In this document: positions 1 to 64,000 of the stretch, piece by piece | How the letters are laid out: each line of letters starts with the position of its first letter | How positions within the stretch are numbered: the stretch's first letter is position 1 | Sequence record: KP869112 | Origin: Escherichia coli O157 typing phage 14 | DNA: 64,000 bases | Reading direction: 5' to 3' (one strand) | Notes under the pieces: generated by a model | What the model saw: the letters and a program-made list of their open reading frames with translations, nothing else | Told to the model about the DNA's origin: nothing | Databases searched by the model: none | Made by a program: the position numbers and the translations under genes

Positions 1-43
1 ACTAATGTATTTTACCACAAAGATACATCAAAAGCAACAATTT

Positions 44-664
44 TTAAAAACTGCGTTTGCGTCTTGGGTGGCGAGGAGGTTGGTTATTTAGACCACTGAT
101 AGGTGTAATCCCCTGGACATCGAACGGTCCGTTGCTGTTTTCATTAAATTTAACCCGAATTCCTTCATCTACACGAACACCACCAATGATAATCATTCTG
201 CTGTAAGCATCTAGCTCAGAATCTACATAGTCTGGGTGTGCCAGCAGCCAATCAAGGAAATCTTTCCATTGGGCGTAGGAAGATCCACCACGAATCTCTA
301 TGGTCTCATCACCTATTTTTTCCAGACGGGAAGTTATACTTGCATTACCGCTGGACACTTCCTGCATCATTAGCCACCGCACAAGCTGCACAAGCACATT
401 GTACTTAAGCAGAGGTAGCTTATCAGGGTCTGCCGGATAATTTAGTTTCAACTTCTCCATGTCAAGGAATGTTTTAATTACCTCATCAGGGAGAGTTTCC
501 TCATCAACATTGCCGAGCAACAACCTCATAATATTAATAAGAGGTTGGTCTGGATCAGGTTCCGGAAGTACAGGATCTTCTTTTGGTGGTTCTTCTGGGG
601 TATCGACTACACCATCATGGTTAGGCGGTGACGGGATAATCTCTTCATCTTCATACCATGCCAT
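44..664 (-). CDS. hypothetical virion/morphogenesis protein
   Basis: Minus-strand ORF at the distal end of the head gene block; start moved to internal ATG at 664 (GAGGT 8 nt upstream). No recognisable motif. Confidence 0.4.
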   Translation of the reverse strand: MAWYEDEEIIPSPPNHDGVVDTPEEPPKEDPVLPEPDPDQPLINIMRLLLGNVDEETLPDEVIKTFLDMEKLKLNYPADPDKLPLLKYNVLVQLVRWLMMQEVSSGNASITSRLEKIGDETIEIRGGSSYAQWKDFLDWLLAHPDYVDSELDAYSRMIIIGGVRVDEGIRVKFNENSNGPFDVQGITPISGLNNQPPRHPRRKRSF

Positions 665-723
665 TTGAAAATACCTCGTAAAAATAAAGCCCCATTCCTG
701 ATTTGGAAGGGGCCTTAACAAAA

Positions 724-1572
724 TTATGCCAGTGCAGCCTCAAAATCTTTCATCATATTTTGGAAAGTTTTTGCCTTACTTAAGGTAACACCGTACTCTT
801 TAGCGAAGGTTTGGAGTGCATCTTTTGAACCACTTTTGTCATCTTCGTTGTTAAGAGCTGCGGCCTGTTTAAGGATTTCATCCTTATTCTCAATGGCTAC
901 AAATGAGGAAGAGGATACAGTCACATCTTGCGGATCTGCTACAGTAACTTCACCGTCACCACCAGGTTCAGTAGGACCTACAGGCGGCTCCGGCTCTGGT
1001 TCAGGCGGCTCCGGCTCTGGTTCAGGCGGTGGAGCTATCGTAGAGACCAGTCCAAGATTTACAACCTGAGAACGTTTCTTAGGCCACTCAATGGTGAAAG
1101 TTTGGGTATCTTCTTCATAAACAATGTTGCATTGCTCATCGTTTATGGTCACTTTTTTAGGCATCCCTACAGGATCCCACAGATGACCTTCTGCCACGGA
1201 AACCTTGAAAGCAGCATCTACCTCTTTAAACACTGACGGAGTGAGTGTGATATTGACATCCCCGCTTTGCAGTGTTAAAGTGCTTTCATCAAGGTTCTCT
1301 GTGAAGAACAGAAGAATAACACCCATACGGATAGTTGAAATACCAGTATCAATTGGCAGGCCTGTATGTTTTGCAATCTTCTCGAAGAAGTCTACAATCG
1401 TTCTGCACGGATAGTGAACACTGCCAATAACGAATTCTGTTGGTGGCAGCAGGGCTGATAAACCAACATTGATTTCTGGGTTATATTGTGCTAAAAATTG
1501 ATAAAAACTTAACTGATTGTTGAAAACTCTTAATAGAGGATCATACTCGACTGGGTAGACGGTTCGCTTCAC
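724..1572 (-). CDS. hypothetical structural protein with Pro-Glu repeat linker
   Basis: 282-aa ORF immediately downstream of the capsid gene; contains PEPEPEPPEPEPEPP encoded by a tandem DNA repeat near 976-1030. Confidence 0.5.
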   Translation of the reverse strand: MKRTVYPVEYDPLLRVFNNQLSFYQFLAQYNPEINVGLSALLPPTEFVIGSVHYPCRTIVDFFEKIAKHTGLPIDTGISTIRMGVILLFFTENLDESTLTLQSGDVNITLTPSVFKEVDAAFKVSVAEGHLWDPVGMPKKVTINDEQCNIVYEEDTQTFTIEWPKKRSQVVNLGLVSTIAPPPEPEPEPPEPEPEPPVGPTEPGGDGEVTVADPQDVTVSSSSFVAIENKDEILKQAAALNNEDDKSGSKDALQTFAKEYGVTLSKAKTFQNMMKDFEAALA

Positions 1573-1646
1573 GGGACACTCCTGTTAAACCCTAATAAAT
1601 AAAAAGGGGAGGGGGAGAACCCCCTCCCCATATGGGATGAATCACC

Positions 1647-2660
1647 TCAGTGATTACCACCTTTCAGAGTTGCTTTAACAACCAGCTCTGGACGGGTGTT
1701 AACTGCCAGCATGGAAGTTTCAGATTCAATCTTCTCTTCACGCAGGTATGCAGAGTGTTTATACCACATATACAGTTCCTGTGCTGGAGTGTTTGCTTCG
1801 TTAACATCGTCTGCCGGAGCAAAGTGCAGCTGGAACATCTGATCAATACCCATCGGCAGGATGCGAGCCTCTTTCTTAGGAATATTGCCAGAGATATCTT
1901 CGATAAAGGTGATACCTTTATGCTCAAACACACGGTATACGCTGTCTTGACCACCCGCACCCAGACGGCGACGCAGAGGTTCCTGAGCAGAGCCGTAATA
2001 GGTGTATGCCAGTTCTACCAGCGGGTGATGGGTAACAGCACTGAAGAACTCCGGTGAGCACAGGGCTACGATGCGATAGCCAGCTGCGTTATCACCAGCT
2101 TGCAGTGCGATGTGCAGACGAGCTTCTTCCAGAACCTCCATAGGATCCTGATCTGCTTTTGCAGGGTCAATCTCAACAGACTTCTGATCCACACCCCACA
2201 GAGTGTAGTAGTTATACTGGCAGGTAGCGTCACCAGGTGCATAGGATTTACCCAGAATAGCCTGGAACAGCGCTTTCTCACGCAGTGCTTCATGGGAAAC
2301 ACGGATACGGCGAACAACGCGGGTTACTACGTCCTGAACAGTTTTCGGAGCATCAGGAGTGAAGTAACGACGGAAGTTCTGAACATCTGCAGCAGTGATG
2401 CCTTTATCCAGAGGGAAGAACGGGATGTTCAGGTTTTTAACCTGAGCACGTTCATTACCAACGTAGTTACGCTCACCACCACGACGGCGTGCCGGAATGT
2501 CTGTTACAACTTCATCAACACGCTCGATCTGAGCAATTGTTGAGGTGCCGAGACGAGTTTCGAACAGATCCATACCAGTAATCAGGCGGAATTGACGCGG
2601 AACAAGGTCCAGAGTAGCACCTAAATCAACAATGCCAAATTCATCTTTACGAGTAATCAT
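1647..2660 (-). CDS. putative major capsid protein
   Basis: 337-aa ORF at the end of the order terminase-portal-scaffold-like-small head protein; size and position fit an HK97-fold coat protein. Assigned by synteny, not by motif. Confidence 0.55.
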   Translation of the reverse strand: MITRKDEFGIVDLGATLDLVPRQFRLITGMDLFETRLGTSTIAQIERVDEVVTDIPARRRGGERNYVGNERAQVKNLNIPFFPLDKGITAADVQNFRRYFTPDAPKTVQDVVTRVVRRIRVSHEALREKALFQAILGKSYAPGDATCQYNYYTLWGVDQKSVEIDPAKADQDPMEVLEEARLHIALQAGDNAAGYRIVALCSPEFFSAVTHHPLVELAYTYYGSAQEPLRRRLGAGGQDSVYRVFEHKGITFIEDISGNIPKKEARILPMGIDQMFQLHFAPADDVNEANTPAQELYMWYKHSAYLREEKIESETSMLAVNTRPELVVKATLKGGNH

Positions 2661-2708
2661 TTATTTCTCCAAAGTAAAACTTAAATATTTTCCCGAACAA
2701 TTTAGGAC

Positions 2709-3098
2709 TTACTCTTCCCCAAGAGTCTGGACGTGAACTTTGTTACCCAGAGCTTCCAGCTTTTCAAGAACAGCCTGCTTAGCTGCTTCACCGTCAGACC
2801 CCAGCAGCTTATCTTTTGCAAAGGTAACACCATGAACTGCAACAACCAGTTTATATTTCTGACCTGTTTTCAGAGGCTCAGCAAGATGAACTTTTCCTGC
2901 ATCTTTTACCAAAGCTCGGTCTACAAGAACACCATAAACGTCTGAGTCATCATCGTTAGCGATAGTGCCAGTTTTTGTTACAACAGTACCAGCATGATGG
3001 TGCTCTGTCAGTATAATTTCCATCTCTTTAAAATTGTAGCCAGCATCGCTAGAATCAACTTTGCCGAGCACGATATCAGAATATTGAGCGGTAATCAT
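2709..3098 (-). CDS. putative head decoration/accessory protein
   Basis: 129-aa ORF directly upstream of the capsid gene; positional inference only. Confidence 0.35.
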   Translation of the reverse strand: MITAQYSDIVLGKVDSSDAGYNFKEMEIILTEHHHAGTVVTKTGTIANDDDSDVYGVLVDRALVKDAGKVHLAEPLKTGQKYKLVVAVHGVTFAKDKLLGSDGEAAKQAVLEKLEALGNKVHVQTLGEE

Positions 3099-3118
3099 TT
3101 ATTTCCCCCGTTAATGTC

Positions 3119-4096
3119 TTATTTGGTAGATTCTGCACGTGCACGAGCAAGTGCTTTTGCAACGTTTTCAGCAAGAATTTCTTCTGCGGATTTTGCAATA
3201 TCATCCACAACAGGTTCGCCATCATTACCATGTTCAGTGGTGGCAAACTCTTCTTTGGTTTTATGCACCTCTGCTTCCAGCTCTTCAATTTTGGCCTGAG
3301 CTTTCTCCAGCATAGCTACGATAGGTTCGTTAGCTTTTTCCAGCATGAAGTCAACCAGGGTTGCATGATCTTCTTCACCAACAAAGCTTAAAGCTTGAGC
3401 CTTAGTCAGCATTTTAGCTTTTTCAACTTCAATCTGGGCTTTGATGATTTCTTCAGCTTTACTCTGGGTTGCTTTCAGCTCTTCTACTTGCTTCAGCAGA
3501 TCCAGATACTCTTTAGTTTTGGTTACGTCCACCGGATTCTCCTCGGTATTTGCGGATTTTGCAACATCATCCACCTCGGTAGTTTTATCCACCTCAGCAG
3601 GTTCCTGTACCGCCTTGATCAGGTTCCCTTCTTTATCGAAGAGATCAGCGGTTACTTGTTCAAAAATCTGTTGTGTTTTTAACAGGCTGTACTGATCTAC
3701 CACACTAAGCTGCTTGCCTTCTTTTGCAGCCTTATGAATGGTCACGTTATCACAACGCTCTTCCAGCCATGCAATACAAGACTCTGCGTCAGCTTGCGCC
3801 CATTCCCAATCAGGATGCTCTTTAGCCCAAGCCTCCTCTTCAATCTCAAAACCAAGCATGTGTGCAAGTGCTTTAGCATCATCATACCACATACCGAAGA
3901 AACGACGCAGGTATTCTTCAAAACTAAGCTCCACAGTAACTTGGCGAAGTGCCTTAACAATATCGTCTGTTAACTGCTCAGGCTTAAGATCACTCTTCAT
4001 CAAAAGAGATACAGGTCTGTTGTTAGCGCTATAGCCTTGCGCCTTATGGCACAGGGCAATCCCCTTCTCTTTAATAGTAATCGTTTTTTCAGACAT
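3119..4096 (-). CDS. putative scaffolding protein
   Basis: 325 aa, acidic, long Ala/Glu/Lys-rich predicted coiled-coil C-terminal half; lies between portal and capsid genes. Confidence 0.45.
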   Translation of the reverse strand: MSEKTITIKEKGIALCHKAQGYSANNRPVSLLMKSDLKPEQLTDDIVKALRQVTVELSFEEYLRRFFGMWYDDAKALAHMLGFEIEEEAWAKEHPDWEWAQADAESCIAWLEERCDNVTIHKAAKEGKQLSVVDQYSLLKTQQIFEQVTADLFDKEGNLIKAVQEPAEVDKTTEVDDVAKSANTEENPVDVTKTKEYLDLLKQVEELKATQSKAEEIIKAQIEVEKAKMLTKAQALSFVGEEDHATLVDFMLEKANEPIVAMLEKAQAKIEELEAEVHKTKEEFATTEHGNDGEPVVDDIAKSAEEILAENVAKALARARAESTK

Positions 4097-4500
4097 TATT
4101 CATTGCCCTCTTCTACAACACTGATCCCGAAGTTTACGTTGGTAATTTCACCAGTTTCTTCATCAACATTACCTGTTGCCTGAATGCTTAGGCCACCAAC
4201 AATGCCAGCCTTCTTAGCTTCCCATAATTCAGGATTATTGTATTTAACTTTAGCAACCCAAGAGCCAGCCTTGATGACCTGCTCAGTGCCAATTACTACA
4301 ACATCAAACTCTTCTTGAATCCACGTCTTTTCAATAGTGAAAGCATCTGTAGAGGTCAAGTGAAAAAGGTTTTCAGAAACTAGTCCTGCGGCGTAGGCTG
4401 CGTCCCAGTTATCTTTAGCCTTTTTGATGGTGTCTTTACTCATCCACTCACCGTGAGCATCTTTAGTGTCAGGTTCGTAGATGATTTCGTAGGAAATCAT
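4096..4500 (-). CDS. hypothetical head-module protein
   Basis: Between portal and scaffold-like gene. Start trimmed to ATG at 4500 (AGGAAG SD); the longer 4671 start would overlap the portal gene by about 90 nt. Confidence 0.35.
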   Translation of the reverse strand: MISYEIIYEPDTKDAHGEWMSKDTIKKAKDNWDAAYAAGLVSENLFHLTSTDAFTIEKTWIQEEFDVVVIGTEQVIKAGSWVAKVKYNNPELWEAKKAGIVGGLSIQATGNVDEETGEITNVNFGISVVEEGNE

Positions 4501-4582
4501 TTCTTCCTGTGGCATCTTATTCCCCATGTGGATTATTTTATCACGCCAAAGGAGGTTTTGCAACCCCCTGTGTTGATAATTT

Positions 4583-6139
4583 TTAATTTTCCATGTTGGA
4601 TATGGAATTATCTCTGGTTGATGATATCTTAGAAGTACCGTTGCCAGTGGATCCTGCAGCCATTCCATCACCAGCTCTACTGATGTCCTGGCCCAAGAGC
4701 TTCATCAGCTCTTCCTGATCCATATCCTCGTCAAATCTTTCATCAAACCCGCCTACTTCAAGAATCTTATTAATTACTGCAGGAGTTTTTGGCAAGTAAC
4801 CTACAGCACCGATCCTCTGAACAAACTTGGAGAAGCTCTCCATGTCCACTTCTTCAATCAGACCAGGTTTCAGTTTAGGCATATCATCATCTTCAAGGAT
4901 GATACCATTCAATGCCAGAAGCTGTGGTATAAGATCTTTATTGAAGGCCTCAGTGATAATATCTATATCACGCTGAACAAAATGACCATGGATAGACTGT
5001 TTTGACTCAGACAGAGAGAAAGATCCGACGTTATCGTTACCGAGGTTAATAAAGCCAGCACCGAAACGGTCAAGAATCGCCTTCTTACGGGCATCAATCA
5101 AATCTTTAGTGGAATACTGCTTACCCATACCGTCAACCCCCTTCAGGGTCATGGAGTAAAGCTCTTTACCAGACTTATCTCTATCAGACGGAAGTATAAA
5201 GAAACTTTGCTCACCACTATGGGCGTTTGCTGCGTCAAGCATAAGGTCTGCAACCATTCTCCCTTCCATTGAATTCGGGTCAATGCTTGCCTTGTTCAAA
5301 ATATTGGAAGGAATTTTCAGCTCAAGCACACCACCAAGGTCTTTGGAACAGCCAACAACCTCAAGGTTTTCAATCAGAACTTTCTCACGGAAAGATCTGT
5401 AGCAACCTATCATCGGTGATACACCTGCAGGGTTAGATTCTGTTCCTGACAGGGTCATGAGCATAAGCTTTTTAGCAGGGATGAAAATTTCAGGCTCATT
5501 AAAGCCTTTTGAAGGCATTGCAGCAAGAGGTCCAGCCCAGCGTGCATTCTGAGTGTTTAGAAATGCATTAGGTGACTGATAAATACCTGTCAGTGTTCTG
5601 CTATTCTTATCAAAAACAAACGGCTCTGATCTGGACAGGCTGGCCTGAGGTCGGAATGCAATTTTATCGATAAGGAGCATCCCGGCATATTTACCTTCTT
5701 TTTCTCTGCGGTATACTTTCTCAAACAGTGAAAAACCATACTCGTTAAAGGTAGCTGCGCTTCTTGCAATATCTCGAAGAGTTTGTTGGTTTGCCAAATT
5801 ACGCAAAGAATACTCTATAAGCTCGGCAGCTTTCTTAGAGTCTTCACTTTTAACATTATAAAGGATCTTAAAATCATTGAATGCTTTCGTGATGAAAACA
5901 TATTTTGTATCTAAGGCAGTAGCAACTGTGGAATCACATTTCATAGTCTCCACTGTGGCAATCAGCTGAGGCCAACGCAATTCCTCAACCATCATAGATT
6001 GCGATTCTGCCATAATTTGGGAAAGTGCGCCAGAACCGATCTCACTCATACGAACATTATGAGTTGGTGCGCCTGCGTTCCCAGATTTATTCACAGTTTT
6101 GGCTGTGGCGTTGTGTTTCCTGCGGTTCTTTTTGGACAC
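4583..6139 (-). CDS. putative portal protein
   Basis: 518-aa ORF immediately downstream of the large terminase gene; size and position typical of portal proteins. Confidence 0.55.
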   Translation of the reverse strand: MSKKNRRKHNATAKTVNKSGNAGAPTHNVRMSEIGSGALSQIMAESQSMMVEELRWPQLIATVETMKCDSTVATALDTKYVFITKAFNDFKILYNVKSEDSKKAAELIEYSLRNLANQQTLRDIARSAATFNEYGFSLFEKVYRREKEGKYAGMLLIDKIAFRPQASLSRSEPFVFDKNSRTLTGIYQSPNAFLNTQNARWAGPLAAMPSKGFNEPEIFIPAKKLMLMTLSGTESNPAGVSPMIGCYRSFREKVLIENLEVVGCSKDLGGVLELKIPSNILNKASIDPNSMEGRMVADLMLDAANAHSGEQSFFILPSDRDKSGKELYSMTLKGVDGMGKQYSTKDLIDARKKAILDRFGAGFINLGNDNVGSFSLSESKQSIHGHFVQRDIDIITEAFNKDLIPQLLALNGIILEDDDMPKLKPGLIEEVDMESFSKFVQRIGAVGYLPKTPAVINKILEVGGFDERFDEDMDQEELMKLLGQDISRAGDGMAAGSTGNGTSKISSTRDNSISNMEN

Positions 6140-6241
6140 AAGCTTTACCCCTCAAAACAGTATAACAAAATAGCCCTCTAACACGAGGGCTAGTATCTCC
6201 GATTACTCTATTCTACCACATCTAATTAAGATTGGCAACAC

Positions 6242-7363
6242 TTAGATAAAACGCTTGAACATAGAAGGTGATGAGATTGATGGAATCACACAAGGGAGTG
6301 CTACCTCCTCTTTCTCCAGGAAATTAATCGCAGAAGCTACACAGTCGGCCCAGTCGTCTTTTCTGTTAAATGTTGATCTTTCCCCGTTGAATTTTTCAAG
6401 TTCAGTCAGAAATGCTTCCAGAGTATCAGGATGGAAACTGGATTTTACAATCCTCACCATTCCTTGTTGTGCAAGATTGGCAAAAGGTGAGAACCTTGTC
6501 AGTTTAGATTTGTTGGAAGGCATTGGGTCTTCTTCAACCCTGAACCCTTCGGCGAGCAAGGATCTGGATGAGGTTAAGAACTCACTCTTACCTGCCTGAC
6601 CAGGGTCCACAGAGAATACGATTATGCAATCATCACCATCAAACTGCGCCTGTTTCCTGATGATCACATCTCGTTCACCAGCCTTTTTACAGAACTTGCC
6701 TTCCAGACCTGTGGAATACCTCCCGTCATCCACGTTCTCAGGACAATAATCACCGGACAGGTAATAAAAGCCGTCGCTATCTTTACTTACCTTAATACTG
6801 GCGGTAAAGTCAGGAAATTTATTACCGGAAGTTCTCTCGGTTCCTGCCTTATCCCATGCCCTGCAAGATACTGATCCAAGGGGTACTCTATCGGCATCAC
6901 GAAGGAAAGATCTTTGAAAATAGTTTGCACCCTCAGGCTTTGCAAACCAGTTGCCATGAAGAAGCTGGGCTTTTTCAAGCTCGGGCAGACCTTCAAGAAA
7001 AGCAAGGTATTCTGGGTTGTCTCTTAAGCAGACAGGATTATCGAATATTGTTGCTCCTATAAACGAGAATGACAACGGTCTTGGCTTGATCTCCACACCC
7101 AGCCCGTTAACCGTGGTGTATTTCTCTATCAACTCTTCTTTGGAGTCTCCCCATATAAATTCACCGTCGCGTCGGATAAAATATCTTTTCTTACCGCATT
7201 TCTCCGGATCTGGATACCCTTCATCGTCCAACCACCATCTAACCAGTTTGGCAAGCATGTGTTCTGAATCGGGGTTACAGCTGATAACCATTCTTGATGG
7301 ATACTTTGACTGAGATCGCAGACGAGACATCAGATAGTCTATCTGCTCCCATTCGAACTGTGT
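6242..7363 (-). CDS. terL: terminase large subunit, exon 2 (nuclease domain)
   Basis: Reading frame is open upstream of the annotated ATG back to 7363 (TQFEWEQIDYLMSRLRS...MVISCNPD); joins in frame to exon 1 after removal of intron 7364-8246. Confidence 0.75.
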   Translation of the reverse strand, partial: TQFEWEQIDYLMSRLRSQSKYPSRMVISCNPDSEHMLAKLVRWWLDDEGYPDPEKCGKKRYFIRRDGEFIWGDSKEELIEKYTTVNGLGVEIKPRPLSFSFIGATIFDNPVCLRDNPEYLAFLEGLPELEKAQLLHGNWFAKPEGANYFQRSFLRDADRVPLGSVSCRAWDKAGTERTSGNKFPDFTASIKVSKDSDGFYYLSGDYCPENVDDGRYSTGLEGKFCKKAGERDVIIRKQAQFDGDDCIIVFSVDPGQAGKSEFLTSSRSLLAEGFRVEEDPMPSNKSKLTRFSPFANLAQQGMVRIVKSSFHPDTLEAFLTELEKFNGERSTFNRKDDWADCVASAINFLEKEEVALPCVIPSISSPSMFKRFI

Positions 7364-8246
7364 CGTTTATGTTCGGGCAAGGTCGCTAGTCTTGCCCCGC
7401 CATTTTCAGGCAGCTGCATGTCTCCATGCAGACCAGACTATATCTTATGAATGTGTAAATACTCTGCCGCTCTAAGAATAGTTTCCTCATCTTCTTGGAA
7501 GAAACCTAAAGCTCTGTTGCATTTATCACAAAGCAACCCTCTTACAGCACCAGTTTTATGGTCATGATCAACACAAAAGAAATCTCTGTACCCTTGCGTC
7601 CTATACTCATTAAGAGATATTCTACAAATGGCACACTTATGATCTTGATCTGAGAGTAGACGATAGTATTCATCTTTTGTTATGTGAAATTTCTTCTCAA
7701 TCTGATAAAACTTTTCACACATCTTACACCTGTTCGTAACCAGATATACTTTACCATAGTCACGTTTTGTGTAAAAACTATCAGCGAGCATACTTTCATG
7801 ACAAGATTTGCATTCAAAAAGTTCACCTTTCTTCAGCAAGTCTTGAATAAACAATGCTGCGTCATCTCTCTTAACCATATTTTTGTTTTTACGAGATCCA
7901 CCCTTCCTGTAGTACATATAGCATTCCTTGCATGTGCCTGAGTATCCATCCTTGCTCTCAGATGATAAAAAGAAATCATCAATAGGCAGAACTCTTTGGC
8001 AATCCATACATTTTTTAGTATTACACATTCACCCTCCCGTTTCGAATCGCTTGATTCTACGTCTTTCGACTAGTCGTTGAACGTTCATCCTCTCGGATGC
8101 TTCGCTGCGGATTATCTAAATTAACACACTGTTACCATACCTTCGATCTCTCTTCGAAGCCTCTATTATGTTACCATAACAGGTTGGTGGTGTCAATAAT
8201 AAAGATTTCCCCGCAATTAGGGAGGTTTTACGAGAGCTACAAATTA
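7364..8246 (-). mobile_element. group I self-splicing intron interrupting terL
   Basis: On the minus-strand RNA all four conserved group I elements are present: P AAUUGCGGGGAAA (plus 8206-8218), Q AAUCCGCAGC (8104-8113), R GUUCAACGACUA (8071-8082), S AAGAUAUAGUCU (7435-7446). Exon 1 ends GAGGGU and pairs with intron GCUCUC as a P1 helix with U.G at the splice site; intron ends in G. Confidence 0.8.
7438..8028 (-). CDS. intron-encoded endonuclease VII-family (HNH-type) homing endonuclease
   Basis: 196 aa with CVDHDHKTGAVRGLLCDKCNRALG (the DHDH...RGLLC..CN signature of T4 endonuclease VII-like nucleases) and Cys-rich N-terminus; ORF lies between intron elements R and S and its last codons overlap S. 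Confidence 0.75.
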   Translation of the reverse strand: MCNTKKCMDCQRVLPIDDFFLSSESKDGYSGTCKECYMYYRKGGSRKNKNMVKRDDAALFIQDLLKKGELFECKSCHESMLADSFYTKRDYGKVYLVTNRCKMCEKFYQIEKKFHITKDEYYRLLSDQDHKCAICRISLNEYRTQGYRDFFCVDHDHKTGAVRGLLCDKCNRALGFFQEDEETILRAAEYLHIHKI

Positions 8247-8672
8247 ACCCTCATCGAAGCAAACCATGGTGTACTCAAGCCCCTGATGGTTAAGCTTATC
8301 TTGTACATACTCCATGTGGCAGTATTTTACAACAGCTCCCTTTTTGCTTCTATCCCACTTACCAGTGTTCGGATCAAACCGTGGAAAAATGAACTTATGA
8401 TCCTTCTCTCTGAACTTTGGCTTAATGTTTTCAGGCAGATCACTATAAATAGCTACTGCTTTAGGCCATAGTCCACCCTCACCTTCCAACTGTGGTGTTG
8501 TTCTTCGGAACATAACCACAGAGCTGTGGGGGTCATCAATAATTTTAAGTGGCATCAACTGCAAGAGGAACGACTTGCCAGACCCTGCGGCACCGCCGAT
8601 TACCAAAATATCTGCATCGTTTTCTAGGATCATCTTCTGCTTTTCAGAACACGGTCCGTAAATCTTAGACAT
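8247..8672 (-). CDS. terL: terminase large subunit, exon 1 (ATPase N-terminus)
   Basis: Walker A GGAAGSGKS and Walker B MVCFDEG; the stop codon right after FDEG lies inside the intron. Confidence 0.75.
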
Positions 8673-8959
8673 TAACCTCTCTCCTTTGGAAACAGTGTTC
8701 TAATATAGTCTTGCAAAATGATCAATTTAGCTCTATCATTGCTACAAGACAGATTATTATCCCTCATAATGCCAGAATTCACTGCATCTGGCGCACCTTT
8801 CTTCAAAGGCATAGCTTTAGCAGGTGGTTTCATGGCACCTTCTGGGGGTTTAACAATCAACCTTCCTACATCCGGAGGGTCAATCTTGTATTCTCTCTCA
8901 ACGCTGGTTACACACCCACATAATAACAAGCACACAATAAACAGTGTAGCAACTCTCAT
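8672..8959 (-). CDS. putative o-spanin (Rz1-like outer-membrane lipoprotein)
   Basis: 95 aa; N-terminal signal peptide with LLLCGC lipobox-like motif, then Pro-rich region (KPPEGAMKPPAKAMP); directly follows the i-spanin-like gene. Confidence 0.55.
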   Translation of the reverse strand: MRVATLFIVCLLLCGCVTSVEREYKIDPPDVGRLIVKPPEGAMKPPAKAMPLKKGAPDAVNSGIMRDNNLSCSNDRAKLIILQDYIRTLFPKERG

Positions 8960-9354
8960 CTACCCTCCTGATTAATACTCTCATTATAAATATCTATAAG
9001 CTGATCAGGGAGTGTTGACTTCTTACCTTCAGGGGATTGGAGGTAGATAATCTGCTTTTCTCTACCTGCCCTCTCAGCTATATTTAATTTATCCTGCAGA
9101 TCAGAAAGAGATTTTTCAAGGTTTTTAACCTCCTCTGCGTGGCCCATTTTAATCTTGTCGGCCTGCTTTTGTTGCTGATCAAGGATCCGTTCCCACTTTA
9201 ACTCTGTTACTGACACACCCTCCTGGTAGGCATCATTAAGCTTGGAGTTAAACCAATACACGGCCCCAAGATAAGCTGTACCTATCGCAGCTGCAAAAAC
9301 TAAACCTTTTATGATCCCTTTATACCTACTCAGCCATGTTAAAACTGAAATCAT
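8956..9354 (-). CDS. putative i-spanin (Rz-like)
   Basis: 132 aa; one N-terminal transmembrane helix (GLVFAAAIGTAYLGAVYWF) followed by a charged coiled-coil-like domain. Confidence 0.55.
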   Translation of the reverse strand: MISVLTWLSRYKGIIKGLVFAAAIGTAYLGAVYWFNSKLNDAYQEGVSVTELKWERILDQQQKQADKIKMGHAEEVKNLEKSLSDLQDKLNIAERAGREKQIIYLQSPEGKKSTLPDQLIDIYNESINQEGR

Positions 9355-9372
9355 TTTAAGGCTCCAGAAACG

Positions 9373-9410
9373 AAAAAACCCCGCAGCTATGCAGCTAACG
9401 GGGCGGGTTA
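9373..9410 (-). terminator. rho-independent terminator
   Basis: Minus-strand hairpin CCCCG...CGGGG followed by TTTTTT, downstream of the 9460-9729 gene. Confidence 0.5.
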
Positions 9411-9459
9411 AAATTGAGTAACCTAAATAGATCGAAACTAACTAAAAGGAGACTAATAC

Positions 9460-9729
9460 TTATCGAGGCACTCGGTGGATGATTCTAACAGTAACTGCAT
9501 TTTCATTCATCAAGTATGCATCTACATCTCTGTAAATATAAAACTTCTGCTCACTATCAACAACACAAGCTACCGCCCCTTCAGAGTTGTCTTCAAAAAA
9601 GACCACCACTGCATCGCAGCTGAGTTCATGATATGACTCTCGAAGATTTACAGCCAGAGGATTGAAATCGTCACGAAAATCTAAGGTATGGGTTGGATTT
9701 ACACGCTCTACAATTTTAAGTGTATACAT
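9460..9729 (-). CDS. hypothetical protein
   Basis: Start trimmed to ATG at 9729 (AAGGAA SD) because the longer ORF overlaps tRNA-Pro. Confidence 0.4.
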   Translation of the reverse strand: MYTLKIVERVNPTHTLDFRDDFNPLAVNLRESYHELSCDAVVVFFEDNSEGAVACVVDSEQKFYIYRDVDAYLMNENAVTVRIIHRVPR

Positions 9730-9775
9730 TTTAAAGGTTCCTTTTGTTTGTATATGTTTAAAGTATAACTGAAAG

Positions 9776-9852
9776 TGGTCTCCACGGAGTGATTCGAACA
9801 CTCGACCTCCTGATCCCAAATCAGGCGCTCTACCAAGCTGAGCTACGCGGAG
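9776..9852 (-). tRNA. tRNA-Pro (anticodon UGG)
   Basis: Hand-folded cloverleaf: 7-bp acceptor stem, T-loop TTCGAAT, anticodon loop UUUGGGA, encoded CCA. Confidence 0.75.
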
Positions 9853-9863
9853 TATTTATTATT

Positions 9864-9938
9864 TGGTGGCCCTGGGTGGAATTGAACCACCGTCTGGCGA
9901 TTATGAGTCGCTTGCTTGAACCTTCCAGCTACAGGGCC
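9864..9938 (-). tRNA. tRNA with CAU anticodon (Met or Ile2)
   Basis: Acceptor GGCCCTG/CAGGGCC, T-arm GGTGG-TTCAATT-CCACC, anticodon arm GCGACUCAUAAUCGC, encoded CCA. The anticodon arm resembles the E. coli ileX type as I recall it, so Ile2 is possible. Confidence 0.7.
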
Positions 9939-9939
9939 A

Positions 9940-10015
9940 TGGTGCTGATGGCAGGACTTGAACCTGCAACCTATTGATTACAAATCAATTGCACTACCAA
10001 TTGTGCTACATCAGC
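9940..10015 (-). tRNA. tRNA-Thr (anticodon UGU)
   Basis: Acceptor GCTGATG/CATCAGC, D-stem GCAC/GTGC, anticodon stem ATTGA/TCAAT with loop UUUGUAA, T-loop TTCAAGT, CCA. Confidence 0.75.
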
Positions 10016-10022
10016 AAAAAGG

Positions 10023-10119
10023 TGCTAGGTGATGGAATCGAACCACCTATGTATTCAACGACTACCTCGTCTATTTTCAGGATTAAAAATCCTCGCCCTT
10101 GCCAAAGGGCTTACCTAGC
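10023..10119 (-). tRNA. atypical tRNA-like gene (Lys-like UUU anticodon loop, 29-nt variable region)
   Basis: Perfect 7-bp acceptor GCTAGGT/ACCTAGC, D-arm GCCC-TTTGGCAA-GGGC, T-arm GGTGG-TTCGATT-CCATC; anticodon arm GAGGA-UUUUUAA-UCCUG (G-G mismatch at 27-43). About 29 nt sit between anticodon and T stems, including an ACGA/TCGT hairpin. No complete encoded CCA. Confidence 0.5.
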
Positions 10120-10216
10120 TCAGTATGTTGACCATGTTGCTAGTCGGCGATGACGACTGTAACATTTGATAATCCGGTTCTGCTTCCGGCTTTCGCTTAA
10201 TTACAAGGTCAACAAT

Positions 10217-10308
10217 ATGGCCGAGGGTAATGGAATCGAACCATCATCAAGTCATCCTCAACGGGACGGTTTTCAAGACCGCTTGAGCACCATTGCTCCC
10301 TACCCTCA
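10217..10308 (-). tRNA. tRNA-Ser (anticodon UGA)
   Basis: Class II tRNA, 92 nt: acceptor TGAGGGT/ACCCTCG, anticodon stem GCGGT/ACCGT with loop CUUGAAA, long variable arm, T-loop TTCGATT, CCA. Confidence 0.7.
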
Positions 10309-10422
10309 TTTATAAACAATACTGATAATGACACTGATTTTCGAGCAGTTAGTGACTAGTATAAACGACGATAAATATCAATGCCATTATCTGTATGATT
10401 TATGCATTTAAAACTATAAATT

Positions 10423-10509
10423 TGGTGGGGAGTGGTGGAGTCGAACCACCCGAGTCGCAATGACAATAGATTTACAGTCTACACCGCTACCTCTACGGGA
10501 TAACTCCCC
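10423..10509 (-). tRNA. tRNA-Tyr (anticodon GUA)
   Basis: Acceptor GGGGAGT/ACTCCCC, anticodon stem GTAGA/TCTAT with loop CUGUAAA, long variable arm (class II, bacterial Tyr type), T-arm GGTGG-TTCGACT-CCACC, CCA. Confidence 0.7.
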
Positions 10510-10513
10510 AATT

Positions 10514-10588
10514 TGGCACCCCGTACTGGACTCGAACCAGTGTCAACGGCTTAGAAGGCCGCTGCTTTATCCACTAAGCTAACAGGGC
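10514..10588 (-). tRNA. tRNA-Arg (anticodon UCU)
   Basis: Acceptor GCCCTGT/ACGGGGT (two G.U pairs), D-stem GCTT/AAGC, anticodon stem GCGGC/GCCGT with loop CUUCUAA, T-arm ACTGG-TTCGAGT-CCAGT, CCA. Confidence 0.7.
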
Positions 10589-10684
10589 ACTGGGTGGCTT
10601 TCTTTTACACCTTAGCCGCCAGAAAAGGTGGGAGACCATGTTTACAATATTACACTGTTAAGCAAAGTTTGTCAAGAAAATATT

Positions 10685-11023
10685 TTAGCTATTGCTAACA
10701 GGTTGTATTTCTGTGGTAAATGGCATAAAAGGTGCTGGTTTTTCAGCCTCTTCTACTACCACCTCTTCCTCTTCACCAAACATCTCATCATATTCTTCCT
10801 GCATTCGGTCTGCCTTATCAAGAACATACTCTGCAATGCTTTGACGAATATTTTGTTTGGTTTTCGGGTCCAACATCAGCTCTCTTAAAACTTTGTGAGC
10901 TTCTGGAACCATCGCTATAAAAGATTCCTTCATATCAAGGATGTTCTTCTCTAGCTGAATGGCGTTGGACTCCTCTTTCAGAGGTCTGCCTCTACGGCGA
11001 CGCTTTTTAGTTGTATCCGCCAT
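10685..11023 (-). CDS. hypothetical basic protein (possible DNA-binding)
   Basis: Start at internal ATG 11023 (GGAGG SD). N-terminus KKRRRRGRP, acidic C-terminus. Confidence 0.45.
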   Translation of the reverse strand: MADTTKKRRRRGRPLKEESNAIQLEKNILDMKESFIAMVPEAHKVLRELMLDPKTKQNIRQSIAEYVLDKADRMQEEYDEMFGEEEEVVVEEAEKPAPFMPFTTEIQPVSNS

Positions 11024-11367
11024 GTTTCCTCCATTATCACGTGATAGGTGGATTTTATCATAGCAAATACTGATTGTCAAGTTCGCCGCAGGGTGGTATT
11101 CCCTGCGACTTGTCCAGCGTCCTGGACCAGCAAGACCCAACAAGTGGGTTACCAGAGCCCATTACCGCGCTTTGGCTAGACCTTATTACAGGTTGGCTGG
11201 GGTCACATCGTCATGTGCTGGCTGCCCCTACCATTTTAAGTGTGGTGCACTATCAAGCCCTCTAAGGGGAACTCAGACTTCTCCGAACCCTGTTTCAAAG
11301 CATCCGGAGATAAAGCCATCAAATTCATCTTTAAATTGGATATTCATCATGATACACGAAAACAACC

Positions 11368-11610
11368 TCATTGTAAAGCACAAATAAATAAAACATACTT
11401 AATTTGTTTGTTATCGGGCTCAGGGTAGAAGTAGAAGATCTTGCTATCACCGATCTGAACACCACCATCCCAACAGCATAACCCATAACCAGTATTCATA
11501 CAAGCTAAGTCGTTGGCAAAATCTATTGCATCATCCAGTGCACGAAATTCACCTTCATCTTCTAAATAATCCTCATTCATGGAACGAAAAACGAGCTTAA
11601 CCTTAAACAT
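11368..11610 (-). CDS. hypothetical protein
   Basis: 80-aa minus-strand ORF in a co-oriented gene block; no motif recognised. Confidence 0.35.
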   Translation of the reverse strand: MFKVKLVFRSMNEDYLEDEGEFRALDDAIDFANDLACMNTGYGLCCWDGGVQIGDSKIFYFYPEPDNKQIKYVLFICALQ

Positions 11611-11686
11611 AGCATTACCTGTAGACCTCGTAAGTTAAAATTGTATCACATCATATTGCAGATCTTATCAGGTAACATTATTTTTG

Positions 11687-11896
11687 TCAACAGATTCCGG
11701 CCTTATCCCTCCTGTCTGCATATTCTTTAATCGCAACCTCATCTGCATTGGTTACTAAATCTTCAAAGTAACTCTCAAGCTCCTCGTCAATGTCAGGAAA
11801 CCAACTCTTTTTCCTGTCAGTGTGAATAGCAGACTTGTTGAATTTATTACAGTTCTTTGCTACCGGATTGTTCATTAATCGCCCCTCAGCGTTCAT
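11687..11896 (-). CDS. hypothetical protein
   Basis: 69-aa minus-strand ORF; no motif recognised. Confidence 0.3.
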   Translation of the reverse strand: MNAEGRLMNNPVAKNCNKFNKSAIHTDRKKSWFPDIDEELESYFEDLVTNADEVAIKEYADRRDKAGIC

Positions 11897-12464
11897 AGTA
11901 AATCTTATTTAACATTACCTCATCCTTTGCAGAAAGGATATCAAGATATGCATCACCAAATCTTCCTGCAACAACCTCTGCATGATACATCACTTCGTTA
12001 ACATCGTCAAGAGTGATAACCGGATGACCATATCTTTCTGAATATTGTCTCAGGGTGCGATGTAACGAGTCGTCATCATATGCAGACTTTTTAATATCAC
12101 AAACACGACGAATAGCCTTGATGTCGAAAAAACCTGTGCGATACCACCCAAGAAAAAGGTTTCGTGCAGTGTCAACATCTACATTGATACCATCAAGAAC
12201 CTTATCTACAAGATAGCTGTCATCCTTTGGACCAGCGTCCTTAGTGCGAATGTAGTTGCCATCTTTTCCAGGCGATAGCTCCTTCTCATCCCCAACCTGC
12301 ATGCCATCATTTGGCGGTGTTAGCCACTTATCCGGATGCTTACGATCACGAGCGTTAGAATGATTACGCTGGAAACCGGGCTTCCACTTGAAAGTTTTCT
12401 CCATCTGTTCTTCATTCTGATAACGTTTTGCAATCTTTTCACGGTCATCTTTGCGTGAACCCAT
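11886..12464 (-). CDS. hypothetical protein
   Basis: 192-aa ORF downstream of the 700-bp non-coding block; no motif recognised. Confidence 0.45.
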   Translation of the reverse strand: MGSRKDDREKIAKRYQNEEQMEKTFKWKPGFQRNHSNARDRKHPDKWLTPPNDGMQVGDEKELSPGKDGNYIRTKDAGPKDDSYLVDKVLDGINVDVDTARNLFLGWYRTGFFDIKAIRRVCDIKKSAYDDDSLHRTLRQYSERYGHPVITLDDVNEVMYHAEVVAGRFGDAYLDILSAKDEVMLNKIYYER

Positions 12465-12968
12465 AGCTGCCTCCTCTTCAAGTTATAGAAAAACTCACTG
12501 TATCGCTTTGTAACGAGCTTTTCTATCAAACTGGTGCGATTGCCTTACCTGGTATAGTTTATATAGCTGTGGGGCTATTTAGGGGCCTCCTTGTCCGTTT
12601 CCACACATAAACTTTATCCAAACTCGCGCGGGAGACTCTTAACCGACTCCTTACGGCGCTGGCAAGCTTTCGTCGGTGGTCCACATTAGTGCTCGGCCTT
12701 TGGCCTGCGCTATCGCTTCGCTCCCACACATGTTAACATACCTGCATGTATGCACTTCTGTTATTGTGTGCACTATGGAGGCCCGGCATCTCGCCCCTCG
12801 TAGGCGAGTGCCAATGAAGGGCCGACACTATCCATAGTAAGCAATAAATTTAAAACATGGTACTTAGGATCTAGTATATTCTACATAAGTTAAGTATATG
12901 TACTTTAGTACCATAAGTACTAGATCTTTTATTTTTTATTATTTAGTTATTTTAGTTATATTCTTTAT

Positions 12969-13093
12969 GTGTCCGTATCACGGACAGTTAGTGTCCGTAT
13001 TACGGGCAGATGTGTCCGCGTGACGGACAGTAGTGTCCGTATTACGGGCAGATGTGTCCGCGTGACGGACAGTGGTGTCCGTATCACGGACAG
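12969..13093. repeat. array of six 19-bp palindromic repeats (iteron/operator-like)
   Basis: Units at 12969, 12991, 13012, 13033, 13054 and 13075 with 21-22 bp period. Three variants: A gtgtccgtatcacggacag, B gtgtccgtattacgggcag, C gtgtccgcgtgacggacag, in order A-B-C-B-C-A. Each unit is an inverted repeat (TGTCCG...CGGACA). An AT-rich stretch flanks it at 12923-12968. Confidence 0.85.
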
Positions 13094-13167
13094 TTGATAG
13101 CTTCTGTCCCATATCGAACATAAAACATACGAATCCTTATAGTACAGATATTTAAGTTTTTACTGGT

Positions 13168-13518
13168 CTAACCAGTTGTTGACATTCGAATAACTTCTTC
13201 TGGTGGCAAAACTTTGGAAAATGTGCATCTTTTACCTCTCCCCTGTGTGGATGTTTCAACCACTCCTGCACATTCTAAAGTTTTAACGCACGCTGCTGCT
13301 TTTGTTTTCTTTATCCCAACATCTGCTGCAATTTTCCTTGTGCTGGGTGTGAAGCGTGAATTTCCTCCAAGTTTATACCAGTTGTGCAGGTAGCAGTATA
13401 CGATCTTGTCATACAAGTCAAGAACAACAACCTCCCCAGTTGTGTCATTCAAAACTTTTGACATAGACAGTATTTCAAGGGGGACTTTAAGATATAGCAG
13501 CTTATCCCCATCTTTCAT
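13168..13518 (-). CDS. hypothetical protein, possible winged-helix DNA-binding protein
   Basis: 116 aa; segment STRKIAADVGIKKTKAAACVKTLECAGVV looks like a helix-turn-helix. Sits beside the repeat array. Confidence 0.35.
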   Translation of the reverse strand: MKDGDKLLYLKVPLEILSMSKVLNDTTGEVVVLDLYDKIVYCYLHNWYKLGGNSRFTPSTRKIAADVGIKKTKAAACVKTLECAGVVETSTQGRGKRCTFSKVLPPEEVIRMSTTG

Positions 13519-13565
13519 ATCTCCTGATTCTCCTTGTGTGGCAATTTTCTTTAAAATAGCAGGGA

Positions 13566-14120
13566 TTACTCCCCGCTGTCAATAGCAAAACTCATTGCAA
13601 TACGGTATGCCTCTTCTAATGGTAAGAGTCTCCCCCACACATCCCAACCGACATCAAGCTGCCTGCCAAACAACTGTTGTGTGGTTCCGTGAGCATGACC
13701 GAACAGTTGGACTGATCCGTGAGGCTTTCTGTTCCACTTTGCAAATTGGTAATGGCTCATACAGATCAAATTCTTGTTGTGGCGAAGCTCGTAATAATCT
13801 ACAACCTCGTGATAGAACTCTTTCATAATTCTGACAGTCGTCCTTGTGTCATGGTTGCCACGAACAAGAATAATATGTCCGTTCAACATATTTAGAATAT
13901 CTGGAAGTAATTTGTTGATATTCTTATCATTAGTGCACGCAATATCTCCCAAGTGGAACACAGTGTCTGCAGGTGACACAACAGAGTTCCACTCGGCGAT
14001 GATTCCCGCATTCATACTGTCAAGATTGTGATCATACTGAGATCTGTGTTTTTGACATGAATCAAACTCCATGACCCGCTGGTGGAGAAAGTGTGTGTCG
14101 CTTGTTACAAAGTATTTCAT
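13566..14120 (-). CDS. calcineurin-like metallophosphoesterase (candidate RNA-end healing phosphatase)
   Basis: Motifs SDTHF, HLGDIA, GNHD and FGHAHG in the order typical of binuclear metallophosphoesterases; start at ATG 14120, just after the kinase stop. Confidence 0.65.
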   Translation of the reverse strand: MKYFVTSDTHFLHQRVMEFDSCQKHRSQYDHNLDSMNAGIIAEWNSVVSPADTVFHLGDIACTNDKNINKLLPDILNMLNGHIILVRGNHDTRTTVRIMKEFYHEVVDYYELRHNKNLICMSHYQFAKWNRKPHGSVQLFGHAHGTTQQLFGRQLDVGWDVWGRLLPLEEAYRIAMSFAIDSGE

Positions 14121-14127
14121 ACATTCC

Positions 14128-14538
14128 TCATTTAAGTTTAATGCAGTTTTTAAGCTGGCGTTCCATACGATCCACAACCTTGTCTGGAACATCATGAATG
14201 CTTTTATTACCGTGGCGGTTTTCAACCACGATCACGGTATAACTATACCCATGACTGATTGCCATGTCAACATATTCCTGCACATGTTTTTCTTTTGTAA
14301 ACGTATTACTTACCACGATACGGTCGTATCCCATACGCATCATATCTTCTACGTTATCTTTGCACCATTTTGCTGCGAGTGTTACTTTACTTGCATCCCA
14401 GTTGTAATTGCCGTCATCGTCATACCAGAACATGTCGTTCTCAAAATGTGGATACAGACCTTCTAAAGATAGCGCATTTGCCAGTGTTGATTTGCCAGAC
14501 CCTGGCAGACCACGCACGATATATAGCATTTTAGACAT
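14128..14538 (-). CDS. pnk: polynucleotide 5'-kinase (T4 Pnk kinase-domain-like)
   Basis: P-loop GLPGSGKST, then acidic NDMFWYDDDG, IVVSNTF and IHDVPDKVVDRM, matching the layout of the T4 polynucleotide kinase domain as I recall it. Confidence 0.65.
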   Translation of the reverse strand: MSKMLYIVRGLPGSGKSTLANALSLEGLYPHFENDMFWYDDDGNYNWDASKVTLAAKWCKDNVEDMMRMGYDRIVVSNTFTKEKHVQEYVDMAISHGYSYTVIVVENRHGNKSIHDVPDKVVDRMERQLKNCIKLK

Positions 14539-14638
14539 AGCAATCCTCCGTTTTAATTTTAATGATAGTATACCTAACTGTTTTGTTAATTTCAAGTGTT
14601 GACACTAGGTTATTTGTGTGGCAGGATAGACTGACAAA

Positions 14639-15574
14639 ATGACAAATGAGGAACGTATGATGAAGTATTTTAATGCAGATGACCTAGTAGACAAAGGTCT
14701 TGTAACCAGTCGGTATTATCCAGATCTTGGATTAAAGATCTATAAATATGCCAGAAAAGTATTCTACAACAATCTGTGGCATTTGTCTCCGCGTTTACTG
14801 GAGTGCCGAGGTATTGTTGTTGGCAATGAGGGGAATGTTGTGGCATGGCCTTTCACAAAAGTATTCAACTTAGGAGAAAACTCCACCAACCTACCGGACA
14901 GTAAACTTGTTACTGCGGTAGAGAAAAAGAACGGATTCCTCGGTGTGGTATCATCTCATAAAGGTGAACTATTGTTCTCAACAACCGGGTCTCTTGATTC
15001 TCCATATTGTAACCTTGCAAAGGAAACCATCCAAGAGCAATGTGGTAATTTAGATCTTATCAAGAAGGTTATGGGCAATGAAAACATGACATTCATGTTT
15101 GAAATTTGTCACCCTTCAGATCCGCATATTGTTCAAGAAGACCATGGCGCATATTTGATAGGTTGCAGATATAATGATTCTGGAATAATGCTACCAGAAG
15201 CAGCTTTAGATGGGATTGCCAAATACCTTGGTGCAAAACGTCCTCACACTGTGCGTGAAATCCCGTTCAGCTATGCAAAAGAATTAGCTGCAGAAACAAG
15301 GGGCGAAGGGTATATGATCCGTAAGCCTTACTACCCTTATGACCTGCAGCTGAAGATCAAGTCTCCATACTATTTGGCACGGAAGGCCGTAATGAGAGGT
15401 AAAGCATGGAAGATTTGGGATGACGATATTTTTAAACGTGTTGACGAGGAGTTTTACGGTATGGTAAAATTTATTCGTAGCAACTATACAGAAGATGTGT
15501 GGAATTGCTTATTAGAGCAGGAGCGTCGCGAGATACTGGACTGCTATTTCCACAACGAGGACTATATGCAATGA
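14639..15574 (+). CDS. rnlA: RNA ligase, T4 Rnl1 family
   Basis: LLECRGIVV, KVFNLGEN and the motif I lysine in VEKKNGFLGVV (KxNG) match the T4 RNA ligase 1 N-terminal region as recalled (ALECRGIMF, KFFNLNEN, TKEDGSL); also EGYMIR and KIKSP motifs. Confidence 0.8.
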   Translation: MTNEERMMKYFNADDLVDKGLVTSRYYPDLGLKIYKYARKVFYNNLWHLSPRLLECRGIVVGNEGNVVAWPFTKVFNLGENSTNLPDSKLVTAVEKKNGFLGVVSSHKGELLFSTTGSLDSPYCNLAKETIQEQCGNLDLIKKVMGNENMTFMFEICHPSDPHIVQEDHGAYLIGCRYNDSGIMLPEAALDGIAKYLGAKRPHTVREIPFSYAKELAAETRGEGYMIRKPYYPYDLQLKIKSPYYLARKAVMRGKAWKIWDDDIFKRVDEEFYGMVKFIRSNYTEDVWNCLLEQERREILDCYFHNEDYMQ

Positions 15575-15921
15575 AGAAGTGGATTGTGTGGCTTGATGAT
15601 TTTAGAGATCCGTCAGATTATGGACTCCCAGACGCTCTGTGGCTAAAGAATTCTTCTGAATTTATGGATTTTCTTAATGATAAGAGAAAGCTCTACAGAC
15701 GCGTATCTGAATGGTATTTTGACAATGATCTAGGTGAAGTTCTTGAAGGGTACGACTGCTTCTCTGCGCTAGAGGAGAAACTTGTATTCGGAAAGCCACC
15801 ACTTATTGACAACGTGATTATTTTCGTGCATACTTCTAATCCATCGGCAGCTCGTAAATTTATGCTTGCTGCTGACTCATTCAAGAAGTTTGGAATAGAG
15901 ATCAAACAAAACATCTACTAA
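15571..15921 (+). CDS. hypothetical protein
   Basis: Start at ATG 15571 overlapping the ligase stop (ATGA); no motif recognised. Confidence 0.4.
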   Translation: MKKWIVWLDDFRDPSDYGLPDALWLKNSSEFMDFLNDKRKLYRRVSEWYFDNDLGEVLEGYDCFSALEEKLVFGKPPLIDNVIIFVHTSNPSAARKFMLAADSFKKFGIEIKQNIY

Positions 15922-15929
15922 GGACATTT

Positions 15930-16691
15930 ATGCGACGACTTATTGTTATTTCTGGTGCTGGTTTGAGCGCAGAATCTGGTATTCCCACCTTCCGATCTGG
16001 TAGCACTGCAATGTGGGAGAATTTCAGCATCGATGAGGTGTGCAACATCCACACCTTTGCCAAGAACTACTATAAGGTGCATGACTTTTACAATGCACGT
16101 CGTGTAGCGCTGGGCAGTGTTGATCCTAACCTTGCACATCTTCGGATCGCTGAGTGGTATTCCCGCTGGTCTGGTCGTGTGATCAACCTTACCACCAATG
16201 TAGATGATTTGCTGGAGCGTGCTGGTGTAAAACATGAAGATATTTTACATGTCCACGGGTATTTGCCTGAAATCACCTACGAAGATGCTGAAGGTAATGA
16301 TGTAATTAAAAATATCGGATACACGGAGGTAGATACAGGCAAGTATACCTGGGTTAAGCCCAATGTAGTGTTCTTCGGCGAGGTTGCTCCTAAGTATACA
16401 GACATGTATGACCTGTTGACATCTCTCACCAGCAATGATATGGTGATCCTAGTGGGTTGTTCTAACACAGTTATTAATTTTAACTGGGAATTGTTTCCTG
16501 CTACTTGTAAAGGAACAAAACTGCTGATTGTAAACAAGTATGATTCGCAGAGTGCAGATGGAAGTGGCATTTCACGTAGCGACCTTTATCAATATGAGGA
16601 TCGCGGGATCCCTGTATGGTTTAACGGTGCTGTTGACGCTTTCTCTGATAAAGCATTTATTGAAACTGTAGAAAACTTTATGGAACTTTAA
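15930..16691 (+). CDS. Sir2-family (sirtuin-like) NAD-dependent protein
   Basis: Canonical sirtuin motifs GAGLSAESGIPTFR, TTNVDDL, HVHG and VVFFGE, but no Cys4 zinc ribbon between the HG and FGE motifs. Confidence 0.75.
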   Translation: MRRLIVISGAGLSAESGIPTFRSGSTAMWENFSIDEVCNIHTFAKNYYKVHDFYNARRVALGSVDPNLAHLRIAEWYSRWSGRVINLTTNVDDLLERAGVKHEDILHVHGYLPEITYEDAEGNDVIKNIGYTEVDTGKYTWVKPNVVFFGEVAPKYTDMYDLLTSLTSNDMVILVGCSNTVINFNWELFPATCKGTKLLIVNKYDSQSADGSGISRSDLYQYEDRGIPVWFNGAVDAFSDKAFIETVENFMEL

Positions 16692-16704
16692 AAGGAGACC
16701 TTTA

Positions 16705-17418
16705 ATGCTGAATACTAAACTGATCGACAACCTGGAAAAACTGTCTCAGCCTGAAAACTACCTTTGGTCTGCCAATTGGGTGGAAAACTGGAACCGTGTG
16801 GCAGCTAAAGTGAAAAAATCATACACACCATTCGAATTACAGCTTAGCTTCATTGAGGAAGAGTTCAATGAGGTTTTGGAAGAGCTGGAGAAAGGTGATG
16901 GTGGAGATCACCTGCTAAAAGAGGCCTGCGATCTTCACGTTGTCACAAGTTATGCCGCTTATCTTGTTAATGATAATCACGAAAAGTGGTCAAACCTGTT
17001 TGATAATCCGCGAGGTCTTAAGTTCAAGATCGGCGAGTTCTATGATACACTGATCGCTGCGAAAAACACCTCTAAGCAAAGAGCGTCTGCTTACCGCTTA
17101 GCAGAGTTGTCAACAGCTTTGCTGTTCCAGCTTCGCGGCGATGTGTGCGGGATGATGCGTAAGGTTCTCAAATCGAATGACAGCAAGTTTGCACGGGTCA
17201 ACCATCTACGGTATTCACACGGTGCCAGTGCAGATATGCCTGCTGAACAACTAATCGAGTTGGAGATTAAAGATCTTGAACGACGCTTTGATGGTCGATA
17301 TGAAGGTTTTGTTGCCAAGGAAGAATTCTACAACGGTAATAAAGTTATCATATTCCTTGACAGTAAAGGTAAGATCATGAAGCCTTCGAGCTTCAAGGAT
17401 GTAACAGAGTATATTTAA
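16705..17418 (+). CDS. MazG-like nucleotide pyrophosphohydrolase
   Basis: EExxE...ExxD pattern (FIEEEFNEVLEEL...KEACDLHVV) typical of all-alpha NTP pyrophosphatases. Confidence 0.5.
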   Translation: MLNTKLIDNLEKLSQPENYLWSANWVENWNRVAAKVKKSYTPFELQLSFIEEEFNEVLEELEKGDGGDHLLKEACDLHVVTSYAAYLVNDNHEKWSNLFDNPRGLKFKIGEFYDTLIAAKNTSKQRASAYRLAELSTALLFQLRGDVCGMMRKVLKSNDSKFARVNHLRYSHGASADMPAEQLIELEIKDLERRFDGRYEGFVAKEEFYNGNKVIIFLDSKGKIMKPSSFKDVTEYI

Positions 17419-17480
17419 CAACATAGCCGGGATTACCCGGCTTTACTTATTATGGAAAGTATGCAGTGAGGTAGTTAGTT

Positions 17481-17789
17481 ATGTACAAGCATTCCAGAGA
17501 TCTTGAAAAAGATGCTGTGTTTGGCGATCAGATGAAGGAGCTGATCAAACTTATAGGTAGAATGGAAGATAAGTTTGACACTAAAATCTACATCGATAGC
17601 AAGATCTTCAACCACAAAATATGGACAAATGTGTGTGTTGGGCTACATGGTGATAAAGATATTGTAAATTTGGTTGTAATAAAGTTCATAGTGTGGCAGA
17701 ATAGGACTATACGTTATTCCGATCCACACTTACTTGTTTATCCTATAAAAGACCTACTACAGAAGGAGGACTGCAATGCCGTTATTTAA
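17481..17789 (+). CDS. hypothetical protein
   Basis: 102-aa plus-strand ORF; no motif recognised. Confidence 0.35.
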   Translation: MYKHSRDLEKDAVFGDQMKELIKLIGRMEDKFDTKIYIDSKIFNHKIWTNVCVGLHGDKDIVNLVVIKFIVWQNRTIRYSDPHLLVYPIKDLLQKEDCNAVI

Positions 17790-18045
17790 TCTTGCTAAAC
17801 CTGTAGAAGCCCACCAGTTTGACGGAAGCTCTTCATCAGTAGCTGATCTGCAACGGTGGATTGATACAGGTGTGTTTACATCGTCACCTGTTCGGACCAG
17901 AGATATTCGTCGCATGTGTGAGCTTGTCGAGCCTTTTGGTAACCTTGTCTTGTACCAGGGAGATTGGCTAGTTGACTTTATGGGAGACTGGTTGGTAATG
18001 AGTAAAGAAGAGATGTTTAAAATTTTTAAGGAAGAGGCCGAGTAA
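17776..18045 (+). CDS. hypothetical protein
   Basis: 89-aa ORF abutting the ligase start; no motif recognised. Confidence 0.35.
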   Translation: MPLFNLAKPVEAHQFDGSSSSVADLQRWIDTGVFTSSPVRTRDIRRMCELVEPFGNLVLYQGDWLVDFMGDWLVMSKEEMFKIFKEEAE

Positions 18046-19328
18046 TGCATCAAATCAAAACAACACTGTACGCACTGAACAAAGATGGCAGCTACCAACA
18101 GTGGAAAGTATTCACGGATGGTGATAAGGTTATCGTAGAGTTTGGCAAGCTTGATGGTAAACTGCAATACAAAGAGACGATCTGCACACCTAAGAACGTT
18201 GGTCGCGCCAATGAAACTACAGCTGAGCAACAGGCCGAGCTGGAAGCGATCAGTAAGTGGGAAAAACAGGTCCGACTCGGGTACGTGGAGAGTATGGAAG
18301 ATTGTGAGCAAGGTGTTGATCTTTTACCCATGTTGGTGCATGACTACCTGAAGCGTGGCAAGGCACTTAAATTACCTTGCTGGATCTTGCGTAAGTTAGA
18401 TGGCCTTCGTCTACTTGTTGTTTTCCAGAATGGTGAGCCTAAATTTATTTCCCGTGGTAATAAATCCTACCCTATTCAAGGAAAGCTTCTGGAGCAACTT
18501 CGCTCTTTCCACCTAACCACCGGGATTAAACAGCTCGACGGAGAGCTCTATATTCATGGTCTGCCTCTGCAGAAAATAGTGTCTCTTGCTAAACGGTGGC
18601 GCACACAGGAAGAAATTCAGGCCGAGATCGATAAAGACTACGAGGCAGATAAAAAACGCCGTCAGGCTGCGATTAAGGCAGGTTTAGCAACATACAAAAA
18701 CTTCAACAAGATGGATATTCCTGTTGATGTTGAGCCTGTTCGTGATGATTTGCGTTACGGAGGGTACTGCAGCTACGACTTAGAGTATCATATTTTCGAT
18801 ATTCCTAGCGATAAGGTGTGGTGGGATCCTGAAACAGAGTCTGGACGCTGTAAGGATCTTATGGAGGCAAATGGTGCTATTGCTTCTTTGATGCTTGACC
18901 ATATTAAGGTTGTTGATGCAGAGCTTGCATACACAGTTGATCGGTGCGAAGAGTCTGTTGGTATATTTATGTCTGAGGGATATGAAGGTACCATTATGCG
19001 TAACTTCTGTGGTAAATATGAGTATGGTCAGCGAACATCTGAAGCATTGAAATGGAAAAAGTTCAACGACGCAGAGGTGAAAGTTATTGACGTTGAGAAA
19101 GATAAGAATGATGAAGGTGTTCTTATCTGTGTTGACAAGGAAGGTGTTGTTGTTAAAATGAAGATGAAAGGCACGCACGAGGAGCGTAGCTATGACAGGA
19201 TGCAGGAAATGATCGGCAAGTTTGTCACCTTCAAATATCAAGCAAGGACAGAAGACAACAACTACCAATTCCCTGTCGGTATCTGCGTCCGAAATGTTAA
19301 CCCAGACACTTGGGAGGTTCTGGAATGA
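18045..19328 (+). CDS. ATP-dependent DNA ligase
   Basis: 427 aa with nucleotidyltransferase motif I KLDG (LRKLDGLRLLVVF). Confidence 0.7.
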   Translation: MHQIKTTLYALNKDGSYQQWKVFTDGDKVIVEFGKLDGKLQYKETICTPKNVGRANETTAEQQAELEAISKWEKQVRLGYVESMEDCEQGVDLLPMLVHDYLKRGKALKLPCWILRKLDGLRLLVVFQNGEPKFISRGNKSYPIQGKLLEQLRSFHLTTGIKQLDGELYIHGLPLQKIVSLAKRWRTQEEIQAEIDKDYEADKKRRQAAIKAGLATYKNFNKMDIPVDVEPVRDDLRYGGYCSYDLEYHIFDIPSDKVWWDPETESGRCKDLMEANGAIASLMLDHIKVVDAELAYTVDRCEESVGIFMSEGYEGTIMRNFCGKYEYGQRTSEALKWKKFNDAEVKVIDVEKDKNDEGVLICVDKEGVVVKMKMKGTHEERSYDRMQEMIGKFVTFKYQARTEDNNYQFPVGICVRNVNPDTWEVLE

Positions 19329-19452
19329 TGTAGGATGGTTTAGTAGGTAACGGTAGCCAATTGAATGATGGTTTTTCAATTGGCACCTACATAACCACAC
19401 TATGCAGTGTTGTTGATCGGGTTAGTTATGAGTAAACTGGAGAGTATGAAAA

Positions 19453-19923
19453 ATGAAACTTGATAAAAATGTTCAACGAAAAGCTTTCTTGGATATGATC
19501 GCATATTCGGAAGGAACAGATAATGGTAGACAACCTACCAAGGATCGGGGATACGATGTAATAGTCGGAGGCAAGCTGTTCAGCGATTACAGCAAGCATC
19601 CCGGTGTTTACGTTAAGCTAAATGCTAAACTTACCTCCTCCGCTGCTGGGCGTTACCAGGTTTTGGAGAAGTTTGCTAAACACTACATGAAACAGTTAGG
19701 ATTACCAGATTTTGGCCCTGCCAGCCAGGACAATATTGCGTTGCAACTGATCCGTGAGTGCAAGGCTCTTGCCGACATTGACGAAGGTCGTATCCACGAA
19801 GCTATCCGCAAATGCCGTTCCCGCTGGGCTTCGTTACCTGGTGCTGGGTATGGTCAGCATGAACAGAAGATCGAGAAGTTGATCGAGGTGTTTAAAAAGG
19901 CAGGCGGCGTTGTCCTGGATTGA
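19453..19923 (+). CDS. endolysin, lambda R-like lytic transglycosylase
   Basis: Near-colinear with lambda R as recalled: QRKAFLDMIAYSEGTDNGRQ, YDVIVGG, AGRYQ, KQLGL.DF, WASLPGAGYGQ. Confidence 0.9.
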   Translation: MKLDKNVQRKAFLDMIAYSEGTDNGRQPTKDRGYDVIVGGKLFSDYSKHPGVYVKLNAKLTSSAAGRYQVLEKFAKHYMKQLGLPDFGPASQDNIALQLIRECKALADIDEGRIHEAIRKCRSRWASLPGAGYGQHEQKIEKLIEVFKKAGGVVLD

Positions 19924-19986
19924 TCATTGACATAACCACACGGACGTGGTATTGTTACCTCATAGAATGTTCGAGAGGGTTTAACC

Positions 19987-20193
19987 ATGAAAGATTTTCT
20001 GTTGGCAATTTTGTTCATGGCAGCATGTCTGGCCTGTGGTGTCGTGTTTGCAGGTGAAACAGCGTATCTTGTCGATGTATATCGGGACAATGGTAAACGT
20101 ATTTGCCTTTATGAGACAAGCCAAGGTGAGCTCTACGAGCTTGTGAAACAAGGCGAGGCTGGATCTTGTCCTCGCACCCATTTCTTTGAATGA
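19987..20193 (+). CDS. small secreted/membrane protein
   Basis: 68 aa with hydrophobic N-terminus (LLAILFMAACLACGVVFA) directly downstream of the endolysin gene; role in lysis is speculative. Confidence 0.35.
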   Translation: MKDFLLAILFMAACLACGVVFAGETAYLVDVYRDNGKRICLYETSQGELYELVKQGEAGSCPRTHFFE

Positions 20194-20202
20194 GGAGAAT
20201 AC

Positions 20203-20667
20203 GTGGAAGACGGACGTTTAATGAAGTCTGAACGCAGGCTTATTGTGCAACTGATCCCAGAAACAGCTTGGTATAATAACCTCCGGAACGCTGTGAAGAA
20301 GAGTGAGTGGGATAAGATCCGCAAGAAGTGCTATAGAGAAGCCAACTACACTTGTGAGGTGTGCGGCGGTAAAGGCAGCAAACACCCAGTGGAGTGTCAT
20401 GAACTTTACACTTTCGAAGAGGGAGTGATCCGGCTTGTCGGACTGATAGCGTTGTGCCCAGATTGTCACACATCGGTGCATCCTGGGTTAGCAAATATCC
20501 GTGGAAAGTATGCTCAAGCAGTTAATCAGTTGGCTAAGGTGAATAAGATCACCAAAGGTATGGCAGAGGCGTATTACCGAGACTGCTTTGCAGAGTGGCG
20601 TGAGCTTAGTAAAGTTCCAGAATGGAAGACTGACTTTTCGTGGATAGAGGGTTACCTTGATGGCTAA
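20203..20667 (+). CDS. zinc-binding HNH-like protein
   Basis: CEVCGG...HPVECHE...CPDCHTSVH (CxxC, H-H, CxxCH) resembles an HNH nuclease fold; GTG start after GAGGAG. Confidence 0.4.
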   Translation: MEDGRLMKSERRLIVQLIPETAWYNNLRNAVKKSEWDKIRKKCYREANYTCEVCGGKGSKHPVECHELYTFEEGVIRLVGLIALCPDCHTSVHPGLANIRGKYAQAVNQLAKVNKITKGMAEAYYRDCFAEWRELSKVPEWKTDFSWIEGYLDG

Positions 20668-20950
20668 GAGACCTGTAAAAGAGAAATTCGATAAGACAGC
20701 TTTTGTATTCGATACACCTCTGGACGATATCATCAGAGGTATGCAAGCCTTGTATCGGAAGGCTGAATCTGAGCAGTTGTCTGAATCAGAACTTTACTGG
20801 CTTGGTTGGTGGGAGTTAAACCTGCCTAAAGCTGAAAGTTCTTGTCTGAGAACTGTTAAAACGTGCGCCCAAGAAAACGCTGCACTTGGAATCTACCACA
20901 AAAGGAAAAGATCAACAAAAAGCTCTCCAAGAAAGACTAAAAAGTCTTGA
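20657..20950 (+). CDS. hypothetical protein
   Basis: 97 aa, basic C-terminus; no motif recognised. Confidence 0.35.
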   Translation: MMAKRPVKEKFDKTAFVFDTPLDDIIRGMQALYRKAESEQLSESELYWLGWWELNLPKAESSCLRTVKTCAQENAALGIYHKRKRSTKSSPRKTKKS

Positions 20951-20976
20951 CAAAAGTGTTATTAATCTGATATTAT
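20947..20976 (+). promoter_or_regulatory. sigma70-like promoter
   Basis: TTGACA, 18-nt spacer, TATTAT. Confidence 0.4.
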
Positions 20977-21009
20977 CGGTCAGATATCTATAAACTAGGA
21001 GAACTAGAT

Positions 21010-21318
21010 ATGCTTAAAATTTTTATTGTTGAAGATAAAGATATTGTCCAGTTGTATGCAAACGAGAATCATAAAGGTATGATTCTGAAGAAGGCAAGCA
21101 ACCTTCATGAAAACACAATTCAACCTGGCGATGTAATTAAGATCTGTGGTTATATGATACCAGACTCCTTGATGAAAATAACCCACCACTGGGGGTCTAA
21201 TCCGTTCCTTTTTGAAAAGTATTGGGATGTTGAGTCACTTATTGCAGAGAGTGATGATGCATTCCATTACAGCATCCAACCATCTTGCAGAATAACTAAC
21301 AGGAGGGTCTTTGAGTAG
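21010..21318 (+). CDS. hypothetical protein
   Basis: 102-aa ORF; no motif recognised. Confidence 0.35.
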   Translation: MLKIFIVEDKDIVQLYANENHKGMILKKASNLHENTIQPGDVIKICGYMIPDSLMKITHHWGSNPFLFEKYWDVESLIAESDDAFHYSIQPSCRITNRRVFE

Positions 21319-22450
21319 AGAATATCCACTTATTGAGTCCATAGATTGTCTGGCTGATCTTCTTGAACCTGACGCTATAGTTTATTATGACTTCGATCAG
21401 GTTGCATATCAAGCTGCAGCAAGTTGTGAAAAAAGGACAATTGAGGTAACACACAAAGCCTCCGGACGTAAGAAGATGTTTAAAACACGAACAGAGTTCT
21501 GGGGGCGGCAGAAGAACACCGTTGGTGGTTGGTTAAAAGCTGAGAATACCAACCGTGAAGCTGCATGTAAAAAGGCTGGCAAGGAGTTTATTCCGTGGAC
21601 ACGAGAAGATTTCGATGTCTTGGATATCCAAACCCCTGATCCTGTAGAGAACTGCTTGCACACAATTAAGTGTAAAGCTAATGCAGTCCTTAATTATCTC
21701 GGTATTCCGGAAGATCGGTGCGTGGGGGTACTTGGAGGCACAGGTAATTTCAGACTAGATCTTCCCATGCCGGAAAGATATAAAGCCAACCGTAACAATA
21801 CTCTTCGACCACTGCTGCTTGGAGATGCAAGACAGTATCTCCAAAAGCAGTATAATGCTCAAGTGATCAACGGTATCGAGGCTGACGACTGGTTAGCTAT
21901 TCAGCAATTTGAAGGTTGGAACCACTACCAAAAAACAGGTAAGTTCAACAAGTTTATTATCTCTATTGATAAGGACCAAAGAACACTACCTGGGCTTGTG
22001 TTCGATCCCATGCGAAACGATAAGGGGGATTTTGTAAGGGAAACCCCTATGCTGATCGATAACGGTATGGGTAACATCTTCATGAAGCCTAATGGAGAGG
22101 TTGGTGGTTACGGAATGCTGTTCTTCGGATACCAAATGCTGTGTGGTGACTCTGCTGACAACATTAAGCCGTATCAAGGACTTATCGGTAAGGGTAAGTT
22201 CGGAGATGCCTCAGCATTCTACCTACTGTCTCAGTGCAGCACTCCAAAGGAGATGTGGGTGGCTATTATTGATCAGTACAAGAAGTGGTTCCCGAAAGGT
22301 GTTGTTAAGTATACTGACTTCAATGGTGTTGATCGTAGAATTTCCGTAGGTCAATGGATGAGTATAATTTTTGACTGTTTGTATATGAAGCGAACATTCA
22401 ATGATCAAACAAAACTTGTTAACGTTCTTAGAAATGTTGGAGCAATCTGA
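21311..22450 (+). CDS. 5'-3' exonuclease / flap endonuclease (RNase H-like)
   Basis: GIEADDWLA and LCGDSADNIKPYQGLIGKG match the metal-binding and helix-3-turn-helix motifs of the FEN / T5 D15 / T4 RNase H family; TTG start after AGGAGGG. Confidence 0.6.
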   Translation: MSREYPLIESIDCLADLLEPDAIVYYDFDQVAYQAAASCEKRTIEVTHKASGRKKMFKTRTEFWGRQKNTVGGWLKAENTNREAACKKAGKEFIPWTREDFDVLDIQTPDPVENCLHTIKCKANAVLNYLGIPEDRCVGVLGGTGNFRLDLPMPERYKANRNNTLRPLLLGDARQYLQKQYNAQVINGIEADDWLAIQQFEGWNHYQKTGKFNKFIISIDKDQRTLPGLVFDPMRNDKGDFVRETPMLIDNGMGNIFMKPNGEVGGYGMLFFGYQMLCGDSADNIKPYQGLIGKGKFGDASAFYLLSQCSTPKEMWVAIIDQYKKWFPKGVVKYTDFNGVDRRISVGQWMSIIFDCLYMKRTFNDQTKLVNVLRNVGAI

Positions 22451-22782
22451 TGACTAAAAATGCTGTAGATAACGCAATTATGGAAGCTGTTTTTGAGGAT
22501 GATCATACAACAGGGACACTTAAAACAAAAAATACATTCGTTGTTGCCACAGGTATGTGGCGGTTGTATGAAGATGACACCATTTCATACATCCTGTACA
22601 CGGATGATTACGCAGATGACCGTGTATGGTCTGCTGTTTTAAAAGAGGATTGTGAACTGATTGAGGGCGAGCGGTTATGCATGTTCACCAGTGTGGAAAC
22701 AGATGTTAAGCTTTGCTCTCTCGTCTTGTTCAAAGATAAGGCTTATGCTCCTGATGAAGGAGAGGAGGATGAGGAAGCATGA
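22450..22782 (+). CDS. hypothetical acidic protein
   Basis: 110 aa with acidic C-terminus (EGEEDEEA). Confidence 0.35.
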   Translation: MTKNAVDNAIMEAVFEDDHTTGTLKTKNTFVVATGMWRLYEDDTISYILYTDDYADDRVWSAVLKEDCELIEGERLCMFTSVETDVKLCSLVLFKDKAYAPDEGEEDEEA

Positions 22783-23408
22783 GAGAGCGTCTATTATCCA
22801 TAGACCAGTCGTTGACACACACAGCTTGCGTTGTATGGGACGATGGAAAGCCTGTTCATAAGGTTGTATTACGAACTCAAAGCTCATCTGCAAAAGAGAA
22901 GAAACCAGGGACGGTTTCTTTTGCAACAGCTGCTGAGCGTATTGACTGGATCTGCAAACAGGTCAGATATTATATCCACACGCACGGAGTTGACACCGTG
23001 GTTATGGAAGGGCTTTCCTTTGGATCACGCGGGGATGCCACACGTGAACTGGCTGGGTTGTTTTACGGTCTTGAAGTTATGCTTTGGGATGCCTTAGCTG
23101 ATTGTGAAAATGACGGCCTGTTTAAGGTCCACACAGTGACACCAACAACTGCCAAAAAGTTTGCTCGTAGTCATCTTCCTGAGGAACTTGCTTTTGAGGA
23201 GAAGAAAAAGCTTGACAAAAAGACAGGTAAAGAGCATACTGTGAAGAAACCTGTTACGATGGATAAAAAGTTGATGGTTAAGGCCTGCGAAGTATCTGAA
23301 CCTGGGTTCCTAGATGGGATCAATTTGGTACAAGGTAAGGCCGATCTTGCAGATGCTTATTGGATAGGCAGGGCGCATCTGGAGGGATTATCGCAAAGCG
23401 TAAAATAA
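22779..23408 (+). CDS. RuvC-like Holliday junction resolvase (putative)
   Basis: RNase H-fold pattern: LSIDQSLTHTACVV, VVMEGLSFG, DLADAYWIGRAHL. Confidence 0.45.
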   Translation: MRERLLSIDQSLTHTACVVWDDGKPVHKVVLRTQSSSAKEKKPGTVSFATAAERIDWICKQVRYYIHTHGVDTVVMEGLSFGSRGDATRELAGLFYGLEVMLWDALADCENDGLFKVHTVTPTTAKKFARSHLPEELAFEEKKKLDKKTGKEHTVKKPVTMDKKLMVKACEVSEPGFLDGINLVQGKADLADAYWIGRAHLEGLSQSVK

Positions 23409-23965
23409 GAAAGAAAGCTGTCAAAGCTCCCGTTCATAACGGGTGGTTAAAAGATTCTAAGGACATAGCCAACTTTCGAAAAGAATTGTCAGAGGAGCAG
23501 GATGGTCTTGATCCAATCTTGTGCGAGCCACTTCGTAAGCCTTGTTTAGATCATGATCATCTGACTGGTCGTTGCAGGGGTGTTTTGTCTCAATGCACTA
23601 ATACCTTTGAGGGGTATGTGCTTAAATACTGGATGAAATACTGTAACGAGTATACAGATTGCAGTTTATCAGAGGCGTTGCGCCGGATGGCTGACTATTT
23701 GGAGAAAGACTACAGCGACTTCCCGCTCCACAAAAACTACAGAGATGATATGACAAAGTTCTTGAGGAGATGCTCTAAAGCTACGATTATTGCACGAGCA
23801 GAATCAGATCTCAATCTTGTCATTAATCCGGAGTGCACCAAGCATGAGGCTATTGAGTTCTACATGCAGGAGTTTATAAAGAAAACTGAGGAGAGAGATT
23901 TCTATGGGGATGAAAAAGGTATTCAATCCTTGCGACTCAGTCCTGATCAGGATGAAATACCGTAA
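23360..23965 (+). CDS. endonuclease VII-family nuclease
   Basis: CLDHDHLTGRCRGVLSQCTN signature; TTG start overlapping the upstream gene, so exact start is uncertain. Confidence 0.55.
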   Translation: MDRQGASGGIIAKRKIRKKAVKAPVHNGWLKDSKDIANFRKELSEEQDGLDPILCEPLRKPCLDHDHLTGRCRGVLSQCTNTFEGYVLKYWMKYCNEYTDCSLSEALRRMADYLEKDYSDFPLHKNYRDDMTKFLRRCSKATIIARAESDLNLVINPECTKHEAIEFYMQEFIKKTEERDFYGDEKGIQSLRLSPDQDEIP

Positions 23966-24125
23966 CTGGAAAGGTGTTGTTGCAGATCGCTGCGTTACTG
24001 AGCCTAATTTATGGTTTGGCTCTACAGAGTATCATAAAGAAGAGCAGTGGTTGATGCGTGCCTTCGATGTAGACAAGGGCGAATATCGTGACTTCGCTTT
24101 AAAAGACATTCTTCAGTTTTACTAA
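23904..24125 (+). CDS. hypothetical protein
   Basis: 73-aa ORF overlapping the preceding gene's 3' end; no motif recognised. Confidence 0.25.
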   Translation: MGMKKVFNPCDSVLIRMKYRNWKGVVADRCVTEPNLWFGSTEYHKEEQWLMRAFDVDKGEYRDFALKDILQFY

Positions 24126-24137
24126 GGAATCTTAACG

Positions 24138-25121
24138 ATGATGACAAAGTTAACTCTTGAGCAAATTTTAACACTAAAGCAACAGGGATACACTAATAGA
24201 CAAATTGCTCGTGAATTTTTAGGCCGTGAGTCACGTGAGAGCTGGATCCGACTACAGCTTAAACGTGCACAAGAGAATATGTCAGAGATTGTAGGAGAAG
24301 CAACGGAGCGCTTCCTTGAAGAGCACAAAGGCGCTAAAGTTTGGGTGTATGATACAGAGACATCCCCAACAAACGGCTGGTTCTTTGGGCACTATAAGAC
24401 CAACATTCAAACCTGTGGTATTGAAGTTATGCCTTATATGCTAACTTTCGCAGGTAAGTGGTTAGACAGCCCTAGTGTGGTTGACTGCGCTCTTCCCGAT
24501 TACAAAATGTGGGATGAGGATATTCACAATGATCTCGAATTGATTCAGGATTTGTGGTATTATCTGGATAAATGCGATGTCGCAGTAGCCCACAATTCAG
24601 GTTTTGACTGCGGGTGGGCCAACCAACGATTTGCATTTCACGGGTTGCCTCCAACAAGCCCCTACAAAGAGGTTGACACCCTTAAAATGATCAAGAAGGC
24701 ATTCCGTTTGAATGCAAACACTTTGGAGTATGCATGCAAATACTTCCAACTGGCCCGACAGAAACTGATTGATCACACATTTGAAATGTGGATCAAGTGT
24801 GTCCATGGCGATCTTGAGGCATTTAAACAGATGCGGGAGTATAATGTTGGTGATATCCTGTCTCTGGAAGGACTGTATTTGCTGGCTCGCCCGTTTGCTA
24901 AGCAGCACCCAAACATGTCATTGTACTACCAGGACGAGGAGCCAAAGGTTCGTTGCCCACGCTGTGGTGGAGAACACCTTCACGAGGAAGAAGCTTTGGC
25001 ATATACTCAGCTGAGTGCATTTAAAACATACCGCTGCGAAGGTTGTGGATCTGTTGTTCGTGACCGTAACAACATCCGTACCAGAGAAGAAATGAAAAAC
25101 ACCCTGATTCAGATAATCTAA
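24138..25121 (+). CDS. DnaQ-like 3'-5' exonuclease with N-terminal HTH and C-terminal zinc ribbon
   Basis: Exo motifs VWVYDTETSP, VAHNSGFDCGW, YNVGD; HTH-like YTNRQIAREFLG; C-terminal CPRCGG...CEGCG. Confidence 0.55.
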   Translation: MMTKLTLEQILTLKQQGYTNRQIAREFLGRESRESWIRLQLKRAQENMSEIVGEATERFLEEHKGAKVWVYDTETSPTNGWFFGHYKTNIQTCGIEVMPYMLTFAGKWLDSPSVVDCALPDYKMWDEDIHNDLELIQDLWYYLDKCDVAVAHNSGFDCGWANQRFAFHGLPPTSPYKEVDTLKMIKKAFRLNANTLEYACKYFQLARQKLIDHTFEMWIKCVHGDLEAFKQMREYNVGDILSLEGLYLLARPFAKQHPNMSLYYQDEEPKVRCPRCGGEHLHEEEALAYTQLSAFKTYRCEGCGSVVRDRNNIRTREEMKNTLIQII

Positions 25122-25129
25122 CAATTATA

Positions 25130-25157
25130 GGGAGGCTTGCGCCTCCCTTTTCCTTTT
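25130..25157 (+). terminator. rho-independent terminator
   Basis: GGGAGGC-ttgc-GCCTCCC hairpin followed by TTTTCCTTTT. Confidence 0.6.
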
Positions 25158-25166
25158 GGAGGCACT

Positions 25167-25985
25167 TTGAGCAAGAAAGAGTCCAACGACAAATATTACA
25201 CAAACCCTGAGTATGCAGAATATCTTGTTGGTAAAGTAAAAGATAACTATGGGAATTGTGCATACGTTGAGCCCTCTGCTGGGAGGGGTTCTTTTTCAAA
25301 ACTATTTTCAGAGATACTGTCGTACGATTTAGTACCAGATCCTGAATTTGAAGGGCCAACACCGTGCATTCAGGCAAACTTCTTGGAGGTGCACCCCAAG
25401 GCAGATGTCTTCATAGGTAACCCACCATTTGGCAAGAATTCATCTTTAGCTTGCAAATTCTTCAACCATTGTGCATCATTGCTAGAGCTTGGAGGGGCCA
25501 TAGCCTTCATCTTGCCACGGACATTTGAAAAAATATTTTTTGCAAACAAATTGGACATGTCGATGCACCTTGTCTACAGCGAAAGGTGCCCTAAGAATTC
25601 GTTTTTACTTAATGGCAAACCTTATGACGTGCCGTGTGTTTTCCAAATTTGGGAGAAAAAGGCGTGTAATAGGGATCCTGTAGAGATTGGAGAGAATAAG
25701 TTATTTTCTTTTAGCACTCCAGATGACTACGACTTCTGTGTAAGACGTGTTGGGTATAATGCTGGAAAAGTATTGGGGGATGATGACCCAAAATCTGAAG
25801 AATCGACATATTTCATAAAATCTTTAGTTGACGGTGTTGACAGAGTGTTTGCTGAATGCTATTCTTCTTTTCAAGAAGAAGCAGGTAAGACTGCCGGAAT
25901 GAAGAGTATAGGCAAGAAAGAACTACAATACATTTTGGAGACCAGGTATGATCAAAAGCATAGACTTGACCAAAGAACTCACTGA
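25167..25985 (+). CDS. DNA N6-adenine methyltransferase (putative)
   Basis: YYTNPEY, motif I-like SAGRGSFS, motif IV FIGNPPFG. Start placed at TTG 25167 after GGAGG because the longer ORF begins inside the terminator hairpin. Confidence 0.55.
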   Translation: MSKKESNDKYYTNPEYAEYLVGKVKDNYGNCAYVEPSAGRGSFSKLFSEILSYDLVPDPEFEGPTPCIQANFLEVHPKADVFIGNPPFGKNSSLACKFFNHCASLLELGGAIAFILPRTFEKIFFANKLDMSMHLVYSERCPKNSFLLNGKPYDVPCVFQIWEKKACNRDPVEIGENKLFSFSTPDDYDFCVRRVGYNAGKVLGDDDPKSEESTYFIKSLVDGVDRVFAECYSSFQEEAGKTAGMKSIGKKELQYILETRYDQKHRLDQRTH

Positions 25986-26406
25986 TGCGAAAGCTTTTGG
26001 TGAGACAGCGGTACAAAGGGGGCAGGCAATGGGACTGGCACTACCTTTCGTCTTAAAAGAGCACTTTACAGATTTTCAACTTATCAAGGGCGATAAGGGA
26101 ATGCTTATCCTGGAGCATAAGTTGAGTAAGAAACGCTACAAAGTTGTTTTTAATTCTAAAGCCCCAACAAAACTTGGATTCAGAACTTACAATCTCAACC
26201 CATCCTATACTAAGGGTGTTGGAAGGGTAGAACAACAGCATTTCAGTGCTAGAGCTTCTTTAGCCCCTTTGATGCTAAATTTCTCAGGGGTGGCTTTAGG
26301 ATACCTTGATAAGAAAAGAGTTCTTCATGTCCGTTTCACAGACTTTGTAACGCTTTTAGCTAACAACGAAGTTGATGAAAAGGGACGTGTAAAAACAAAC
26401 TTCTAA
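25948..26406 (+). CDS. hypothetical protein
   Basis: 152-aa ORF; no motif recognised. Confidence 0.4.
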   Translation: MIKSIDLTKELTDAKAFGETAVQRGQAMGLALPFVLKEHFTDFQLIKGDKGMLILEHKLSKKRYKVVFNSKAPTKLGFRTYNLNPSYTKGVGRVEQQHFSARASLAPLMLNFSGVALGYLDKKRVLHVRFTDFVTLLANNEVDEKGRVKTNF

Positions 26407-26421
26407 TAACGCATGGTATGA

Positions 26422-26625
26422 TTGGAGACCACAATGACACTAAAGTTAACAATTCCAGACAGTTTTTCAGAAAACTTTATCCCAGAAATGATGGGTAAGA
26501 TGCGATCATTGCTTGATCAGATTGAGGAAGCTGTTTGGGGAGACGATGCTGTAGTGGCTAACGAGCTGGTAGATAAGTGTAAAAGTATTATTGATGCAGT
26601 TGAAGAATACCACGGAGGTTTTTGA
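26422..26625 (+). CDS. hypothetical acidic protein
   Basis: 67-aa ORF; no motif recognised. Confidence 0.35.
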   Translation: METTMTLKLTIPDSFSENFIPEMMGKMRSLLDQIEEAVWGDDAVVANELVDKCKSIIDAVEEYHGGF

Positions 26626-27239
26626 TGGATATTATTGTTCTTAACGCCCCACCCAGCAGTGGTAAGGATCACATTGCAGATCTCTTGTTGGAAGCTATTC
26701 CTAACTCACACCACCGTGAGGTTAAGGAGATGCTCTTCAGCGTGGCAATTAAGGCAGCTGGTGTAACTCCTCAACTCTGGAATGCACTTTATGACCGCCA
26801 CTACAAAGAAGAGCCTTGCCCTTTCTTAATGATAGACGGCAAGCATGTTTCTCCGCGAGAATGGATGATCCATTGTAGTGAAAATCTGATTAAACCTATC
26901 TTTGGTGAAGATGCTTTCGGTAAGGCCGCAGTCACATCCTTGAAGAAAGATTTCCCTAAAGGTAAAGGGGTTGTTGTTTACTCCGATGGTGGATTCAAAG
27001 AGGAGCTGGCATGCCTTAGCGAGTACGCATACAGCACAGGTGGAGATCTGTTGTTGTTCCGTATTCACCGTGTCGGATATGACTGGGGAAATGATTCCAG
27101 AACCTATCTAAGTCTGGAAAAGAACGGAATAAAAGGGATTGAGTTCGATGTTGTAAACCCTGAAGGTGCACCTTGGGAGTGTGCATCGGAGATTGTGTGC
27201 AAGTATATTGATGCTAAAGAGGCCCAAGAAGAATGTTAA
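26622..27239 (+). CDS. deoxynucleoside monophosphate kinase (putative)
   Basis: P-loop variant NAPPSSGKD, similar to the SGKD P-loop of T4 gp1 dNMP kinase as recalled. Confidence 0.45.
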   Translation: MMDIIVLNAPPSSGKDHIADLLLEAIPNSHHREVKEMLFSVAIKAAGVTPQLWNALYDRHYKEEPCPFLMIDGKHVSPREWMIHCSENLIKPIFGEDAFGKAAVTSLKKDFPKGKGVVVYSDGGFKEELACLSEYAYSTGGDLLLFRIHRVGYDWGNDSRTYLSLEKNGIKGIEFDVVNPEGAPWECASEIVCKYIDAKEAQEEC

Positions 27240-27826
27240 TCGGAATTGATGTAGATTTGACACTGGTAGATTCAGGAACAGCATGGTGGGAGTGGTTGGA
27301 GCGTTTGTATGGTCCAGCCAGTAAGACAGTCGCTAAACCTTCTAATGGACTGATGTATTACGATCTGTCAAAGTATTGGCCTGATCGCCCCAAAGAAAAC
27401 ATCATAGGGCCTTTTGATTTCTGGAGTGACCCATTCCTCTACGACTTTCTTAAGCCTGAAGAGGGGGCTATTGAGGTTATGAAAGATTTGGTGGCTCGTG
27501 GTCACAAGCTTGCATTTATCTCGGTATGCAAGAAAGGTCACCTTGCATCTAAATCAAGGTTCTTAAAGCGTTGGACCAGTGATTTTATGGATCTGGACGA
27601 TCACACCCAGGGTCACGGCTTCTACGCCACACATTTCAAAGGAAATGTGGCTGTAGATGTTATAATTGACGACAGGCATGAATACCTTAACCAATTCGCT
27701 TCACGACCTGAAGTTATTAAAATCCTAAAAGATACGCCTTATGAGCAATTCGAGGAGTTAAAGGTCAGTGTTGACTATACCGCTAATAGTTGGTATAAAA
27801 TAGGAAAGTTTTTAGAAGGTATTTGA
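27233..27826 (+). CDS. HAD-family phosphatase, putative 5'(3')-deoxyribonucleotidase
   Basis: HAD motif I GIDVDLTLVD (DxDxT) plus downstream K and DD motifs. Confidence 0.5.
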   Translation: MLIGIDVDLTLVDSGTAWWEWLERLYGPASKTVAKPSNGLMYYDLSKYWPDRPKENIIGPFDFWSDPFLYDFLKPEEGAIEVMKDLVARGHKLAFISVCKKGHLASKSRFLKRWTSDFMDLDDHTQGHGFYATHFKGNVAVDVIIDDRHEYLNQFASRPEVIKILKDTPYEQFEELKVSVDYTANSWYKIGKFLEGI

Positions 27827-27827
27827 A

Positions 27828-28028
27828 ATGGGCAGATGTTCTAAAGGTGGCGATCCTGTAGTCAGATACGGTGACTGGCTGGAGGTATATGATCTGGGGG
27901 GTAAGCTAGTGTATGCCTCCAGGATCACCCAAGATATGTGCTCTGATATGTTTAACAGATACCTTGCATTTAAGGCCAATATAAACCCAGACGAAATTTC
28001 CAAAATTAAAACAAGGAGAGCTAAATAA
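27828..28028 (+). CDS. hypothetical protein
   Basis: 66-aa ORF; no motif recognised. Confidence 0.3.
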   Translation: MGRCSKGGDPVVRYGDWLEVYDLGGKLVYASRITQDMCSDMFNRYLAFKANINPDEISKIKTRRAK

Positions 28029-29011
28029 TGCTAAAACTGTGCACTGCAAAGATCATTGCTGACAGCATTTCCGAGAAAGGTAAGCGTATCACCACTTTTG
28101 AACTAGAGTATCCTCGAATTATTCACTCAGAGCTTATGACGCACCGAGTATTCAGCCGAAACGCCATGTCTTCCCGTGCAGTGCCTGTCGGCAAGATGCT
28201 GCAGCAGATTGTGGAGAATCCGGCAATGCCAGTTCGCTTCGGTGTAAATAAGCGAGGGATGGAAGATGGTGGGGAACACGATCAAAAGATCCGTGTAGAG
28301 TACACTGACATGGAGCTAACCCCTGAAGAGTTTTGGAAAGAAGCTGCAAAAAACGCCGCTTGGCATGCAGAGAAGTTCGCCCTTGCTGGTTACCATAAAC
28401 AAGTATGTAACCGCTTAGTGGAGCCGTTTCAGCGCATGAAAACAGTTGTAACAAGCACAGAGTGGAATAATTTTTTCCATCTCCGTTGCTGGCACGATGC
28501 GGATCCTACGATTCAGATGTTGGCTAATTGTATGTGGGAAGCTCTTGTGAATAGCACTCCTGAAATCCTTAAACCAGGTCAATGGCACACTCCATATGTA
28601 GAGCACGTTTATTTGGACGGAGAGTTTAACTACGCTGTACGTGACACAGAAGGAAAGCTCTGCATTCTTGATACTAAAGAAGCTCTGTCTATTAGTGCTA
28701 GTTGCTGTGCACAAGTATCTTATCGAAATATTGACAGCACGTTTGAAAAGGCAGACAGTGTGGCTAAAAAATTGATTGGTGGGGATCGTATTCATGCAAG
28801 CCCTTACGAACACCAGGCAACACCTATGGATCATGATAACGCAATGGAACGTTTAAACTACTACCTGTCTTCATGTGAAATCACACAAGACATTAGTACT
28901 TGGCAGGAAGGTGTAACCCATCAAGACCGTGATGGTAAATTCTGGTCTGCCAACTTTTGTGGGTGGGTTCAGCACAGACAACTGCTTAATAACCACTTCG
29001 TGAAAGGTTAA
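28028..29011 (+). CDS. thyX: ThyX-like flavin-dependent thymidylate synthase (putative)
   Basis: ELMTHRVFSRNAMSSRA resembles the ThyX RHRx7S motif, with T in place of the first R. Confidence 0.45.
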   Translation: MLKLCTAKIIADSISEKGKRITTFELEYPRIIHSELMTHRVFSRNAMSSRAVPVGKMLQQIVENPAMPVRFGVNKRGMEDGGEHDQKIRVEYTDMELTPEEFWKEAAKNAAWHAEKFALAGYHKQVCNRLVEPFQRMKTVVTSTEWNNFFHLRCWHDADPTIQMLANCMWEALVNSTPEILKPGQWHTPYVEHVYLDGEFNYAVRDTEGKLCILDTKEALSISASCCAQVSYRNIDSTFEKADSVAKKLIGGDRIHASPYEHQATPMDHDNAMERLNYYLSSCEITQDISTWQEGVTHQDRDGKFWSANFCGWVQHRQLLNNHFVKG

Positions 29012-29040
29012 TCCTATCACAGCGATAGGTAACTTTTGTG

Positions 29041-29069
29041 TTGACTAATAGTATCAGATAATCTATAAT
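29041..29069 (+). promoter_or_regulatory. sigma70-like promoter
   Basis: TTGACT, 17-nt spacer, TATAAT. Confidence 0.55.
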
Positions 29070-29109
29070 AATGGCTCACTTTGTTGGTGAGCCAGAAATG
29101 GAGACAGAT

Positions 29110-29571
29110 ATGAGTAATGTTATGATTCCTAAAAAGACATTTATTTCAGTTACTTTAGATTTCCTAGCTACCGTCCCTGGGTTTAACGTTCGCACACGAA
29201 ACGGTCTCCGAGCTGCACTCTTCGCCGTAGGGTTTGATTTAAAAAATATTGATGTTCTTCGTGGAAAAAACGTTAGATGCAAAAATAAGCCAACCCATTA
29301 TCGAAAGGCAGATGTATTTGCTGGTGTCATGCGTGCAGACTTTAGATACCCACAAATGTATAACGGTGTAGATATTTTAGATGTAGATAAAGCACCTGGT
29401 GAGGCAATGCTTGTTCAAGATCTTCCGTATGATATCCCTGTAGAGGATCGTGTTAATGTAAGAAAGTATACAAAACAATCTGAAAAGGCTGAAGATATTC
29501 ATATTGTTGATGAACCTTTCAATTTTGAAGATCTGCATCGCCTAGAAAAATTATTCGGTATTGAAAGCTAA
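29110..29571 (+). CDS. hypothetical protein
   Basis: Start moved to ATG 29110 (GGAG 7 nt upstream) because the longer ORF begins inside the promoter -10 region. Confidence 0.4.
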   Translation: MSNVMIPKKTFISVTLDFLATVPGFNVRTRNGLRAALFAVGFDLKNIDVLRGKNVRCKNKPTHYRKADVFAGVMRADFRYPQMYNGVDILDVDKAPGEAMLVQDLPYDIPVEDRVNVRKYTKQSEKAEDIHIVDEPFNFEDLHRLEKLFGIES

Positions 29572-29812
29572 GGTGGTGAAGATGAGTCATAACTCCAAGT
29601 GGAAGGATCTTGGTTTTGCAAGTCGGGCAGAATATGTTGGCTGGCTTTGGTTCAACGGCCTGACAAACGATATTAAAATGTATGATGATGTTTATTATGA
29701 CGAGTATACAGGTAAAATTATAAATATCTCTGTAGAAGAGGATACCTTTGTCCAGCAAGATACTGATACCTGCCTTGATAAATACGTTAATGAAGTGGAG
29801 GAAGCAAATTGA
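29561..29812 (+). CDS. hypothetical protein
   Basis: 83-aa ORF; no motif recognised. Confidence 0.35.
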   Translation: MKAKVVKMSHNSKWKDLGFASRAEYVGWLWFNGLTNDIKMYDDVYYDEYTGKIINISVEEDTFVQQDTDTCLDKYVNEVEEAN

Positions 29813-32124
29813 TCACCAAGGTAATTAAAAGCAACGGATGTGAAGTGGCATTCGATCCAGAACGTTTAAATAAGGCAGCTATTTTCGGTGACGACGGTAA
29901 CGGCAATTGGTCACACATTGCACTGGATGCATACAAACGACTGTATGATGGATGTACAACCAAAGAAGTTAACCAAGCTATCATAGACTCCTGTGTTAGC
30001 CGTAAAGACGAAGCACATTCCCGTATGGCTGGTCGTGTTCTTATTGGTCAGATTTATAAAGAGGCTTTTGGAGGGTTTACAAAGATCCCTTCCTTACCAT
30101 CCTTTTACAACGACATGGTTGAGAAAGGGTATTGGGAGGATATGGGTTATAGCTTTACCGAGTTAAACACTTTAGGCACGGTTATTGATCACAGTAAAGA
30201 TCTCGGTTATGGCTATGCAGTCCTTAAACAGTTTCGCGACAAATACGGGATCAAGGATACTCTTAAAGACACCTTGTTTGAATCTCCCCAGATGATGTTT
30301 ATGGGGATAGCAATGGCTGTCATGAAGAATATGCCGAAAGAACGTCGTATCAACGATGTTGTAAAATTATACACTTATCTGTCCGACTTAAAGATCAATG
30401 CCCCGACACCGTACTTAAACGGGCTGCGTACAGGTAAGACAGGGTATGCATCTTGTTGTGTAATAAAAGCTGATGATACAGCAAAATCTATTGGTGTGGC
30501 ACGTGAAGTTGCGTACACAATGACGGTTAACCAAGCAGGTATCGGCTACTATTTATCATCAAGATCTGCAGGCGATGGTGTTCGTGGTAACACTATTAAA
30601 CACATGGGTAAGATTCCATATTATCGAGGTATTGATGCTGGGGTTAAGGAGAACAGACAACAATCACGTGGCGGTTCTGCAACAGTATCATTCCTTGCAC
30701 TAGACCCGCAGATTGATGAGCTAATCCGTTTGAGAAACCCTATGACTGTTGCTTCAAAAAGAATCAACACCATGGACTACTCTATAGGTATTAATAGGTC
30801 GTTTATCAACCGTGTGGCTAAGAATTTAGATTGGATGCTTGTTTCTTATAAGCACGCGCCTCAACTGCATGAAGGTATCTTCACCATGTCTATGGAGGAG
30901 TTTGATGCAGAGGTTGATCGTATCGCTAAAGATGACAGTATTCCTAAAACATGGATCCGAGCTAGAGATCTTGCTGTTGAGCTGATCACGCAGCGTACCG
31001 AGGTGGGAAGACTGTACGTATACTGGACAGATGAGATGAATAGACATACACCTTTTAAAGATGTGATCTATTCAAGTAACCTGTGTGCAGAAATAGCCCT
31101 CCCGACAAAAGGCTATTCAGATATGCGTAATATCTTCAAGTACGATGTTGATGATGGTGAGGTTGCATTGTGCTTCCTGTCATCCCTTGTAGCTGGAAGG
31201 GTTACCCCAGAGGAGTATGAGGATGTTGCATACTACACGGTGCTTATGATTGACAATGTTATGGAAATCATGACATATCCGTATGAAAATATGGAGAGTA
31301 CTGTTAAAAAACGCAGATCCATCGGGGTTGGCCTTACCAATGTTGCACATTTTATTGCCAGCCACAAGGTTACTTACGGATCTCCTGAAAGTAAACAGCT
31401 TGTTCACGATCTTGCAGAACTTCACAGCTACAGCTTGCATAAGGCAAGTTTACGGTTGGCAAAAGAGCGTGGTGTCTGCGAGTGGATGCATAAGACAAAA
31501 TATCCAGAAGGTTGGTTACCAATCGACACCTATAACAAAGAGGTCGATAGCGTGGTGAAAGATCCTTCTCTTAAACAGGATTGGGAAGGGTTACGTAAAG
31601 AAATCATTGAAAATGGTGGGCTACGTAATAGCGTTCTTGAAGCATATATGCCTAATGAAAGCTCTTCGCTGGCAACAAACACCACTAACGGGGTCTATCC
31701 TGTCCGTGAGCACATTATCTTTAAAAAGTCGCCACAAGGGCAGGTGCTGTTTATCGTTCCTGACTATGATGAGTTGAAAGAGTATTACACTTCGGCTTGG
31801 GACGTTGATACTAACGACATGATCGATATGTATGCTGTGATTCAAAAATTCACAGGTCAGGCAATCAGCGCGGATTTGTACATAGACTACACCAAGTTGA
31901 AAGATGGTAAAATTTCAATGAAGGAGCAGCTAGGGTACCTTATCCGTGCCACTAAATTCGGGATGAAGACATGGTATTATTTAAACTCTAGGGTTGGTGC
32001 TGGTGACTCCTTGGCAGAGGAACTTCATGCCAAGAAACAGGCTGAAGATGAAACCAGAAAGAACTATCCTTTGATTGCAGATAGTTCAGTTGAAGATCCG
32101 TATTGCGAAAGCTGTGCACTATAA
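29809..32124 (+). CDS. nrdA: ribonucleoside-diphosphate reductase alpha subunit
   Basis: 771 aa; class I RNR active-site motif SNLCAEIALP, C-terminal Cys pair (YCESCAL); TTG start after GGAGGAAG. Confidence 0.85.
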   Translation: MITKVIKSNGCEVAFDPERLNKAAIFGDDGNGNWSHIALDAYKRLYDGCTTKEVNQAIIDSCVSRKDEAHSRMAGRVLIGQIYKEAFGGFTKIPSLPSFYNDMVEKGYWEDMGYSFTELNTLGTVIDHSKDLGYGYAVLKQFRDKYGIKDTLKDTLFESPQMMFMGIAMAVMKNMPKERRINDVVKLYTYLSDLKINAPTPYLNGLRTGKTGYASCCVIKADDTAKSIGVAREVAYTMTVNQAGIGYYLSSRSAGDGVRGNTIKHMGKIPYYRGIDAGVKENRQQSRGGSATVSFLALDPQIDELIRLRNPMTVASKRINTMDYSIGINRSFINRVAKNLDWMLVSYKHAPQLHEGIFTMSMEEFDAEVDRIAKDDSIPKTWIRARDLAVELITQRTEVGRLYVYWTDEMNRHTPFKDVIYSSNLCAEIALPTKGYSDMRNIFKYDVDDGEVALCFLSSLVAGRVTPEEYEDVAYYTVLMIDNVMEIMTYPYENMESTVKKRRSIGVGLTNVAHFIASHKVTYGSPESKQLVHDLAELHSYSLHKASLRLAKERGVCEWMHKTKYPEGWLPIDTYNKEVDSVVKDPSLKQDWEGLRKEIIENGGLRNSVLEAYMPNESSSLATNTTNGVYPVREHIIFKKSPQGQVLFIVPDYDELKEYYTSAWDVDTNDMIDMYAVIQKFTGQAISADLYIDYTKLKDGKISMKEQLGYLIRATKFGMKTWYYLNSRVGAGDSLAEELHAKKQAEDETRKNYPLIADSSVEDPYCESCAL

Positions 32125-32131
32125 TTTTAAA

Positions 32132-32150
32132 GGGGCTTCGGCCCCATTTT
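32132..32150 (+). terminator. intercistronic hairpin (possible terminator/attenuator)
   Basis: GGGGC-ttcg-GCCCC followed by ATTTT, between nrdA and nrdB. Confidence 0.4.
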
Positions 32151-32162
32151 AGAGGTAGAATA

Positions 32163-33251
32163 ATGGCTGTATTTAATGCTGAGAACACCGCTCATAAAAC
32201 TGGTGACTATCCGCTGTTTCTGGGACAGCAAATGGGTATGTACGACTCTATCAACAAAAAATATCCACAACTGTTCGAACTGTACAAAAAACAAAAAGAA
32301 CAAGACTGGGCAGAGGATGAAGTGGATTTGTCGCAATCTATTTCAGATTTTGTAACATGCTCAAAGTCAACTTATGACGTGATGGTGCAGACCTTGATGT
32401 GGCAATGGGAGGCTGATAGCGTTGCGGCAAGATCAATCATCTGCCTCTTTTCACCATTCATCACTAATAGTGAGCTTTTCACTCTATTGATGAAACAGTC
32501 AGAGATTGAAGTTCTTCACGCACTAACTTACTCAGAGATTGTTAGACAATGCCTCCCCAATGCCCGTGAGATTATAGAAGAGATTCAGGAAAACCAAAAC
32601 GTTCTGAGCAGATCTGGCGTTATTGTAAAATACATGCAAGAGCTTGAGATTATTGGTGCAAAATACCGACTGGATCCTTCTAGTGTTGAAGAAGATATTG
32701 TGCGGAAATGCATTCTTAGAGCGCTTTTTGCACTTTTAGCCCTGGAAAGTATTGAGTTTATTGCAAGTTTTGCATGCACTTTCGCAGTAGCTGAACAGGG
32801 TATTTTTGTTCAGGTGGCGCAGCTTGTTCAAAAAATCATGCTTGACGAAATGCTACACTCGAAAGGTGATTTTGCCATCATTGATATCCTGCTTAATGAT
32901 CCAGCATGGGAGAAAAGCTTCCTTGAGATAAAAGGGGAGTTAAAAGAGATTCTTGATGAAGTACGAACCAAAGAGTACGGTTGGAGTGACTATATTTTCA
33001 GCGAAGGAAGAGCGATTATAGGTCTTAACTCACCGTTGCTTAAAGAATGGGTTGACTATAACTGCTCACCGATTTATGATTACTACGGCATCGACAAAGA
33101 CTTTGTGCCGCCAACAAAGGACCCTCTACCGTTTATGCAGGTGTGGATGAAACCTTCATTGCAACAGACGGCGAACCAAGAAATGTCGAACACTGACTAC
33201 CGCGTCAACACAACTGTTAATGACGCTGAAGAAGAAATTTGGGAGTTTTAA
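32163..33251 (+). CDS. nrdB: ribonucleoside-diphosphate reductase beta subunit
   Basis: Follows nrdA; start set at ATG 32163 downstream of the hairpin rather than the overlapping 32103 start; ferritin-like features and C-terminal EEIWEF tail. Confidence 0.7.
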   Translation: MAVFNAENTAHKTGDYPLFLGQQMGMYDSINKKYPQLFELYKKQKEQDWAEDEVDLSQSISDFVTCSKSTYDVMVQTLMWQWEADSVAARSIICLFSPFITNSELFTLLMKQSEIEVLHALTYSEIVRQCLPNAREIIEEIQENQNVLSRSGVIVKYMQELEIIGAKYRLDPSSVEEDIVRKCILRALFALLALESIEFIASFACTFAVAEQGIFVQVAQLVQKIMLDEMLHSKGDFAIIDILLNDPAWEKSFLEIKGELKEILDEVRTKEYGWSDYIFSEGRAIIGLNSPLLKEWVDYNCSPIYDYYGIDKDFVPPTKDPLPFMQVWMKPSLQQTANQEMSNTDYRVNTTVNDAEEEIWEF

Positions 33252-33254
33252 TAC

Positions 33255-33533
33255 ATGAGCTGTGAAAAATCTTTTTTCTTTATTATTTACGGTAAAGATA
33301 ACTGCCCACATTGTGTAAGAGCAAAAGAATTTGCAGTCAGTAAGGGTCTGCCTTTTGTATATAAGACACTTGGCGAGGGTTACACAAAAGAAGAGCTTAT
33401 TGAGAAGTGCAGTCCAATCGTACCCAGAACGTTGCCGCAGATCTTCTTAGAAAGTAATCTTGAAAGTGTCCATATAGGCGGTGCCGACGATTTCATCTCT
33501 TTTGTTAAGAATGGTTTTGGAGAGAAAAAGTGA
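33255..33533 (+). CDS. glutaredoxin-like protein (NrdH/Grx)
   Basis: CPHC active-site motif near the N-terminus; sits between nrdB and nrdD. Confidence 0.7.
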   Translation: MSCEKSFFFIIYGKDNCPHCVRAKEFAVSKGLPFVYKTLGEGYTKEELIEKCSPIVPRTLPQIFLESNLESVHIGGADDFISFVKNGFGEKK

Positions 33534-35653
33534 AAGTTGTAAAACGGGACGGTAGAGAAGAGGTCTATAACGGAATTAAGGTGATCAAGGCGGCAGAGTC
33601 CGCCTTACTTGAGTCTGGACATACTGAAGAAGAAGCTTACCGGATCGCCTGCGCGGTTAATGAAGTTGTTGCTAACAATCTACCAACCGACCAGTGCACG
33701 ATCTCTGTAAAAAATATCCATATCCTTGTTGAAGACGCTCTTATGGATATGGGTTTAAAATGTGCAGCCAGAGAATACATCCAGTATAGGCAGACAAGAG
33801 ATAATAACAGAGAGGCAGGTGGAAAACTGCTTGCAGATATTAGTGGCTTCTTGGATCGCACTTGTGATGAATTTACAAAAGAAAACGCAAATAAGCCTAC
33901 CAATCATGTACACACTCATCGTGACCTGCTTGCAGGCATCCTTAGCAAACACCTTGCATCAACACAGATCCTGCCAGACCGTGTCTCAGAAGAGCACAAT
34001 AGAGGCTTCATCCATGTGCATGATCTTGACTACTTGATCAGTCCGTTAACAAACTGTTGTTTGGTAAATTATCCAGATATGTTGGAAAACGGATTCAACA
34101 TTGGTAACGCCCATGTCAGTAAGCCTAAGTCAATAGGGGTTGCAACAACAATCCTTAGCCAAATCTCTAGTGCAGTAGCTAGTGCTCAATATGGGGGTCA
34201 GACTATGAGCCATATTGATCATTATCTGGCACAGTATGCTGAAGCGACCTATGAGAAGAACCTTAAATTTTGCCAGGAACATTGGTTGCCAGATGCTGAG
34301 ACTGTTGCAATGCAAATGACAGATAAAGACGTATTTGACAGCATGCAGACTTTGCTCTATCAAATCAATACGTTAACTTCTGTCAACGGGCAAACTCCAT
34401 TCATCACATTAAGTTTAGGACTGGATACCTCGGTCTTTGGTAGAATGATTACCAAAAATTACTTGAAAGTCCACAAAATGGGTCTTGGTGAAGAACGTAT
34501 CACACCTGTGTTCCCTAAAGTGCTATTCTTCCTAGAAGAGGGTGTCAACATGAACCCTGGAGATCCTAACTATGATTTGAAACGATTAGCTCTGGAATGC
34601 TCTGCAGAGCGGATTTATCCTGACTTTGTTTCTGTTCCACTAAATCGTAAAGTGACAGGCTCGACAGATGGTAAAGTAACGAGCATGGGTTGCCGGAGTT
34701 TTCTTAGCAAATATAATGACTTGGAAACAGGCGAGGAGAAATACCTTGGCAGATTTAACTTAGGCGTTGTTAGCCTTAACCTACCAATGATTGCGGCAAA
34801 AGCTAAAACGGAAGGTGTTGATTTCTTTGCAGTTCTTGACGAATACCTGGATCTTGCATACGAGGCTCACCTTGTAAGGGTTAACCGTCTAAAAGGAACA
34901 AAGGCAGGGCAGAACCCTATCATGTGGTGTGAAGGCGCTCTTGCTCGCCTGGATCCTGAAGAGAGTATTGATAAACTCTTCTATGACGGGTACGCTTCCA
35001 TCAGTATTGGGTATATTGGTGTGTATGAAACCTGTCAGATTTTGGGCAGGGAGGGTGACAAGGCTTTAGCTCTTGGAATACTTCAGCACATGAGAGATGC
35101 TTGTGAGCGATACAAGAAGGAAAGTAGACTAGCGTTTAGCTTGTACGGCACCCCTTCTGAGAGTCTATGCTATAAAGCTGCAACCTGTCTGGATCGTGAA
35201 TATCCCGAAGTGTTGAAGCACGAGCATGAATATCTCACCAACAGTTTCCATCAGCCAGTATGGATCAATAGCTCTCCTTTTGATAAGTGGGAGTATGAGG
35301 AAGGTTTTGCTATGATCTCCTCTGGTGGCAACATCGGATATGTAGAGACACCAAATCTGAAAAACAACTTAGATGCTTTAGAGGCTCTTGTTGACTTCGG
35401 GTATAAACACATTATGTATTTTGGTATTAACCAACCTGTGGATAAATGTCTCAAGTGTGGTTTCTCTGGTGAGTTTAGTGCAACAGCTAAAGGCTTTGTA
35501 TGCCCAGAGTGTGGAAACCATGAAGAGGGAACGATCAGTGTAATTCGACGTGTGTCTGGATACCTTTCCAGTCCTAACTCCCGTCCTTATAATAAAGGTA
35601 AGCAAGCGGAAGTTATCGAGCGAGTTAAGCACTATGGAAGTTGTAGTTGCTGA
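33530..35653 (+). CDS. nrdD: anaerobic ribonucleoside-triphosphate reductase
   Basis: 707 aa; C-terminal glycyl-radical motif RRVSGYL and Zn site CLKCG...CPECG; GTG start overlapping the upstream stop. Confidence 0.85.
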   Translation: MKVVKRDGREEVYNGIKVIKAAESALLESGHTEEEAYRIACAVNEVVANNLPTDQCTISVKNIHILVEDALMDMGLKCAAREYIQYRQTRDNNREAGGKLLADISGFLDRTCDEFTKENANKPTNHVHTHRDLLAGILSKHLASTQILPDRVSEEHNRGFIHVHDLDYLISPLTNCCLVNYPDMLENGFNIGNAHVSKPKSIGVATTILSQISSAVASAQYGGQTMSHIDHYLAQYAEATYEKNLKFCQEHWLPDAETVAMQMTDKDVFDSMQTLLYQINTLTSVNGQTPFITLSLGLDTSVFGRMITKNYLKVHKMGLGEERITPVFPKVLFFLEEGVNMNPGDPNYDLKRLALECSAERIYPDFVSVPLNRKVTGSTDGKVTSMGCRSFLSKYNDLETGEEKYLGRFNLGVVSLNLPMIAAKAKTEGVDFFAVLDEYLDLAYEAHLVRVNRLKGTKAGQNPIMWCEGALARLDPEESIDKLFYDGYASISIGYIGVYETCQILGREGDKALALGILQHMRDACERYKKESRLAFSLYGTPSESLCYKAATCLDREYPEVLKHEHEYLTNSFHQPVWINSSPFDKWEYEEGFAMISSGGNIGYVETPNLKNNLDALEALVDFGYKHIMYFGINQPVDKCLKCGFSGEFSATAKGFVCPECGNHEEGTISVIRRVSGYLSSPNSRPYNKGKQAEVIERVKHYGSCSC

Positions 35654-35719
35654 TACTTGACAAAAGCCACAAGGATGTGGCACCCTTAGTTCAAAGACGA
35701 GAACTAAGAGGATTCAGCA

Positions 35720-36880
35720 GTGAGAAAACTTACAACCGAAGATTTTATAGAGGGGGCGAAAGCAGTTCATGGTGATAAATATGATTATTCCAAAGTCAAA
35801 TATGTGGGTGCACACACCAAGGTTGTAATTATATGCCCTGAGCATGGAGAATTTAAGAAAACTCTTGGAGATCACCTCCGTAAAAAACAGGGTTGCCCAA
35901 AATGTCAGATTGAAGCAGAAAGAGCGGCTTCTGCTGAAAAATTTAAAGCGGAGGCCGAGGCTAAGTATAATTATAAATATGATTACTCTAAGGTAGAGTA
36001 TGTAAATGCTAAAACTAAAGTTGTGATTGTTTGTCCTGTTCACGGCGAGTTTGAGCAAAAGCCTTATAACCATCTCCGCGAGGGGGGTTGCCGTAAGTGT
36101 GGAGGGACTGAGAGAAAGACTACTGAAGAGTGGATCGCTGAGGCAAAAGCGCTTCATGGCGATAAGTATGATTACTCTCTTGTAAATTATAAAACCTGTA
36201 ATGATAAAGTGGAGATAATCTGTAATACATGTGGTGCTCACTTCCCACAAAGACCTCATGACCATGCACCAAGTGGAAACGGTTGCCCCGAGTGCGGGAA
36301 GAAGAAGGTGGCCGAGGTTAGTAGGAAGACGCAGAGAAAGAAAGCATCTGAGGTAGCTAAAAGGTTTGAGGCAAGAGCCAGAGCTATCCATAAAGATAAA
36401 TACGATTATTCCAGGGTGGAATATGTTAATAGGGAGACAGAGGTCACTATCATCTGTCCGATTCACGGGGAGTTCACACAAAAACCGTTTGTCCACATCA
36501 ACCAAAAAGCTGGCTGTCAAAAATGTGCTAAAGTCGGCTTCTTATCTCATGAACATGGTAGCCTTTATATCATGGTTGACGATCTGGAAGTACCAACTAT
36601 GATGAAAATTGGTGTGAGTGTCCGGGTAGATGAACGAAGAAAAGATGTGTTAAAAAGAGCTAAAAAAGCTGGTGCTAGATTCTCTGATCTACATGTTATA
36701 AAAACTTGGGAAGGAACAACAGACGACATGCAAACTTTAGAAAAAGCTATGCACCAAGCCTTGAGCCAATACAAAATCAACTTCACAGAGAAGTTTGATG
36801 GCTGTCGAGAGTTCTTCTACTACAGACCGGAGGTATTCGAGCTAGTAGAAGAACATTTGAAGAAATTTGCTAATAAATAA
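35720..36880 (+). CDS. T5orf172 (GIY-YIG-like) domain protein with four tandem zinc-binding modules; candidate free-standing homing endonuclease
   Basis: Four repeats of HGDKYDYS.V.YV....KV.I.CP.HGEF...P..H....GC.KC, then a C-terminal SLYIMVDD...KIGVSVRVDERR region fitting the T5orf172 pattern; inserted between nrdD and nrdG. Confidence 0.55.
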   Translation: MRKLTTEDFIEGAKAVHGDKYDYSKVKYVGAHTKVVIICPEHGEFKKTLGDHLRKKQGCPKCQIEAERAASAEKFKAEAEAKYNYKYDYSKVEYVNAKTKVVIVCPVHGEFEQKPYNHLREGGCRKCGGTERKTTEEWIAEAKALHGDKYDYSLVNYKTCNDKVEIICNTCGAHFPQRPHDHAPSGNGCPECGKKKVAEVSRKTQRKKASEVAKRFEARARAIHKDKYDYSRVEYVNRETEVTIICPIHGEFTQKPFVHINQKAGCQKCAKVGFLSHEHGSLYIMVDDLEVPTMMKIGVSVRVDERRKDVLKRAKKAGARFSDLHVIKTWEGTTDDMQTLEKAMHQALSQYKINFTEKFDGCREFFYYRPEVFELVEEHLKKFANK

Positions 36881-36941
36881 TAACACACAAAGGGCCAGCT
36901 TTATTCTAGCCCTTCAGTCCGTTGTAAATTAAGGAGTTGTT

Positions 36942-37067
36942 ATGTCATCTGGTGGCTTTAAAGTAAAAATTTGTAAACACTGCGGTTGTAAGTGCAACCT
37001 TCGTTGGTGCAAGTCACTAGACGATTTTATTTGGCATTGCCCTAAATGTGATGCGGAGTATCTATGA
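36942..37067 (+). CDS. small Cys-rich zinc-ribbon protein (41 aa)
   Basis: AAGGAG SD 6 nt upstream of ATG; CKHCGCKC...CPKCD; stop overlaps the nrdG start (ATGA). Below the 60-aa ORF-track cutoff. Confidence 0.45.
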   Translation: MSSGGFKVKICKHCGCKCNLRWCKSLDDFIWHCPKCDAEYL

Positions 37068-37537
37068 ACATTGTCGGATACACAGAAATATCTTACACCG
37101 AAGGGCCAGGTATTAGAACTGCCTTGTGGGTATCTGGGTGCCCACACGCTTGCCCTGGTTGCTTTAATCAGGCATTTTGGTCAAAAGATAAGGGGAGGGA
37201 GTTCACTGAAGAAGATTTGCAAAAAATCTTGTCAGATTTAGATAACCCGTCTGTGTGCGGTATCTCTCTGCTGGGTGGAGAACCCTTAGCCTACTATAAT
37301 GAGCCAGATATTATTAGCCTGATGGAGAAAATTAAGGAAAAATTTGGTGACAAGAAAACTATTCTTGTATATACTGGGTTCACATTTGATCATATCTCTA
37401 GTGATGTTCTTAAACTGGCTGATATCATCATTGACGGTAAGTATGTAAAAGATTTACCAACCAAGAAACCGTTCCGAGGTAGCGATAACCAAAGAATGTT
37501 TAAAAAAGTAGCAGGCGGTTGGGTTCAGGTAGACTAG
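37064..37537 (+). CDS. nrdG: anaerobic ribonucleotide reductase activating protein (radical SAM)
   Basis: CPHACPGC (Cx3Cx2C) radical-SAM cluster motif. Confidence 0.8.
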   Translation: MNIVGYTEISYTEGPGIRTALWVSGCPHACPGCFNQAFWSKDKGREFTEEDLQKILSDLDNPSVCGISLLGGEPLAYYNEPDIISLMEKIKEKFGDKKTILVYTGFTFDHISSDVLKLADIIIDGKYVKDLPTKKPFRGSDNQRMFKKVAGGWVQVD

Positions 37538-37540
37538 TTG

Positions 37541-37570
37541 TTGACAAAGCTTTGTTTAGATAGGTATAAT
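37541..37570 (+). promoter_or_regulatory. sigma70-like promoter
   Basis: TTGACA, 18-nt spacer, TATAAT, upstream of the small basic ORF. Confidence 0.55.
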
Positions 37571-37601
37571 TATCGTAAAATGAAAGCAGAGGAGGTGCCA
37601 A

Positions 37602-37715
37602 ATGGCTAAAAAAGCCTTGAAGAAGGCGTACAAAAAAGAGATTGCGCTTGAGCTTAAGAAAAAACACAAGCGTGAAAAGAAATATCATGAGGATGAAGAG
37701 GGGGTGCAACAGTGA
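37602..37715 (+). CDS. small Lys-rich protein (37 aa)
   Basis: AGGAGG SD then ATG; MAKKALKKAYKKEIALELKKKHKREKKYHEDEEGVQQ; below ORF-track cutoff. Confidence 0.4.
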   Translation: MAKKALKKAYKKEIALELKKKHKREKKYHEDEEGVQQ

Positions 37716-38062
37716 CACAAGAACGTATCGATTTGGCTAATAAGTTTGTAGATCTCATTTTGCCACGGTTAGTTACTCAACATGCAGACGCTATTTCTAC
37801 TAATCTTGATGGCTTACGCCTAATGCTGAATCGCACAGATGATCCTCGTATTCGAGCTGATTTAGAAGCCTCTGCCAACAAACTGGAAAAGTTCTTGCAA
37901 GTAGATACGCAAGAAGCCTTACACAAGATTATGGTGGAAGGTTTCTCTAAAGAATTTACCATTAAAGAGCTTAAGGAGCTGATCCACCAAGAAGAGATGA
38001 ATATCCGAGTTCAGGCTGTTGCAAGCAGCATGGAAGCGGCTATTGAAAAACTGTTGCAGTAA
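37712..38062 (+). CDS. hypothetical protein
   Basis: 116-aa ORF with GTG start overlapping the preceding small ORF. Confidence 0.4.
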   Translation: MTQERIDLANKFVDLILPRLVTQHADAISTNLDGLRLMLNRTDDPRIRADLEASANKLEKFLQVDTQEALHKIMVEGFSKEFTIKELKELIHQEEMNIRVQAVASSMEAAIEKLLQ

Positions 38063-38100
38063 AAGTACTTGGCACATCTCAATCTGAAAGGAGTCCCAAC

Positions 38101-38889
38101 ATGGGTCGAGCTAAAGAAACAAAACGCATGCGTGATGAAGCTAGAGAGGCTCGCAAATCTGATCGCCTGCGTAAGGCTGCTGAGAAATTTGCTGACGAAC
38201 GAGAGCACACCGCTCCAGCTCTCCGACCAATGAATAAAAAGCAGCAAAAGTATCTTGATTATCTAGGGTCACGTAAGATTATTATTGTAAACGGTGTGTT
38301 TGGATCCGGTAAGACATTCATGGCATCTGCATATGCAGGTGATCTTCTGCGTAAGAATGAGATTGATAAGATCATTGTTGCACGTCCTTATGTACAGACC
38401 GGAAAATCAAGCGGATACAAACCGGGAACGTCAATGCAGAAGCTTTGGCCTTACCTTCGTAGTATGATGGACACTATTTGTCGTCGTGTTGGCAAAGGTG
38501 CTTTTGCCGCAATGCTGGGAGATGGTCAGAACAGCCGTATCGAGATTTGTGAAGTTGAAAGCATTCGTGGTCGTAGTTTCGATGAGCGATGCTTTGTCCT
38601 GATTGACGAGGCACAGCAAACTAACCCTGAAGAAATGTTGTCAATTATTACAAGGATCTCTGATCAGGCCACCCTTGTAATTATGGGTGATAATAGTCAA
38701 CGTGACATCCCTGGTAAATCTGGCCTTGCATGGGTGACGGATTTCTTTACTCGTCATCCAGATCCTGAGGTTGGAATGATCAGCTTTGATAGTCCAGACG
38801 ATGTCGTTCGTTCCGGGTTGGGCCGTCAGATTGCTCTCAATCTTATAGAGGATCGTGCAAATCATATTTGGACCCCTGTTTCCGAGTAA
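38101..38889 (+). CDS. phoH: PhoH-like ATPase
   Basis: Walker A GVFGSGKTFMA, Walker B FVLIDEAQ. Confidence 0.8.
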   Translation: MGRAKETKRMRDEAREARKSDRLRKAAEKFADEREHTAPALRPMNKKQQKYLDYLGSRKIIIVNGVFGSGKTFMASAYAGDLLRKNEIDKIIVARPYVQTGKSSGYKPGTSMQKLWPYLRSMMDTICRRVGKGAFAAMLGDGQNSRIEICEVESIRGRSFDERCFVLIDEAQQTNPEEMLSIITRISDQATLVIMGDNSQRDIPGKSGLAWVTDFFTRHPDPEVGMISFDSPDDVVRSGLGRQIALNLIEDRANHIWTPVSE

Positions 38890-38933
38890 TACAGAAGGGT
38901 GGTTATTCCACCCTTAAATATCTAAAACAGTTG

Positions 38934-38962
38934 TTGACAAACAGGTAAGCTTTAGATATTAT
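38934..38962 (+). promoter_or_regulatory. sigma70-like promoter
   Basis: TTGACA, 17-nt spacer, TATTAT. Confidence 0.45.
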
Positions 38963-38992
38963 TATCGGACAAGACAAGTAGAAGGAGATAGT

Positions 38993-39304
38993 ATGGCTAC
39001 AATACAAGAAAGACTGAATAAAATATACTGCCTGTTTGTCTATAAAGGCGAGACAATTTTGGCAAATAAAGGATACAAGAATGTGTGGATCAAGGACAGT
39101 GGTGGTAATATAATCAACTTAGCGTTGCTACGTGAGCGCCGACACAGATTCTTTATCGAGTCTCGGATTATTGAAAGCAGCACCTGCTACAGAACCGGCG
39201 ATAAAGTAATTGTTGACAATGATACGTGGTATGTGGTAGACTGGCAATCATTGAGCTGTGATGCTTCTGACAATCGTAAGTATTCCCTAGTGATTGCTAA
39301 ATAA
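38993..39304 (+). CDS. hypothetical protein
   Basis: 103-aa ORF; no motif recognised. Confidence 0.4.
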   Translation: MATIQERLNKIYCLFVYKGETILANKGYKNVWIKDSGGNIINLALLRERRHRFFIESRIIESSTCYRTGDKVIVDNDTWYVVDWQSLSCDASDNRKYSLVIAK

Positions 39305-39364
39305 AGGTAAATGTGAATCAGGTTTAAATAAATAGCTTTCAACTTCCAATATTAAGGATTTCTC

Positions 39365-40414
39365 ATGAATTTAACACCTCGCAGCACCATGGTACACGGC
39401 ATGAAAGAAAAACAGAACGGTTTCGAACCTATGAGTAATAAAATGTTTGGTATGCCGGGTGGTATTATGGAAACATACAGCTACCCAACACCTGTTGTTG
39501 ACCACGTTCTTTATATCGACGATTTGGAAGACTTACAAGATCATATGTCTCGTCTGCAGACGATCCGTATGGCTCAGCCGGAAGAAAGCATTCGGGTGAT
39601 CATCAATAGCCCTGGGGGTTGCGTGCACATTGCAATGGCTTATCTGCAGGCATTCCGCGAGTCTCAGGCAAGCGTTGTTGCACATGCTGAAGGGATGTGC
39701 TGCTCTGCTGGAACAATCTTATGGCTTGGTTGTAAAGAACGTACTGTGGCTCCGGACACAGAATTTATGTTCCACTACTATCAAGGTGGCACTTATGGTA
39801 ACGGTGTGAACATGAATACTCAGGTCAGCTACTGGAAAAAACGTTTTGAACGCCTGATCGAAAAATACTACGGTGGGGTGCTGACAGAAGATGAGATCGC
39901 ATCCATCACAGCTGGTGGCGAAGTGTGGTTGGACGGAGAAGAGCTGGCAGCACGCACTGGAGCTATTATTCTGGATGAAGGCAACATACAACGCATCCAG
40001 AACGGACAAAAACCGAAAAAGCTTCTGGCAAAAGGTGATGAAGAGGGCGTGTTAGGTGAAGCAGGTCTTCCGGAGATTCACCAGTGCACATCTTTAGATG
40101 AGTTAGTTCATGCTGTTGAATCTGCAAAAGCGGGTGGTTCGAAAGGTGATGTTCACACTGTGTTCCTGAATCTGCAGATGGAAAGTGGCGAGACCGTCCG
40201 AATTGCCCTGGGTGAGATTACTTCAGAAGATCTGCAGAGATTCTCTGTCGTTGAACTTCAGGATATTCTGTCTCAATTGAAGACTACTCTGAACGGCGGT
40301 GAAGAGGTTAAGGTGAAAGATAAGACTCGCAAGCGTCTGGTGGATAATATTATTAAAACAGCAAAAGAGCTCAATGAAAAAATCCTGGGCGCAGGAATTG
40401 TCGAAGAAGTTTAA
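39365..40414 (+). CDS. ClpP-like serine peptidase (S14/S49 family) with long acidic C-terminal extension
   Basis: IINSPGG and GMCCSAGTILW resemble the ClpP nucleophile region; C-terminal half about 170 aa, acidic. Confidence 0.5.
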   Translation: MNLTPRSTMVHGMKEKQNGFEPMSNKMFGMPGGIMETYSYPTPVVDHVLYIDDLEDLQDHMSRLQTIRMAQPEESIRVIINSPGGCVHIAMAYLQAFRESQASVVAHAEGMCCSAGTILWLGCKERTVAPDTEFMFHYYQGGTYGNGVNMNTQVSYWKKRFERLIEKYYGGVLTEDEIASITAGGEVWLDGEELAARTGAIILDEGNIQRIQNGQKPKKLLAKGDEEGVLGEAGLPEIHQCTSLDELVHAVESAKAGGSKGDVHTVFLNLQMESGETVRIALGEITSEDLQRFSVVELQDILSQLKTTLNGGEEVKVKDKTRKRLVDNIIKTAKELNEKILGAGIVEEV

Positions 40415-40426
40415 ACATTAATTCTA

Positions 40427-40450
40427 AAGCCCTCTTCGGAGGGCTTTTAT
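40427..40450 (+). terminator. rho-independent terminator
   Basis: AAAGCCCTC-ttcg-GAGGGCTTTT. Confidence 0.6.
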
Positions 40451-40465
40451 GATCTGGAGATTTGC

Positions 40466-40999
40466 ATGACTTGTGCTAGAAAACCTGATGAACAACGTAA
40501 CGCCTACGATGAGTATGTGACACCGGAGTGGTGTGCAGAAGGGCTGTATGACCTTATTCCGTTCCCAGAAGACTGGACCTACTTAGAGCCTTGCAGGAAT
40601 AGTGCCTCAGGTGTGTTCTACTCCCGTATGCCGTTAGGATCTGCATGGGGAGAAATCCAAGAAGGTGTTGACTATCTGAATACAGAATACAACCATGTTG
40701 ACTGTATTATCACCAACCCACCATACAGCTTGGCTCGTGAGTTTGTAGACAAGGCGTTGAAAGATGCTGACGTAGTTATTATGCTTTTACGTCTTAATTT
40801 TCTGGAAAGCAAAGCCAGATTTGAATGGTGGCTTGATAATGCACCTACCACTGTGATCACAATATCTAAGCGTCCGTCATTTCAATCAAATGGCAGAACT
40901 GACGGGCAAGCATATGCATATTTTGTGTGGGATAAGAAAAACCGTTTAGGCTTGCCGCCATTTATGTGGTTGGCACCCCCAGAGGTAGACCTGAAATGA
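40466..40999 (+). CDS. DNA N6-adenine methyltransferase (small phage Dam-like)
   Basis: 177 aa with motif IV ITNPPY. Confidence 0.6.
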   Translation: MTCARKPDEQRNAYDEYVTPEWCAEGLYDLIPFPEDWTYLEPCRNSASGVFYSRMPLGSAWGEIQEGVDYLNTEYNHVDCIITNPPYSLAREFVDKALKDADVVIMLLRLNFLESKARFEWWLDNAPTTVITISKRPSFQSNGRTDGQAYAYFVWDKKNRLGLPPFMWLAPPEVDLK

Positions 41000-41280
41000 A
41001 AATGAGTGCTAAGGACAAATTACACCAGTTAGCGCTAAAATGTCCTGTAACGCTCCCTGACGAGCTTAACTCCATTTATGATGCGATTGTAGGGGAGATA
41101 CAAAATAAAGCGTTAGCAGGCTTTCTGGGATGCGGATTTTCGATAAATCTACCCTCGCATCTCTCAGATTACTTCCCGCATATTGTTGGGGATTTGAGGG
41201 CAGGAGGTCTGCAGGTAGATGTTGTTGGCATCTCTCCAGAGAAAAATAATACGGTTGCCTACTTGACAGTAACCTGGTAG
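40996..41280 (+). CDS. hypothetical protein
   Basis: Start at ATG overlapping the methyltransferase stop. Confidence 0.35.
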   Translation: MKMSAKDKLHQLALKCPVTLPDELNSIYDAIVGEIQNKALAGFLGCGFSINLPSHLSDYFPHIVGDLRAGGLQVDVVGISPEKNNTVAYLTVTW

Positions 41281-41287
41281 TAGTGTA

Positions 41288-41554
41288 TTGTTGTTCTCAA
41301 CAAGGGGGTCATTTATGTACAAGTCATTTTCAATTTACTCAAGACAGGCGAAACACTACACAGAGATCCTGATTACTCAGAAAAAATCTGTAGAAGGTGA
41401 GTGGGAATATCACCATAAAATGTTGCGTCCAGATTGGGTTTTTGATAGACTTATTGCCATGATCCCTCTTGGGGAAGTATACCCTCTGACAGGTGGGAGG
41501 GATGCTTGGGATTTAATTGATTACATAGATTCATTTAAGGAGCCCAGTGTATGA
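41288..41554 (+). CDS. hypothetical protein
   Basis: 88-aa ORF; no motif recognised. Confidence 0.35.
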   Translation: MLFSTRGSFMYKSFSIYSRQAKHYTEILITQKKSVEGEWEYHHKMLRPDWVFDRLIAMIPLGEVYPLTGGRDAWDLIDYIDSFKEPSV

Positions 41555-41949
41555 AGATTGAGATCACTAAAGAAGGTAAGAAAGTGTCTGGAGACTATGC
41601 AACAGTAATTCGAGATTTAATGTTTGAAACCACCAAGTTCGGCACATCTAAAGTTGGTCAAACTGTTAGTGTGCAAGGCAATATCACCACAGGGGAGAAG
41701 ATAATCATTGTAATCAAAGGGCAGGATCCTGTGGAAGGAACAGTGGGCCGAGGAGGATACCTGTGCATTTCTGAAGAGCCACGTATGCTGGTGGCTGACC
41801 ACACTACAGGTGGGAAACGTGTGTGCGAGGCGAATGAGGTAATGATTATTCAACCTGTTGATCCAGATGATCCAGCAACTTGGGTGGTAGGAAATGAAAT
41901 CTTCTCCTTAGAAGAGTTATCCTTCCCAGCCCCACGCTCTGTTCAGTAA
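41551..41949 (+). CDS. hypothetical protein
   Basis: 132-aa ORF; no motif recognised. Confidence 0.4.
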   Translation: MKIEITKEGKKVSGDYATVIRDLMFETTKFGTSKVGQTVSVQGNITTGEKIIIVIKGQDPVEGTVGRGGYLCISEEPRMLVADHTTGGKRVCEANEVMIIQPVDPDDPATWVVGNEIFSLEELSFPAPRSVQ

Positions 41950-41988
41950 TAATTTATCTTACCATGGACGGTAGAAGCAGGAGGTAGC

Positions 41989-42222
41989 ATGAAAGTTAAA
42001 TTTCTTACAGATTTAGGGTACCCTTCCTTGGTTGACTGCATTGGTAAAATTGTGGAAGCAAAACGGCTATCTGCAAACGATAATGTTGTCATGGTTAAGG
42101 GAAAAGATTTATTAGCTGCAGGTGCAGAGTCTGGCAGGATCTCTCCTGACTATACATATTACTTATCTTTAAGTAATCTACCAGAACGAGGCGGCAAAGG
42201 CCTTGAAGTTGTGGAGGAGTGA
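41989..42222 (+). CDS. small acidic protein, paralog family member
   Basis: MKVKFL..., VVMVKGKDLLAAGAE, C-terminal GLEVVEE; shares these with 45388, 45605, 47477 and 47745. Confidence 0.5.
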   Translation: MKVKFLTDLGYPSLVDCIGKIVEAKRLSANDNVVMVKGKDLLAAGAESGRISPDYTYYLSLSNLPERGGKGLEVVEE

Positions 42223-42764
42223 CAGGTATGCTTCTGATTAACTGGGAAGACCTCTATGGGGACAAAGACCCTGTTGCGTTTGTTGATCGTAGATGGAGAT
42301 ACACTGAAGAACAACTGGCTGCAAAAAATTTAACTGCGAAACGCAGAAAGATCATCCAGTGCAAGTACAAATACGCACAATTTGCTGCAAAAGTGTCTCC
42401 ACAAATCGAGAGTTTTGTACTTAAATTGTATGACGAATACCTCAAGTTCAAATTGGATTTTGTACAGGTGTACCGTGCACAGGTACGCCCAGATACCAAC
42501 ATATGTAGATGGAAGGTTGTTTGTGACGGTAAAGATTTGCCGCTCAGCTTGACAATTGAGTGGCGTTATGGGTATCATGAGTGTGGTCTGTATGATATTT
42601 GGGATGTCATTGTAGATCCTGCTAAGTACCTGAACACAGAGGAGCTGGAATATATCAATAAGGTTATTCTCGATATGTTTTTCAGATACACCCGTGAAAA
42701 CTCTGAGAAAGAACGGGATGATTTTCTTGACACCATCAGCAACCATCTGCAGTATACAATTTAA
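42219..42764 (+). CDS. hypothetical protein
   Basis: 181-aa ORF; no motif recognised. Confidence 0.4.
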   Translation: MTGMLLINWEDLYGDKDPVAFVDRRWRYTEEQLAAKNLTAKRRKIIQCKYKYAQFAAKVSPQIESFVLKLYDEYLKFKLDFVQVYRAQVRPDTNICRWKVVCDGKDLPLSLTIEWRYGYHECGLYDIWDVIVDPAKYLNTEELEYINKVILDMFFRYTRENSEKERDDFLDTISNHLQYTI

Positions 42765-42782
42765 CCTACAAAGGGAGGGCTA

Positions 42783-43019
42783 ATGAGTATAAATGTTGTG
42801 CTAATAGGCTACCTGGTAATAGCCGTTATAACAGCGGTATTCTTGACAGGTATATGCATCGTGTCTAGACGAAAGGTGAAGTTTGATGATTTTATCACCA
42901 TCATCACTGCTGCACCTTTTTGGCCTATTGTTATCTTCATCGTAATAATGTGCCTAGTTGATTACTACAAGAATATTCGTAAGGAGAAAAAGGAGAGTAG
43001 GGATGGAGACCGCACCTAA
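42783..43019 (+). CDS. small membrane protein
   Basis: Two hydrophobic segments (LIGYLVIAVITAVFL, FWPIVIFIVIMCL). Confidence 0.4.
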   Translation: MSINVVLIGYLVIAVITAVFLTGICIVSRRKVKFDDFITIITAAPFWPIVIFIVIMCLVDYYKNIRKEKKESRDGDRT

Positions 43020-43132
43020 AGCTGTTTATACTGTTCTTAAAGAGATTGCGTTCTACGCAGATCTTAGCCAGGCACCTTTATGGGAAAAGAGCATGTATTT
43101 AAAATGGTGCGTTAATTTAGGGAGACCTTCCA

Positions 43133-43621
43133 GTGTTTCAAGCCATGTTTATTGAGATGCTATCTGGGGTATTGTTACTGGTAGCCATCTTAGGTGGTGC
43201 AGTTCTGATGTATAACTATCTTGAAAAAGGAGAAATTTTAACAAAATCTGGAAAGATAACTTTGATACCTCTTGATAGTAAAGGTAAAGACCCGTCACGA
43301 CTTGTTATAGATGATTACGTTACAGGTGTGACGTTCGAGGTCTCTGTGGAGAGGTTAATACGCAGAGCTGGCGGCCCTTATGACCGAAGAGAGTATGTTT
43401 TCGATTCCGTTACAGAGATGGGGGAGCATCCGTCTTTAATGTTCAGGATGGTAATCAGGGATATGAGGTCATCTATAGATAGGATCGTAAAGGACATTAA
43501 GGAACCTTTTAGGGTAAAAGTTAAGAAGTTTTTTGATTCTAAGATTAACATACTTGCTGTTGTGCTAGGCGTAATTCAACTTCTGTTAATTTTGCACTAT
43601 TTTGAACTGTTGTTTAAGTAG
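43133..43621 (+). CDS. membrane protein
   Basis: Hydrophobic helices at N- and C-termini. Confidence 0.4.
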   Translation: MFQAMFIEMLSGVLLLVAILGGAVLMYNYLEKGEILTKSGKITLIPLDSKGKDPSRLVIDDYVTGVTFEVSVERLIRRAGGPYDRREYVFDSVTEMGEHPSLMFRMVIRDMRSSIDRIVKDIKEPFRVKVKKFFDSKINILAVVLGVIQLLLILHYFELLFK

Positions 43622-43681
43622 TGTGCAACAAGGCACAAAGGATGTGCCATAATTAAACAAATTAAGAAAGAGGTAGAGAGA

Positions 43682-44029
43682 ATGTCAAAGATTAAATCGA
43701 TATTAATGTGGGTAGCTGTTGTGGCTTTTGTAGGATACTGGACTTGGGAAACTGAATTAAAAGATATCGGATATACCAGTCTTGAGAGCAAGGCATGCAT
43801 TGGCATAACCGATGCATTCAGGCAAAATGCTATGGATCACGAATGTGTCGATGCAGATATAGATGAGAAACTATCTAAGGACAAGGATTTTTACCATGGT
43901 CATGCCTTGCTTGATAGTGGTGACACTGTAGAATTCTGGTCGTGGTTCCGTGAAGATGGAACAATAAAGACAGCAGTAAAGATTTCCAACAAAGAGTTAA
44001 TGCTGTTGCAGCAGAAGGAGGCTCAATGA
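43682..44029 (+). CDS. hypothetical protein with N-terminal transmembrane segment
   Basis: ILMWVAVVAFVGYWTW. Confidence 0.4.
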   Translation: MSKIKSILMWVAVVAFVGYWTWETELKDIGYTSLESKACIGITDAFRQNAMDHECVDADIDEKLSKDKDFYHGHALLDSGDTVEFWSWFREDGTIKTAVKISNKELMLLQQKEAQ

Positions 44030-44313
44030 TCTGGATATCTTATACTGATGGCACCATGCTGTATACTGCAGGTACCAGATATGAAGTTCAGGAGAACGAT
44101 AAAAAATTTATCGTAAGAACATTTGACAAGGACGACAACCTTTTGCTAGAATTGACTTACAAGGTTGGAGAGGTATCCAATATCCAATTGGATTGTGGTC
44201 ATAAAGATAATCCACTCAAAAAACCTGGAATAGGCAAGGCTTCAGAAGAACGTTTGTCTCGTATTGCAGAAAGCGTTTCTCCCCAAAAATCCAAGAAGAG
44301 GATTAGAAAATGA
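44026..44313 (+). CDS. hypothetical protein
   Basis: 95-aa ORF, start overlaps upstream stop. Confidence 0.35.
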   Translation: MIWISYTDGTMLYTAGTRYEVQENDKKFIVRTFDKDDNLLLELTYKVGEVSNIQLDCGHKDNPLKKPGIGKASEERLSRIAESVSPQKSKKRIRK

Positions 44314-44510
44314 GTGACAAAATTCTTAAATTTAATACCTACTATGAGAATGATTTGAACGATCTGTATTATATAGTGCGTAGCGAAAACCCAAATGTAG
44401 TTCTGTTTTGCCGAGAACCTTTCAAAAAAGAGGAGATTGAATCTACCATGAATGTGGATCAGATTTCACACCTGCTGCTCCTTGGATCATTAAAAGAGGC
44501 AGTATTCTAA
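44310..44510 (+). CDS. hypothetical protein
   Basis: 66-aa ORF, start overlaps upstream stop. Confidence 0.3.
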   Translation: MSDKILKFNTYYENDLNDLYYIVRSENPNVVLFCREPFKKEEIESTMNVDQISHLLLLGSLKEAVF

Positions 44511-44529
44511 ACCAGGGTGGAGGGTTTTT

Positions 44530-44715
44530 ATGAAGCATTATTGTCTGTCTGGTAGATTGGGTGCAGATTGTGATTGGGTTTTCTTAAAACTTGTCAGCAT
44601 TCGAGAGTCCATCTCAGAAGAAGAGCAAGAAAGTGAGCTGATGTCATGGATCAACCATTACGGTAACACTTTTCGGCATGTTAAGGTAGAAGAGTTGCCA
44701 AGCGAGGCTGATTGA
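44530..44715 (+). CDS. hypothetical protein
   Basis: 61-aa ORF. Confidence 0.3.
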   Translation: MKHYCLSGRLGADCDWVFLKLVSIRESISEEEQESELMSWINHYGNTFRHVKVEELPSEAD

Positions 44716-44810
44716 CTATGATTGCATCAATATTAACGTTTATGGGTGGCGTGGCATTCGGATTCATTGTTTGCCTGTTTATAGTGATTATGTCTATGCG
44801 AGGCTGAATT

Positions 44811-45107
44811 ATGAAACTTTTTGAGTGGTTTAAAAAGTTTAAATATAAAGCTGTAGCCATCGTGCCGTGGTCCATTCAGTGGGTTGATGAAGGTGGTCTA
44901 CCAATACCTGGTGACAAAGATACTGGGTACTGGATTATGATGGAGAACGGGTTTGGAAAGCGAAAGTATACGTGCACAAACTCTACTCGATCTGCGCTTA
45001 ATAGAGTGCCTGGTTACAAACTTATGGTTGTGTGGAAAATGTCAGGCGTGCCTCCAGCTAATGCTCAATTTCTTACTGACAATCCGACCACGGTAGAGGG
45101 AGATTGA
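44811..45107 (+). CDS. hypothetical protein
   Basis: 98-aa ORF. Confidence 0.35.
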   Translation: MKLFEWFKKFKYKAVAIVPWSIQWVDEGGLPIPGDKDTGYWIMMENGFGKRKYTCTNSTRSALNRVPGYKLMVVWKMSGVPPANAQFLTDNPTTVEGD

Positions 45108-45391
45108 TAATGAAAAAGATTAACAGTGGTGAAGTTGAGTTTAAACTTGTCGGGAAAGGCACTTACTGGGAAGTTCGTCAAAAGGTATATTTGTTCGGTC
45201 TTATTCCCTATTGGTCTAAATTCTACTGGGGAGCTAACGAGTGGGGAAGATACGCCACCAAATCAATGGCACTTATTGGTATAGCAGAGTACATTGCAGC
45301 CAGAGATAGGGTTGGAGACACTTATTACTATACTGCGGACGATATTCGTAACAGTGTTTACGTCCCACAACCACCTGATGGAGACCGTTGA
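45104..45391 (+). CDS. hypothetical protein
   Basis: 95-aa ORF. Confidence 0.35.
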   Translation: MIMKKINSGEVEFKLVGKGTYWEVRQKVYLFGLIPYWSKFYWGANEWGRYATKSMALIGIAEYIAARDRVGDTYYYTADDIRNSVYVPQPPDGDR

Positions 45392-45615
45392 TGAAAGTTA
45401 AAGTTTTAGATTCAAGCTTCTATATTGGTCAGGAGCCTTTAGTAGGAAAAGTGTTTACTGCTGTCCCTAACGAAGATTACCCTGACCTTTTAAAAATAAA
45501 AGGAGCAGATCTTATTGCCGCTGGTGCATCTCAGGAATGCTTTGACAGTCAGTGGACCTACAACTTTGCCCTAGGTGAGGATGTAGAGGTAGTGGAGGAC
45601 GATCATGAAGGTTAA
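45388..45615 (+). CDS. small acidic protein, paralog family member
   Basis: MMKVKVLDSSFYIGQ..., LLKIKGADLIAAGAS, EDVEVVEDD. Confidence 0.5.
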   Translation: MMKVKVLDSSFYIGQEPLVGKVFTAVPNEDYPDLLKIKGADLIAAGASQECFDSQWTYNFALGEDVEVVEDDHEG

Positions 45616-45859
45616 AATTCTTGATTCTAACGTCTACTTGGGACAATCCTTCCTGAATGGAAAGGTCGTTCCTGCGGTATACTTTGAAGGGTTGCCGTGG
45701 GATGATCCTGTGCGGCAACATCACAGTTATGTAGGCCACAACGTGGTGTTTATCTTGGGATCAGACCTGATCACCGCTGGTGCACCTGAATATTATTTCG
45801 GGGAAGAGTCCTACTATGCCTTTGGGGTAGGGTCAGATGCAGATATTGTAGAGCTGTGA
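45605..45859 (+). CDS. small acidic protein, paralog family member
   Basis: MKVKILDSNVYLGQ..., VVFILGSDLITAGAP, DADIVEL. Confidence 0.5.
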   Translation: MKVKILDSNVYLGQSFLNGKVVPAVYFEGLPWDDPVRQHHSYVGHNVVFILGSDLITAGAPEYYFGEESYYAFGVGSDADIVEL

Positions 45860-45871
45860 TGGGTAACCGTT

Positions 45872-46270
45872 GTGAAAAATAAACTGTTTAAAGTTACAAT
45901 GAAAATTCGCGGGGCTTGGAGCGTAAAGCAAGGGCGTATTCCAGAATTTGAGAAAGACTTCTACGTAGTCTCCACCTCGGAGGAGGCTGCATGCTGGCAG
46001 GCTGGCTATGCCTATGCAAGAACCTGGTACGAAGGATACCAGACTGGGGGCTATGACGGAGAAATTATCAGCAAGGGTGTAGAAGAAATTAATGTGTTGA
46101 CAAGTGAAAAAGTTTTTGTTATAGTGCATCCAGATTCCAGAGTGAAGCATTACTGGAATGCCAGAACAAAAACTTGGACACCGTTTGCAGATTCTGCTAC
46201 GCCACTTTTAAACCAGAAAGCTCTTGACTCTGCCCCAAGTTATGGGGTTGTTGAAGAAAAGCTAAACTGA
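45872..46270 (+). CDS. hypothetical protein (second paralog pair, with 48077)
   Basis: Shares HYWNARTKTWTP / YYWDVLNNEWTP and overall layout with 48077-48472. Confidence 0.4.
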   Translation: MKNKLFKVTMKIRGAWSVKQGRIPEFEKDFYVVSTSEEAACWQAGYAYARTWYEGYQTGGYDGEIISKGVEEINVLTSEKVFVIVHPDSRVKHYWNARTKTWTPFADSATPLLNQKALDSAPSYGVVEEKLN

Positions 46271-46287
46271 AACAGTGAGGTGTCACC

Positions 46288-46578
46288 ATGATGGATTTAA
46301 TTCTAAATATTGATAACGCAGGAGAGTTTAAAGACGAGGGTGTAACAAGCATGGACAAACCCTGCTCTGCTAAGGTTGACTCAAAATGGACCTACAAGTT
46401 TGACGGAGAGATCTTCGCAAATGATGAGAAGGTTGTAGATGCTGCAGCCATTTTAAACGCTCTAGGGTACGACCCTGTGAATTCTTTGATCAAGGATCCT
46501 GTTGAGTTTGCAGAGTATGTTCGAAAAATGGCAGATCTTGCTGTGGATATTTTAAAAACTATCGACAACAAGCTGTAA
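46288..46578 (+). CDS. hypothetical protein
   Basis: 96-aa ORF. Confidence 0.35.
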   Translation: MMDLILNIDNAGEFKDEGVTSMDKPCSAKVDSKWTYKFDGEIFANDEKVVDAAAILNALGYDPVNSLIKDPVEFAEYVRKMADLAVDILKTIDNKL

Positions 46579-46584
46579 AAACTG

Positions 46585-46613
46585 TTGACACAACGCTTCA
46601 GATTTAGTATCAT
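46585..46613 (+). promoter_or_regulatory. sigma70-like promoter
   Basis: TTGACA, 17-nt spacer, TATCAT, upstream of the hpf-like gene. Confidence 0.4.
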
Positions 46614-46660
46614 TGTTTTCAAAGATGGTTTGGTTCCCTCTTCTTTAAAAGGAACACGTT

Positions 46661-46978
46661 ATGCAAATTGAAATCACTGGCAACGTAGAAATCACTGAAG
46701 GTATGGTGTCTTTCATTTCCCACAAAATGTCTAAGCTGGAGCGTTTGCACCCCTCTGCCAACTATGCACGTGTGAGTGTAAAAGTTGAAAATGATCACCA
46801 GGAAGTTATGGCGCTCATTTTTGACAATTCTGGAAAAGAAGTTATTGCCAAGGCTAAAGGTAGTGATGCTTACGAGGCAACTGACCGTATGGTAGATGTT
46901 GCAGCACGTCAGCTGGCTAAATGCGGTGGAAAGAAAGGTAAGGGGAAAGGCAAAGTAAAGATTGACTTTGGAGAATGA
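46661..46978 (+). CDS. hpf: ribosome hibernation promoting factor homolog (HPF/RaiA/YfiA family)
   Basis: MQIEITGNVEITEGM...SKLERL...VSVKVEN...GKEVIAKAKGSDAYEATDRMVDVAARQLAK aligns along its length with E. coli HPF as recalled; Lys/Gly-rich tail. Confidence 0.8.
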   Translation: MQIEITGNVEITEGMVSFISHKMSKLERLHPSANYARVSVKVENDHQEVMALIFDNSGKEVIAKAKGSDAYEATDRMVDVAARQLAKCGGKKGKGKGKVKIDFGE

Positions 46979-47115
46979 GGTGCTACAATGGGCGTGATTA
47001 AGAAACTAGTCCCAAATGTAGAGATTGCATGCTTTGAAATTATGTTTGCAATCGCAGTTGTAGTTAATGTGTTAGGTTACGGCTATTAATATCAAATAAT
47101 TGAGGAGACCTCTAA

Positions 47116-47385
47116 ATGAAAATTAAATTATTCAAAACTGAGCTGGCAGACAAAAACTGTGGACTGGTTGAAGGCATGATTGTCGAAGCACAACCAGTTG
47201 ACTATATGAAGGTGGTTCGTGATGCCCTGGGTGAAGGTTTTGATCTGATGGAGCCAGCTCTGCGAGAAGATGTTATCGAGATGGCTAAAAAGCACACACC
47301 TGAAGGAATGGTGGTGTTTGTTGCACCAGGTAACGGAGAAGAGTTGATTGTAACTCCGGATGTGTATGAGATTGTAGAGGAATAA
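47116..47385 (+). CDS. small acidic protein, probable distant paralog family member
   Basis: MKIKLF..., MVVFVAPGNGEEL, C-terminal VYEIVEE. Confidence 0.4.
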   Translation: MKIKLFKTELADKNCGLVEGMIVEAQPVDYMKVVRDALGEGFDLMEPALREDVIEMAKKHTPEGMVVFVAPGNGEELIVTPDVYEIVEE

Positions 47386-47476
47386 TCCTGCTTGGATTAG
47401 CATACTTCCTCGACAAGGAAGGTTTGTAATTATTTGTGGGAAAGGAATCCCAATCTCTTACCATAGGTGATACTAT

Positions 47477-47740
47477 ATGATTGTTTATTTTAAAACTTCA
47501 GGTGGATACCCTGATTCTCAAAGCTTGATCGGAAAAACGTGCACAGCATACTCACCTCTTGATGAGGAGGTAGGCGATATTCTACGAAATATGTATCGGA
47601 TTGATCCCCAAGAAGCCTTTGATCAAAACCTTGTATTTGTCAAGGGCTCAGACATGAAGTCTTTGGGAGCATTCCCTGAAGCAGATGATGATGCCGTTTA
47701 TTCGTTCATGACCCCTTTTGAAGCTATGGTTGTCGGGTGA
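47477..47740 (+). CDS. small acidic protein, paralog family member
   Basis: LVFVKGSDMKSLGAFPE. Confidence 0.45.
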   Translation: MIVYFKTSGGYPDSQSLIGKTCTAYSPLDEEVGDILRNMYRIDPQEAFDQNLVFVKGSDMKSLGAFPEADDDAVYSFMTPFEAMVVG

Positions 47741-47744
47741 TAAT

Positions 47745-48077
47745 ATGAAAGTACGCTTTATTGGTGAAACAATTCCTGTGCATCTCCGGTCGCCTGAGGA
47801 TTCTGCAGATCTTGCATCTCAGAAAGCGAGAGGCTATGATAAGAAAGTAACCTCAACCGGTGTAGTGCTTGAGGCTACTAGTCTACCTGACCCTGCTGCA
47901 TTCTTTAATCATTATGGGTACTATTTCAGCAATCTTATGAATATCGGTGAGCTTGTGTTTATTAGTGGTGGAGAGATTGTTAGCAAGCTTGGCGGCGATC
48001 CGGATGTCTTTCATGAAACCTGTCCTTTTGCATTTGTGGTAGGTTCAGATGTGGAAGTTATTGAGGAGGTGCGGTAA
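47745..48077 (+). CDS. small acidic protein, paralog family member
   Basis: Start at internal ATG (MKVRFIG); LVFISGGEIVSKLGG, VVGSDVEVIEEV. Confidence 0.45.
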   Translation: MKVRFIGETIPVHLRSPEDSADLASQKARGYDKKVTSTGVVLEATSLPDPAAFFNHYGYYFSNLMNIGELVFISGGEIVSKLGGDPDVFHETCPFAFVVGSDVEVIEEVR

Positions 48078-48472
48078 TGGTAAGCCTATACCGTGTTGAG
48101 TATAGCTCAGATACTGTATACAACGTAAGAAGCAAAGATCGCAGCAACAGAGTGCAAGAAATGTATGTTCTTGCCGACAGTCCGTTATCTGCAGCGTTCA
48201 AGGCAGGGGCTCTTGCATCTCGTTGGAAATTTGAAGGCGGATCTTTCTATGAAGAAACCCTTGAAGATTCTGTTGTTATTTCTTCTGTAGAGGTTTCAGA
48301 TGACTACGAAGGGAAAAAGTTCGTAATGCGGCACCCACACAGCAACATTGCGTACTACTGGGATGTTCTGAACAACGAGTGGACCCCAGATCTTCAGAAG
48401 GCCACTGTGCTAACACCGTTTTTGGCAGATAAGTTCCCACCAGAAGGTAATTTATCCGCACTGTTTCAGTAA
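48077..48472 (+). CDS. hypothetical protein (paralog of 45872)
   Basis: YYWDVLNNEWTP region shared with 45872-46270. Confidence 0.4.
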   Translation: MVSLYRVEYSSDTVYNVRSKDRSNRVQEMYVLADSPLSAAFKAGALASRWKFEGGSFYEETLEDSVVISSVEVSDDYEGKKFVMRHPHSNIAYYWDVLNNEWTPDLQKATVLTPFLADKFPPEGNLSALFQ

Positions 48473-48548
48473 TTTTCTTGCACACAGGTGTTGACAACAC
48501 CAACCCTGTGTGAAATAATACCTTCATCTTAACAAGACGGGAGACTGA

Positions 48549-48809
48549 TTGATGAAGATTAAACTGAAAAACCTTGAAATGGCAGAGATTCAGGATGGTG
48601 TTGATTTCCGCTCTAAAGATGGTGACATCTTAGAGGTAAATCTTCCAACCTACGAGCTGATTAAAGGTTTTGGCAACGTTCAGGAAGAGGATATTCCAGA
48701 AATTCTTATGATGTTGATTCTTGACGGAACTGTGTTTGTAGGTGAAGGTGAGAACGCTATTGCAATCCCAGGCCATTTTTATGAAGTAGTTGACGAAGAG
48801 GTGCTGTAA
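48549..48809 (+). CDS. small acidic protein, probable distant paralog family member
   Basis: MMKIKLKNLE..., TVFVGEGENA, YEVVDEEVL. Confidence 0.4.
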   Translation: MMKIKLKNLEMAEIQDGVDFRSKDGDILEVNLPTYELIKGFGNVQEEDIPEILMMLILDGTVFVGEGENAIAIPGHFYEVVDEEVL

Positions 48810-49160
48810 ATGAAAGTAGAAATTACTGGTTTTGATGTTAGTGTGGTTCCGGAAGATATTTTAGCTAACTTACCGGAAGGTTTTGGTAACGGTGTTGTGG
48901 TGGATGCTGTTCCTCCTACCAAAGACATTCTGCTGCAGTATGGTGTAGCAGAGGAAGATGTCGATAAAGTTCTTACAATGATGGCAATCGATCGTGTTGT
49001 CGTTGTTAAAGGTCTCGATAATTTTGAGAGTGATCCTCTGATTATTCGCGGAGATGACTACAAAATCATCGATAATGAAGGCCAAGAGTTCTATGAGCCT
49101 TGTGCAGAAGATATTCTTAACTTATTACTGGAAGCAGGCACCGAAGAGGAGGACGAATAA
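48810..49160 (+). CDS. small acidic protein
   Basis: MKVEITGF..., VVVVKGLDNF, acidic tail. Confidence 0.4.
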   Translation: MKVEITGFDVSVVPEDILANLPEGFGNGVVVDAVPPTKDILLQYGVAEEDVDKVLTMMAIDRVVVVKGLDNFESDPLIIRGDDYKIIDNEGQEFYEPCAEDILNLLLEAGTEEEDE

Positions 49161-49489
49161 TGAAGATTGACCAGTTACTGAAGGCTCGTGCAGAAAAAGC
49201 GTACACCATTAAGCTGACCAACCTGGTTCCTACTTGTCATCCGGATGTAGGTTGGCCCGAAGGTCTGGTAGAGGGAACTGTAACAGCTGCATACCTTCCT
49301 AACATCAAGTACCTTATGGAGATCTTAGAGATGGATGAGGAAACTGCAGAACAGTTCCAGTTAGATATGAAACAGAGTGGGACTCTGGTTATTCACGGGT
49401 GGTATAATACTAAAGATGCAGAAGACCCTCTGGTAACTTCTAATCTGGCATATGAAATCTTAGGGCCTTTGAACCTGGAGGAAGACTAA
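49160..49489 (+). CDS. small acidic protein
   Basis: 109-aa ORF, C-terminal AYEILGP. Confidence 0.35.
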   Translation: MKIDQLLKARAEKAYTIKLTNLVPTCHPDVGWPEGLVEGTVTAAYLPNIKYLMEILEMDEETAEQFQLDMKQSGTLVIHGWYNTKDAEDPLVTSNLAYEILGPLNLEED

Positions 49490-49776
49490 TGAAAGATCTG
49501 GTTAAGATTAAGATTAAAGATACCAATGGAGAACTCAGCCATTTTGGAATTAATGATGGTGACGAGCTGATCGCACACCTGCCTACTAAGGAGGTTGTAA
49601 GCAAAGCAGTTGCAGGAGAAGAAGCTGCAATGCAGGCTGCAGGTGTGGATGAAAACTATGTAGCTATGTGCATGTGCCGAGATCAGGTTGTTCTGTATAA
49701 AGCGTATCGACCAAACGGAGCCACGGAGTGGCTTGTATTCCGACCCGAAGGATATGAAATCTTAGAGGCACTATGA
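49489..49776 (+). CDS. small acidic protein
   Basis: 95-aa ORF, C-terminal GYEILEAL. Confidence 0.35.
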   Translation: MKDLVKIKIKDTNGELSHFGINDGDELIAHLPTKEVVSKAVAGEEAAMQAAGVDENYVAMCMCRDQVVLYKAYRPNGATEWLVFRPEGYEILEAL

Positions 49777-49865
49777 TAAATCTTGCCAAGGTTGCAACGG
49801 CACTGCTAATTATTTGCTGGTCAGTAACCTTAACACTGTGTCTTGTATTTCAGTGAGGTGCTTGT

Positions 49866-50129
49866 ATGAACATCCTGATGTGGGTTATAGCAGTGGCGTT
49901 TGTTGCATGTTTTTGCTGCTGGGTTGCGGTGAGGATTTCTGTAGCTACCCTTCGGAAGTTGGGGTTCTCAGAATGGGATATTAATATCCTTTCTTTTCGC
50001 AATGAAACAATCTCAGCCGCCCTGCTTTGTAAGAAATTCAAGTGGGAACCTTGTGAGGTCATGAGCTATCTAAGAACAGGCGATATCCCTGAAAGATTTA
50101 AAAAAGTTCTTGACGGCAAGGATAAATGA
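49866..50129 (+). CDS. small membrane protein
   Basis: N-terminal hydrophobic helix ILMWVIAVAFVACFCCWVAV. Confidence 0.4.
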   Translation: MNILMWVIAVAFVACFCCWVAVRISVATLRKLGFSEWDINILSFRNETISAALLCKKFKWEPCEVMSYLRTGDIPERFKKVLDGKDK

Positions 50130-50284
50130 CAGTATAGTGACTAACAAGAGGTGAGGAGTGACTGATTTTACTGAAGCTTTAATGATGGCCTTGTCTGTTT
50201 TAGCGCTATCGGTGTGTTTTGGGGCGTTATTCACATCTCTGGTTAAAGTTTTACATACAATATTATTACCCAAGGAGCGCAGTA

Positions 50285-50536
50285 ATGACGAAGATTGACT
50301 TGAATGCTGGCGATCATGTTGTTGTCAAATGCATTGGAGATTATCTTGGATTCACAATCGGCAATACTTACGAGGCGGTAGTGGCGAAGGTTTATCATGA
50401 TAAAGTCCTCAGTCTTGTATTTGACTGCGATGATGATGGGGATGACCGATACGTCTGTGAGGTGCTGGCACGAGACGATAGTGAAGACCAGAAATTTCTG
50501 GTTATTGAACTGAACGGTATTTTTGTAGAACGTTAA
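50285..50536 (+). CDS. hypothetical protein
   Basis: Start at internal ATG (MTKIDLNAGDH). Confidence 0.35.
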   Translation: MTKIDLNAGDHVVVKCIGDYLGFTIGNTYEAVVAKVYHDKVLSLVFDCDDDGDDRYVCEVLARDDSEDQKFLVIELNGIFVER

Positions 50537-50564
50537 TTTAAAACAACATAAGGAGACTCTTACT

Positions 50565-50870
50565 ATGGCTAAATCTAAAGTTGAACTGTTCACCTCTCTT
50601 CCTTCTGACACTGCAGAGCGTGATCGCCTTCGCAAAACAATCGAAGAACTGGTGGAACTCCAACTTCAGATTAAAGATCTGAAAGATGCCATTAAGGATA
50701 TCATTCTTGTTGAGAAGCAGGATCATTTGTATTCTCCTAAATTCATCAAATCTCTGGTGGCTACCGAGTTCGATATTCGATATGAGGCTGAAAAACGTCG
50801 AGCTAAAATCGAAGAAGAGGTTGAGCACATGTCTGAGGCAGACATTCTGTTCAAACGCTCTGTAGAATAA
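50565..50870 (+). CDS. hypothetical protein
   Basis: 101 aa, charged; followed by a terminator. Confidence 0.4.
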   Translation: MAKSKVELFTSLPSDTAERDRLRKTIEELVELQLQIKDLKDAIKDIILVEKQDHLYSPKFIKSLVATEFDIRYEAEKRRAKIEEEVEHMSEADILFKRSVE

Positions 50871-50876
50871 TGACAA

Positions 50877-50904
50877 AGAGGGGGGGCTTAGGCCCCTCTT
50901 TTTA
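50877..50904 (+). terminator. rho-independent terminator
   Basis: AGAGGGG...CCCCTCT hairpin followed by TTTTT. Confidence 0.6.
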
Positions 50905-50926
50905 CTATCTATGAAGGAGATTTGAG

Positions 50927-51259
50927 ATGGGCATGCCGATCACTGTAAAAGAATTGAATGAACGTGATGCAGGTGGTCTATGGCCTGCACGAAAAATCCG
51001 TTGCATCCGTATGAAAGAGAACCTTGAACATCTTGAGCAACAGAAACGGATTGAGGTTGGTGATATTTTCGAAGTATTTTATTCTGATCGCCGTAACTGG
51101 GAAACCATTCAACCTTCCGGTCTTGTTCTTGCTAAGCTTGACACTGGAGAAGTGATTGTTCCTGGGTTGGATATTGTCTTCGAAATTATCCAGGAGTGGG
51201 ATCCGGACAAGATTAGATACGAAGAGTTATTCGGTAAAGGTATTATCAAACCTGTGTGA
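50927..51259 (+). CDS. hypothetical protein
   Basis: 110-aa ORF. Confidence 0.4.
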   Translation: MGMPITVKELNERDAGGLWPARKIRCIRMKENLEHLEQQKRIEVGDIFEVFYSDRRNWETIQPSGLVLAKLDTGEVIVPGLDIVFEIIQEWDPDKIRYEELFGKGIIKPV

Positions 51260-51567
51260 GGTGGATTATGTCTACAAAGGCGGCTAAATACTCCTACATA
51301 CCATCAACCTCTGCAGAGGTAGACTTTAGTTTCGATGTGTTTCCACTGTTTGAGGTGGTTCTGGCATACCCAACAATACTATCTACTCCTGAGTCACTTG
51401 TGCCTGTTAAGTTGCAGAACGCTATGCATTCTATGCACTACAACAATAAATGTAGGCACAGATGGTGTCAGGACGAGGAAAAAGATCTGGATAGTTTGAG
51501 AGATTTTGACAATCACCTTTTGACACCTTTCAGCTACTCCAACCTTGATAAGCCCTCATGGGTATAG
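51256..51567 (+). CDS. hypothetical protein
   Basis: 103-aa ORF. Confidence 0.35.
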   Translation: MRWIMSTKAAKYSYIPSTSAEVDFSFDVFPLFEVVLAYPTILSTPESLVPVKLQNAMHSMHYNNKCRHRWCQDEEKDLDSLRDFDNHLLTPFSYSNLDKPSWV

Positions 51568-51592
51568 CAAAATATCAAATTTAAGACACCTA

Positions 51593-51618
51593 GGACGCTC
51601 TGTGGCGTCCTTTTCTTT
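51593..51618 (+). terminator. rho-independent terminator
   Basis: GGACGC-tctgtg-GCGTCC followed by TTTTCTTT. Confidence 0.55.
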
Positions 51619-51780
51619 ATCTGGTGCACGATTGCATACCTTTGACAGATAATCTCATTACAGAGCGTTTAAGAGCTTCCTACAAACAAATCTCTCTTTC
51701 GAGCGTAGCGAGAACGCACGTCCGTTTTGACCCAAATCACCATACGCTCGGATTTTAACCAAACCCTCGCGGCGTTTCTA

Positions 51781-51809
51781 TTGACACATTACCGCTCCAG
51801 TGATAATAT
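51781..51809 (+). promoter_or_regulatory. sigma70-like promoter
   Basis: TTGACA, 17-nt spacer, TAATAT. Confidence 0.5.
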
Positions 51810-51841
51810 CCACACATAGTTTGTAGAATATGGGGTACACT

Positions 51842-51931
51842 ATGAGAACATTGTCCGAAGTTTTGGTGGTGATCCTGATGATCATTACGTCCATAGCGGC
51901 TGTTGCCGGAATACTCACGGGTGGAACATGA
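51842..51931 (+). CDS. small hydrophobic peptide (29 aa)
   Basis: MRTLSEVLVVILMIITSIAAVAGILTGGT; downstream of the promoter; stop overlaps the next ORF start. Confidence 0.3.
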   Translation: MRTLSEVLVVILMIITSIAAVAGILTGGT

Positions 51932-52140
51932 TAAACACACATGCATCTGAAGAGACATCCAAAGGAGTGACTATATGTCCCTTGGCTGAGCCAGTGAAAG
52001 AGGAAAACTTCGATTCTGAAGATTCTCCATCTTCGCTCCAGGTAGATCCTGAGGCTGATGACCTAACGTGGGAAGACATCGTAGATATCTGGTTCTCTAT
52101 TATGCCTGAGCACGAAGAGTTCAGGGGTGGTAGACTATGA
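51928..52140 (+). CDS. hypothetical acidic protein
   Basis: 70-aa ORF. Confidence 0.3.
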   Translation: MINTHASEETSKGVTICPLAEPVKEENFDSEDSPSSLQVDPEADDLTWEDIVDIWFSIMPEHEEFRGGRL

Positions 52141-52261
52141 AGCACCGAGCCCACACAGGTTCCTCATGCTAAAGCATGGCCTGAAGAGGCAAACGTGCAT
52201 AATTCCTGTACATTGGGACGTATAAAACCCTGTTCACATTCTCATTTCCAGAGGAGATTTC

Positions 52262-52477
52262 ATGAAGATAGAAATATTTGGTGGAGCTGACAATACTCGT
52301 GGCCTGATTTACCTTGAATTCGATGAATCATACCTGCCAGAGGTGTTAAATATGGACTCTGTTGCTGATGCTTTGGGAGTAAGTCCTAAAGATCTCTACT
52401 CTGGTGCTGAGATTGATGGTTGGGAGGAGACCATGAACATTGATTTCAGTGAAGTAGGTGATGAACCACTGGACTGA
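52262..52477 (+). CDS. hypothetical acidic protein
   Basis: 71-aa ORF with GGAG SD; last plus-strand gene before the non-coding region. Confidence 0.35.
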   Translation: MKIEIFGGADNTRGLIYLEFDESYLPEVLNMDSVADALGVSPKDLYSGAEIDGWEETMNIDFSEVGDEPLD

Positions 52478-54020
52478 CACACAATTAGCTACCCGGCTAA
52501 AGTGCTGGGAGCACCTATAACACATCTTTCAACTAAATTTCCTACCACCACAATCACTTACCTCCCACACATGACTGTTTGCTTGTTTAGTGAGCAGTCA
52601 TGCCTTGACATTCTTGCCTATCCTGATAAAATTAAGTTCTTCTCTTTTCTTTTACCGAGTAATTCGGGTTTTCTGTTCTCTTCGGTTTGAAGGGGTATGG
52701 AGATACACCTGAGTGAACAGGGTGAACAACCGAACCATTGGCTATGGCATTAGCATGGCGAAGCGGACGGGTGACGAAAGAGGGGCCGGAGGACACCAGT
52801 CACTGCCATATGATATATAGGTGATAACCTGAAGAGTCTGAATAAGTGTTTAAGTACCAGTCAGAGGAAAAGGTGAATGGTAGCCGAAGGGGGAGGGGGG
52901 TTTCTTGTATCTTTAATTTGTATATTATGTATACACTTGTAAACCAACACCATCTGAATTTGCTTACCACACAAAGCGGATAGAGACAAATATTACCTAT
53001 TAAACTTGAATTATTTATAGAAAATACCACAACACCACTTAAGTCTTTGATTTTACACATAAATCCTACAGATATTCACCCTCCATATTTAACATACTTG
53101 TAACATATCTATACCCAACCTGTCTGATCAACTCACCCAACTACATCCTCCATATTTCCCCTGTCTGTACTACCCCTGCCCAGCCGGGAGTCCCGTCATA
53201 TCTGGCTTTCCAGCAAATATCACACCCACAAATATCATTGCCTGAAGAGGGTTTCATCCCATAATACATGCCTTACCTGAAGAGCGCTTCATACACCACG
53301 TAAATTTTTTAATTGACCTGCAATTTTCCCGTCATGACCCCCTGCCCCGCCAGAGAGGTTGACTTTTCCCACACAGACCTGAAGAGCCAGCCAGAAATAT
53401 CTGAACAGGTCCAGTTATACCACGATTTTGACCTGACCGACAGGAGTGCCTCCCTGTCAGGAGCCGGTAGCGACTGGAGTGCTGCCAGGCGGACGAAATG
53501 GGAATACTTCTCATTCTTATAATAATTCTCAAATATCGAGGCAGTGAGGCAAATTAATAGGTGAGGCCGTTCACACAGTGGCACAACATTTGCAACCTAT
53601 CTTGTGGGGTGAATGAGAATACCTATCATTGTGAGAATAGTTATCATTACGGGCAATTTAACATAATACCCATTATGCGCACCACTGGCGATACATACAG
53701 GGGTTGATAACATGAGTTACTGTTTACGCACATAACAATTATATTTCTTACTATTTGTGTGGGATATAGTTAGCAGCCGATAGATTAGATATTGACCTGT
53801 AGACTTCCAACCGTCTAGACGTCTAAACGCCCACACAACAAGGCTTATACATACATCACTGAATGTAAACAGGACCGCAAAAATGCTACCATACAAGCTT
53901 GTAAATTTTTCATGCAGCACTTGACAAAGAGGAGGAAAACTTGTCTGACACACTGGGCACAACATAACATACTGCAGCACAATATGACACAATAACGACT
54001 GTTATTATTTCATGTTTCAC

Positions 54021-54080
54021 TGTTCACGTATAGATTGTTCCCGCATAGACTGTTTACGCCTGGATAGTTCACGCATAGAT
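54021..54080. repeat. four tandem ~15-bp direct repeats
   Basis: tgttcacgtatagat, tgttcccgcatagac, tgtttacgcctggatag, ttcacgcatagat in tandem. Confidence 0.7.
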
Positions 54081-54086
54081 GATAAG

Positions 54087-54317
54087 CCATGCCATTCGTT
54101 TGCATGACAATAATTAACTTGTTTACAATAGATGACATAATATAAAAGCAGGGCAACTATTAGAAGATCATAGTTGCCTTGCTTGTTATGTCATGATTAA
54201 CTAAATACAAGGCAACTATGATCTGATTAATAGATTGCAGACAAACTATCACGGGGGTGATTGTTACTGCTTTTATATTATGTCGCGACTCCGTCGCGCC
54301 ATGCCATTCGTTTGCAT
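54087..54317. repeat. nested repeat structure: 19-bp direct repeats flanking a 17-bp inverted-repeat pair
   Basis: ccatgccattcgtttgcat at 54087-54105 and 54299-54317; acataatataaaagcag at 54135-54151 with exact reverse complement at 54268-54284; internal palindrome ggcaactat...atagttgcc (54151-54177). Confidence 0.8.
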
Positions 54318-54981
54318 AGTTGCCTTATTGTTACAGATAAAATAATTGTATTGTTAATTATTTCTTATCTTTCTATTAGTCATCTAATGATTTCAGTTAG
54401 TATAGTAACGTACAGTAAACATTAGACGACTAAAGATTTCTCTGCTTATAATAACCTAACGTGACAATTCCGGACTGTTTACGAAAAATGTTGACACCTG
54501 AGCTGATTTATGTTATGCAGTTTACACGAATAATTATTTTATGCAGGTATTGACTATTCTGTTATTCTATGGTTGGAATAAATACTTAGCAGGCTATAGA
54601 ATGGTGAGCGTACGTAAATTCTAAGATCTGGCGGCTATAGTTATGCCCGATTTTTCACGTAGAAAACGCTTTTATGAGTGTGTAAGTGTATGACTTATAA
54701 AGATTTTTAGTTGTTGACAAGATACTGAAGATGTGCATCAGGTTAAATTTTGTGCAATAGCGGCATTACGTGCAATTTTGGAAGGAAAAACGTGTAAAAA
54801 ATGGCGCTGCTACCACACAATGAAAGATTATGCAATAGCTATTTTACATGTATGTTTGTACAGTGGTGGTAATTGATGGCTTGTCGATTATTCCACTTGC
54901 CAGGCTGGGCCGTTTGTGGTAGGGGAAATACAGACAAAAAGAAAGGGGCCTTTTAAAGCCCCTGATAGTTTAGTTAATAAA

Positions 54982-55401
54982 TTATAATGATTCGTATATT
55001 TCAAAAATCCGATTTGCCAGGTCGTTACGGTACCGGAATTTTTCTTCACGTTTGATCATTAGATCTTTGAAGCCGTATTCTTTAAGCACTTCATTAACTT
55101 TATAGCGGCATACCCTCATATTGTCTTGCGCGTCACCGATAAACTTGTTGCTATGGTGCATGGCTTTAATTTCTTCTTCCAGGACCAGGGCAACTATGCG
55201 GACCGGATCAAGCTGATAGGCGGTAACATCCATGCGGCATTGTAAACGGCTTTTTACGTCTGCCACCGGGTATACTGCAACCTCTTCCCCGTCAACATTG
55301 ACAATAATTAGTTTACCATCGATTTCGAATCCTTTCGCCGCCGGACCGTGACAAAAAGCGTTATCAAAGCTATATGCCGGATTATTAGATTTGATGTTCA
55401 T
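54982..55401 (-). CDS. hypothetical protein
   Basis: 139-aa ORF with AAGAGG SD and an upstream sigma70-like promoter. Confidence 0.45.
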   Translation of the reverse strand: MNIKSNNPAYSFDNAFCHGPAAKGFEIDGKLIIVNVDGEEVAVYPVADVKSRLQCRMDVTAYQLDPVRIVALVLEEEIKAMHHSNKFIGDAQDNMRVCRYKVNEVLKEYGFKDLMIKREEKFRYRNDLANRIFEIYESL

Positions 55402-55450
55402 GGTGTTTTTACCTCTTAGTTAATTTTCTTACAACTTCCCTTCAAAAAAG

Positions 55451-55479
55451 AATATAGCAAAACTGCCGATCCTTGTCAA
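55451..55479 (-). promoter_or_regulatory. sigma70-like promoter (minus strand)
   Basis: On the minus strand: TTGACA, 17-nt spacer, TATATT, upstream of the 54982-55401 gene. Confidence 0.45.
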
Positions 55480-55548
55480 CCAAGGATAGCATAATTTTTA
55501 TGTGATCAAGGGGCTTTATTGCCCCCTCTGATCGTGCAACTTGTTGTA

Positions 55549-55812
55549 TTATTTGTTGCTCATCCAGTTTTCCCAGGCTGCCTGATAATCTGCCTCACTG
55601 CGGCGGATCTCTTCTTGCTCTTCAAGTCGGATCTCTTCTTCCAGGTACCCCAAGATGTCAGCCTTTTTGGTCTGGCGTAGCATCCAGTCATCTTTTTTGC
55701 GGGTAAAGATCTTATAAGCTTTCTCGCAAACCTCTTTTTTGCTACCTTTTTGGACTTCAAGAATTCTGTAGGCCATGTACTGAACTAATTTAAGCTGATC
55801 CAGACGTTTCAT
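55549..55812 (-). CDS. hypothetical protein
   Basis: 87 aa; AAAGAGGAAA SD. Confidence 0.4.
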   Translation of the reverse strand: MKRLDQLKLVQYMAYRILEVQKGSKKEVCEKAYKIFTRKKDDWMLRQTKKADILGYLEEEIRLEEQEEIRRSEADYQAAWENWMSNK

Positions 55813-55889
55813 GATGTTTCCTCTTTATGTGGTTCGTTTTGATTAGTTGATAATACAGCAGTTCGCAGATCAGTCTTTAGCAATTCATG

Positions 55890-56108
55890 CTATTTACTCA
55901 CAAGGGTGTCGAAAACAAATTTTTCTTTATTGTCTAAACTCACGTATCCGATTCGACCACGCAAGCCGCAAGTAGTGCCGTACTCGTAACCATTAAGGCC
56001 TTTAACCTTCCAATCCGTACCCATTAAAACCGCATTATATTCCTGACCAACTACAAAAGCGCCCCCAGTCGATTCAATGCAAACAACTTTAATTTTACGG
56101 GTTGTCAT
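55890..56108 (-). CDS. hypothetical protein
   Basis: 72 aa; preceded by GGGCC-aaaa-GGCCC hairpin and AAAGAGAGAAAG SD. Confidence 0.4.
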   Translation of the reverse strand: MTTRKIKVVCIESTGGAFVVGQEYNAVLMGTDWKVKGLNGYEYGTTCGLRGRIGYVSLDNKEKFVFDTLVSK

Positions 56109-56168
56109 TTTCTTTCTCTCTTTGTGTGGTTCTGATTAGTGGGCCTTTTGGCCCGTGTCATTATCTTA

Positions 56169-56441
56169 TTACTTGCGGCGGCAGAATTCAAGCGTTTTTA
56201 ATTGATAATCTTCCTCAGCCTGGAGTACGACCGCCTCGATCATTTCGTTGGCATTGTTAAAGCCATAACCTTTAGCGAACTCATCCGCGCCACCTTCGTG
56301 ATCATGTTCTGCGTTCATCGCTTCCACAAAATGGAATTCCAAATTGTTGAGGTAGGGGCTTGATGTTCCGTCCTCTTTTTCGATGAGATCCCAAATAGCA
56401 TTAAAACGTGATTCGACTTCTTGATTAATCCAGCTTGACAT
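56169..56441 (-). CDS. hypothetical acidic protein
   Basis: 90 aa; preceded by a GC hairpin and GAAGAGAGGAAA SD. Confidence 0.4.
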   Translation of the reverse strand: MSSWINQEVESRFNAIWDLIEKEDGTSSPYLNNLEFHFVEAMNAEHDHEGGADEFAKGYGFNNANEMIEAVVLQAEEDYQLKTLEFCRRK

Positions 56442-56652
56442 AATGTTTTCCTCTCTTCTGGTTGTTGTGTGGGCACTTTTGCCCCTTCAAGATAAATGTT
56501 ACCCCACCCCCTGGCAGATGTCAACGGTTTTTATAGTTCTTATATGACAGGCACCCCCGGTGATTGTCTCCCCCCGTCGCCAGGTGCCTGCCGTGGAATA
56601 AGTATAACAAAAAACAGGACCATTGCAAGCCCTGTTTTGTAGTTTATAAATA

Positions 56653-56844
56653 TTATATTTTTTCGCCTATGTAGTCCGGTCGGTTTTTCTCTGTCATGCG
56701 CTTTAGCAATTCTTGAATAATCCATATTGCGGTCAATGTCTCATCTTCACGCTTTGAGTCAACATAATCAGGATCGTTTATAACCTTTGTTTGATTATGA
56801 TATCTCAATACCGCCAACACTTTTACAGCTTCATCAGTGGTCAT
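56653..56844 (-). CDS. hypothetical protein
   Basis: 63-aa ORF. Confidence 0.3.
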   Translation of the reverse strand: MTTDEAVKVLAVLRYHNQTKVINDPDYVDSKREDETLTAIWIIQELLKRMTEKNRPDYIGEKI

Positions 56845-56989
56845 TATCGCACCTAAAACAATGAGTTAATATATAACACCAGATCGCTGACCACTAGAAT
56901 AACACTGATCAGCACATACCTAACCATAAGGGGAAAGAGCGCCAATATTGCCACCACAATCCCCAAGGTGATGATTATCTTTTTCATGG

Positions 56990-57274
56990 TTAACGGTTCA
57001 CGTAAGTTTTCCCGTTCACGGTTATGGGCAGATCCTCCAGGTCTGGGTCTTCCTTAAGGTCGCGAGCAAGCTCACCGCACCGGATACCCTCGAATCCGTA
57101 GTACTCTGTTGTACCGTCATTAAAAGTTTTAGCGGCAAGGCATAAGCGATAAGTAACCCCGATTTGATTGACGGCATGGATATCCGTTAGATCAACCTCT
57201 TTTGCCAGCTCTTTAGCCATTACAGGCGCATTAAGTCCAACAACCAGGGCAACCACTGCGATCATCTTTTTCAT
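56990..57274 (-). CDS. secreted/periplasmic protein
   Basis: N-terminal signal peptide MKKMIAVVALVVGLNAPVMA. Confidence 0.45.
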   Translation of the reverse strand: MKKMIAVVALVVGLNAPVMAKELAKEVDLTDIHAVNQIGVTYRLCLAAKTFNDGTTEYYGFEGIRCGELARDLKEDPDLEDLPITVNGKTYVNR

Positions 57275-57365
57275 TGTGTCTATCCTCTTTCTGCTACGTT
57301 TAAGGCGGCGGTAACCGCCTGTTTATGCTTTGTTGGTTAATTTTCAGGTATCTGTATAAATTAAA

Positions 57366-57590
57366 CTATGCTGTACGCTCAACTATAACAACGGTTTGGG
57401 GGATCTCACCTTCCACCACTAGTAAGGCCTTTTTCTGCGTGATGGATATCTTTACCCGTTGCAGCGTGGCGGTGAAGTCTTTCATTTCGTCACGTGGTGT
57501 TTTAGTGCAATGCCAGATCTCAGGCTTACCTATTTGCAAGCCGCGTAAAAATTCTGTTTTACCTGTCTTATTCGTGATCATTTTATTCAC
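57366..57590 (-). CDS. hypothetical protein
   Basis: 74-aa ORF. Confidence 0.35.
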   Translation of the reverse strand: MNKMITNKTGKTEFLRGLQIGKPEIWHCTKTPRDEMKDFTATLQRVKISITQKKALLVVEGEIPQTVVIVERTA

Positions 57591-57592
57591 CT

Positions 57593-57695
57593 TAACCGAT
57601 ACCGTGGGAAGATAGGATCATGTTAGCCATAGTTGCAACCACTCCAACCGATAATGCCAGGCCAACTACTACAACCGTGAAAATTTTCTCTAACA
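57593..57695 (-). CDS. small hydrophobic peptide (about 33 aa)
   Basis: Hand-translated: MLEKIFTVVVVGLALSVGVVATMANMILSSHG..., GAGGGT SD; below ORF-track cutoff; coordinates approximate. Confidence 0.3.
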
Positions 57696-57782
57696 TGATT
57701 CTACCCTCATTAATGGGCGTTGCCTTATTGCCCCGCCCTACGAAATACATTCTACCCGATTTGTAATTGTTGTCAAACTATT

Positions 57783-57962
57783 TTAACGATAATCATCATA
57801 TGCTTTATTTACCTGGCGAATATAACATTCAAAAGCCAGATCAATAGATTTATATTCACGAATATACTCACCATAGGAAACCACATACATTTCTATAGCT
57901 TCCTCATATGCGAGGAGAATAGAATCTAAGCCTACGATCTCAGTCTTTGCAATAATAGCCAT
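57783..57962 (-). CDS. hypothetical protein (59 aa) missing from the ORF track
   Basis: Hand-translated: MAIIAKTEIVGLDSILLAYEEAIEMYVVSYGEYIREYKSIDLAFECYIRQVNKAYDDYR; preceded by a GC hairpin and AAAGAGGA SD. Confidence 0.45.
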   Translation of the reverse strand: MAIIAKTEIVGLDSILLAYEEAIEMYVVSYGEYIREYKSIDLAFECYIRQVNKAYDDYR

Positions 57963-58038
57963 GATTTTTATCCTCTTTGTGGTTGGTGGGGCTTGTTGCC
58001 CCCCTTTGATTTATATATTACAGTCTTATATGGTCATG

Positions 58039-58272
58039 TCAACTATTTTCAAAAAATTTTTCTGCTGTGATATTTTTCCCGGTCGGATTCGCTACTTTCA
58101 AAATTTTATCATGTACTGGACGCCCAAAAGAATAAGATCCGTATACAGTAAACCAATAATCGCCGTCAGGCTGTACTATTACCGCCGCATATGGTACGCC
58201 TTTTTCGTTTTTGCTGACAAAATAGATCACATTGCCATTAATAGCCTCAGCGCGTTTAATTTGTTCCATCAT
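58039..58272 (-). CDS. hypothetical protein
   Basis: 77 aa; preceded by a GC hairpin and AAAGAGAGG SD. Confidence 0.4.
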   Translation of the reverse strand: MMEQIKRAEAINGNVIYFVSKNEKGVPYAAVIVQPDGDYWFTVYGSYSFGRPVHDKILKVANPTGKNITAEKFFENS

Positions 58273-58326
58273 GATGATTTACCTCTCTTTATTTTCATAA
58301 TTGGGGCCTTTTCGGCCCCGCCAGGT

Positions 58327-58611
58327 TTATTTATTGATAGCGTGCAGCGGGAAAGGTACGCCAGGTTGATAGATAACTTTTACAACCTCATCAGGGCAAA
58401 AGAAATTGCAGAATTCCCCCTGATAAGCCTCATCCTCTTTCAATTCTTCATCAACATACTCAAAAAAGTAGTCAACACTTGGATAATCTTGCCCTGGGTT
58501 ATAGTCAACCATTGTCAGGACCAGTTCAAGATCGTTGCGTAGGATATGCATACCCGCTTTTAAGTATTTTGCTTCCATTTCTACTACATCGCCAGCGGTA
58601 ACAATAGCCAT
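58327..58611 (-). CDS. hypothetical acidic protein
   Basis: 94 aa; upstream TATGGATAAT extended -10-like motif and GGGGGG...CCCCCC hairpin. Confidence 0.4.
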   Translation of the reverse strand: MAIVTAGDVVEMEAKYLKAGMHILRNDLELVLTMVDYNPGQDYPSVDYFFEYVDEELKEDEAYQGEFCNFFCPDEVVKVIYQPGVPFPLHAINK

Positions 58612-58813
58612 GGTTTTAACTCCTATCTATCCGGTTAATGATTGGGGGGCCTCCCCCCTGACACGTCCTATTATCCATATTGTAGGGCTTGATGCAAGTA
58701 CTTCTTTAAAAAATTTTTAAGCGCCTTGGGGCCGCTGTAACGCTAAAATAATAAAGGCCATGCAACCGCATAGCCTTTATGTGATTATATCACTGCAGGA
58801 CCTGCTAGAGGCC

Positions 58814-59164
58814 TTATTTTGCATTCTTGCCTGTATTGCCGCCACGGTACCAGCGTTTGCGGTGAAAATGGTAATAATCACCCTCGGCATTAAACATCAG
58901 ATGATTTTCAATAACCAGCTTACGAAGGTGGGCCGGATCTTGTTCCATTCTTGCCAGATTCCGGCGGCTGTTACGTAAGCGTATAAATTCCATATTCAGG
59001 CCGTTGATTGCAGCATGGATGTCAAAGTAACCACCTTTGAGACGTTCACGCATGGCGTTAAGCTCAACACAATATACAGATTTCTCACAAATCAAGGTAT
59101 TAGCTAGGGCGCGGACCTGGGCAAGGGGGTTAAGCTCATTAAGGTAATATAGTTTGACTTTCAT
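58814..59164 (-). CDS. hypothetical basic protein
   Basis: 116-aa ORF. Confidence 0.4.
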   Translation of the reverse strand: MKVKLYYLNELNPLAQVRALANTLICEKSVYCVELNAMRERLKGGYFDIHAAINGLNMEFIRLRNSRRNLARMEQDPAHLRKLVIENHLMFNAEGDYYHFHRKRWYRGGNTGKNAK

Positions 59165-59181
59165 AAAATCGCCTGCTGAAA

Positions 59182-59481
59182 TTAGTTTGAGAAAACATCG
59201 TTCACAATAGCGATCACAATGCCGCCCACCTTGTCACGGTCAACAATGCACAAATCACCATGGATCATGCGGTAGTCTGGATGATCTTTCACAGAATAGT
59301 CAATAAGTGTTTTCTTGTCGTCCAGCTTCGTAACTTCCATTCTCATAACGATATGAGAATCATCAAAGGCATTATTCCGAAAAGTCATAGCCTGACCGCC
59401 AGGGCACCCGGTGATCTCCACTTCCACACCATCTACGATCTGACCATCAAAGAAATAAAGATTATTAGCCTGGATAAACAT
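59182..59481 (-). CDS. hypothetical protein
   Basis: Start at ATG 59481 (AAGGA SD). Confidence 0.4.
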   Translation of the reverse strand: MFIQANNLYFFDGQIVDGVEVEITGCPGGQAMTFRNNAFDDSHIVMRMEVTKLDDKKTLIDYSVKDHPDYRMIHGDLCIVDRDKVGGIVIAIVNDVFSN

Positions 59482-59574
59482 GTCTATCACTCCTTGTTAA
59501 CTGCGTGGTATTTTAACAGGGTTTAAATTTACTTTATTGATGGCCCTGGAGTCAAGGCCATCTAAAAATAAATT

Positions 59575-59775
59575 TTACAGGCCTACAATCTCTTTGATTC
59601 GTTTAACCGCTGCCTCAGCGCCTTGGGGGTAAAAATTATGGTAACCAATCACGCGAGTGATACTAATCGCCGTTTGATGATCTTCATAGTCGCCCTTGAA
59701 GATTTCTTGACCGTCAATCAGCACGGCAATTTTTTCTTCTTTTTTGAAGTTAATAACGCGGATATTGTTGCTCAT
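59575..59775 (-). CDS. hypothetical protein
   Basis: 66 aa; upstream TATGGATAAT motif and GGGGA...TCCCC hairpin. Confidence 0.4.
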   Translation of the reverse strand: MSNNIRVINFKKEEKIAVLIDGQEIFKGDYEDHQTAISITRVIGYHNFYPQGAEAAVKRIKEIVGL

Positions 59776-60030
59776 TTTGTTTCTCCTTTCTGGTTTTTGT
59801 GTTGGTGGGGATGTTTCCCCGTTGATTGTTATTATCCATATTGCGGACCAGATTGCAACACCCTGGAAGAAAAATTTTTTGAAAAAGTTAAGCCCCCCAT
59901 GATCGGGGGCGTTATCAGTTACTTATAGCAATAAAGTACATTCCTACCCCTAACAATATTTCAAGGGCGATGATCTCAAGCCATACCATAACCTGGCGCA
60001 CCTTATCGGTGCGGGGCTTATCCTTGGTTG

Positions 60031-60276
60031 TCATCGTCTCCCCCTTTCCTCCTGGTAGTAGTGACGTAGTTTACAATGGCCCCCAGGAGTACCATCACCA
60101 CGCACATCATAAGAAAAATTATCTCTGTCGTTGTTCGATCCATTGTTATAAAATTCCTCAAGATCAGGCCTGAAAATAAAGCGTTCGTTATTGAATCCAT
60201 CACGCCAGGCGGCTGGCTTCAAATCTTCATTAAAGGGATTAATTAACGTGGTATTATTTAAACGGCTGGCCCACAT
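60031..60276 (-). CDS. hypothetical protein
   Basis: Start at ATG 60276 (GAGAGGAA SD); overlaps the upstream gene's 3' end by about 22 nt, so uncertain. Confidence 0.3.
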   Translation of the reverse strand: MWASRLNNTTLINPFNEDLKPAAWRDGFNNERFIFRPDLEEFYNNGSNNDRDNFSYDVRGDGTPGGHCKLRHYYQEERGRR

Positions 60277-60625
60277 ATTTTCTATTCCTCTCAAATAGGC
60301 GATCCGCCTCAGTTAAACATATCTCATGGGCTTGATCTCTGGTTTTAGCCTCATCAAAAACTTGTTGTGCCAGGCTGCAGCGCAAGGAGACCGGAAGATC
60401 ACTATAATAGGCGTTAACAAAAGTTTGGGCGTCATACAGGTCGGAAAATACTTTACCCTTCTTATTATTATCCTTGTCAACAATTGCAAGGATAACTAGT
60501 ACAATGGTTGCAACCACCCCCAAGAAAATAGATATAATAAACCATAAAAAGGCGGATCTACCCATCTTGCCAGCTATCCAGGCGTTGAACAAGGCAACTA
60601 CTACAGCCAAAATAATAAATTCCAT
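60254..60625 (-). CDS. membrane protein
   Basis: Start at internal ATG 60625 (AAGAGG SD); two transmembrane helices (ILAVVVALFNAWIAG, LWFIISIFLGVVATIVLVILAIV). Confidence 0.45.
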   Translation of the reverse strand: MEFIILAVVVALFNAWIAGKMGRSAFLWFIISIFLGVVATIVLVILAIVDKDNNKKGKVFSDLYDAQTFVNAYYSDLPVSLRCSLAQQVFDEAKTRDQAHEICLTEADRLFERNRKYVGQPFK

Positions 60626-60692
60626 TCTATGTACCTCTTTTGCAGTTCTGTTTAACAATAAGGCGGCAAATATGCCGCCGCCTGTTACCTGA

Positions 60693-61073
60693 TTAAAAAC
60701 TATCGCCGTAAATCTTCCCGCTTTCTGCCCACACCACCACGCGGGGCATACTATCCCACACATCTTGTTTTAGATTGAGCGCGTGCAATTCTTCGATGGT
60801 GCCCATACCGGGCACGGGCTGATTGTATACTGCAAAACGACCACCCGCATAATCATAGGCTAGAATTAAATCACACTGGATCATCTTTTTGATCATGGCA
60901 TTAAGCATGGCGTTAGCCGCATACTGATCACGTTTTAAAGGCAACTCTTTGATTAGTTTGCGATAGTTTTCGATATGGTCGCACACTGTTTCACGCGGAA
61001 GATCTTTCATATCCTCGCGAAAGGTAACCAGGTTAAACATAACGGTGTAAATAGCTTTGGTAGTGTTTTTCAT
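60693..61073 (-). CDS. hypothetical protein
   Basis: 126 aa; upstream minus-strand promoter-like TTGCAA, 17-nt spacer, TATATT. Confidence 0.4.
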   Translation of the reverse strand: MKNTTKAIYTVMFNLVTFREDMKDLPRETVCDHIENYRKLIKELPLKRDQYAANAMLNAMIKKMIQCDLILAYDYAGGRFAVYNQPVPGMGTIEELHALNLKQDVWDSMPRVVVWAESGKIYGDSF

Positions 61074-61162
61074 GATGTTTTCCTCTTTGTTTTGTGTGGG
61101 GGCAAACGTCTTGCCCCTTGAGTTTTAATATAGCAGGTTTTTAGGTTATTGCAACACTTTAT

Positions 61163-61786
61163 TTATGAAAAAGTCATCTCGCCATATTCATCCACATCAA
61201 ACCGCCAATCATTGGCCTCGATAAGGCCGATCAGGTTTTCGGTGGTGAATTGTTCAAGATAGGCTTGCTCCAGGTCTACGTAAACCTTGCGGGATAACTC
61301 CCGTACCGTCTCGGTGATCAGCTCTTCCAGCTCTTCAACTTTATCCTCTTGCTTGGTGGTCAGGTCTAGCCAATTGGTATCGATGCACCCGCCTATTGTG
61401 TTTTCGTGATGATAATGGCTAAACGGGATACGTTCAACGCTGGCTGACAGTTCGCCATCATGCATTGTGCCGAACAAGTGTCTAATTAAGCGGAATTTTG
61501 TAAGCGCTTTAACCTTACGCAAGAATTTTTCTAAGTTTACATTTTCAGCGCTAATTGATGCGCCGTCGCCTTGACACCAAAAGCCGGACCAATGTATTTC
61601 GGTATCTTCAAGGCCATACTCTGGAAAAACATATTCTTTATAGTACTCAATTACACTTTCTGCAAAAAAGTTATCCCCGCTGTGTTCTTCTCTTTCGCGG
61701 ACCATTTCAACAGCTTTTTCTTTTTGTTCGTCGGTCAGCACGTCGAAAGATAAATTGTAACCTGTAGTAATGTTAACGGTGGTCAT
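61163..61786 (-). CDS. hypothetical acidic protein
   Basis: 207-aa ORF ending about 35 nt before the N run. Confidence 0.45.
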   Translation of the reverse strand: MTTVNITTGYNLSFDVLTDEQKEKAVEMVREREEHSGDNFFAESVIEYYKEYVFPEYGLEDTEIHWSGFWCQGDGASISAENVNLEKFLRKVKALTKFRLIRHLFGTMHDGELSASVERIPFSHYHHENTIGGCIDTNWLDLTTKQEDKVEELEELITETVRELSRKVYVDLEQAYLEQFTTENLIGLIEANDWRFDVDEYGEMTFS

Positions 61787-61820
61787 GATATTTTCTCCTA
61801 TTTTCTTTGTTAGTGGCGGG

Positions 61821-62094
61821 NNNNNNNNNNNNNNNNNNNNNNNNNNNNNNNNNNNNNNNNNNNNNNNNNNNNNNNNNNNNNNNNNNNNNNNNNNNNNNNN
61901 NNNNNNNNNNNNNNNNNNNNNNNNNNNNNNNNNNNNNNNNNNNNNNNNNNNNNNNNNNNNNNNNNNNNNNNNNNNNNNNNNNNNNNNNNNNNNNNNNNNN
62001 NNNNNNNNNNNNNNNNNNNNNNNNNNNNNNNNNNNNNNNNNNNNNNNNNNNNNNNNNNNNNNNNNNNNNNNNNNNNNNNNNNNNNNNNNNNNNN
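61821..62094. other. assembly gap (run of 274 N)
   Basis: Uninterrupted N characters. Confidence 0.99.
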
Positions 62095-62247
62095 TTTAAT
62101 CACTGGACGGCCTTGCCAGTGCCCTTGGAGAAAGCGCGCTTTAACTTTATCGGTGGAACTATCACGCCACCAAACGGCTTTATTATTGCAGTAGTAAAAA
62201 TTATTCAGGACAACATCGACTTTATCAAAATTTTTTAATTTACGCAT
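62095..62247 (-). CDS. hypothetical protein, 3' end lost in the gap
   Basis: Minus-strand ORF starts at 62247 (MRKLKNFDKVDVVLNNFYYCNNK...) and runs into the N run. Confidence 0.3.
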
Positions 62248-62450
62248 GGCGTTTACTCCTTCCTTCTTGCTTTGATGTGGTTAGTATATCCGGACTATCC
62301 CAAGGTGTCAAGCTTTAAATAGAATCACTGTCAATAATATTTTTAACGCCATAAAACGGCCCTAGACGCTGTTTTCAGGTTAAGAAAGGGGATTGCATAG
62401 GTAGGGGCCTTTATGGCGCTTGTAGGGCCAACCAGGGGCGCTATCGGCGG

Positions 62451-62484
62451 GATAGAAATAAAAAGCCCCGCACAATGGCGGGGC
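62451..62484 (-). terminator. rho-independent terminator (minus strand)
   Basis: Minus strand: GCCCCGC-cattgt-GCGGGGC followed by TTTTATTTC. Confidence 0.6.
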
Positions 62485-62492
62485 GTTGGTTG

Positions 62493-62714
62493 CTATTTGT
62501 CTTTGTGGCGGTATCGTTCCGCCTGTCGTTCACGTTCCAAAAGCAGGCCCGGTAATTTGCGATCATAGTGATTTCTCCAGATCTTCCCGAACCTTTTCGG
62601 TTTATTCGGTTTATTGTTACGCTGGCGGCGTTCCGGCAGCTCTTCGGAATCGTGGGGGCGCTTTACAATTTTTTCGAAATTAATTTTCATAAACGCCCCC
62701 TTTACTGATCTCAA
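62493..62714 (-). CDS. hypothetical basic protein
   Basis: 73 aa, Arg/Lys-rich. Confidence 0.4.
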   Translation of the reverse strand: MRSVKGAFMKINFEKIVKRPHDSEELPERRQRNNKPNKPKRFGKIWRNHYDRKLPGLLLERERQAERYRHKDK

Positions 62715-63051
62715 TATTTGCCTGAATCGCCCGGATACGACGTTTTATAGTCTCCTGATCCTTGCAATCATATCCCCAAAAGTCTACGATTTTTGCGCCG
62801 CCAGCCTTTAAGCGGTATAATGTTTCTTGCATCTTGTAAGCTGGGATCGGTCTCGGTGTTACCTGGTCCCCTTTCTCATCCTTGTACTTGATAATGTAGT
62901 CTTCATTGTCGTTGAATACCCAAAATGGGTATTCTGTAAGCGCGTTGCTCTCTTTTTCGTTTTTGGATTGGATCTTGTTTACAATTAAAGCCGTAGCAAT
63001 AGCGCCAATAATAAAACTTGCCCCGCTGATCATGTTACTTTCTCCTTTCAT
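62680..63051 (-). CDS. hypothetical protein with N-terminal transmembrane segment
   Basis: ISGASFIIGAIATALIV then soluble domain. Confidence 0.4.
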   Translation of the reverse strand: MKGESNMISGASFIIGAIATALIVNKIQSKNEKESNALTEYPFWVFNDNEDYIIKYKDEKGDQVTPRPIPAYKMQETLYRLKAGGAKIVDFWGYDCKDQETIKRRIRAIQANIEISKGGVYEN

Positions 63052-63109
63052 TGTGCTGATAAACTATCTTTATAGATGGCCCTGCTACCAGGACCACCGA
63101 AAAAACAGT

Positions 63110-63355
63110 TTATTTGACGATACCGACAAAACAGATCCCGCCTTCCCCTATATAGGCAACATCGGTAATTTTATAATTTGTCAAGATCCGCGTGTTCAGA
63201 TCATTAATAAAATCGGTCATCGCGTTGGTGTAGTTGTCTTCCGTGTCTAAGGCATAATCCCAGGTGTAAACCTTTTTACGTCCGAAGCCTTTTACCATGA
63301 TACGGGCGCTTTTGGTGTTGGTAGGGGCATAATATTTGGTGATTAGTGCTGCCAT
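63110..63355 (-). CDS. hypothetical protein
   Basis: 81-aa ORF. Confidence 0.4.
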   Translation of the reverse strand: MAALITKYYAPTNTKSARIMVKGFGRKKVYTWDYALDTEDNYTNAMTDFINDLNTRILTNYKITDVAYIGEGGICFVGIVK

Positions 63356-63444
63356 GGTTTTAACTCCTCTGAATTAGTTCAGTGTTAACAGTATAAAGTT
63401 TACTTTATTGATGGCCCTGAAGTCAAGGCCATCTAAAAATAATC

Positions 63445-63786
63445 TTACTCGTTTTCTTCCAGCTCTGCAAGCTCTTCTTTTGCTTCTTCTAACTCTGTCT
63501 GTAGTTCCTGGTATTCTTCATCGTCCTCAATATCCAGGCTGTCGATGTAGTCGCTAAATCCGCAGCGGTAAGCGATAGGATCTAGCTCCTCGAGGATACG
63601 CGACGGAAGAAAAGAAATGTTTCCGATCATAATTTCGCCGTAGATCTCGTCTAACCATTCATCATAGTTTTCGTCGTACTTGTCCTCGTCGATTTCAAAG
63701 TTATCGATCTTATTCTCAAGGTCTGCGATCTGTTTTTTCAGCGCGGCGATCTGCATGGCTTTTTCTGCGGCGGTCATAGTAGTCAT
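63445..63786 (-). CDS. hypothetical acidic coiled-coil protein
   Basis: 113 aa, very acidic. Confidence 0.4.
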   Translation of the reverse strand: MTTMTAAEKAMQIAALKKQIADLENKIDNFEIDEDKYDENYDEWLDEIYGEIMIGNISFLPSRILEELDPIAYRCGFSDYIDSLDIEDDEEYQELQTELEEAKEELAELEENE

Positions 63787-63864
63787 GGTGTTTTTCTCCT
63801 TTTGTGTGTTCTGGGAAGTTTTCCCGTCTATGTGTTTAGTATACTGATCTAAGTTAGCTTGTCA

Positions 63865-63984
63865 ATTAAAAGTTTAAGAAAAATTTTGCGATACCGTTGG
63901 CGCTACCCATCAACATTTGCGCCAGGATGTAACCAATGATGCAAACGATAATAGTTACCTTTGTGTGCTGGCGTGTAGTACTCA
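63865..63984 (-). CDS. small hydrophobic peptide (about 39 aa)
   Basis: Hand-translated: MSTTRQHTKVTIIVCIIGYILAQMLMGSANGIAKFFLNF; AAGGGGG SD; coordinates approximate. Confidence 0.3.
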
Positions 63985-64000
63985 TCTTTAAGCCCCCTTT

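Follow-up and report, generated by a model that had tools for sequence, protein, structure and literature searches.

The gene-free block of about 700 bases (12465-13167) between two minus-strand genes in the 64,000-nucleotide stretch of DNA analysed here (hereafter the window) may well be the cis-acting core of a genus-specific Vequintavirus replication module, followed by a structured RNA element, a reading in which we place moderate confidence. The window comes from a Vequintavirus, an rV5-like phage of E. coli, and the features that the initial annotation had described in the block were all located where it had placed them. Iteron-like repeats, the gene of a 116-aa winged-helix protein and a GC-rich hairpin array were found together in all of the 118 phage records that have any one of them. 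The module is absent from the syntenic place in other Vequintavirinae genera, where gene order differs, and is therefore not a feature conserved across the subfamily. A protein search of IMG/VR returned no close relatives.

Repeats, A/T-rich stretch and winged-helix protein

Six repeat copies span 12969-13095, with start-to-start distances of 22, 21, 21, 21 and 21. Each direct repeat is itself a palindrome with 6-bp inverted sub-repeats, and the period is 21-22 bp. The order A-B-C-B-C-A proposed initially was reproduced, the copies starting at 12969 and 13075, at 12991 and 13033, and at 13012 and 13054 being identical pairs. Their 17-bp iteron-like cores (12970-12986, 12992-13008, 13013-13029, 13034-13050, 13055-13071 and 13076-13092) follow the motif TGTCCG-N5-CGGACA. 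Allowing up to two mismatches, this motif matched nine times in the 64-kb window against 1.21 matches expected, a number reached in none of 100 shuffles, and all six matches with at most one mismatch lie inside the repeat array. The complete 137,947-bp rV5 genome has the motif at a single place, the repeat array, which rules out a dispersed operator. The initial annotation had allowed that the repeats might be a promoter-operator unit shared with other genes; since the motif is unique in the rV5 genome, this test does not refute an origin. In addition, because the genes on either side are encoded by the minus strand, the repeats lie downstream of the winged-helix gene, 75 bp beyond its stop codon, and not in its promoter.

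Most relatives carry four copies of the repeat, CarlMeissner three and navn two. The six copies of the window result from a recent 42-bp duplication of the B-C pair. The outer hexamers hardly differ between copies or lineages, the one recurring variant being G for A in copy B; the five nucleotides at the centre vary (TATCA, TATTA, CGTGA) and form no poly-A tract. In an alignment of 14 relatives, the most variable part of the block is 13095-13115, in the spacer from the winged-helix gene's stop codon to the first repeat (13094-13167).

The adjoining run reported as almost pure A/T (12923-12968), a candidate DNA-unwinding element that starts with GATCTTTTATTTT, has 41 A/T and 5 G/C among its 46 bases and is the 46-mer of lowest GC content in the window, the N-run at 61821-62094 excepted. 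Its start coincides with the single exact match in the window to GATCTnTTnTTTT, an oriC-type 13-mer, and the stretch is nearly invariant across all lineages of the 14-relative alignment. A conserved A/T-rich region with nested inverted repeats (12843-12937) includes the inverted repeat GATCTAGTA / TACTAGATC noticed earlier (12868-12876 and 12918-12926; complementary at 9 of 9 positions) as well as ATGGTACTTA-type arms, and carries four GTAC and two GATC sites. Even the Aya clade, with a winged-helix protein of only 89% identity, has almost no substitutions in this region.

The neighbouring gene (13168-13518, minus strand), the homologue of rV5 ORF79, had been credited with a helix-turn-helix-like segment and does encode a winged-helix domain, making its 116-aa product a candidate origin-binding protein. 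The protein matches PHROG 12838, 'replication initiation protein' (E 5e-80), while most GenBank records name it a regulator. Two Pfam models fell just under their cut-offs, namely DUF6945 (PF22182; 27.4 bits against 28) and HTH_36 (24.5 against 25); RepA_N (PF06970) was absent among the Pfam matches at E <= 1, and no Phage_rep_O similarity was detected by the Pfam search. The best match of a PDB sequence search was 4RO3 (E 3e-6), the N-terminal, DNA-binding domain of RepA from PLE, a Vibrio cholerae phage satellite (Barth et al., NAR 2020, PMC7145576). An AF2 model built on a 15-sequence alignment gave a single domain with pLDDT 75 and pTM 0.74, against pLDDT 39 for a single-sequence prediction. 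Foldseek again placed 4RO3 at the top (E 1.3e-5, TM 0.62, identity ~28%), followed by the N-terminal domains of the RepA_N initiators 4PQL, 4PT7, 5KBJ and 4PTA (E 6e-4 to 9e-3, ~105 columns); transcription factors matched only the winged-helix core of ~70 columns, at E >= 1e-2. By sequence and predicted fold, the protein resembles the N-terminal domain only of RepA_N and PLE RepA proteins. Its reading frame is only 116 residues long and encodes no counterpart to the C-terminal domain that known initiators carry. Distant homologues of 182-217 aa do carry a C-terminal extension; no repeat array comparable to that of the window was found near them. At one such locus, three or four short repeats occur in a divergent intergenic region. 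The product of ORF77, tried as a detached C-terminal initiator domain, showed no similarity to the C-terminal parts of the longer homologues and no PDB match.

An iteron-type replication origin is the best reading of the repeat module, and we give it about an even chance of being correct. At least three helically phased direct repeats, an adjoining A/T-rich element and an adjacent initiator-like gene occur side by side here, as in iteron origins. The origin proposed in the initial annotation thus gains from the layout, the initiator-like neighbour and the unique motif, but not from the protein's domain content, in which the initiator C-terminal domain is missing. The early-expressed 116-aa protein would be a stand-alone RepA_N / PLE-RepA DNA-binding domain whose dimers bind the 17-bp palindromes, at sites whose number is flexible, from 2 to 6. 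Since the sites are two helical turns apart, all bound dimers would be aligned along the same side of the helix. Such a nucleoprotein assembly may strain and open the adjacent 46-bp A/T stretch, which would then be the loading site for the T7-gp4-like primase-helicase and the DNA polymerase of the phage itself. Opening may also be aided by read-through transcription starting at a promoter that precedes the winged-helix gene. That promoter, a sigma-70-type site found by consensus scan (13553-13582, minus strand; TTGACA-18-TATTTT with TG), is the site annotated as P76 in rV5 and the likely source of leftward transcription running through the block. No terminator-like site was found in a scan of 12300-13700, and the block itself showed no sigma-70 promoter and no intrinsic terminator, whether by scan or by manual inspection.

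The candidate origin site, at 12.9-13.1 kb of the window, corresponds to ~65.2 kb in rV5. It is 1.5 kb from a switch in divergent transcription and GC skew, the skew being confounded with the direction of transcription. The authors of the rV5 genome paper listed this switch during their origin search and could not define the origin (PMC3606486); in the literature after that paper, we found nothing on where replication starts. A consensus search of 12440-13200 for DnaA and IHF sites gave no TTWTNCACA (DnaA) and no WATCAANNNNTTR; the block has one relaxed DnaA-like site, which is not conserved in relatives, and an origin using host-factor sites (DnaA, IHF), as in most enterobacterial iteron plasmids, was rejected. 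Further points against an origin are that no helicase-loading partner was identified for the 116-aa protein and that the repeats do not converge on the poly-A tract typical of RepA_N iterons. A second, larger repeat-rich non-coding region at ~51.6-54.95 kb could equally hold an origin.

A hairpin array common to phages and plasmids

Downstream of the repeats in the direction of transcription, the segment at about 12540-12840 that had been singled out as GC-rich has a GC content of 0.50-0.54 against ~0.42 around it, and its longest open reading frame is 56 aa, in line with the reported lack of any of 60 aa or more. It corresponds to a structured hairpin array (12532-12845, tentatively listed on the minus strand) supported by minimum free energy (MFE) z-scores, plasmid homologues and compensatory changes. 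On the plus strand its modules are M0 (12532-12607), M1 (12625-12685), M2 (12686-12722), M3 (12731-12775) and M4 (12776-12840), separated by CCACACA, CCACA or CCCACACA; the last is a C/A-rich punctuating octamer that reads UGUGUGGG on the minus strand, and we know of no counterpart to it.

Both strands of the array fold well. Its MFE z-score is -3.06 on the minus strand and -2.22 on the plus strand, and shuffle z-scores range from -1.5 to -7.5 among nine homologues, favouring the minus strand in six of them. Consensus folding of the phage sequences gave -82.2 against -82.0 kcal/mol for the two strands, and the G-U evidence on the strand is mixed. Homologous modular arrays are present in six E. 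coli plasmids of ~13 kb, and compensatory base-pair changes separate the phage copies from those of the plasmids, indicating that the fold is under selection as judged from sequence comparison. In M1, three pairs are changed on both sides and 98.6% of cells are paired, a value reached in none of 500 shuffles, and slid controls gave zero double changes; M4 adds two compensatory pairs between phage and plasmid, and at the same position plasmid L088 carries a third stem sequence. M1 may in addition form a pseudoknot. This covariation comes from two lineages only, phage and plasmid, and so represents few independent events. Of the two origins initially suggested for the segment, a structured RNA or acquired DNA, the first is borne out at the level of the fold and the second agrees with an element common to another replicon family; the RNA itself is putative. 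The array would act as a structured RNA, more likely from the minus strand and co-transcribed with the flanking genes, and its role seems to be linked either to the working of the origin or to the regulation of the genes downstream. We detected neither a promoter nor a terminator belonging to the array itself.

The gene immediately downstream of the array (11886-12464, minus strand), the homologue of rV5 ORF77, encodes a 192-aa protein that belongs to PHROG 12226 ('unknown function') and has neither a Pfam nor a PDB match. In its leader (12465-12531, minus strand), positions 12485-12496 pair with 12515-12526 as an A/U-rich hairpin of 12 bp, and the ribosome-binding site reads GAGGAGG.

The Rfam search proposed for the segment matched no family there. 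At the gathering threshold only tRNAs were matched in the window; at E <= 10, only rli43 (24.5 bits against 100) and other noise appeared in 12300-13300, the repeats and the array being unmatched. Degenerate tRNA genes were rejected on the lack of any tRNA-model match in 12300-13300 even at E <= 10. The rV5 'ORF 78' (12559-12729, minus strand, 56 aa) was rejected as protein-coding because its substitutions show no codon-position bias (9, 8 and 10 variable columns at codon positions 1, 2 and 3); nearly all of them change the amino acid, and the frame is not kept in the homologous plasmid segments. A second GC-rich gap (11090-11300), considered as a similar element, is unstructured (z -0.14) and not common to the plasmids. 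Further copies of the array were sought in sequence collections. An 18-mer scan of genome contigs gave 59 matches in unrelated bacteria, and a 13-mer-plus-gap pattern occurred at 34 viral and 120 metagenome loci. With the M1 covariance model, the only matches among 41 viral and related sources were the window and a single rV5-like contig; at 80 of the 120 metagenome loci nothing credible emerged, the best weak match being a PTS gene. The pattern matches are thus attributable to chance.

In the plasmids, the arrays adjoin the plasmids' own iterons and A/T- or G/C-rich origin-like sequence, and they are the sole substantial non-coding similarity to rV5. The plasmid proteins include homologues of rV5 ORF48, ORF56 and the tape measure protein, without terminase or portal. 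Since they hold the array beside iterons and encode homologues of rV5 structural proteins, these ~13-kb plasmids, among them NZ_CP020521.1 and NZ_CP035869.1, are candidate satellites of rV5-like phages, apparently undescribed. An SP6-promoter-like start of the plasmid arrays was discounted, since it falls one base short of the consensus and a phage-type RNA polymerase is absent from rV5.

Competing explanations

An alternative that we consider possible but unlikely holds that the winged-helix protein is a regulator and the repeats its operator or a roadblock. As a roadblock, the protein-coated repeats would block or tune early-promoter read-through into the hairpin array, ORF77-74 and the tRNA cluster; as a repressor, the protein would act on a promoter, so far unrecognised, within the conserved A/T-rich region. 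Read-through is the default here, as no terminator or sigma-70 promoter lies between the winged-helix gene and the downstream genes, and the repeats are inside the transcription unit. The DNA-binding domain is the only domain of the protein, winged-helix repressors are also among its Foldseek matches, and the region of A/T and inverted repeats is kept in sequence, beyond composition, as expected of a site for a protein or polymerase. The top sequence and fold matches, however, are DNA-binding domains of initiators and not of regulators, four to six phased sites with an extreme A/T stretch exceed the usual needs of an operator, and the motif occurs at no other genome site, so it is not the operator of a regulon. 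Many initiators also autoregulate, and origin and operator roles are compatible.

Two further explanations concern RNA and the array. That the 21-nt repeats act as RNA, in the form of tandem 6-bp hairpins that expand and contract, for instance to serve as a decoy or to mimic an antitoxin, appears very improbable: the stems are conserved in sequence with zero compensatory change, pointing to sequence-specific recognition, and the two-helical-turn period and the adjacent initiator-like protein fit a DNA site. This explanation draws on the copy number of 2 to 6 among close relatives, on the position of the repeats in a transcribed region beside another hairpin array, and on the precedent of the rV5-like phage PhiTE, in which non-coding RNA repeats of 36-nt pseudoknot units mimic the antitoxin (pseudo-ToxI) and expand to defeat ToxIN (PMC3475682). 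Both systems have a non-coding tandem repeat whose copy number differs between close relatives, but the PhiTE repeats occupy another genomic location, and the window repeats, with units of 21-22 nt against 36 nt, have no sequence or Rfam similarity to pseudo-ToxI. Repeats of the ToxI or pseudo-ToxI type, for which units of ~34-45 nt are expected, were rejected on these grounds of size and Rfam. Doubtful as well, though less so, is a role of the hairpin array as DNA or as a helper-satellite handle, either as a single-strand initiation signal (primosome or primase) on the displaced origin strand, or as a cis site for packaging or helper-driven replication copied by the 13-kb plasmids to exploit rV5-like phages. 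The compensatory changes would be needless for a double-stranded packaging site, the terminase genes are ~4 kb away, and G-U-compatible substitutions suggest RNA over DNA hairpins. Such a role would agree with the good folding on both strands, with the place of the array directly beside iterons and origin-like sequence in phage and plasmids alike, with its being their only substantial non-coding similarity, and with plasmids that have ORF48, ORF56 and tape-measure homologues and no terminase or portal.

Relation to known systems and significance

Among solved structures, PLE RepA comes closest to the 116-aa protein in sequence and fold, although the identity is only ~28% and the Pfam models stay just below their cut-offs. 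EMSA and genetic experiments showed that it binds semi-palindromic iterons and drives replication; PLE replication uses the phage replisome rather than host DnaA, and the iterons are in a non-coding region (PMC7145576). PLE RepA has a C-terminal domain and the 116-aa protein none, PLE is a satellite whereas the window belongs to the lytic phage itself, and the iteron sequences are unrelated. The RepA_N initiators of staphylococcal pSK41 and pTZ2162 (4PQL, 4PT7, 4PTA, 5KBJ) have the extended winged-helix fold in common with the protein over ~105 columns. RepA_N initiators bind semi-palindromic iterons as dimers, and the iterons typically converge on a poly-A tract (PMC7145576). The genus-specific C-terminal domain, by which these initiators probably recruit other factors, is missing here, and the Pfam RepA_N model is unmatched. 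In many RepA_N plasmids, the iterons are inside the rep gene.

The origin of phage lambda, located inside gene O, has four inverted-repeat iterons of ~19 bp, each bound by an O dimer, followed by an A/T-rich region of ~40 bp; it is activated by read-through transcription, and the C-terminal domain of O recruits P-DnaB. The four ancestral palindromes of 17-19 bp and the 46-bp A/T stretch of the block have nearly the same layout, but they lie beyond the 3' end of the gene rather than inside it, and the protein consists of an N-terminal domain only and shows no Phage_rep_O similarity. For the array, the nearest parallels are the ColE1 RNA II primer and rep-mRNA leaders under antisense RNA, multi-hairpin RNAs of several hundred nucleotides beside the origin or upstream of the rep operon. 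The array of the 13-kb plasmids holds the same position; it differs in having no sequence or Rfam kinship with these RNAs, and we identified for it neither a promoter nor an antisense partner nor a primer site of the RNase H type.

Phages of the rV5-like group are common, widely used in phage therapy and biocontrol, and part of the BASEL reference collection. Their origin has never been defined, and the block offers a precise candidate in the form of a 17-bp site, a 116-aa protein and a 46-bp unwinding stretch. If the origin reading is true, the RepA_N / PLE-RepA initiator domain would work in lytic coliphages too, without its usual C-terminal domain. The hairpin array, a conserved and covarying non-coding element missing from Rfam, may matter more than the origin candidate. 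It led to a small E. coli plasmid family that has rV5-like structural genes and the same element beside its own iterons. Should the plasmids prove to be satellites of virulent myoviruses, they would be a new kind of E. coli phage parasite, and the array would mark the point of helper-parasite interaction. The combined proposal is rather unlikely in our estimate. It holds that the array is a new modular RNA class, punctuated by UGUGUGGG / CCCACACA, common to Vequintavirus and ~13-kb plasmid satellites as a coupling handle for replication, expression or packaging, and that the neighbouring protein is the first stand-alone RepA_N-like origin-binding protein of a large lytic coliphage.

Anatomy and conservation of the repeat array

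Sequence matches at 87-97% identity to the non-coding block at 12465-13167 and its flanks were found in 118 phage records, all of them Vequintavirus (rV5-like) E. coli myoviruses, including 18 deposited as Campylobacter phages. In rV5, the block occupies 64665-65307. It lies between two minus-strand genes, one encoding a 116-aa winged-helix protein (rV5 ORF79; 13168-13518) and the other a 192-aa protein (ORF77; 11886-12464). In the direction of transcription, the winged-helix gene is followed by a 75-nt spacer, the repeats, an A/T-rich stretch, a conserved inverted-repeat region, the GC-rich segment and the ribosome-binding site of ORF77. Just upstream of the winged-helix gene is a sigma-70-type promoter (P76 in the rV5 annotation); a search of the block itself for promoter-like or terminator-like sites found none.

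All elements described in the initial annotation are present. Six repeats of three types occupy 12969-13095 in the order A-B-C-B-C-A, with spacings of 22, 21, 21, 21 and 21. The A/T run at 12923-12968 contains five G/C in 46 bases and is the lowest-GC 46-mer of the window, leaving aside 274 N at 61821-62094, a masked or unassembled stretch; the A/T-rich stretch starts with GATCTnTTnTTTT, which has no other exact occurrence in the window. The arms of the 9-bp inverted repeat are perfectly complementary. The repeat core is a palindrome, TGTCCG-N5-CGGACA, and all six matches with zero or one mismatch in the 64-kb window fall inside the array, while nine matches with up to two mismatches were found versus 1.2 expected. 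Across the whole of the rV5 genome (137,947 bp), matches with at most one mismatch are confined to the four sites of the array, establishing its genome-wide uniqueness. The repeats are therefore not a promoter-operator unit common to other genes, an alternative that the initial annotation had raised.

Most relatives carry four copies (A-B-C-A), CarlMeissner three and navn two, and the six copies in the window result from a 42-bp B-C duplication; each of the 60 records listed covers less sequence than the window. The repeats frequently interrupt short-read assemblies, and Logan contigs of related phages stop inside or just past the array. Copy numbers in draft genomes may therefore be unreliable at this recurrent breakpoint. 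The outer hexamers are near-constant across copies and lineages, apart from a single recurrent G-for-A variant in copy B. This constancy extends to the Aya clade, in which identity of the winged-helix protein falls to 89%. The five central bases vary by copy and by lineage. This combination of constant hexamers and a variable centre is the pattern expected of a dimeric protein reading two half-sites.

The winged-helix protein and a putative replication origin

The Pfam matches of the 116-aa protein, DUF6945 and HTH_36, were both narrowly under the cut-off. Its PHROGs family is named 'replication initiation protein', and in PHROGs it additionally aligns to the N-terminal portions of three larger initiator families; GenBank names are either 'putative transcriptional regulator' or 'replication initiation protein'. 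Its sequence relatives are limited to the genus, except for a small family of 182-217-aa phage proteins with approximately 30% identity. An AlphaFold model built on an alignment with those homologues (pLDDT 75, pTM 0.74) was searched against the PDB with Foldseek. The top match was 4RO3, followed by the RepA_N plasmid initiator domains 4PQL, 4PT7, 5KBJ and 4PTA, with alignments covering nearly the whole protein. CodY, LexA and MarR-type regulators matched the winged-helix core only, with weaker scores. 4RO3 is also the best match by sequence alone (E 3e-6), establishing both the fold and the nearest relatives of the protein.

4RO3 is the N-terminal domain of RepA from the Vibrio cholerae satellite PLE, which binds semi-palindromic iterons of the PLE origin and drives a replication that depends on the replisome of the helper phage (PMC7145576). 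Compared with PLE RepA, the protein of the window consists of the DNA-binding domain alone, without the C-terminal part, and the C-terminal extensions of the longer homologues show no relationship to the next gene, ORF77. In two other phage contigs, distant homologues of 182-195 aa are encoded directly after a divergent intergenic region of approximately 500 bp (L245 4135-5588; L244 4140-5549). One of these loci is flanked by genes for a primase-helicase and DNA polymerase A, and its intergenic region carries three or four copies of an CTCGCAGGTACAG-type repeat. A repeat array comparable to that of the window was found at neither locus.

These relationships move the origin interpretation from a resemblance of layout to a homology-backed hypothesis, and we put the chances that the repeat module is a replication origin at about even. 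Origin-like traits are the four to six phased palindromic sites, the extreme A/T-rich stretch and the adjacent early gene for an initiator-type DNA-binding domain, an arrangement that appears closely similar to the textbook layout of lambda ori. The site is also 1.5 kb from the divergence of transcription and a sign change in GC skew, a switch point that the authors of rV5 listed in a failed attempt to locate the origin (PMC3606486). However, transcription confounds the skew, a search of the block revealed neither DnaA nor IHF sites, the protein lacks a C-terminal domain, the module is missing at the syntenic position in other Vequintavirinae genera, and a second, larger non-coding region offers an alternative possible origin. 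A purely transcriptional role of the repeats, as operator or roadblock, is rather unlikely, and transcriptional and origin roles are compatible with each other. As a replication origin, the module would represent a variant iteron origin, a known type of system, with a RepA_N-like binder cut down to its DNA-binding domain. The 116-aa protein, as dimers, would then coat the phased sites and open the A/T-rich stretch, leading to loading of the phage's gp4-like primase-helicase. Read-through transcription may help this opening and would also yield an RNA from the GC-rich segment, which could act at or near the origin or on downstream genes.

A hairpin array shared with small plasmids

The GC-rich segment (12532-12845) reaches 54% GC versus approximately 42% around it, and its longest ORF is 56 aa, in agreement with the initial annotation. 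This ORF is annotated in rV5, and its reading frame is intact in relatives. Variation shows no preference for a codon position (9, 8 and 10 variable columns at positions 1, 2 and 3) and almost every substitution is non-synonymous, and the ORF was therefore rejected as a gene. No Rfam family matched the segment. A DNA search matched parts of it to unannotated, non-coding stretches in small circular plasmids of E. coli, 13.2-13.7 kb in length (NZ_CP020521.1, 13,689 bp; CP148565.1; NZ_CP035869.1; NZ_CP043822.1; CP134895.1; NZ_CP178698.1), as well as to a 39.6-kb record with three copies.

Phage and plasmids share a string of hairpins separated by CCCACACA, CCACACA or CCACA (plus strand), and the number and kind of modules differ between members. 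The structured RNA guessed in the initial annotation is supported by covariation. From phage to plasmid, module M1 (12625-12685) changes from ACCGAC...GTCGGT to GCTGCC...GGCAGC, and M4 (12776-12840) from GGCA...TGCC to GTCA...TGAC and from CTCGCC...GGCGAG to CTCTCC...GGAGAG. Among eight distinct aligned M1 sequences, both sides have changed in three pairs and 98.6% of cells are paired; the observed value was reached by none of 500 shuffles, and double changes were absent in slid controls. M4 adds one counted compensatory pair and one misaligned by MAFFT, and the Aya clade contributes a further pair among phages in M0 (12532-12607). At the same position, the plasmid that diverges most carries a third stem sequence, unrelated to the other two. 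Selection on the hairpin structure is thus established. Folding of the segment also beats shuffles on both strands (z -3.06 minus, -2.22 plus), and all nine arrays tested outperform shuffles by far (z -1.5 to -7.5). Several single substitutions in phage lineages produce G-U if the minus strand is read but A-C if the plus strand is read; in six of the nine arrays the minus strand has the lower z-score, and phage transcription through the block is also on this strand, while some plasmid helix ends favour the plus strand. Every member has a conserved GCGCGGGAGACTC ahead of the M1 hairpin. This motif could pair with the base of the hairpin loop in a short pseudoknot, although such a helix never varies. 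An M1 covariance model found no further members in the 41 viral and related sources searched or in the metagenome loci that pattern scans had yielded (80 of 120 searched), and the hairpin array belongs to no known family. The phosphoesterase mRNA (minus strand, GGGAGACUCUUA, 13627-13640) has 12 nt complementary to the conserved M1 motif of the same transcript (UAAGAGUCUCCC, 12631-12643), a match noticed post hoc that may be due to chance.

The plasmids are circular and non-mobilizable. Their gene products include a major capsid protein, a tape measure protein, homologues of rV5 ORF48 (54% identity), ORF56 (48%) and ORF49 (38%), and a Rep-like helix-turn-helix protein of approximately 300 aa weakly similar to initiators; no terminase or portal was found among their genes. 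In all six, the array has a leftward operon with the Rep-like gene on one side and, on the other, a G/C-rich palindrome, ATCTATT repeats and clear iterons. The order of array, A/T- or G/C-rich DNA and iterons is thereby common to phage and plasmids. The plasmids have neither TGTCCG-N5-CGGACA sites nor the winged-helix protein, indicating that the array travels independently of that module. The structured-RNA lead has thus revealed a previously undescribed phage-plasmid relationship; no paper was found on these plasmids or on any satellite of rV5-like phages. We infer that the plasmids are candidate satellites of virulent Vequintavirus phages or degenerate relatives, with the shared array as a candidate point of interaction. 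Each plasmid array opens with ATTTAGGTGTGCTATAGGTAC (12104-12124 in NZ_CP020521.1, at the same place in the other five), which resembles the SP6 RNA polymerase promoter ATTTAGGTGACACTATAGAAG, although with one base fewer. ATTTAGGGG also occurs within M0 in phage and plasmids alike.

A second non-coding region and neighbouring features

The region at 51570-54950 (approximately 51.6-54.95 kb) has no ORF longer than 91 aa and corresponds to rV5 104013-106618, which has no annotated gene. It contains five more CCCACACA octamers next to small hairpins, together with five CCTGAAGAG, a G5AG6 tract (GGGGGAGGGGGG at 52890-52901), gtt(t/c)acgc-atagat repeats near 54000-54070, other repeats, and two short plasmid matches (51947-52003 and 53514-53537). 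The region coincides with a point of convergent transcription and the cumulative GC skew peak, and could serve as a terminus, as a second origin or as an additional RNA locus. The octamer is strongly over-represented in the window (12 versus 1.95 expected; reached by 0 of 100 shuffles). Its 21 occurrences in rV5 are mostly on the plus strand at 24-105 kb and mostly on the minus strand at 105-130 kb, whatever the direction of transcription.

Closer to the block, a GC-rich gap between small ORFs (11090-11300, 53% GC) folds no better than shuffles (z -0.14), has no Rfam match and is not common to the plasmids. In the tRNA cluster, a 99-nt tRNA-like gene (10021-10119) has a 4-base anticodon according to ARAGORN and scores only 35.5 bits with Rfam. 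It is given as tRNA-OTHER or tRNA-Lys(TTT), or omitted, in GenBank records, and could be an intron-containing or otherwise unusual tRNA.

Follow-up and report, generated by a model that had tools for sequence, protein, structure and literature searches.

The combination of a kinase, a phosphoesterase and a ligase is the signature of repair of RNA breaks with 5'-OH and cyclic-phosphate ends, as in T4 Pnkp-Rnl1, bacterial Pnkp and Trl1. In phage T4, tRNA repair by Pnkp (PseT) and Rnl1 (RnlA) counters the anticodon nuclease PrrC. Bacterial Pnkp systems, such as Pnkp-Hen1 of Clostridium thermocellum and Pnkp1-Rnl-Hen1 of Capnocytophaga, bring together a kinase, a metallophosphoesterase and a ligase, and fungi and plants have Trl1 (LIG-KIN-CPD) with Tpt1. 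Closest of all is a sirtuin-centred RNA-repair neighbourhood with phage V5 as its prototype ('phage V5 / Proteus phage Mydo'), already described computationally by Iyer, Burroughs, Anantharaman & Aravind 2022 (Viruses 14:1977, section 3.7.3), who suggested a Tpt1/KptA-like action for the sirtuin.

The present analysis concerned a 64,000-nucleotide stretch (the window) of Escherichia coli O157 typing phage 14 (KP869112), in which an earlier note had recognised an RNA healing-and-sealing cassette with a Sir2 gene attached. The cassette region is 99.5% identical to positions 65243-69641 of Escherichia phage V5/rV5 (NC_011041), where its genes are gp076-gp081, and it is the locus that Iyer et al. 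2022 described. It was confirmed that the cassette is real, that its outline had been read correctly and that it was already known; its catalytic roles are predicted. The genes named in the note lie where it had put them (ORFs; Pfam/PHROG matches):

13566-14120, minus strand: metallophosphoesterase gp076, 184 aa; calcineurin-like, binuclear
14128-14538, minus strand: kinase gp077, 136 aa; stand-alone P-loop kinase, polynucleotide-kinase clade
14539-14638: divergent intergenic region, 100 bp, between the leftward and rightward units
14639-15574, plus strand: predicted RNA ligase gp078, 311 aa; Rnl1-clade, ATP-dependent
15571-15921, plus strand: cREC protein gp079, 116 aa; Pfam cREC_REC PF20274
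15930-16691, plus strand: sirtuin gp080, 253 aa; CobB/Sirt5-like, without the zinc cysteines
16705-17418, plus strand: MazG-superfamily-like pyrophosphohydrolase gp081, 237 aa; weak assignment
17425-17442: G+C-rich stem-loop with T-rich tail; terminator-like, found on both strands
9776-10588, minus strand: seven tRNA genes (ARAGORN, Rfam, rV5 and Bas54 annotations); context, not counted as part of the cassette

The leftward unit comprises the kinase and phosphoesterase genes, and the rightward unit those for the ligase, cREC, Sir2 and MazG. This divergent arrangement had been noted correctly, but not the size of the gap, which is 100 bp because the kinase starts at the ATG at 14538, with a GGAGG Shine-Dalgarno sequence just upstream; the 45-bp length given earlier was rejected, as it arises only from an in-frame TTG (14595) upstream of that ATG. 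Two sigma-70-like sites on the minus strand (14595-14567 and 14589-14562), each with 10/12 matches, are consensus matches only. The BASEL annotation places the ligase start at 14657 instead of 14639. Ligase stop and cREC start overlap by 4 bp, and the next gaps are 8 bp and then 13 bp; this tight operon spacing speaks for the favoured reading below, in which the cREC, sirtuin and MazG-like genes are co-transcribed with the ligase. The Sir2 gene does follow the 116-aa ORF (PF02146, 6.9e-28), but the cassette does not end there, since the sixth, MazG-like gene begins after the 13-bp gap. Judged by position only, the stem-loop at 17425-17442 is likely to be the end of the rightward transcription unit; terminator-like sites in the region are as numerous as in shuffled sequence.

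All three enzyme identities held up in profile and motif searches and, for the ligase, in fold searches, which together place the predicted ligase in the Rnl1/Trl1 clade. It matched RNA_lig_T4_1 (PF09511) in Pfam at 9.1e-15 (scoring 55.6 bits where 28.3 is the cut-off), and its profile (24 sequences) matched the T4 Rnl1 structures 2c5u, 9do4 and 5tt6 at about 2e-13. The best Foldseek matches of its AlphaFold2 model (pLDDT 88.7) were fungal Trl1 ligase domains and T4 Rnl1, at E of about 1e-12; the Trl1 ligase domain 6n0t came top (E 5.8e-13, TM 0.68), T4 Rnl1 fitted about as well as Trl1, and no Pnkp ligase-domain structure was among the top 50 fold matches. The invariant residues R57, K74, F76, K96, G99, E155, E223-G224, K239 and K241 align with T4 residues, and counterparts were found for all ten residues reportedly essential in T4 Rnl1 (R54, K75, F77, K99, G102, E159, E227, G228, K240 and K242). 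The ligase differs from T4 Rnl1 in length (311 against 374 aa), is far from T4 RnlA by the equivalog model (38 bits, cut-off 242), and lacks the motif Ia lysine, with T115-T116 in place of T4 S118-K119. Towards the C-terminus it has a region of some 65 aa, where the T4 domain that confers tRNA specificity has about 120 aa; with so short a region, tRNA specificity is not to be assumed.

The phosphatase slot is filled, as the earlier note had it, by a separate metallophosphoesterase and not by the fused HAD domain of T4. Gp076 matched Metallophos (5.6e-7) and Metallophos_2 (1.6e-6) in Pfam and PHROG 547 (1.7e-51), its profile (19 homologues) matched Aquifex aq_1665 (PDB 1xm7) at 5.6e-24, and all metal-binding motifs are intact (invariants D8, H10, G58-D59, G88-N89-H90, H123, G141-H142 and H144); it is predicted to be a healing enzyme for 2',3'-cyclic or 3'-phosphate ends. 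The nearest solved structure, aq_1665, is an uncharacterised protein. The kinase gp077, stand-alone where that of T4 is fused, matched AAA_33 (Pfam, 1e-10) and PHROG 505 'polynucleotide kinase' (4.7e-10). Among solved structures, the best full-length match of its profile was Pnkp1 4xrp (4.3e-8), and further matches were T4 Pnk 1ly1 (8.6e-7), the C. thermocellum Pnkp kinase 4gp7 (1.1e-6) and mammalian PNKP (1.8e-4). Gp077 is predicted to be a 5'-OH RNA kinase, with invariant G15-K16 and D35, the latter aligned to T4 D35; the absence of an arginine at the position of T4 R38 counts against this function.

Compared with the known systems, the locus shares with T4 the three chemistries (predicted here), the ligase clade and the kinase P-loop with Asp35, but adds the cREC, sirtuin and MazG-like genes. 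The likeness to bacterial Pnkp put forward earlier stands for domain content, and extends to the kinase matches and to cellular relatives of the phage ligase, whose fusions follow the kinase-MPE-ligase order of Pnkp. It does not stand for the phosphoesterase subfamily, which is aq_1665-like and unlike that of the cellular fusions (hhalign gave a probability of 6.9% for a match with the domain fused in cyanobacteria). The rV5 locus also differs in that its genes for the three are unfused and split between two divergent units and its ligase is Rnl1-type, and no Hen1 methyltransferase was found among the adjacent cassette genes scanned with Pfam and PHROG. With Trl1 and Tpt1 there is the fold match of the ligase domain and a parallel of activities, in which the ligase, the kinase, cREC (predicted to be a cyclic phosphodiesterase) and the NAD+-using sirtuin would be the counterparts of LIG, KIN, CPD and Tpt1. 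The parts, however, are non-homologous, with a receiver fold (cREC) against 2H and a sirtuin against the ART-fold Tpt1, and rV5 additionally has the metallophosphoesterase.

The 116-aa ORF, which had been called unknown, is cREC (PF20274, 9.1e-14), a cyclic-phosphate-processing receiver defined by Iyer et al. 2021 (Viruses 13:63) and predicted to open cyclic phosphates. The sirtuin, to which the earlier note had assigned no role, matched E. coli CobB (1s5p) at 2.4e-21 and keeps GAGxSxESGIPTFR, FYNARR, TTNVD and HVHG, but has no cysteine at the CobB zinc-ligand positions and reaches 123 bits against a cut-off of 243 for the CobB-type NCBIfam model. FYNARR corresponds to the Tyr-Arg pocket, which in CobB and Sirt5 binds an anionic group. 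Gp081 is weakly assigned as a MazG-superfamily-like pyrophosphohydrolase: it matched PHROG 671 at 5.4e-22, Pfam PRA-PH only at 0.084, and by profile HisE (1yvw) at E 0.036, the alignment covering a conserved EExxE...D motif.

Centring the survey on the ligase reverses the sirtuin-centred emphasis of Iyer et al. 2022. Among 57 viral loci whose flanks reach at least 3 kb to either side, 46 carry a phosphoesterase no more than 3 kb from the ligase, 48 a kinase and 43 both, in the orders MPE-LIG-KIN and KIN-LIG-MPE; cREC (10/57), the sirtuin (11/57) and MazG are occasional partners. The kinase is fused to the ligase N-terminus in loci L039-L054, Leptolyngbyaceae cyanobacteria carry AAA_33, Metallophos and RNA_lig_T4_1 in one polypeptide of about 740-770 aa, and Cardiobacteriaceae have a kinase-ligase fusion adjoining a phosphoesterase gene. 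Adjacency and fusions support the view, already taken in the earlier note, that kinase, phosphoesterase and ligase are one functional unit, to whose conserved core cREC, Sir2 and MazG are lineage-restricted additions. Genes for translation rescue and counter-defence abound in the neighbourhoods of relatives: tRNAs, tmRNA, an Rnl2-type ligase, NAMPT and PRPP-synthetase-like genes and one for a protein with an RF-1 domain. The seven tRNAs said to lie about 3 kb away were recovered with ARAGORN, 2978 bp from the phosphoesterase gene: Pro, Met/Ile-CAT, Thr, an atypical Lys-UUU-like tRNA, Ser, Tyr and Arg, one of them with a 26-nt insertion. In related loci, tRNAs occur within 8 kb of the ligase in 29/50. 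This linkage is loose, and common descent confounds it; the single island of repair genes and tRNAs that the earlier note had in view is a conjecture.

The favoured reading, given a probability of roughly 0.65, is an RNA healing-and-sealing pathway in two divergent units that would repair RNA cut by host defence nucleases; the activities, substrate and defence role are proposed from the gene structure, families, active sites and coupling described above. The published prediction, the neighbourhoods of relatives and the placing of cREC and of the sirtuin clade beside RNA-end enzymes also speak for it. The core would be the equivalent of T4 Pnkp and Rnl1 divided among three proteins: metal-independent ribonucleases leave a 2',3'-cyclic or 3'-phosphate, which the metallophosphoesterase would take off, the kinase would convert the 5'-OH end to a 5'-phosphate, and the Rnl1-clade ligase would seal the break with ATP. 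The lineage additions would probably broaden the range of healable 3' ends, with cREC opening cyclic phosphates and the sirtuin perhaps taking off a 2'-phosphate with NAD+, as suggested by Iyer et al. 2022. Targets would be RNAs belonging to the translation machinery, with tRNA anticodon loops as the most plausible candidates.

That the locus instead joins two unrelated neighbours, the RNA-repair triad and an independent Sir2/cREC/MazG module for NAD+/ADP-ribose metabolism or protein deacylation (a CobB-like deacylase in host take-over, for example, or breakdown of immune signals that are nucleotides or derive from ADP-ribose), is rather unlikely. The closest relatives of the sirtuin are the protein deacylases CobB and Sirt5, its clade adjoins the triad in 12/38 loci and occurs without it in 26/38, cREC is predicted to process ADP-ribose cyclic phosphate also and is often fused to Nudix (Iyer et al. 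2022), and accessory or counter-defence genes cluster in phages whatever their pathway, as do NAMPT and PRPP-synthetase beside the triad. Yet in several lineages and gene orders the cREC gene separates ligase from kinase or directly precedes the phosphoesterase gene, and here its start overlaps the ligase stop; the sirtuin is far under the CobB equivalog cut-offs and without the zinc module, and its other recurrent neighbour, which follows it in T5-like contigs, is again an RNA-end phosphatase, the HAD_SAK_2 'RNA repair' protein. This last association, the retained NAD-binding motifs, catalytic His and FYNARR pocket, the coupling or close spacing of cREC and sirtuin with the ligase, the 6n0t match, and the 43 loci with NAD+ salvage genes no more than 8 kb from the triad favour the published prediction of a yeast/plant-type main route (Iyer et al. 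2022). In that scheme cREC would turn the 2',3'-cyclic phosphate into 3'-OH/2'-PO4 and the kinase would supply the 5'-P; the Trl1-like ligase would then seal with the 2'-PO4 left at the junction, the sirtuin would strip it with NAD+ like Tpt1/KptA, and clearing the by-product derived from ADP-ribose would fall to MazG or the phosphoesterase. As the main route this is unlikely: no sirtuin is known that acts on RNA 2'-phosphate, T4 Rnl1 fits the ligase model comparably, and in most of the loci that have it the sirtuin shows no linkage to the triad (the distance is about 30 kb in one phage). Since most triad phages are without both cREC and sirtuin, the ligase family is not generally dependent on 2'-PO4; nor was non-orthologous displacement detected, because the 25 commonest of 44 neighbour families had no KptA, 2H or Macro gene in the corresponding position. 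A phosphoesterase able to strip the phosphate fully would make a 2'-phosphate route redundant.

It is quite improbable that the triad serves something other than nuclease-damaged tRNA, be it mRNA/rRNA repair, processing of phage tRNA precursors, or a structural role of the ligase in tail-fibre attachment like that of T4 gp63. The last is implied by an inherited annotation ('RNA ligase 1 and tail attachment protein' in rV5 records), and the loose tRNA linkage, the tRNA whose insertion might require processing, and the lack of an evident equivalent of the full T4 tRNA-specificity domain point the same way. The three-enzyme combination and the fusions of its activities, which indicate a single pathway of break repair, argue against it, as do transposon data for the close relative Bas54, whose orthologues of the cassette genes are 84-98% identical. 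The Bas54 ligase tolerated insertions at 56/60 TA sites, so it is not essential for morphogenesis; for T4 rnlA, that study reports an essential N-terminal domain.

According to the same study, the Bas54 orthologues tolerate insertions, and are thus dispensable, on E. coli K-12, and none of the six genes changed significantly in one resampling comparison of K-12 with a clinical isolate. T4 pseT, encoding polynucleotide kinase, is conditionally dispensable, which the Bas54 result on K-12 matches. Such dispensability fits a conditional counter-defence role, and also no function on those hosts. If the cassette repairs RNA cut by host defence nucleases, it would therefore matter only on hosts with such nucleases.

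The cassette identified here corresponds to genes gp076-gp081 of Escherichia phage V5 (rV5). The 4.4 kb surrounding it was 99.5% identical to the V5 genome (NC_011041, 65243-69641), and 90-99% identical to about 120 further Vequintavirus records. The five ORFs described in the earlier note were all found where it had placed them, including the attached Sir2 gene, and the seven phage tRNAs it had claimed were also present. The layout of the region in the window is as follows.

Features of the cassette and neighbouring tRNA genes
9776-10588: seven tRNA genes
13566-14120, minus strand: phosphoesterase ORF (gp076)
14128-14538, minus strand: kinase ORF (gp077), with ATG at 14538 behind a GGAGG Shine-Dalgarno sequence
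14639-15574, plus strand: ligase ORF (gp078)
15571-15921, plus strand: 116-aa cREC ORF (gp079), its start overlapping the ligase stop; Pfam cREC_REC (PF20274), 9.1e-14
15930-16691, plus strand: Sir2 (sirtuin) ORF (gp080)
16705-17418, beginning 13 bp after Sir2: MazG-like gene (gp081); PHROG 671, 5.4e-22
17425-17442, after the MazG-like gene: stem-loop

Two details of the original description had to be revised. The kinase starts at ATG 14538, so the divergent intergenic region is 100 bp rather than 45 bp, a figure that derives from an upstream in-frame TTG, and the 116-aa ORF, previously called unknown, is a match to Pfam cREC_REC. With the corrected kinase start, the identity of cREC, and a sixth gene, the cassette is seen to be two operons that diverge: kinase and phosphoesterase are read leftward, and ligase, cREC, Sir2 and MazG rightward. 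Scans for promoters (17 sites, against 12.0 ± 3.8 in shuffled sequence) and terminators (3 sites, against 3.0) were no richer than shuffled sequence, so the limits of these transcription units are drawn only from gene spacing and position. An Rfam scan of positions 9000-18000 returned tRNAs only, with no match inside the cassette.

The cassette is already known, both as a published computational prediction and in standard annotation, and its novelty is therefore low. Existing GenBank, RefSeq and BASEL labels for gp076-gp078 are phosphoesterase, ATPase or polynucleotide kinase, and RNA ligase, and those for gp079-gp081 are hypothetical, Sir2-like or sirtuin deacetylase, and nucleotide pyrophosphohydrolase or hypothetical. 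Iyer et al. 2022 (Viruses 14:1977) described the neighbourhood and proposed that the sirtuin removes 2'-phosphates, like KptA/Tpt1. Both that study and Iyer et al. 2021 (Viruses 13:63) call the activities uncharacterised, and no biochemical study of the cassette enzymes was found in the literature.

The assignment of gp078 to the Rnl1 family was upheld by Pfam, profile and fold tests. It matched the full model (1-227) of PF09511 with 55.6 bits (cut-off 28.3, E 9.1e-15). Searching PDB sequences with the ligase or the kinase as a single sequence gave no meaningful match, so that profiles were needed for both. A ligase profile of 24 homologues (43-50% identity) matched T4 Rnl1 (2c5u, 9do4, 5tt6) at about 2e-13 across the nucleotidyltransferase domain. 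When aligned to 2c5u, the invariant residues R57, K74, F76, K96-x-N98-G99, E155, E223-G224 and K239-x-K241 had as their T4 counterparts R54, K75, F77, K99/G102, E159, E227/G228 and K240/K242, giving the protein the motif I KxxG lysine nucleophile, motifs III, IV and V, and the upstream residues specific to Rnl1. Wang, Ho and Shuman reportedly defined this same T4 set as essential in 2003. The motif Ia lysine (T4 S118-K119), also essential in T4 Rnl1, is missing, and an invariant T115-T116 is found instead. The top Foldseek matches of an AlphaFold2 model (pLDDT 88.7) were Trl1-LIG (6n0t, 8rbj, 6n67) and the same three T4 Rnl1 structures, with E 6e-13 to 4e-11, while Rnl3, Rnl5 and Rnl2 structures were weaker matches. 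The score against the T4 RnlA equivalog (NCBIfam TIGR02308) failed, with 38 bits against a cut-off of 242, over positions 32-250 of the 373 in the profile. As the protein is also 63 residues shorter than T4 Rnl1, and its helical C-terminal 65 residues have no sequence alignment to the T4 tRNA-specificity domain, it is a distant member of the Rnl1 clade and not an orthologue of T4 RnlA. Its predicted activity is ATP-dependent sealing of 3'-OH and 5'-PO4 RNA ends; favouring breaks in tRNA anticodon loops would be a further trait of its family.

The place of gp077 in the polynucleotide-kinase clade was likewise upheld, by profile matches, a conserved P-loop and D35. The best relatives of a 19-sequence profile among solved structures were polynucleotide kinases: Pnkp1 of the bacterial Pnkp1-Rnl-Hen1 complex (4xrp, 4.3e-8), T4 polynucleotide kinase (1ly1, 8.6e-7), the Clostridium thermocellum Pnkp kinase domain (4gp7, 1.1e-6), 1ltq (2.7e-6) and mammalian PNKP (3u7g, 1.8e-4); the nominal top match, 9d2f, covered P-loop segments only. 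The Walker A residues G13-S-G15-K16-S17 and D35, which aligns with T4 D35 (1ly1), were invariant or nearly so, and on these similarities the protein is placed in the polynucleotide 5'-kinase clade of P-loop kinases. In the T4 kinase, Arg38 binds the acceptor-nucleotide phosphate, and R122 and R126 are lid arginines. The Arg38 position is occupied by Trp in the phage kinase and by His, Tyr or Phe in its homologues, while the lid region carries a near-invariant ENRHG followed by an invariant H115-x-V117-P118, before which the T4 profile alignment ends.

The third enzyme, gp076, is a calcineurin-type metallophosphoesterase, as had been claimed: all five metal-binding motifs (D8-x-H10, G58-D59, G88-N89-H90, H123 and G141-H142-x-H144) were invariant across 19 homologues, and it scored 30.6 bits against PF00149 (cut-off 21.5). 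Its sole strong relative in the PDB was an uncharacterised Aquifex protein, aq_1665 (1xm7, 5.6e-24).

Coupling of the three genes was examined in 80 viral loci with relatives of the ligase (35-89% identity), in which ORFs were labelled by iterated profiles. In the 57 loci whose two flanks each extended 3 kb or more, the phosphoesterase lay within 3 kb of the ligase in 46, the kinase in 48, and both in 43, mostly directly adjacent in the order phosphoesterase-ligase-kinase or kinase-ligase-phosphoesterase. cREC and the sirtuin were present in only 10 and 11 of the 57, respectively, all of these being contigs of the Vequintavirinae-like type, about 145 kb long. The conserved core is the triad of kinase, phosphoesterase and ligase, and Sir2, cREC and MazG are optional. 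The strongest evidence here that the three act in one pathway came from gene fusions. One group of phage contigs encodes a single protein of about 430 aa in which the kinase precedes the ligase. The cellular ligase family is rare (33 loci among 185,579 species), but includes, in Leptolyngbyaceae cyanobacteria, a single protein of about 740-770 aa comprising AAA_33, Metallophos and RNA_lig_T4_1 domains, with the ligase C-terminal, and, in Cardiobacteriaceae, a kinase-ligase fusion of about 500 aa followed by a phosphoesterase gene.

Loci with fusion proteins (coordinates within each locus)
L039-L054 (e.g. L039, 7530-8822): phage contigs, kinase-ligase
L101-L129 (e.g. L109, 3546-5861): further fusion-protein loci
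L099, 4371-5861: further fusion-protein locus

These fusions bear out part of the comparison with bacterial Pnkp that had been drawn for the cassette. The kinase of the cyanobacterial protein is homologous to that of the phage (hhalign 95.6%), whereas its phosphoesterase belongs to another subfamily (probability 6.9%, over the GD...GNHD segment only), so that a phosphatase domain of the Pnkp type (lambda-phosphatase-like) was not found in the phage, and that part of the comparison fails. Bacterial Pnkp-Hen1 also differs in having kinase, phosphatase and ligase in a single polypeptide rather than in three separate genes, and none of the ten neighbouring proteins scanned matched Hen1 or a methyltransferase.

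The surroundings of the triad were often rich in genes related to tRNA and NAD+. Of 50 related loci, 29 had tRNA genes no farther than 8 kb from the ligase, and the neighbourhoods of relatives also held NAD+ salvage genes, tmRNA, an Rnl2-type ligase and a protein with an RF-1 domain. Phage tmRNA genes near the ligase were seen in L050 (14168-14570), L054 (13208-13610) and L067 (16341-16663), and tRNAs with stop-codon-reading anticodons (CTA, or TTA in L063) lay a few kb from it; tmRNA or such tRNAs are listed for L061, L063, L064, L067 and L071. In 43 loci, NAMPT (PF04095) and PRPP-synthetase-like genes of NAD+ salvage lay no more than 8 kb from the triad, their order and orientation taking several forms; the breadth of this linkage is an observation of the present survey. 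Examples fall within L004-L082 and include the following; neither gene was found by tblastn in the 64-kb window.

NAMPT and PRPP-synthetase-like genes near the triad (coordinates within each locus)
L023, 9556-10440 and 11816-13669
L004, 1640-4214

Several other elements were noted in the window. An atypical 97-nt tRNA (10023-10119, minus strand) was reported by ARAGORN as 'tRNA-???' and scored 35.5 bits against Rfam tRNA (gathering score 29). By eye and by folding (z = -3.66) its acceptor stem and T arm are normal, the anticodon loop reads UUUUUAA (UUU, for Lys), and the extra arm, about 26 nt long, forms a hairpin by itself. It is labelled tRNA-Lys(AAA) in BASEL phages, is missing from the rV5 annotation, and is present also in one related locus (L003). 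PrrC and PARIS both target tRNA-Lys(UUU), and it may be speculated that the atypical gene supplies a nuclease-evading replacement. A CAT-anticodon tRNA (9864-9938, minus strand) is tRNA-Met according to ARAGORN and rV5, and tRNA-Ile (ATA) according to BASEL, a call that implies lysidine modification. At 12967-13093, six tandem copies of the 21-bp sequence ATGTGTCCGTATCACGGACAG, each with the palindrome GTCCG-N5-CGGAC (TRF score up to 203), lie 75 bp past the stop codon of gp075 (13168-13518, minus strand), an HTH_36/DUF6945 protein labelled 'replication initiation protein' in PHROGs; the array looks like a set of iterons or operators. An HNH endonuclease ORF (7438-8028, minus strand) lies inside the rV5 terminase large-subunit gene, which is joined from three pieces, and this points to mobile-element interruptions.

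Of the accessory genes, cREC scored above the PF20274 cut-off, and has a receiver fold in which the active-site positions keep the conserved acidic residues. It is predicted to be a cyclic phosphodiesterase for RNA 2',3'>P or ADP-ribose 1''-2'' cyclic phosphate. The domain was defined through its operonic links to RNA ligases (Iyer et al. 2021, Viruses 13:63), and the family was experimentally uncharacterised as of Iyer et al. 2022 (Viruses 14:1977). Its position varies: in some arrangements it separates ligase from kinase, and in others it immediately precedes the phosphoesterase. It does not always accompany a ligase, since in L090 and L094 neither ligase nor kinase could be recognised close to cREC and the phosphoesterase, and L095 carries cREC alone. 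The nearest relatives of the sirtuin are E. coli CobB and human Sirt5 (2.4e-21), and it scored 98.2 bits against PF02146. Its NAD motifs GAGLSAESGIPTFR and TTNVD, and the catalytic-His motif HVHG, align with CobB (1s5p), and the Tyr-Arg pocket (FYNARR) is kept, but the Cys4 zinc module is absent, with no Cys where the CobB zinc ligands align, and its best NCBIfam score was 123 bits against a CobB equivalog cut-off of 243. In the MazG-like protein, searched for metal-binding EExxE...ExxD helices, E52, E53, E56, D65 and D76 were invariant, but Pfam PRA-PH (0.084, below cut-off) and HisE (1yvw, E 0.036) gave weak scores; it is a tentative member of the MazG / all-alpha NTP pyrophosphohydrolase superfamily. 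Some relatives with the sirtuin but not cREC (L010, 9349-9837; also L008 and L015) have a 162-aa ORF between kinase and sirtuin, in a slot that cREC might otherwise fill. It was considered as a NADAR or other known NAD-linked domain, but had no Pfam match, only PHROGs 652 and 11222 of unknown function. Among 133 representative neighbour ORFs of related loci, KptA/Tpt1, 2H and Macro domains, sought as replacements for sirtuin or cREC, did not appear in the 25 most frequent of 44 Pfam families.

The best-supported reading of the cassette is a T4-like healing-and-sealing pathway in which three separate proteins would carry the steps, the phosphatase step falling to a metallophosphoesterase, and cREC, Sir2 and MazG would form a lineage-specific accessory branch. 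The earlier proposal of a tRNA repair island stands as regards the enzymes and their coupling (fusions, and both partners in 43 of 57 loci), while a tRNA substrate and an anticodon-nuclease target are what we infer from the T4 precedent, and genomic context also suggests them.

The zinc-less, CobB-like sirtuin and cREC may together form a branch for RNA 2'-phosphate transfer that depends on NAD+, matching Tpt1/KptA in function but with a different fold. Such a branch, to which we give a probability of roughly 0.2, would couple phage RNA repair to NAD+ supply. The part of it that was published beforehand, a sirtuin removing 2'-phosphates in the manner of Tpt1 (Iyer et al. 2022, Viruses 14:1977), is similarly doubtful. 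The NAD site and anion pocket that the protein has kept, and the zinc module that it has lost, would fit this idea, as would repeated pairing with RNA-end phosphatases, for example in T5-like contigs, where the same sirtuin clade is paired with a HAD_SAK_2 "Swiss-army-knife RNA repair" phosphatase. Against it, most phages with the triad have neither cREC nor sirtuin, which means that a 2'-phosphate cannot be a general requirement of the ligase family, and a route of the Trl1/Tpt1 style is an add-on at most. Slightly less improbable, though still unlikely, is that sirtuin, cREC and MazG constitute a separate NAD/ADP-ribose or deacylation module, unrelated to the triad and simply next to it; the sirtuin clade adjoins the triad in 12 of 38 loci, and lies about 30 kb away in one phage.

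Transposon data are available for a close relative, Bas54 (MaxBurger), whose cassette is 93.4% identical to that of the window in DNA and 84-98% in proteins. In the HIDEN-SEQ screen (bioRxiv 10.1101/2025.11.20.689424), the reference library gives the following values.

TA sites hit and essentiality calls for the Bas54 cassette
bas54_0206, MazG-like: 35/40, non-essential
bas54_0207, sirtuin: 48/51, non-essential
bas54_0208, cREC: 16/21, intermediate
bas54_0209, ligase: 56/60, non-essential
bas54_0210, kinase: 33/36, non-essential
bas54_0211, phosphoesterase: 26/27, non-essential

One comparison by resampling, of K-12 with a clinical isolate, gave log2 changes of 0.13-0.43 with adjusted p of at least 0.75. 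The transposon data show no phenotype for the cassette on the hosts covered so far. This matches what is expected of a conditional counter-defence system, and is not positive evidence for one. Since the Bas54 ligase tolerates insertions, an essential role in tail-fibre attachment, as its inherited product name would have it, can be rejected.

The solid part is thus the three-enzyme core supported by gene fusions, and the survey adds that this core is conserved and that NAD+ salvage genes are its frequent neighbours. The remaining interest lies in the biochemistry of cREC and the sirtuin, for which activities are predicted only. If the proposed branch is real, these two proteins would provide a second, Trl1-style healing route for cyclic-phosphate breaks, and could reveal two new activities, a receiver-fold cyclic phosphodiesterase and an RNA-acting sirtuin, while coupling of RNA repair to NAD+ could explain the NAMPT and PRPP-synthetase-like genes near the triad in 43 loci. 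If the prediction for the cassette as a whole holds, Vequintavirinae would carry a modular RNA-repair kit unlike the T4 model, which would help to account for the ability of these phages, with their broad host range and relevance to therapy, to evade defences that cut tRNA.

Follow-up and report, generated by a model that had tools for sequence, protein, structure and literature searches.

The 64,000-nt window analyzed here, the whole stretch of DNA under study, carries a phage sirtuin, gp080, which sequence and predicted structure place among the class III sirtuins (CobB, SIRT5, Sir2Af1) and which lacks the zinc ligands of that class. We propose, with a rough probability of 0.38, that gp080 performs the NAD+-consuming step of a phage RNA/tRNA end-repair cassette. 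All three points, the gene, its loss of zinc and its setting among RNA-repair genes, have been published before. The window gene is 99.9% identical to the annotated rV5 gp080, Skliros et al. 2016 noted a zinc-less small domain in the KVP40-type phage Sir2 (PMC5107563), and Iyer et al. 2022 described the gp080 neighbourhood, naming phage V5 as its prototype (PMC9503650, section 3.7.3). The gene and its surroundings comprise the following features.

9776..10588, minus strand: tRNA cluster (Pro, Met, Thr, Ser, Tyr, Arg and one odd tRNA-like call), from ARAGORN and RefSeq
13566..14120, minus strand: calcineurin-like metallophosphoesterase, gp076 (Pfam Metallophos, 9.5e-7; RefSeq 'phosphoesterase')
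14128..14538, minus strand: P-loop (AAA_33) kinase, gp077 (Pfam AAA_33, 1.7e-10; RefSeq coordinates)
14639..15574, plus strand: T4 Rnl1-like RNA ligase, gp078 (Pfam RNA_lig_T4_1, 9.1e-15; TIGR02308, 1e-9; RefSeq)
15571..15921, plus strand: cREC (cyclic-phosphate-processing receiver-like) protein, gp079 (Pfam cREC_REC, 9.1e-14; PHROG 1479)
15930..16691, plus strand: Sir2-family protein (rV5 gp080), 253 aa, class III-type sirtuin without zinc ligands
16705..17418, plus strand: MazG-like nucleotide pyrophosphohydrolase candidate, gp081 (PHROG 671, 5.4e-22; RefSeq name)
17425..17442, no strand assigned: GC-rich palindromic hairpin right after the gp081 stop (consensus scan)

The ATG of gp080 is preceded by AAGGA, and the gene coordinates agree exactly with those of the preliminary description. 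Pfam SIR2 (PF02146) matches with 98.2 bits (cut-off 24; E=6.9e-28) over model positions 1-178 of 180, and PHROG 2162, the phage Sir2/CobB family, matches at 2e-108. The protein is a single domain with a pI of 4.9 and a net charge of -12 (clade median pI 5.1), and its AlphaFold2 model has a mean pLDDT of 89.4 and a pTM of 0.88. RefSeq notes that it is 'similar to phage T5 putative Sir2-like protein', and the database label for genes of this type is "NAD-dependent deacetylase"; we found no biochemical report on gp080 in the literature, including for NAD+-dependent lysine deacylation.

The best PDB sequence matches of gp080 are CobB (2.4e-21), SIRT5 and Sir2Af1; the alignment with E. coli CobB spans 212 residues at 31% identity. 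The same three proteins are the top structural matches, and the best 50 Foldseek matches of the model are all deacylase sirtuins, CobB first, so that the nearest neighbours in both sequence and structure are class III members. The best NCBIfam matches are likewise all CobB-type deacylase models, although gp080 does not reach their equivalog cut-offs (NF040867, NF001753 and others; 221-395 bits), scoring, for example, 123.3 bits against 243 and 104.6 against 320. Within the protein, the following elements bear on function.

15954..15995, plus strand: NAD+-binding loop, G9-AGLSAESGIPTF-R22, read from the sequence
16041..16043, plus strand: Cys38, invariant, aligned with CobB Ala76 and SIRT5 Ala86
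16086..16103, plus strand: F53-Y-N-A-R-R58, the class III YxxR anion-recognition motif (Y54, R57), clade-invariant
16191..16208, plus strand: T88-T-N-V-D-D93, the TQN(I/V)D motif, in which an invariant Thr89 takes the place of Gln
16254..16259, plus strand: catalytic His109-Gly110, invariant, aligned with the catalytic HG of CobB
16260..16373, plus strand: zinc-less small-domain module, residues 111-148 (38 residues, 0 Cys, 0 His)
16374..16382, plus strand: F149-G-E151 motif; F148, F149 and E151 invariant

Comparison of 41 homologues, the most distant of them 50% identical, shows 49 invariant positions, among them every NAD+-binding and catalytic residue. The sirtuin superfamily motif set (residues 9-22, 90-92, 109-110, 149-151 and 176-178) is part of this core, with G9, A10, G11, S16, G17, F21 and R22 fixed in the NAD+ loop; G176-C-S178 and N202 were also read from the sequence. 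The preliminary description had called the sirtuin motifs intact, and this conservation bears it out. We predict that gp080 is a catalytically competent sirtuin of class III (CobB/SIRT5-type) ancestry.

The acyl pocket also follows class III. Residues F21 and R22 are the counterparts of SIRT5 Phe70 and Arg71, and the FYNARR stretch aligns position by position with CobB FYNARR and SIRT5 FYHYRR, which puts Y54/R57 on CobB Y92/R95 and SIRT5 Y102/R105. Both class III hallmarks, YxxR and a small side chain where SIRT5 has Ala86, are therefore present. In SIRT5, Ala86 enlarges the acyl pocket, Tyr102 and Arg105 bind the succinyl carboxylate and also suramin sulfonates, and Gln140 touches the NAD+ ribose (PMC9340778). 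In other sirtuins the acyl-lysine tunnel is lined by hydrophobic residues, and these are kept and invariant in the gp080 clade (V91, F149, V181, I182). We rejected the idea that YxxR and C38 are a phage innovation pointing to phosphate binding, as they are common to nearly all of 150 representative relatives; Y54, R57 and C38 are inherited from the bacterial subfamily. Unlike CobB, SIRT5 and Sir2Af1, gp080 lacks zinc ligands, has Thr in place of the TQNxD Gln, carries a clade-invariant F184 at the VxP proline position and diverges in its C-terminal third; it is also phage-borne and linked to genes for RNA-end and ADP-ribose processing. The clade-specific invariant changes (zinc-ligand loss, Gln89 to Thr, F184) cluster round the substrate cleft. 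The Gln-to-Thr change co-varies with zinc loss, with 37 T and 7 Q among zinc-less proteins against 10 T and 77 Q among zinc-containing ones, counts that ignore kinship.

The segment of E. coli CobB that aligns with residues 111-148 contains four Cys, whereas gp080 has no Cys or His there, confirming the earlier statement that no Cys4 module lies between HG and FGE; the CxxC...CxxC zinc site of canonical deacylase sirtuins is missing. In its place, three strands form a β-sheet predicted at ~95 pLDDT without metal ligands, with a conserved IGY (G130, Y131) and W141-x-K143-P144. We rejected a cryptic zinc site as unlikely, neither residue type being present in the module; the only three Cys of the protein (C38, C177, C193) are scattered, and C38 alone is invariant. 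Among the 120 closest homologues, 112 could be scored in the HG-FGE segment, and 111 of these have at most one Cys; the loss runs through the whole clade. At least three Cys, typically CxxC...CxxC, are kept in 91 of 142 more distant full-length relatives. In cellular genomes the closest relatives, at 45-51% identity, are bacterial sirtuins that contain zinc and have ordinary chromosomal surroundings, so that the loss of zinc is a derived trait within a CobB-like lineage and no marker of defence-type ancestry. It is not confined to phages, since one zinc-less homologue (P0127) lies in a bacterial TRAP/ABC-transporter context. The converse idea, that zinc-containing close relatives are phage genes, found no support: P0147 and P0135 sit among bacterial chromosomal genes, and for the zinc-containing P0145 isolated phages gave no match closer than zinc-less proteins.

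The genes for the Rnl1-like ligase, cREC, Sir2 and MazG-like protein are tightly packed in that order. The ligase stop and the cREC start share an ATGA overlap, 8 nt separate the cREC stop from the gp080 start, and the gp081 ATG, behind AAGGAG, lies 13 nt past the gp080 stop. The kinase gp077, a candidate polynucleotide 5'-kinase, and the metallophosphoesterase gp076 are transcribed divergently from these four genes, and upstream, 4 kb from the cassette, is the tRNA cluster. The preliminary description was thus right in placing the gene beside RNA-repair genes, and the 15571-15921 ORF that it singled out proves to be a relevant partner, with a cREC domain (Pfam, E=9e-14). For gp081 the MazG assignment is annotation-level: PHROG 671 is labelled 'nucleotide pyrophosphohydrolase' and PMC9503650 places the protein in the MazG superfamily, while we obtained no Pfam match and no PDB sequence match. 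The hairpin at 17425..17442 could possibly end a ligase-cREC-Sir2-MazG transcription unit, a weak suggestion because terminator-like sites in the region are no more numerous than expected from shuffled sequence. Pfam and the RefSeq annotation gave no Macro-domain partner for gp080 in rV5, and neither a tblastn panel nor the annotation gave NAD+ salvage genes in the window. All five partners of the type 2 neighbourhood of Iyer et al. 2022 lie within 2.5 kb of gp080; from context, these authors predicted a KptA/Tpt1-like removal of RNA 2'-phosphate (PMC9503650).

Similar neighbourhoods occur elsewhere. Mydovirus KpS8 has the order PE...Rnl-cREC-kinase-x-Sir2, T5-like SP15 has Sir2-x-HAD_SAK_2, and the SHEFM2K jumbo phage has Sir2-Nudix-cREC-PIN-PhoH; Eneladusvirus carries 2H, Sir2, a Nudt16-like Nudix::cREC fusion and PIN-PhoH, so that the cREC family adjoins Sir2 in Mydovirus and two jumbo-phage groups too. 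RlaP and Band_7 accompany Sir2 in two T4-like metagenomic contigs, one of which has NADAR directly downstream, and a further contig has Sir2 overlapping a gene for PTH2 peptidyl-tRNA hydrolase. Processors of ADP-ribose derivatives (cREC, Nudt16-like Nudix, MazG-like, 2H, Metallophos) lie near Sir2 across lineages, and NAD+ salvage genes (NAMPT, NMNAT, PRPP synthetase) do so in several. An RNA-end-processing gene of our panel lies within 5 kb of Sir2 at 42 of 78 IMG/VR loci; about one third of the IMG/VR loci have no RNA-related neighbour, and several metagenomic contexts are short or uninformative. The linkage of Sir2 to genes for RNA-end and ADP-ribose processing recurs on unrelated phage backbones. 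Beside Sir2 in phi92-like and KVP40-like phages we found no RNA-related neighbour; in the phi92-like group cREC accompanies a ligase annotation, and the cREC of PHB05 is 32 kb from Sir2. DUF7275/7277, upstream of Sir2 in both groups, was considered as a hidden RNA ligase and rejected (no Rnl1 similarity, no PDB sequence relative).

Sirtuin deacylation and Tpt1 dephosphorylation share their chemical logic: an oxygen attacks C1'' of NAD+, and the 2''-OH then attacks to give a 1'',2''-cyclic species. We hypothesize that, in gp080, RNA that has been damaged or newly ligated would attack C1'' of NAD+ through a phosphate oxygen, that of a 2'-phosphate being the likeliest, with departure of nicotinamide. 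His109 may then activate the ADP-ribose 2''-OH, whose attack on the phosphate would leave RNA with a 2'-OH and ADP-ribose 1'',2''-cyclic phosphate, two steps that would equal those of Tpt1/KptA on an unrelated fold. The cyclic phosphate would be opened by cREC (gp079) and the ADP-ribose by-product degraded by the MazG-like pyrophosphatase gp081 (by a Nudix enzyme in jumbo phages), with the kinase, metallophosphoesterase and Rnl1-like ligase healing and sealing the RNA ends. Within this scheme the substrate is inferred, as are the two reactions on RNA and the parts played by cREC and gp081. Removal of RNA 2'-phosphate by gp080, if true, would extend the catalytic repertoire of sirtuins and supply a missing step in the repair of tRNA by phages, a process recognised as a counter to anticodon nucleases and other tRNA-targeting defences.

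We counted the operon layout, the ligase, cREC, kinase and metallophosphoesterase neighbours, the recurrent linkage, the prediction of Iyer et al. 2022, the invariant NAD+ and His residues, the invariant cleft changes and the absent Macro partner for this RNA-repair role. The binding of sulfonates by the SIRT5 Tyr/Arg pocket was counted in favour of a phosphate substrate, sulfonates being tetrahedral oxyanions like phosphate. Against it, every close relative of known function, by structure or sequence, is a lysine deacylase, and we know of no sirtuin demonstrated to act on a nucleic-acid phosphate. The ordinary contexts of the 45-51% bacterial relatives, the inherited Y54, R57 and C38 and the kept tunnel also count against it, as do the third or so of loci without an RNA-related neighbour and the lack of one in phi92-like and KVP40-like phages. 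The strong acidity of gp080 is unfavourable for RNA binding, T4-type healing and sealing requires no 2'-phosphate removal, and for cREC, HAD_SAK_2 and RlaP, too, function is only predicted.

We ranked RNA-repair ADP-ribosyl transfer first, acidic-acyl deacylation second, and NADase or protein ADP-ribosyltransferase activity well below both. It is a serious possibility, if short of probable, that gp080 is an ordinary NAD+-dependent protein lysine deacylase that, like CobB/SIRT5, favours acidic acyl groups (succinyl, malonyl, glutaryl; also acetyl). The phage would then use it to deacylate proteins of the host or its own, with enzymes of translation or metabolism, or the active-site lysines of the phage ligases, as potential targets; packing or salt bridges would replace the zinc with function unchanged, and the neighbouring Nudix, MazG and phosphoesterase would dispose of O-acyl-ADP-ribose. 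Skliros et al. 2016 read the zinc-less KVP40-type phage Sir2 in this way (PMC5107563). The CobB, SIRT5 and Sir2Af1 matches in PDB, the CobB-type NCBIfam matches and the standard zinc-containing bacterial homologues argue for deacylation, as do the invariant YxxR, the small residue at the SIRT5 Ala86 position, His, F21, FGE and the hydrophobic tunnel. An acidic surface would suit basic, lysine-rich protein substrates, the zinc-module fold is confidently predicted without metal, and phage NAMPT, NMNAT and PRPP synthetase nearby in several lineages fit nicotinamide recycling. However, the NCBIfam scores (at most 123 bits) fall far under the CobB cut-offs, the cleft changes are invariant and clade-specific, no Macro-type O-acyl-ADP-ribose deacylase is linked, and a general deacylase would not account for Sir2 lying time and again, in varying order and on unrelated phage backbones, near genes for RNA-end and ADP-ribose processing. 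If deacylation is true, phages reprogram host lysine acylation.

The preliminary description is sound on motifs, Cys4 loss, RNA-repair context and the cREC partner, but its step from zinc loss to a likeness with defence NADases of the ThsA type or SirTM found no support. We consider it improbable that gp080 is a NADase or a protein/nucleic-acid ADP-ribosyltransferase acting on host NAD+ or host targets in the manner of ThsA, DSR, SIR2-HerA or SirTM. The defence NADases (ThsA, DSR1/2, SIR2-HerA, SIR2-APAZ/pAgo, Avs5) do share with gp080 a Rossmann core without a Cys4 ribbon, SirTM uses the sirtuin fold for ADP-ribosyl transfer with a function defined by gene neighbourhood, and such chemistry is plausible for gp080. 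The ADP-ribose-derivative processors of several lineages, the downstream NADAR in one homologue locus, which recalls transferase/reversal pairs, and the nearby salvage genes, which suggest real NAD+ turnover, point the same way. But defence-type Sir2 proteins rank far below class III sirtuins for gp080; the structure comparison that had been suggested returned only deacylase sirtuins among the best 50, with no greater similarity to defence Sir2. PADLOC gave no match to a defence-Sir2 model, its one hit being a spurious 13-bit one to PDC-S65, and Pfam and RefSeq gave no fused or adjacent sensor or partner in rV5 (SLOG, HerA, Argonaute/APAZ, pAgo, STAND, Macro, large C-terminal sensor), hence no SirTM-type operonic or fused reversing Macro domain. 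The invariant acyl-pocket residues, YxxR and C38 included, would be needless for a plain NADase, and unregulated NAD+ hydrolysis would presumably hurt an NAD+-dependent lytic phage. The NARP3 paper deals with Sir2-HerA of the host and has no bearing on gp080. For ADP-ribosyl transfer, an RNA-end phosphate is a better-supported target than a host protein. A decayed, non-catalytic sirtuin that tolerates zinc loss, serving as an NAD+/ADP-ribose binder or structural partner, is very improbable: normally essential structural zinc ligands are gone, but the 49 invariant positions include all NAD+-binding and catalytic residues, the model is confident and well packed, and the gene is kept in ~1,000 phage genomes of several families.

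More tentatively, we suggest that zinc-less phage sirtuins are true Tpt1/KptA analogues, which would make them the first sirtuins with a nucleic-acid phosphate substrate and part of a 2'-phosphate-handling tRNA repair. Loss of the zinc ligands, of Gln89 and of the VxP proline may have made the lysine tunnel accessible to an RNA end, and, in concert with cREC and either a MazG or a Nudix pyrophosphatase, the sirtuin could support yeast/plant-style 2'-phosphate repair of tRNAs against tRNA-cleaving host defences. Tpt1/KptA and the proposed gp080 activity would both consume NAD+, release nicotinamide and proceed in two steps via a 1'',2''-cyclic ADP-ribose species. Any relation would be functional analogy, as gp080 has neither the Tpt1/KptA fold nor the catalytic Arg-His-Arg-Arg tetrad; SIR2 is its sole Pfam match, its fold is the sirtuin Rossmann fold, and it is acidic. 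In genomes, both Tpt1/KptA and phage Sir2 are associated with genes for RNA ligases, 2H/cyclic phosphodiesterases and enzymes that process ADP-ribose (PMC9503650).

Homologues with 47-93% identity occur in 1,011 of 50,697 phage records (~2%), and carriers of this gene type include T5-like, rV5-like, phi92-like, KVP40-like and jumbo phages. As a member of the phage Sir2/CobB family (PHROG 2162; T5, KVP40/phiSt2, rV5 gp080), gp080 shows no material difference from the rest. It is 47-59% identical to the T5-like, Mydovirus and phi92-like copies and ~45% identical to the KVP40-like ones. The T5-like and phi92-like copies carry a ~25-residue insert in the helical module that is missing in rV5 gp080, which has a short additional loop of its own (residues 203-215, low pLDDT).

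Over positions 15400-17000 the window is 99.9% identical to Escherichia phage V5 (rV5; DQ832317 / NC_011041), in which the sirtuin is RefSeq-annotated as rv5_gp080 (hereafter gp080). The protein matches nearly the full Pfam SIR2 model (E=6.9e-28) and PHROG 2162, "Sir2 (NAD-dependent deacetylase)" (2e-108). Its sequence contains a complete set of sirtuin motifs: the NAD+-binding loop at residues 9-22 (G9-AGLSAESGIPTF-R22), T88-TNVD-D93, H109-G110, F149-GE151, G176-CS178 and N202. In an alignment of 41 diverse homologues, 49 positions are invariant, and the NAD+-binding and catalytic residues are all among these. Between HG and FGE lie 38 residues (111-148) without any Cys or His, compared to four Cys in the aligned segment of E. 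coli CobB. The same loss extends to the 120 closest homologues (47-93% identity), with at most one Cys in this segment in 111 of the 112 that could be scored. In an AlphaFold2 model built from the 41-sequence alignment (mean pLDDT 89.4, pTM 0.88), the former zinc module is predicted as a three-stranded sheet (pLDDT ~95). Together, the intact motifs, the module free of Cys and His, the clade-wide loss, the invariant catalytic residues and the model confirm the observation in the preliminary description that this sirtuin keeps its NAD-binding and catalytic motifs and has no Cys4 module. A cryptic zinc site in the module is not credible, given that it has no Cys or His.

The preliminary description was right in this observation and only partly so in its interpretation, as the proposed likeness to defence NADases was not borne out. 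PADLOC defence-Sir2 models did not match gp080, and in a Foldseek comparison of its model with the PDB, CobB ranked first (TM 0.75), followed by SIRT5 and Sir2Af1, and the top 50 held no defence protein. Sequence comparison with the PDB likewise gave E. coli CobB (2.4e-21; 31% identity over 212 residues), SIRT5 and Sir2Af1 as best matches. The class III signature is fully retained, without variation across the 41 sequences: Y54/R57 align with CobB Y92/R95 and SIRT5 Y102/R105, and C38 occupies the position of CobB A76 and SIRT5 A86. In SIRT5, Y102/R105 bind the negatively charged acyl group and A86 enlarges the pocket (PMC9340778). Judged by sequence, gp080 is a diverged CobB relative and no equivalog, since CobB models are its best NCBIfam matches at no more than 123 bits, against cut-offs of 221-395.

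Among 1.84 billion cluster representatives, relatives at 38-51% identity carry both the C38/Y54/R57 signature and the conserved small-domain "IGY" element, and most retain the canonical CxxC...CxxC; two zinc-containing relatives lie in ordinary bacterial chromosomal surroundings. These sequences therefore indicate that zinc loss is a derived state within a bacterial CobB-like subfamily. Nor is that state strictly confined to phages, as one zinc-less homologue belongs to a bacterial transporter locus, where it adjoins a metallophosphoesterase. A Gln-to-Thr change in TQN(I/V)D co-varies with zinc loss (37 Thr/7 Gln in zinc-less sequences, 10 Thr/77 Gln in zinc-containing ones, a raw count that ignores kinship); the equivalent SIRT5 Gln140 touches the NAD+ ribose (PMC9340778). 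In the rV5/T5 clade, an F184 invariant in the 41-sequence alignment replaces the substrate-binding VxP proline of CobB and KVP40-type phage copies. All of these fixed, clade-specific changes (zinc ligands, Gln-to-Thr, F184) border the substrate cleft.

The gene belongs to a compact cluster:

14639-15574, Rnl1-like RNA ligase, with an ATGA overlap with the following ORF
15571-15921, cREC (cyclic-phosphate-processing receiver-like) domain protein (Pfam E=9e-14)
15930-16691, + strand, sirtuin gp080, 253 aa
17425-17442, GC-rich perfect palindromic hairpin (7-bp stem, 6 GC), directly 3′ of the gp081 stop

The sirtuin starts 8 nt past the cREC stop, preceded by AAGGA, and gp081 starts 13 nt past the sirtuin stop, preceded by AAGGAG. 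PHROG and RefSeq annotate gp081 as a MazG-like pyrophosphohydrolase; it has no Pfam or PDB sequence match. As a possible bidirectional terminator, the hairpin would close the ligase-cREC-Sir2-MazG unit; terminator-like matches around it are not above shuffle expectation. This unit diverges from genes for an AAA_33 kinase and a calcineurin-like phosphoesterase, and six tRNA genes cluster 4 kb upstream. The position beside RNA-repair genes claimed earlier thus holds for the ligase, cREC, kinase and phosphoesterase.

Other phage backbones carry related arrangements. In Mydovirus KpS8 the order is phosphoesterase...Rnl-cREC-kinase-x-Sir2-DNA ligase, and NAMPT and PRPP synthetase lie 5 kb upstream; in T5-like SP15 it is Sir2-x-HAD_SAK_2, HAD_SAK_2 being a "Swiss-army-knife" RNA-repair HAD phosphatase, and PhoH lies 3 kb upstream. 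Eneladusvirus combines NMNAT/ADPRase, NAMPT, 2H (Acb1-like), Sir2, a Nudt16-like Nudix::cREC fusion and PIN-PhoH, and jumbo phage SHEFM2K has Sir2-Nudix-cREC-PIN-PhoH. Two T4-like metagenomic contigs place Sir2 beside RlaP and Band_7; NADAR follows directly downstream in one of them, and the other has NAMPT. In a further contig the Sir2 gene overlaps a PTH2 peptidyl-tRNA hydrolase gene. Across 78 IMG/VR loci, a tblastn panel gave the following neighbours:

13 rV5/Mydo-like loci: ligase, kinase, phosphoesterase and MazG-like; cREC detected in 8
28 T5-like loci: HAD_SAK_2 at +0.7 to +1.2 kb
1 locus: RlaP, Band_7 and NAMPT
10 loci: DUF7275 protein upstream only
~26 loci: no panel member

The linkage is real and recurrent with shuffled partners, and it is not universal, being missing from roughly a third of loci. 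What the neighbouring enzymes have in common is the processing of RNA ends or of ADP-ribose derivatives. In phi92-like and KVP40-like phages, Sir2 has no recognisable RNA-repair neighbour; cREC matches in the phi92-like group lie under "RNA ligase" annotations (ESCO5, ukendt, EF1-1), and in PHB05 cREC is 32 kb away from Sir2.

These same two unrelated families carry a DUF7275/DUF7277 protein 2.7-4.0 kb upstream of Sir2 (ESCO13, L006:1799-2737; Vibrio phage nt-1, L005:1843-2601; 10 IMG/VR loci). By sequence it resembles neither Rnl1 nor any PDB entry, and rV5 lacks it. NAD+ salvage genes (NAMPT, PRPP synthetase, NMNAT/ADP-ribose pyrophosphatase) lie 0.6-8 kb from Sir2 in Mydovirus (KpS8, a Klebsiella phage; L004:1-1133), Eneladusvirus (L008:1-2978) and a T4-like contig (L024:3993-5378), and none lies within the rV5 window. 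A calcineurin-like metallophosphoesterase adjoins Sir2 homologues both in the bacterial contig with the zinc-less Sir2 (L019:6925-7659) and in distant viral loci (L105, L080), making it possibly the oldest partner that this sirtuin lineage has. In the T5-like Providencia phage PSTCR5 (L014:168-8241), a cREC homologue lies inside a tRNA gene array, far from any Sir2, which supports a tRNA-related role for cREC independent of the sirtuin.

We tentatively favor, at a probability of roughly 0.38, an ADP-ribosyl-transfer enzyme of RNA repair. It would act by a Tpt1-like O-attack on C1″ of NAD+, after which 2″-OH attack would give a 1″,2″-cyclic species; both steps are established for sirtuins and Tpt1. 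Such a function would account for the linkage of cREC and an NDP-X pyrophosphatase to Sir2, as well as for the absence of a Macro domain, and it fits the fixed changes around the cleft. The SIRT5 Tyr/Arg pocket also accepts sulfonates besides carboxylates (PMC9340778), which we count in its favor. Gene context supports RNA repair; intrinsic features support an ordinary acidic-acyl lysine deacylase, a possible reading that is nearly tied with it, RNA repair being slightly ahead. Every characterised relative is a deacylase, the YxxR/C38 signature is a bacterial sirtuin inheritance, none of the hydrophobic tunnel residues varies among the 41 aligned sequences, and gp080 is strongly acidic (pI 4.9, net charge -12; clade median pI 5.1). 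Moreover, T4-type healing and sealing needs no 2′-phosphate removal. An NADase or protein ADP-ribosyltransferase draws mainly on the one Sir2-NADAR adjacency in a homologue's locus and is contradicted by the similarity data, making it improbable; a decayed non-enzyme is very improbable indeed, and the rest of the probability is given to no particular reading.

gp080 is not a new feature: RefSeq annotates it, zinc loss has been reported, and earlier work that names this phage covers both the RNA-repair context and a specific mechanism. Skliros et al. 2016 noted a KVP40-type vibriophage Sir2/CobB without the zinc ligand, suggested stabilisation by salt bridges and a function as deacetylase, and named T5 and other phages as carriers (PMC5107563). 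The cRec domain and its RNA-ligase linkage were defined by Iyer et al. 2021 (PMC7824862), and exactly this neighbourhood is described in section 3.7.3 of Iyer et al. 2022, where KptA/Tpt1-like removal of RNA 2′-phosphate is predicted and the zinc loss is unmentioned (PMC9503650). In our literature search, no phage sirtuin turned out to have been tested biochemically or genetically. What we add is the universality of zinc loss in the enterobacterial-phage clade and its derivation from zinc-containing bacterial CobB-like sirtuins, the invariance of the YxxR/C38 pocket, the co-variation with Gln-to-Thr in the NAD+-ribose motif, the RlaP/Band_7, NADAR and PTH2 contexts, and the share of loci without RNA-repair linkage. 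The gene is very widespread in phages, and its predicted function is easy to test.

Eighteen GenBank MG0656xx records named "Campylobacter phage" (host C. jejuni) match window 15400-17000, at 98.3-99.0% identity among the six matches listed; most carry no annotation, and their host labels look doubtful. In the tRNA cluster, ARAGORN calls a 99-nt tRNA-like gene with a four-base anticodon (atcc) at 10021-10119 (-), between tRNA-Thr and tRNA-Ser and absent from RefSeq rV5, and a tRNA-Arg of 75 nt (10514-10588) versus 175 nt in RefSeq. The coordinate offset to NC_011041 is 52,200 at tRNA-Pro and 52,140 at Sir2, and therefore a 60-nt indel relative to RefSeq rV5 lies somewhere in 9852-15930. A ~2.6-kb region at ~51900-54500, with no CDS in RefSeq rV5 and only ORFs below 92 aa, coincides with a coding-strand switch, a GC-skew sign change and the lowest-GC part of the window.
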